Shown in pieces: positions 1 through 5,739 of a stretch of 5,739 nucleotides of DNA (the stretch's first letter is position 1; each line of letters opens with the position of its first letter). The stretch is from contig JBBIMK010000049.1 in assembly GCA_037444445.1 (NCBI GenBank), positions 1 to 5,739 on the forward strand. The letters are read 5' to 3'. The translations under genes and the position numbers were made by a program. The DNA comes from a bacterium (GTDB lineage: Bacteria > UBP7 > UBA6624 > JBBIMK01). The notes under the pieces are model-generated. The model ran no database searches, had not been told where the DNA came from, and saw only the letters and a program-made list of their open reading frames with translations.

Positions 1-10
1 GGAAACTGGT

Positions 11-16
11 TATAAT
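11..16 (+). promoter_or_regulatory. candidate -10 box (TATAAT) upstream of the DinB-family gene
   Basis: Perfect TATAAT at 11-16. This would put a transcription start around 23, just before GGAGG (24-28) and ATG 37. The -35 position lies outside the window, so it cannot be assessed. Confidence 0.2.
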
Positions 17-36
17 GGAGGGTGGAGGCGATTGGA

Positions 37-519
37 ATGACGAAAGAAGTTTTGATGGGTATGATGAGTTATTTTGATATGGTGCACGGGGTCACCCGGA
101 AGGCGGTGGCGAAAATACCCGATGAGAAACTGGACTGGCGCCCTACACCGGAGGTTCGCTCGTTGAAGGAACTCGTCGCCCACATCTACGAATGTGAGAG
201 GGTTTTTGCCAGAGGAGCGAAGAAGGGCACCCTGGAGGAGGAGGATTTCGCCCGGGAAGGGGAACGGGTGAAGGCCTTGAACACCGTTCAAGACCTGATT
301 AATTATGGGCAAGAAGCCCATCAGGAGGCGATGGAGATTGCGAGTTCCCTGACAGATGAGGATATGCGGAAAACGGTGAAGTGTTTTTGGGGTGATGAGC
401 AACCCTTCATCCTGTTCTCATCGGCCTACGACGAGCACTGGCACCACCGGGGGCAACTGTATGTGTATCTCCGCCTTTTAGGCATTGAGCCTCCTAATCT
501 GTATGACTACTCAAAATAG
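37..519 (+). CDS. DinB-family (DinB/YfiT-like four-helix-bundle, putative metal-dependent) protein
   Basis: The ORF track gives 22..519 with a GTG start. I prefer the in-frame ATG at 37 because GGAGG at 24-28 sits 8 nt upstream. The C-terminal DEHWHHRGQLYVYLRLLG contains the HHRGQ signature typical of DinB-family proteins, and an earlier His lies in LVAHIYECE. Stop is TAG at 517-519. Confidence 0.75.
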   Translation: MTKEVLMGMMSYFDMVHGVTRKAVAKIPDEKLDWRPTPEVRSLKELVAHIYECERVFARGAKKGTLEEEDFAREGERVKALNTVQDLINYGQEAHQEAMEIASSLTDEDMRKTVKCFWGDEQPFILFSSAYDEHWHHRGQLYVYLRLLGIEPPNLYDYSK

Positions 520-547
520 GGAAGAGGGAAAAGGGTAAACAGAAGAA

Positions 548-1078
548 ATGGGAAGGCGGATATGCCGGGATAGTGGCTTGGCTATTGTTTTGGTGTGGGG
601 TGCTTTTCTAACGGCGTGCGGGGGGAAGGGGGCGAAGGTGCCTCTGGAGTCTATCTCGGTGGGCGGTATCTCCGTGGGTATGGACAGGGAATCTGCCGTG
701 AACCTGACGGGATGTAAATGGGAAACATACGCGGGGACGGCATTAAGAGGAGCAACCGCCTATGTTTGCCCGGAGGGGAGCCTGAAGTTAGACCTTCAGC
801 CTATGGGGCTGTCTGCCGAGGCAACTGCCCGCACGAAAGTCTATGCCCGGGTAAAATCCACAAAGGTTTCTGGCTTTGCCCTCTCTATAGAGTCGCCTGC
901 GATGGTGTCGTTAGAGGCTTTGACCTCTGCCCTCGTGAATTACTACGAAAAGGTTATCGGAAAGCCTCCCGAGCGGAGGGGAAATACTTATAACTGGAGG
1001 GTGGGGAAGAAGACCTTTTTCATCCAGCTGGACGAAGAAAACTCCCGGGTTCTCATTGCCACCTTTCCCCAGGTCTGA
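548..1078 (+). CDS. predicted lipoprotein, function unknown
   Basis: N-terminus is MGRRICRDSGLAIVLVWGAFLTACGGKG. It has a basic n-region, a hydrophobic h-region and a lipobox L-T-A-C with Cys24. I recognise no family in the mature part. It starts 28 nt after the DinB-family stop, so it is probably co-transcribed. The SD is weak (AAGGG about 12 nt upstream). Confidence 0.6.
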   Translation: MGRRICRDSGLAIVLVWGAFLTACGGKGAKVPLESISVGGISVGMDRESAVNLTGCKWETYAGTALRGATAYVCPEGSLKLDLQPMGLSAEATARTKVYARVKSTKVSGFALSIESPAMVSLEALTSALVNYYEKVIGKPPERRGNTYNWRVGKKTFFIQLDEENSRVLIATFPQV

Positions 1079-1123
1079 TTGAAAAGTGGTTGGGTAAAAT
1101 AAAGAGGTGTCTGTATTTTTCGT

Positions 1124-2299
1124 TCATTTGCCACGAATTTGAAAAAGAATCGGTATGGCAGTGAGTTGTAGAACCACAGAGAACAAGATCAGATAGAGCG
1201 GTGAGAGGTCATACAGAATGCCCATCAGGGCGCTACCGAGGAACCAGGCGGTGCCATAGCCGGCGTTAAAGATTCCATAAGCGGTGCCTCTGTATTCCAC
1301 AGGGGCTATATCGGCGATGGCGGCTCTCATAATGGATTCCTGGGCTCCCATTCCGACGCCCCAGAGGGCAGTGCCGACAACCGCTACAGGGAAGTTTCCC
1401 AGAAACACCAGCGGAGCAAAGAAGGAGGAGAGAGAAGCGGAAAGGGCGAGGGTGGCTTTCCCCAGCCGGTCATACAGCCACCCGAAGAACAATGCTGAGA
1501 AAGCGTCCACACCCATTGCCACCGCATACAACAGGGGGATATAGAGAACGGGGACTATCTCCCTTTTCTGGAAATGGAATGCCATCAATTGGAAGTCAGC
1601 ATAACCTGCGGCGATGAAAGCCACAGCCAACAGATACAGCCAGAAGGTGGAGGGGAAGCGGGTGAAACCCTGAGGGGTAAGTGGAGGAGTAATGGGCTCC
1701 AGGCGGCGTGGCTCGGGGTAAAGATACCGAGCGGTCAACAGCAACAAAAGAGCGATGAGTGCGGGAACCAGCAGGATGGCGAAGCCGGTCCGATAGCCAC
1801 CTTTGAAATAGAGGACTCCGGTAACGATAAGGGGACCGAGGACTGCGCCAATCTGGTCCATCGCCTCGTGGAAGCCGAATCCTCGCCCTCGTCCAACCTG
1901 CTTCGTAGCGTAAGAGAGCATGGCATCCCGTGCAGGGGTGCGCAGCCCTTTACCCATACGTTCTCCGATGATCAGGATGGTGGCAATTTCCCATCGCCCC
2001 GTTAAAGCCAGCATAGGCACGGCCAGCAGATTGATGAAATATCCCCATAGGGTGATGGTCCAGTATTTCCCCGTTCGGTCTGTGAGATAGCCCGAAAGAA
2101 GGCGGAGGGCATACCCCACCAGTTCACCTGTTCCCGCCAGGAAGCCCACGATGGTCCCCGTGGCTCCCAGTGTGAAGAGATACTGCCCGGTAATGCTTCT
2201 CGCGCCCTCATAGGTTACATCTGCAAAAAGGCTCACCAGTCCTAAAAGGAAGATGAACTTCCACGCCCTTGCCGCTAAATTAACCTTTTCTCCTGTCAC
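1124..2299 (-). CDS. major facilitator superfamily (MFS) transporter
   Basis: 391 aa and hydrophobic throughout, with roughly 11-12 predicted TM stretches by eye. MFS motif A-like GYLTDRTGKYW lies in the TM2-TM3 loop. GTG start at 2299 follows AGGTGG with a 9-nt spacer. It is convergent with the lipoprotein gene across a 45-nt gap. Confidence 0.85.
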   Translation of the reverse strand: MTGEKVNLAARAWKFIFLLGLVSLFADVTYEGARSITGQYLFTLGATGTIVGFLAGTGELVGYALRLLSGYLTDRTGKYWTITLWGYFINLLAVPMLALTGRWEIATILIIGERMGKGLRTPARDAMLSYATKQVGRGRGFGFHEAMDQIGAVLGPLIVTGVLYFKGGYRTGFAILLVPALIALLLLLTARYLYPEPRRLEPITPPLTPQGFTRFPSTFWLYLLAVAFIAAGYADFQLMAFHFQKREIVPVLYIPLLYAVAMGVDAFSALFFGWLYDRLGKATLALSASLSSFFAPLVFLGNFPVAVVGTALWGVGMGAQESIMRAAIADIAPVEYRGTAYGIFNAGYGTAWFLGSALMGILYDLSPLYLILFSVVLQLTAIPILFQIRGK

Positions 2300-2364
2300 T
2301 TATCCCATCCACCTTCTACAATACTACACCACCACCTCTACCTCTTTCACTTCTAACATACAAT
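2296..2364 (-). other. 69-nt tract with no G on the + strand (C-free in mRNA sense) covering the MFS gene leader
   Basis: Hand scan finds no G between + strand positions 2296 and 2364. In mRNA sense the tract is A/G/U only, with repeated GAGGU and GGUGG elements, for example GGUAGAGGUGGUGG (reverse complement of 2329-2342). Confidence 0.5.
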
Positions 2365-2444
2365 GAAAGACATTTATATCCGTTATATTTTCATAAAATT
2401 GTTAAGTTTGTTCATTGAAGTTTGCATTTTTCACGAAAATATGT

Positions 2445-2473
2445 CATCATTATCAATGGTGATGGACTTTTTT
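2445..2473. terminator. weak hairpin plus T6, possible bidirectional terminator after the kinase-helicase gene
   Basis: CATCATTA-tcaa-TGGTGATG at 2445-2464 gives 8 bp on the + strand if two G-U pairs are allowed. Only 5 perfect pairs form on the - strand. GAC then TTTTTT (2468-2473) follows on the + strand. On the - strand the hairpin is followed by ACAUAUUUUC. It lies 28 nt beyond the stop at 2493-2495. The stem is AT-rich and of low stability. Confidence 0.25.
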
Positions 2474-2492
2474 GAGATGTGGAAGACTGATT

Positions 2493-5213
2493 TTATCGGG
2501 CGAGGAGTTCTTTCAGGAAGCGGGAGGGCTTGCCTTCCCGATAGCCCCGCTGTCGGGCGGAGTAGGTGAGATAGAGTCTCTGGGAAGCCCGGGTGATGCC
2601 CACATAACATAGACGACGCTCTTCTTCAATCTCTTCTTCTTTCGCCGTCCATAATGGGATTTCACCCTCCACCATTCCGGTGAGGAATACGACGGGAAAT
2701 TCCAGACCTTTCACGGAATGAAGGGTGCAGAGGTTGACTCCTTCCTCCTCTTCAAATAATCCAGAATCTTTCAGAACCTGAATATAGTGGAGGAAGCCCG
2801 CCAGTGTTTTCTCTTTTGATTTTCTCTCAAAATCCATAGCGGTATTCAGTAGTTCCTGAAGGTTTTCCATCATCGTTAGAAAGGAGCCGCGAGACTGAAC
2901 CCCTGGTTGAAGTTGCAGTTCCTGAAGGATGAGGGAGAGGGTTTTATAGGGTGTGAGTTGGTGTTTACTGGCGTTGAGTTCCCGGATGAGGTTCAGAGGG
3001 CGAGATAGAGGATGAGGTGGAGGGAGGATTTCCTCCTCCTTCCTGACGACTTTCGGCTGTTGCTCCACCACTTTCCACAGGGCTTCCCACAGGGATAAAC
3101 CTTTGCGGAGAAGGGGAAACACCTGGCGCCACACCTGTTTCAAGGGCTCAGGGTTGGGGAATGCGAGCATGCGTTTGAGATGTTCATCATCCTGGGGGTT
3201 CTCAATGGCATAGAGGTAACTCAACAGCGCCAGGACTTCATCCCTCTGGTAGAAGGAAGGGGAGAAGAGAATGGAATAGGGGATGCGCAGGGAGGAGAAG
3301 GTATCTTCAAACAGGCGGGAGCGTGCGTTGACCCGATAGAGGATGGCAAGGTCGCTGAAGTTATAGCCATCTTCTTTTAATCGTTTGACTTCCTGAGCCA
3401 CGAAAAAGGCTTCCTCTTCCGGGGTAGAGAAGCCCTGGAGGAAGATATTTTCGCCCGCGGTGGATACCGGGGTTTTCAGGGTGAAAATCAATTTGTCCTG
3501 CCGGAGGTTATTGTGGGCAATCAAGTTATGAGCGGCTTGCAGGATTTCCCTGGACAGGCGGAAGGAGCGGGTGAGAGAATAGGTGGTGGCGCCGGGGAAA
3601 TGCTCCTGAAAGTTCTGGAGATATGTCGGCGAGGCGCCCCGCCATTCATAGATGGACTGGTCGTCATCGCCGGTGGCGTATAGAATGGCATTCTTCCCCA
3701 GCAAAAGTTTCAGGATGAGAATCTGGGCGGCATTCAAATCCTGGAATTCATCTACGAGGAAGGCTTTAAAGTGGTTCTGGTAAAACAGTTGCAGGTCAGT
3801 ATATTTCTGGAGGAGGTGGACGGTGTAATAGAGGACATCGTCAAAAGTGAGACAGTTGCGATGGCGGAGGTATTCATCCGTGGCTTCCCAGAAGTGGTGA
3901 AGGAATTTGCCCCAGGCGCCCGGGTGTTCCTTCATCAGGTCGGCGGGCTTCAGTAGCCTGGCTTTCGCCTTCTGGATGGTTCGCCAGACCGTTTCCGGGC
4001 GGGGGGTGGATTTGAACCTCTCCAGCACTGCTTTTGCCACATCCAGTTCATCCTCCGGCAGGACGATGTGGATGTCAGGATGGAAGCCCATACGCCCCAG
4101 GTCTCGCTTGAGTATCCGCAGGCAGAGATGATGAAAGTTGCCCAGCCACAGGTTCTCCGTCGTGGAGCCCAGGAGTTTTTCCAGCCGCTTCTCTATGTCT
4201 TTCCAGGCTTTCGTTGTGAAAGTAACGATGAAGATTTCTGTGGGTTTGAACCCTTGATTCTGGAGCAAATCCACCGATTTTGCGATGAGGGCGTAGGTCT
4301 TCCCGGTGCCGGGACCTCCGACAACGAGGAGCCTGCGCTCTTCAGAAGTGACTGCCAGCCTTTGCTCCTCCGTGAGGGTCTGTAAAAAGGCGGATTCCGA
4401 ATTCAGGGCTGTTTTCACCGTTAAAACGGGGATGGGAATAGTAGTAGGATGAAGGGCTTTCAGAAACGCCTCACAGGAAGGGAAGCGAAAAGCAGGGTCC
4501 GGGGAGAGGGCTTTTTTCAGTGCCTCCCGAAGGTAAGAGGGCAATTGAGAGAGAGAGTCTAAGGGAATGGGGGTCTCCGCTCTTCTCTTCATTTCACTCA
4601 GGGAACTGGCAAACAGAGGGTTGATGCCCGTTAACAGTTCATACAGGATTAAAGCGGTGGAATACTGGTCGGAGGCAGGGGAATGCTCGCCCCGCCAGGC
4701 TTCCGGCGCCATATAGGAGGGCGTGCCTGCAATGCTTACAGAGATATGCTGAGCCAAAAGTTTCGCCAGCCCGAAATCGGTTAATTTTATCCCACCCGCC
4801 GGTGTGACCAGCACATTCTCCGGCTTCACATCACGGTGGATAATCCCGCTGGAATGGGCATAGTGGAGAGCCTGGAGGATGGGGATGACCAGTTGAAGCG
4901 CCCGCCCGACAGCCATAGGGCTTTCCTTCTGCATCACCTTCCTCAGAGACTGCCCCTCTATGAACTCTGTGACAATCACCAGATGCTTCTCTATCCGCTC
5001 CACCGTGTAGAAACGAAGGATATGAGGATGGTCCAGGGAGGCAATAATTCTCGCTTCCTCGAGGTAAGGGGACACATCCTCTGCCTCATCCCTGCTGACC
5101 TTCAGGGCAAAATCCTTCTTCAGCAGGGTATCCTCCACTCGGTAGACATCGCCGAACCTTCCCCCGCCCACCCACTTCTTCACCTGATACTTTCCAAACT
5201 TCTGCGGAATCAT
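2493..5213 (-). CDS. fusion protein: N-terminal Hanks-type Ser/Thr protein kinase plus C-terminal UvrD/PcrA/Rep-like SF1A helicase
   Basis: Single uninterrupted 906-codon ORF. Kinase motifs are GGGRFG, FALKV (K38), HRDVKPEN, DFG and GTPSYMAPE. Helicase motifs are LTEEQRLAV, GGPGTGKT, VTFTTKA, DEFQD, GDDDQSIYEWRGA, LTRSFR, LHSVKGLEF, RRLCYVGITRA and C-terminal PSRFL. ATG 5213 is the first start after an in-frame TAG (5229-5231). Its own SD is poor, with GAAAGG abutting the ATG. Confidence 0.9.
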   Translation of the reverse strand: MIPQKFGKYQVKKWVGGGRFGDVYRVEDTLLKKDFALKVSRDEAEDVSPYLEEARIIASLDHPHILRFYTVERIEKHLVIVTEFIEGQSLRKVMQKESPMAVGRALQLVIPILQALHYAHSSGIIHRDVKPENVLVTPAGGIKLTDFGLAKLLAQHISVSIAGTPSYMAPEAWRGEHSPASDQYSTALILYELLTGINPLFASSLSEMKRRAETPIPLDSLSQLPSYLREALKKALSPDPAFRFPSCEAFLKALHPTTIPIPVLTVKTALNSESAFLQTLTEEQRLAVTSEERRLLVVGGPGTGKTYALIAKSVDLLQNQGFKPTEIFIVTFTTKAWKDIEKRLEKLLGSTTENLWLGNFHHLCLRILKRDLGRMGFHPDIHIVLPEDELDVAKAVLERFKSTPRPETVWRTIQKAKARLLKPADLMKEHPGAWGKFLHHFWEATDEYLRHRNCLTFDDVLYYTVHLLQKYTDLQLFYQNHFKAFLVDEFQDLNAAQILILKLLLGKNAILYATGDDDQSIYEWRGASPTYLQNFQEHFPGATTYSLTRSFRLSREILQAAHNLIAHNNLRQDKLIFTLKTPVSTAGENIFLQGFSTPEEEAFFVAQEVKRLKEDGYNFSDLAILYRVNARSRLFEDTFSSLRIPYSILFSPSFYQRDEVLALLSYLYAIENPQDDEHLKRMLAFPNPEPLKQVWRQVFPLLRKGLSLWEALWKVVEQQPKVVRKEEEILPPPHPLSRPLNLIRELNASKHQLTPYKTLSLILQELQLQPGVQSRGSFLTMMENLQELLNTAMDFERKSKEKTLAGFLHYIQVLKDSGLFEEEEGVNLCTLHSVKGLEFPVVFLTGMVEGEIPLWTAKEEEIEEERRLCYVGITRASQRLYLTYSARQRGYREGKPSRFLKELLAR
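2514..4376 (-). other. UvrD/PcrA-like helicase module (about residues 280-900)
   Basis: Walker A GGPGTGKT is at residues 299-306 (nt 4296-4319). Motif II DEFQD is at 488-492 (nt 3738-3752). Motif III is at 515-527 and motif VI VGITRA at 871-876 (nt 2586-2603). The spacing between motifs Ia-II and IV-V fits 1B and 2B insert domains as in UvrD. No nuclease domain is appended. Confidence 0.85.
4452..5189 (-). other. Hanks-type Ser/Thr kinase module (about residues 9-254)
   Basis: G-loop is at nt 5151-5168, K38 at 5100-5102, HRD at 4830-4838, DFG at 4770-4778 and APE at 4701-4709. Subdomain IX Asp (SDQYS) and subdomain XI Arg (AFRF) are present. No catalytic residue is substituted, so it does not look like a pseudokinase. 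Confidence 0.85.
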
Positions 5214-5228
5214 CCTTTCATCTACTCG

Positions 5229-5272
5229 CTATGCCAGAGGGAAATCCGAAATACGAAGCACGAAATCCTCCT
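5229..5272 (-). promoter_or_regulatory. strong SD (AGGAGGA) plus a 10-codon GTG uORF in the kinase-helicase leader
   Basis: On the - strand, AGGAGGA (5272-5266) is followed by a 5-nt spacer between GGAGG and the GTG (5261-5259). The uORF reads GTG CTT CGT ATT TCG GAT TTC CCT CTG GCA TAG (MLRISDFPLA), with the stop at 5231-5229. It is in the same frame as the kinase ATG, which lies 15 nt further on. Confidence 0.3.
5241..5268 (-). repeat. four tandem heptamers
   Basis: On the + strand: GAAATCC (5241-5247), GAAATAC (5248-5254), GAAGCAC (5255-5261) and GAAATCC (5262-5268). In mRNA sense these read GGAUUUC GUGCUUC GUAUUUC GGAUUUC. The repeat is certain; its function is unknown. Confidence 0.6.
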
Positions 5273-5277
5273 GTTCA

Positions 5278-5487
5278 TCATCCGTAATTCATTATACCGC
5301 AATAAAAGCCGACACATAAACCCCGTAGCCCGAGACCGCAACCGACACTTCCGCATCCTCCTGCCTTGCCCCATAACTTGCCATAATTCTTCTTGCTGGT
5401 ATGGGGCCTTTGGGGGAGGGAAATTTTTGCCGTGGTGCGATACCCGAGGATGTTTACCGAGAATCTCGGAGGGGTATCACCCTCCAT
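5278..5487 (-). CDS. hypothetical small basic Gly/Cys-rich protein (69 aa), coding status uncertain
   Basis: ATG 5487 is preceded by AAGGA (5501-5497) with a 9-nt spacer. The C-terminal half is GGCGSVGCGLGLRGLCVGFYCG, with Cys45/50 and Cys58/63 forming two CX4CG motifs. Net charge is about +7. The underlying DNA repeats are offset by multiples of 3. Arguments against: I recognise no family, a perfect -10 box lies inside it, and it overlaps other open frames. Confidence 0.3.
   Translation of the reverse strand: MEGDTPPRFSVNILGYRTTAKISLPQRPHTSKKNYGKLWGKAGGCGSVGCGLGLRGLCVGFYCGIMNYG
5291..5296 (-). promoter_or_regulatory. candidate -10 box (TATAAT on the - strand) for the kinase-helicase gene
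   Basis: The + strand ATTATA at 5291-5296 equals TATAAT on the - strand, about 78 nt upstream of ATG 5213. The best -35 is only TTTATG at an 18-nt spacing (3 of 6), and there is no TGn extension. Confidence 0.3.
5296..5348. repeat. bipartite direct repeat ACCGCAA(N0/6)CCGACAC, two copies
   Basis: Copy 1 is ACCGCAA 5296-5302, then TAAAAG, then CCGACAC 5309-5315. Copy 2 is ACCGCAA 5335-5341 directly followed by CCGACAC 5342-5348. Copy 1 abuts the -10 box. Confidence 0.5.
5368..5407. repeat. 8-bp inverted repeat GCCCCATA / TATGGGGC with a 24-nt loop
   Basis: The arms are 5368-5375 and 5400-5407 and are perfect complements. The loop contains CTTGC twice and CCATAA twice. A weak + strand promoter (TTGCCA 5378-5383, 16 nt, TATGGG 5400-5405) overlaps it. 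Confidence 0.4.
5415..5485. promoter_or_regulatory. cluster of nested and mutually exclusive helices (switch-like)
   Basis: GGAGGG occurs at 5415-5420 and 5468-5473, and both complement the single CCCTCC at 5480-5485. GATACCC (5439-5445) pairs with GGGTATC (5472-5478). CCGAG at 5444-5448 and at 5457-5461 both complement CTCGG at 5465-5469. Confidence 0.35.
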
Positions 5488-5520
5488 CTTTGAAAATCCT
5501 TACGCTCACTCCATTTATGG

Positions 5521-5739
5521 ATGTATCCAGCGCGCAGGGCTAACAATCAGACCACCGCATGTCTTGCAGTTAACGATGATGACTGGAACTCTGGGGGGGA
5601 AAGGGAACTCTCTGAAGCAAAGTATTCGGATTTTCTATCATCTTCTGACGATTTTCTTGAACTTCATAATTTCATTGCAAAATGTCGTTTGGGTTTGCTT
5701 CTTGAAGCAGACAAAGGGCATCGCAAACCCCGCCATTTC
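5521..5739 (+). CDS. 5' part of a hypothetical protein gene running off the window edge (frame not settled)
   Basis: This ORF is absent from the supplied track, presumably because it has no in-window stop. The frame starting at ATG 5521 is open for 73 codons: MYPARRANNQTTACLAVNDDDWNSGGERELSEAKYSDFLSSSDDFLELHNFIAKCRLGLLLEADKGHRKPRHF. Its composition looks like a soluble protein. My hand counts of G+C by codon position are about 56/41/38 percent, which is gene-like. There is no SD. An alternative frame is open from 5387 (GTG 5432 or ATG 5450) to 5739 and encodes a hydrophobic product lacking Asp. Confidence 0.35.
   Translation, partial: MYPARRANNQTTACLAVNDDDWNSGGERELSEAKYSDFLSSSDDFLELHNFIAKCRLGLLLEADKGHRKPRHF
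5585..5611. repeat. direct repeat GGAACTCT, two copies, flanking a G7 homopolymer
   Basis: GGAACTCT is at 5585-5592, GGGGGGG at 5593-5599, AAAG at 5600-5603 and GGAACTCT at 5604-5611. The repeat period is 19 nt. Confidence 0.5.
5691..5730. repeat. nested inverted repeats
   Basis: GGGTTTGC (5691-5698) complements GCAAACCC (5723-5730). The 14-bp palindrome TGCTTC-TT-GAAGCA (5696-5709) overlaps the left arm. Confidence 0.4.

Follow-up and report, generated by a model that had tools for sequence, protein, structure and literature searches.

A family of bacterial Ser/Thr kinase-UvrD helicase fusions usually encoded beside an ARPP-1 gene

What might a Ser/Thr kinase and a UvrD-like helicase do when joined in one bacterial polypeptide, and is the joint real? 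The question is raised by a 5,739-nt stretch of bacterial DNA (the whole stretch analysed, hereafter the window), in which a single unbroken frame with an ATG start encodes the two enzymes (ORF listing; Table 1). A sequence-only reading of this DNA had described the fusion and predicted three Pfam domains on one chain, and all three were matched: Pkinase PF00069 at residues 9-245 (E 6.6e-48; 163.8 bits vs a cut-off of 31.7; profile positions 1-253 of 263), UvrD-helicase PF00580 at residues 280-540 (E 4.2e-61; 207 bits) and UvrD_C PF13361 at residues 545-885 (E 4.1e-53; 181 bits). When the translation was read, every motif listed in that reading was found at its claimed residue. The N-terminus, MIPQKFGKY, agrees with the family consensus MxxxKLGKY, and the protein has no transmembrane segment. 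In the AlphaFold model (mean pLDDT 87.5), both halves are confidently folded, and the linker of about 25 amino acids that had been proposed between them is disordered, with pLDDT below 50 at residues 258-269. The pN of the linker is 0.43 vs about 0.1 in the domains.

Table 1. Position of the fusion gene, its domains and flanking elements in the window.
Feature	Position	Strand	Remarks
Kinase-helicase fusion, full ORF	2493..5213	(-)	906 aa plus stop codon 2493-2495; three Pfam domains on one chain
Hanks-type (PknB-like) RD-class Ser/Thr kinase domain, residues 9-254	4452..5189	(-)	Pkinase 6.6e-48; PknB matches
Kinase catalytic residues	K38 = 5100-5102; D128 = 4830-4832	(-)	
Activation segment DFG...APE, residues 146-171	4701..4778	(-)	S158 and S160 (SxS pair) and T164
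Flexible linker, residues 255-279	4377..4451	(-)	Low pLDDT, no conserved alignment column, indels, high pN
SF1A PcrA/UvrD-like helicase core, residues 280-906	2496..4376	(-)	UvrD-helicase and UvrD_C; ends at PSRFL, without C-terminal extension
Walker A K305 of the helicase	4299-4301	(-)	
Place of the PcrA/UvrD 2B-domain GIG motif, here PNPEPLKQ (within residues 684-691)	3141..3164	(-)	Motif absent
AT-rich spacer separating the fusion from the MFS transporter gene downstream	2300..2492		GC 0.321
Perfect TATAAT hexamer, candidate -10 element	5291..5296	(-)	83 nt upstream of the ATG; only notable upstream signal

Apart from the a priori rarity of the architecture, nothing speaks for a chimeric assembly or a hidden frameshift joining separate kinase and helicase genes, a risk that the sequence-only reading had raised for the junction. 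At least 120 protein clusters at 90% identity, independent of one another and drawn from four data sources (NCBI, JGI, ENA and Logan), carry the same junction at full length, and one of their members sits in a complete 2.85 Mb genome. Furthermore, metagenome DNA yielded 40 full-length fusions de novo, and the closest relative of the window copy (77.6% nucleotide identity) can be followed along the whole ORF without a frame break. These observations refute an artefact, the probability of which we consider negligible. At 50% identity, about 33 clusters of fusions were found among 1.84 billion representatives; they score 446-917 bits, followed by a gap and then by plain PcrA/UvrD proteins at 363 bits or less. 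The organisms named for the family are WOR-3, Aminicenantia, Thermosulfidibacter and its relatives, Hydrothermia, TA06 and unclassified bins. The kinase-UvrD fusions form a bacterial family of their own, small in size and passed on vertically. In agreement with the sequence-only reading, no characterised kinase-UvrD fusion was found in the literature searched or in the PDB, and no published description of the family was found.

The Hanks catalytic signature is complete in the kinase half, comprising the G-loop (GGGRFG, 16-21), the VAIK Lys (K38), the alphaC Glu (E53), HRDVKPEN (126-133), DFG (146-148), GTPSYMAPE (163-171), the subdomain IX Asp (D182) and the subdomain XI Arg (R243). In an alignment of 62 family sequences, G16, G18, K38, E53, H126, D128, K130, N133, D146-F147-G148, T164, E171, D182 and R243 are invariant. 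PknB is matched both by sequence in the PDB (126 bits) and by structure, its kinase domain giving a TM to target of 0.8. The activation segment follows the consensus DFGLAxFxxGxxSxSxAGTPxYMAPE, with the SxS pair conserved across the same 62 sequences, and residues 150-160 have pLDDT below 50 in the AlphaFold model, as is typical of a mobile activation loop. S158, S160 and T164 are candidate autophosphorylation sites.

The helicase half carries both UvrD profiles, the Q motif, Walker A, DEFQD and motifs III-VI, as is characteristic of SF1A. Its motifs include GGPGTGKT with K305, DEFQD (488-492), GDDDQ (515-519), LTRSFR (547-552), H832/G836, RRLCYVGITRA (866-876) and PSRFL (896-900). Walker A, DEFQD and motif VI are invariant in the 62-sequence alignment, and Q284, G299, G302, G304, K305, D488, Q491, D492, D516, Q519, R552, R627, G836, T874 and R875 are invariant or nearly so. 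In the window's own lineage, dN/dS is 0.08-0.11 for the helicase and 0.13 for the kinase, and the whole ORF gives 0.11 between the window copy and a relative at 81%. Both catalytic centres are intact and kept under purifying selection, and both enzymes look competent, as had been proposed.

Since the helicase half is nearest to PcrA, then to UvrD and Rep, the fusion could be a lineage-specific replacement of housekeeping PcrA/UvrD, that is, a general repair or anti-recombinase helicase whose kinase mainly regulates it by autophosphorylation in cis. This order holds in the PDB sequence matches (PcrA 1pjr, 331-333 bits; UvrD, 281; Rep, 250), Foldseek gives E 1e-45 against the PcrA/UvrD/Rep folds, and JGI labels family members "DNA helicase-2/ATP-dependent DNA helicase PcrA". 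Core chromosomal positions and vertical-looking inheritance would also suit a replacement. However, the NCBIfam scores lie far under the equivalog cut-offs: 461 bits vs 911 for PcrA (TIGR01073, model positions 1-631 of 725), 380 vs 1144 for UvrD (TIGR01075) and 356 vs 951 for Rep (TIGR01074). The score gap mentioned above also sets the fusions clearly apart from plain PcrA/UvrD, and two elements of the canonical enzymes are missing. At the place of the GIG motif, PNPEPLKQ aligns with KRGIGAST of PcrA and TRGIGDRT of UvrD; this duplex-DNA-binding motif was found in none of the 62 family members, in which the 2B region is hypervariable or deleted. The alignment to PcrA 1pjr stops at PcrA residue 643 of 724 and the fusion ends one residue later, and neither this alignment nor the PcrA model reveals a C-terminal extension past the PSRF motif. 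In PcrA/UvrD, this extension mediates RNA polymerase binding. As judged from these comparisons, the fusion core has lost two DNA- or partner-targeting elements and is not an orthologue of PcrA/UvrD, and labels such as "PcrA" or "DNA helicase II" on the fusion proteins are misleading. A replacement is, in our view, quite improbable, and it would also leave the near-obligate partner described below unexplained.

The partner is a gene of the PF20208 (ARPP-1) family, found with the fusion in 26 of the 27 non-redundant lineages that could be assessed in a survey seeded on one G-loop variant (GGGRFGDV[YF]), which therefore covers part of the family. In 24 of the 27 it lies no more than 200 nt upstream, in one within 1.1 kb and in one immediately downstream. 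Five annotated lineages have it immediately upstream, and in one of them, L091, the two genes overlap by 4 nt. The identities of ARPP-1 and the fusion track each other (r = 0.97), indicating co-inheritance. Membership of the partner in PF20208 is clear (E 1e-60 to 1e-70), and the protein carries the conserved Cys and Gln noted in PMC9503650. E68, Q75, R77, C97, E99, R102, W103, R121, Q142, D231, Y250 and H315 are invariant, and the structure model predicts a confident fold; ARPP-1 is predicted from these features to be an enzyme. Ancestrally, the family has ARPP-1 and the fusion, in that order, as a two-gene operon, and the "single-polypeptide device" of the sequence-only reading is normally half of a two-gene module. 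No third conserved gene was found beside the pair in full-length homologous loci.

An adjacent ARPP-1 gene is lacking in P0100, in P0016 and in the group formed by the window, L001 and L164. ARPP-1 is absent from positions 5214-5739 and from the rest of the window: the non-coding upstream region has stops in all minus-strand frames, and tblastn with four ARPP-1 proteins found no copy. The window copy is an orphan separated from ARPP-1. An unlinked ARPP-1 of the predicted divergence is present in the metagenome of a close relative of the window copy, and ARPP-1 has probably been retained in trans in the window lineage.

The surroundings of the gene had been taken to fit accessory DNA. For most homologues this does not hold: their neighbours are housekeeping genes (rpsL/rpsG/fusA, efp, ftsZ, dnaA/dnaN, recJ and glyQS), the synteny around the fusion is kept across WOR-3 lineages less than 60% identical, and no copy was found in phage, plasmid or viral-contig collections. 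The sequence-only reading had also considered that homologues might sit uniformly in conserved core repair operons; the neighbours are core genes but do not form repair operons, and the context thus gives no positive pointer to repair. The patchy presence in few phyla, together with several lineages without an adjacent ARPP-1, would also fit an accessory function.

The closest relatives of the window speak for the accessory description in one respect. In the window, Pfam identifies an MFS transporter, a DinB protein and a lipoprotein-like ORF of unknown kind as neighbours of the fusion, and the AT-rich spacer was confirmed, the GC of the whole window being 0.523. In the closest relatives, the position of the spacer is filled by a 2.5 kb cassette encoding a methyltransferase, a 223-aa protein and an HRDC protein, giving the order fusion, cassette, MFS, small protein and DinB in L001 and L164. 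Upstream of the fusion, both carry a further methyltransferase, accompanied by an MjaV-like nuclease. As two restriction-modification-like cassettes, each with a methyltransferase, lie within 5 kb of the fusion, the immediate surroundings in the window lineage are variable. The description of the upstream region as "unusually signal-dense" could not be reproduced: positions 5214-5640 are non-coding, a consensus scan found no full promoter on the strand of the fusion, there was no Rfam match, repeats are weak, and a single TATAAT stands out.

These cassettes are among the points for a role in phage defence; in L001 and L164 the downstream one lies exactly at the AT-rich spacer of the window. 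In such a role, ARPP-1 and the fusion would form a two-gene anti-phage or anti-mobile-element module. The motor would detect replication intermediates or DNA of foreign origin, such as sugar-modified phage DNA on which ARPP-1 acts, and the kinase, by phosphorylating proteins en masse, would halt growth or bring about abortive infection. Kinases of the Stk2 and PD-T4-6 type provide the model for such kinase-driven abortive infection or growth arrest. Domain-level PADLOC matches (GajB, 297 bits; PD-T4-6, 216 bits; mad6, 213 bits), the rarity and patchiness of the family and its hypervariable 2B region are consistent with this role, as is the definition of ARPP in predicted conflict systems (PMC9503650). 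However, the PADLOC matches are generic, the other annotated contexts are core housekeeping loci without defence genes, and the conserved neighbours include neither a nuclease nor any other effector gene. ARPP-1 has no match in PADLOC-DB, and the catalytic domains are under strong purifying selection with no sign of rapid evolution. The kept WOR-3 synteny, the absence from mobile elements and the co-varying ARPP-1 and fusion identities, which show no sign of shuffling, also argue against defence. Two-gene defence systems may, for their part, occupy stable positions as well. We regard a defence role as unlikely; if it were correct, helicase, kinase and ARPP would make a new sensor-effector arrangement.

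The GajB and Stk2 of the sequence-only reading are linked to the fusion by shared domains only. GajB of Gabija (PMC10681800) has the same UvrD-like SF1 fold, and PADLOC GajB models match the helicase half at up to 297 bits, but it carries no kinase, PcrA outscores every GajB model (461 bits), and the 60 best PDB sequence matches listed, led by PcrA, UvrD and Rep, include no GajB structure. Gabija was rejected, with no adjacent GajA (ATPase and TOPRIM/OLD nuclease) in the window or any homologous locus. Stk2, PD-T4-6, MAD6 and PglW share the Hanks kinase domain, but none is fused to a UvrD helicase, and their matches are close to the PknB_PASTA score (188 bits). MADS MAD6 and BREX PglW were also rejected as NCBIfam equivalogs (193 vs a cut-off of 460 and 77 vs a cut-off of 990, respectively).

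The architecture is most naturally read as the coupling of a DNA motor to phosphorylation as output. With a little less than even confidence, we propose that the fusion, as a motor-kinase loaded on DNA, serves in the chromosomal signalling of DNA damage or replication stress, and we rank such signalling above a mobile anti-phage system. The helicase half would serve as the sensor and localisation domain of the kinase, loading on single-stranded DNA (gaps, stalled forks or processed ends) and translocating 3' to 5'. Crowding of molecules on the DNA would drive trans-autophosphorylation of the conserved activation-loop serines, and the active kinase may then phosphorylate ARPP-1 and/or DNA-maintenance or cell-cycle proteins. 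ARPP-1, which is predicted to be an enzyme and has Cys, Gln, Glu and Arg residues that are invariant, might supply or process a DNA-sugar lesion or modification met by the motor. Such a bacterial module would parallel DNA-activated kinases of the YabT kind in its logic but not by descent.

A bolder version, which we put forward as speculative and rather doubtful, would make the pair a previously unrecognised bacterial DNA-lesion checkpoint. Deoxyribose that is damaged or sugar-modified, within single-stranded DNA, would be recognised or bound covalently by ARPP-1, whose fold has no solved relative; the SF1A motor, lacking GIG, would travel to the site, and DNA-templated clustering would switch on the Hanks kinase towards replication, repair or division proteins. 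This would amount to an ATR- or DNA-PK-like logic independently invented in deep-branching bacteria.

Bacterial Hanks kinases are usually turned on by extracellular or membrane-linked sensor domains, and, to our knowledge, the reading of chromosome state by such kinases is limited to isolated cases such as YabT and RqkA. In the proposed motor-kinase, the sensor would be an entire ATP-driven DNA motor joined directly to the kinase. Several poorly studied phyla have kept this arrangement without loss of either active site, and the partner is almost always ARPP-1. If the motor gates the kinase, the family would offer a compact model for DNA-templated kinase activation in bacteria, and ARPP-1 would gain a functional handle.

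Compared with known systems, the fusion shares with PcrA, UvrD and Rep the complete 1A-1B-2A-2B core and all ATPase and translocation motifs, and differs from them in the added N-terminal kinase, the missing GIG motif and C-terminal extension, the hypervariable 2B and the sub-cut-off scores. ARPP proteins were first described in predicted conflict systems by Iyer, Burroughs, Anantharaman and Aravind in 2022, with pairings that include ARG systems, HIRAN, WYL and a deacetylase; they were proposed to act on sugar moieties, with HIRAN and WYL proteins as intracellular partners (PMC9503650). Like the HIRAN and WYL pairings, the fusion gives ARPP-1 a DNA-associated partner, but the kinase-UvrD pairing is not in that work, where "UvrD" never occurs, and the window has no adjacent ARPP-1.

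RqkA of Deinococcus radiodurans, a DNA-damage-responsive Ser/Thr kinase that phosphorylates cell-division and repair proteins, likewise has its Hanks kinase at the N-terminus, joined by a linker to a C-terminal domain that is not a kinase (PMC6052341); this domain is a WD40 beta-propeller instead of a helicase, and RqkA has no ARPP-1 partner. Among characterised kinases, the one nearest to the proposed logic is YabT of Bacillus subtilis, a Hanks kinase without an extracellular sensor domain, whose activation depends on DNA binding and which acts on the DNA-maintenance protein RecA (PMC3708118, PMC6333020). YabT is membrane-anchored and contacts DNA with a short basic juxtamembrane motif, and no orthology is implied, whereas the fusion has a complete ATP-driven motor as its DNA-binding element, no transmembrane segment and ARPP-1 as a partner.

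The window encodes two intact enzymes on one chain, a Hanks-type Ser/Thr kinase and a PcrA/UvrD-type SF1A helicase, joined by a flexible tether in a single, unbroken ORF of 906 aa. The sequence-only reading had proposed such an uninterrupted fusion, and it was borne out by the ORF list, by Pfam, which finds all three expected domains on one chain, and by direct reading of the translation, where each motif lies at the residue assigned to it. A 62-member alignment shows no variation, or almost none, at the catalytic positions of both the kinase (G16, G18, K38, E53, H126, D128, K130, N133, D146-F147-G148, T164, E171, D182 and R243) and the helicase (G299, G302, G304, K305, D488, Q491, D492, D516, Q519, R552, R627, G836, T874 and R875). 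The AlphaFold2 model built on this alignment is confident in both halves (mean pLDDT 87.5), and low confidence is confined to the activation loop (150-160), the linker (258-269) and a 2B loop (725-730). Since the pTM is 0.59 and the linker is disordered, the mutual orientation of the two halves is undefined and no docking is claimed; a kinase-helicase interface taken from the model was dropped as unreliable on the same grounds.

A search of 5.8 billion clusters recovered at least 120 clusters in which Pfam finds Pkinase together with UvrD; almost all are of full length (836-924 aa), and they come from NCBI, JGI, ENA and Logan assemblies. The nearest homologue (P0001) is 81% identical, followed by P0002 and P0003 at 48% and by others at 32-44%; looking up the exact window protein gave no record. 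The window ORF aligns end to end with that of the 81% relative at 77.6% nucleotide identity. Between the two, dN/dS is low in both domains (kinase 0.13, helicase 0.08-0.11), and the linker is under much weaker constraint (pN 0.43). The end-to-end alignment and the low dN/dS in both halves exclude mis-assembly or pseudogenisation of either half. A mis-assembled or frameshifted junction, a concern raised from the sequence, was checked and is ruled out by these clusters, which share the junction across four data sources, together with a complete WOR-3 genome, the whole-ORF alignment and the fusion loci found in metagenomes.

The fusion family is small and sharply bounded. In an exhaustive HMMER search of 1.84 billion representatives at 50% identity, about 33 representatives match fusion residues 1-904 at 446-917 bits; below them stand plain PcrA/UvrD proteins, matching only residues about 276-903 at no more than 363 bits. 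According to the organism names given by the sequence sources, members come from candidate division WOR-3, Candidatus Aminicenantia, Thermosulfidibacter, Thermosulfidibacteraceae, Candidatus Hydrothermia, TA06, Planctomycetes and unclassified bins, and they carry generic product names (‘UvrD-helicase domain-containing protein’, ‘protein kinase domain-containing protein’, ‘DNA helicase-2/PcrA’). Finished or high-quality assemblies with a fusion gene include CP070664.1, GCA_054402895.1 and GCA_049719805.1. A contig scan on the generic motifs HRDxKPEN and GTPxYMAPE returned ordinary Hanks kinases only. Five other proteins, P0183 (1598 aa), P0224 (1957 aa), P0232, P0254 and P0291, were rejected as independent kinase-helicase fusions because Pfam identified them as tandem multi-kinase proteins without UvrD. 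They combine Hanks kinase domains, three or four in tandem, with EAD9/TCAD9, AAA_16, TPR or FHA domains, unusual architectures unrelated to the fusion family.

The kinase half is an ordinary PknB-like RD kinase. In sequence and fold comparisons with the PDB, PknB kinase domains match it at 126 bits, with a TM-score to target of about 0.8. It has neither a transmembrane nor a sensor region, and its activation segment contains an SxS pair and a Thr conserved across the 62-member alignment. The helicase half is nearest to PcrA (331 bits), ahead of UvrD (281), Rep (250) and M. tuberculosis UvrD1 (249) in the PDB sequence comparison; no PDB chain matched both halves in the sequence and fold searches. 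Judged by its sequence, the helicase half is not an orthologue of any of these, since it scores 461 against a cut-off of 911 for the PcrA NCBIfam equivalog and 380 against 1144 for that of UvrD, and lacks both the C-terminal extension, its alignment stopping at PcrA residue 643 of 724, and the GIG motif. In PcrA and UvrD, the GIG motif of domain 2B touches duplex DNA; the window protein has PNPEPLKQ in its place, and none of the 62 family members carries the motif in 2B, where the surrounding segment is hypervariable or deleted. The helicase half is a motor without the duplex-binding and C-terminal partner-binding elements of PcrA/UvrD. Set beside both the PcrA-like best match and these differences, the explanation that the fusion is a self-regulated replacement of PcrA/UvrD is quite improbable.

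ARPP-1 is the near-obligate, co-inherited partner of the fusion. Gene tables of independent homologues place an ARPP-1 gene (PF20208, 284-335 aa) directly upstream on the same strand in P0003 (an unclassified bacterium), P0082 (a complete 2.85 Mb WOR-3 genome), P0012, P0028 (Thermosulfidibacter) and P0044, with spacings from a 4-nt overlap to 90 nt; other neighbours vary by lineage. The Pfam assignment of the partner is strong (E 1e-60 to 1e-70). Additionally, a metagenome scan seeded on the family-specific G-loop GGGRFGDV[YF] yielded 68 loci, whose ORFs were scored with HMMs of the two fusion halves and of five ARPP-1 proteins. The family kinase was present in 58 of them, fused to the helicase or cut by the contig end, and these formed 31 clusters at 80% identity, 27 with enough flanking sequence. 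In 24 of the 27 clusters, ARPP-1 is upstream on the fusion strand, no more than 200 nt away; in the others it is within 1.1 kb, 8 nt downstream, or absent (one cluster each). When 34 loci are compared pairwise, the identity between their ARPP-1 proteins tracks that between their fusions (r = 0.97, slope 0.91), indicating that the two genes are inherited together, although shared species phylogeny adds to this correlation, which is no proof of physical interaction. Across lineages, no third gene is conserved at the fusion loci. Three WOR-3-like loci with a wider spacing (L106, L118 and L145) have a gene inserted between the two; these genes were rejected as a third component, being transposases flanked by short tandem repeats, and the intergenic gap seems to be a recurrent transposase target. 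Gene order is reversed in locus L149, with ARPP-1 downstream.

Within ARPP-1 itself, the invariant residues E68, Q75, R77, C97, E99, R102, W103, R121, Q142, D231, Y250 and H315 (numbering of the ARPP-1 protein P0121) form an enzyme-like set. The AlphaFold model of P0121 is confident (pLDDT 91.2, pTM 0.90); a Foldseek search of 350,542 PDB chains gave no significant match (best E 0.14), so that the fold appears to be structurally uncharacterised. PADLOC returned no match for ARPP-1. ARPP proteins have been described in ARG-centred predicted conflict systems and also in two-gene pairs with HIRAN, WYL or deacetylase proteins, and were proposed to act on sugar moieties, possibly via Cys-mediated cross-linking (Iyer, Burroughs, Anantharaman, Aravind 2022, PMC9503650). 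A kinase-UvrD partner is not mentioned in that paper, the only one on ARPP found in the literature searched.

The window copy of the fusion is an orphan, without an adjoining ARPP-1. All three minus-strand frames contain stops in the 526 nt upstream, and tblastn with four ARPP-1 proteins detected no remnant in the window or in L001, one of its two closest relatives (with L164) among the metagenome loci. Other lineages without an adjacent ARPP-1 are represented by P0100 (Hydrothermia), beside dnaA, dnaN and recJ, and P0016 (WOR-3), beside IMPDH, DAP epimerase, BioY and spermidine synthase. From the co-evolution slope, an ARPP-1 of the window lineage is expected to be about 43% identical to P0121. 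The gene for P0125, an ARPP-1 protein with 43% identity to P0121, stands alone on contig Ga0137716_10015326 of JGI sample 3300010938, which also holds L164. Among 117 long loci, the tetranucleotide composition of this contig is nearest to L001 and L164 (r = 0.92; window 0.91). The predicted identity, the common sample and the similar composition circumstantially suggest that the pair is unlinked in the window lineage rather than that ARPP-1 was lost. On its contig (L165), the P0125 gene is followed by genes for an ECF sigma factor, a zf-HC2 anti-sigma factor and a VIT-VWA protein.

Downstream, the window, L001 and L164 have a common order of fusion, MFS transporter, small protein and DinB. The AT-rich spacer noted from the sequence was confirmed (GC 0.321 against 0.523 for the whole window), and exactly at this position L001 and L164 carry an extra 2.5 kb cassette, which encodes an N6/N4 DNA methyltransferase, a 223-aa protein matched by neither Pfam nor PADLOC, and a 151-aa HRDC-only protein whose HRDC domain matches the C-terminus of PADLOC DpdF models. 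A stand-alone HRDC beside a UvrD-type helicase is curious. Upstream, both loci encode another methyltransferase together with an MjaV-like nuclease; in L164, these are a 535-aa N6_N4_Mtase/UPF0020 protein and a PF27324 protein. The upstream sides of the window and L001 are unrelated, that of the window being short, and the alternative ORFs at the window end resemble neither ARPP-1 nor the L001 upstream genes. The 176-aa ORF of the window has a possible counterpart of 182 aa at the same MFS-DinB position in L164, a likeness of size and position. The upstream region, earlier described as signal-dense, was not found to be so: the promoter/terminator scan, Rfam and repeat searches gave one perfect TATAAT 83 nt before the fusion ATG, weak repeats only, no sigma-70-like site on the fusion strand, and no Rfam match in the whole window. 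A three-codon upstream ORF (ATG AAA GGA TGA) overlaps the fusion start codon, and its GGA is the sole purine-rich stretch directly before the ATG.

Coordinates of features in the window, the fusion protein and related metagenome loci (L-numbers)
Feature	Location	Strand	Remark
Fusion ORF	window 2493-5213	-	906 aa
Pkinase	fusion residues 9-245		Pfam, E 6.6e-48
UvrD-helicase	fusion residues 280-540		Pfam, E 4.2e-61
UvrD_C	fusion residues 545-885		Pfam, E 4.1e-53
Three-codon upstream ORF	window 5210-5221	-	
AT-rich spacer	window 2300-2492		site of the 2.5 kb cassette
2.5 kb cassette	L164 13223-15123; L001 12965-15123		
Restriction-modification-like pair	L164 5292-7585	-	about 2.4 kb upstream of fusion
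176-aa ORF	window 548-1078	+	lipoprotein-like N-terminus (…LTACGG), no Pfam family
ORF running off window end	window 5521-5739	+	contains …DDFLELHNFIAKCRLGLLLEADKGHRKP…
Alternative: last 34 codons of minus-strand gene	window 5640-5739	-	ends near 5640
Y1/IS200-like (RAYT-type) transposase between ARPP-1 and fusion	L106 3097-4026; L118 9380-9922; L145 2278-2850		
Reversed gene order	L149 3874-4752		ARPP-1 8 nt downstream of fusion
Stand-alone ARPP-1 (P0125) and following genes	L165 1540-6353		

The genomic context of the fusion is stable, chromosomal and non-mobile. All annotated neighbourhoods except L001 and L164 consist of housekeeping genes, including rpsT, glyQS and thiF; metK and ahcY; hemN-like and alaS-like genes; an ABC transporter, miaB-like and ftsK; rpmA, recJ, dnaN and dnaA; rpsL, rpsG, fusA, efp, ftsZ and ftsA; and guaB, dapF and speE. 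In WOR-3, flanking genes for a TonB-dependent receptor and a VTT-domain protein are kept across fusion lineages less than 60% identical. No relative was found in 2.9 million viral contigs with the G-loop seed, and no record among 50,697 phages and 72,556 plasmids covered at least 80% of the fusion protein. PADLOC matches (GajB, PD-T4-6, mad6) are domain-level only; PcrA outscores them, or models of housekeeping kinases score at least as high. The defence role suggested from the sequence is unsupported by context. Its companion suggestion, that the surroundings fit accessory DNA, agrees with the methyltransferase cassettes around L001 and L164 but not with the housekeeping neighbours of most homologues. 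These cassettes, with the published association of ARPP with predicted conflict systems (PMC9503650), oppose the core-context view and favour an anti-phage two-gene system; weighed against the housekeeping neighbourhoods, the viral, phage and plasmid searches and the domain-level PADLOC matches, such a system is unlikely.

As the likeliest mechanism, we tentatively propose that the SF1A core serves as a DNA-sensing and localisation module of the kinase on single-stranded DNA. The loading of several molecules on DNA would promote trans-autophosphorylation of the RD kinase activation loop, and the active kinase may then phosphorylate ARPP-1 and/or DNA-maintenance or division proteins, while ARPP-1 would work on a DNA-sugar lesion or modification. 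Both domains are textbook, and public databases already list family members, with generic product names. What appears to be new is that the two are fused, that the fusions form a separate SF1A clade lacking the GIG motif and the C-terminal tail, and that they pair with ARPP-1; none of this is described in the literature searched, PADLOC or the PDB; the sequence-only reading had likewise been aware of no characterised kinase-UvrD fusion. Characterised precedents exist for the proposed logic. YabT is a Hanks kinase with no sensor; DNA activates it, and it phosphorylates RecA (PMC3708118, PMC6333020). RqkA is a kinase that responds to DNA damage by phosphorylating FtsZ and FtsA (PMC6052341).
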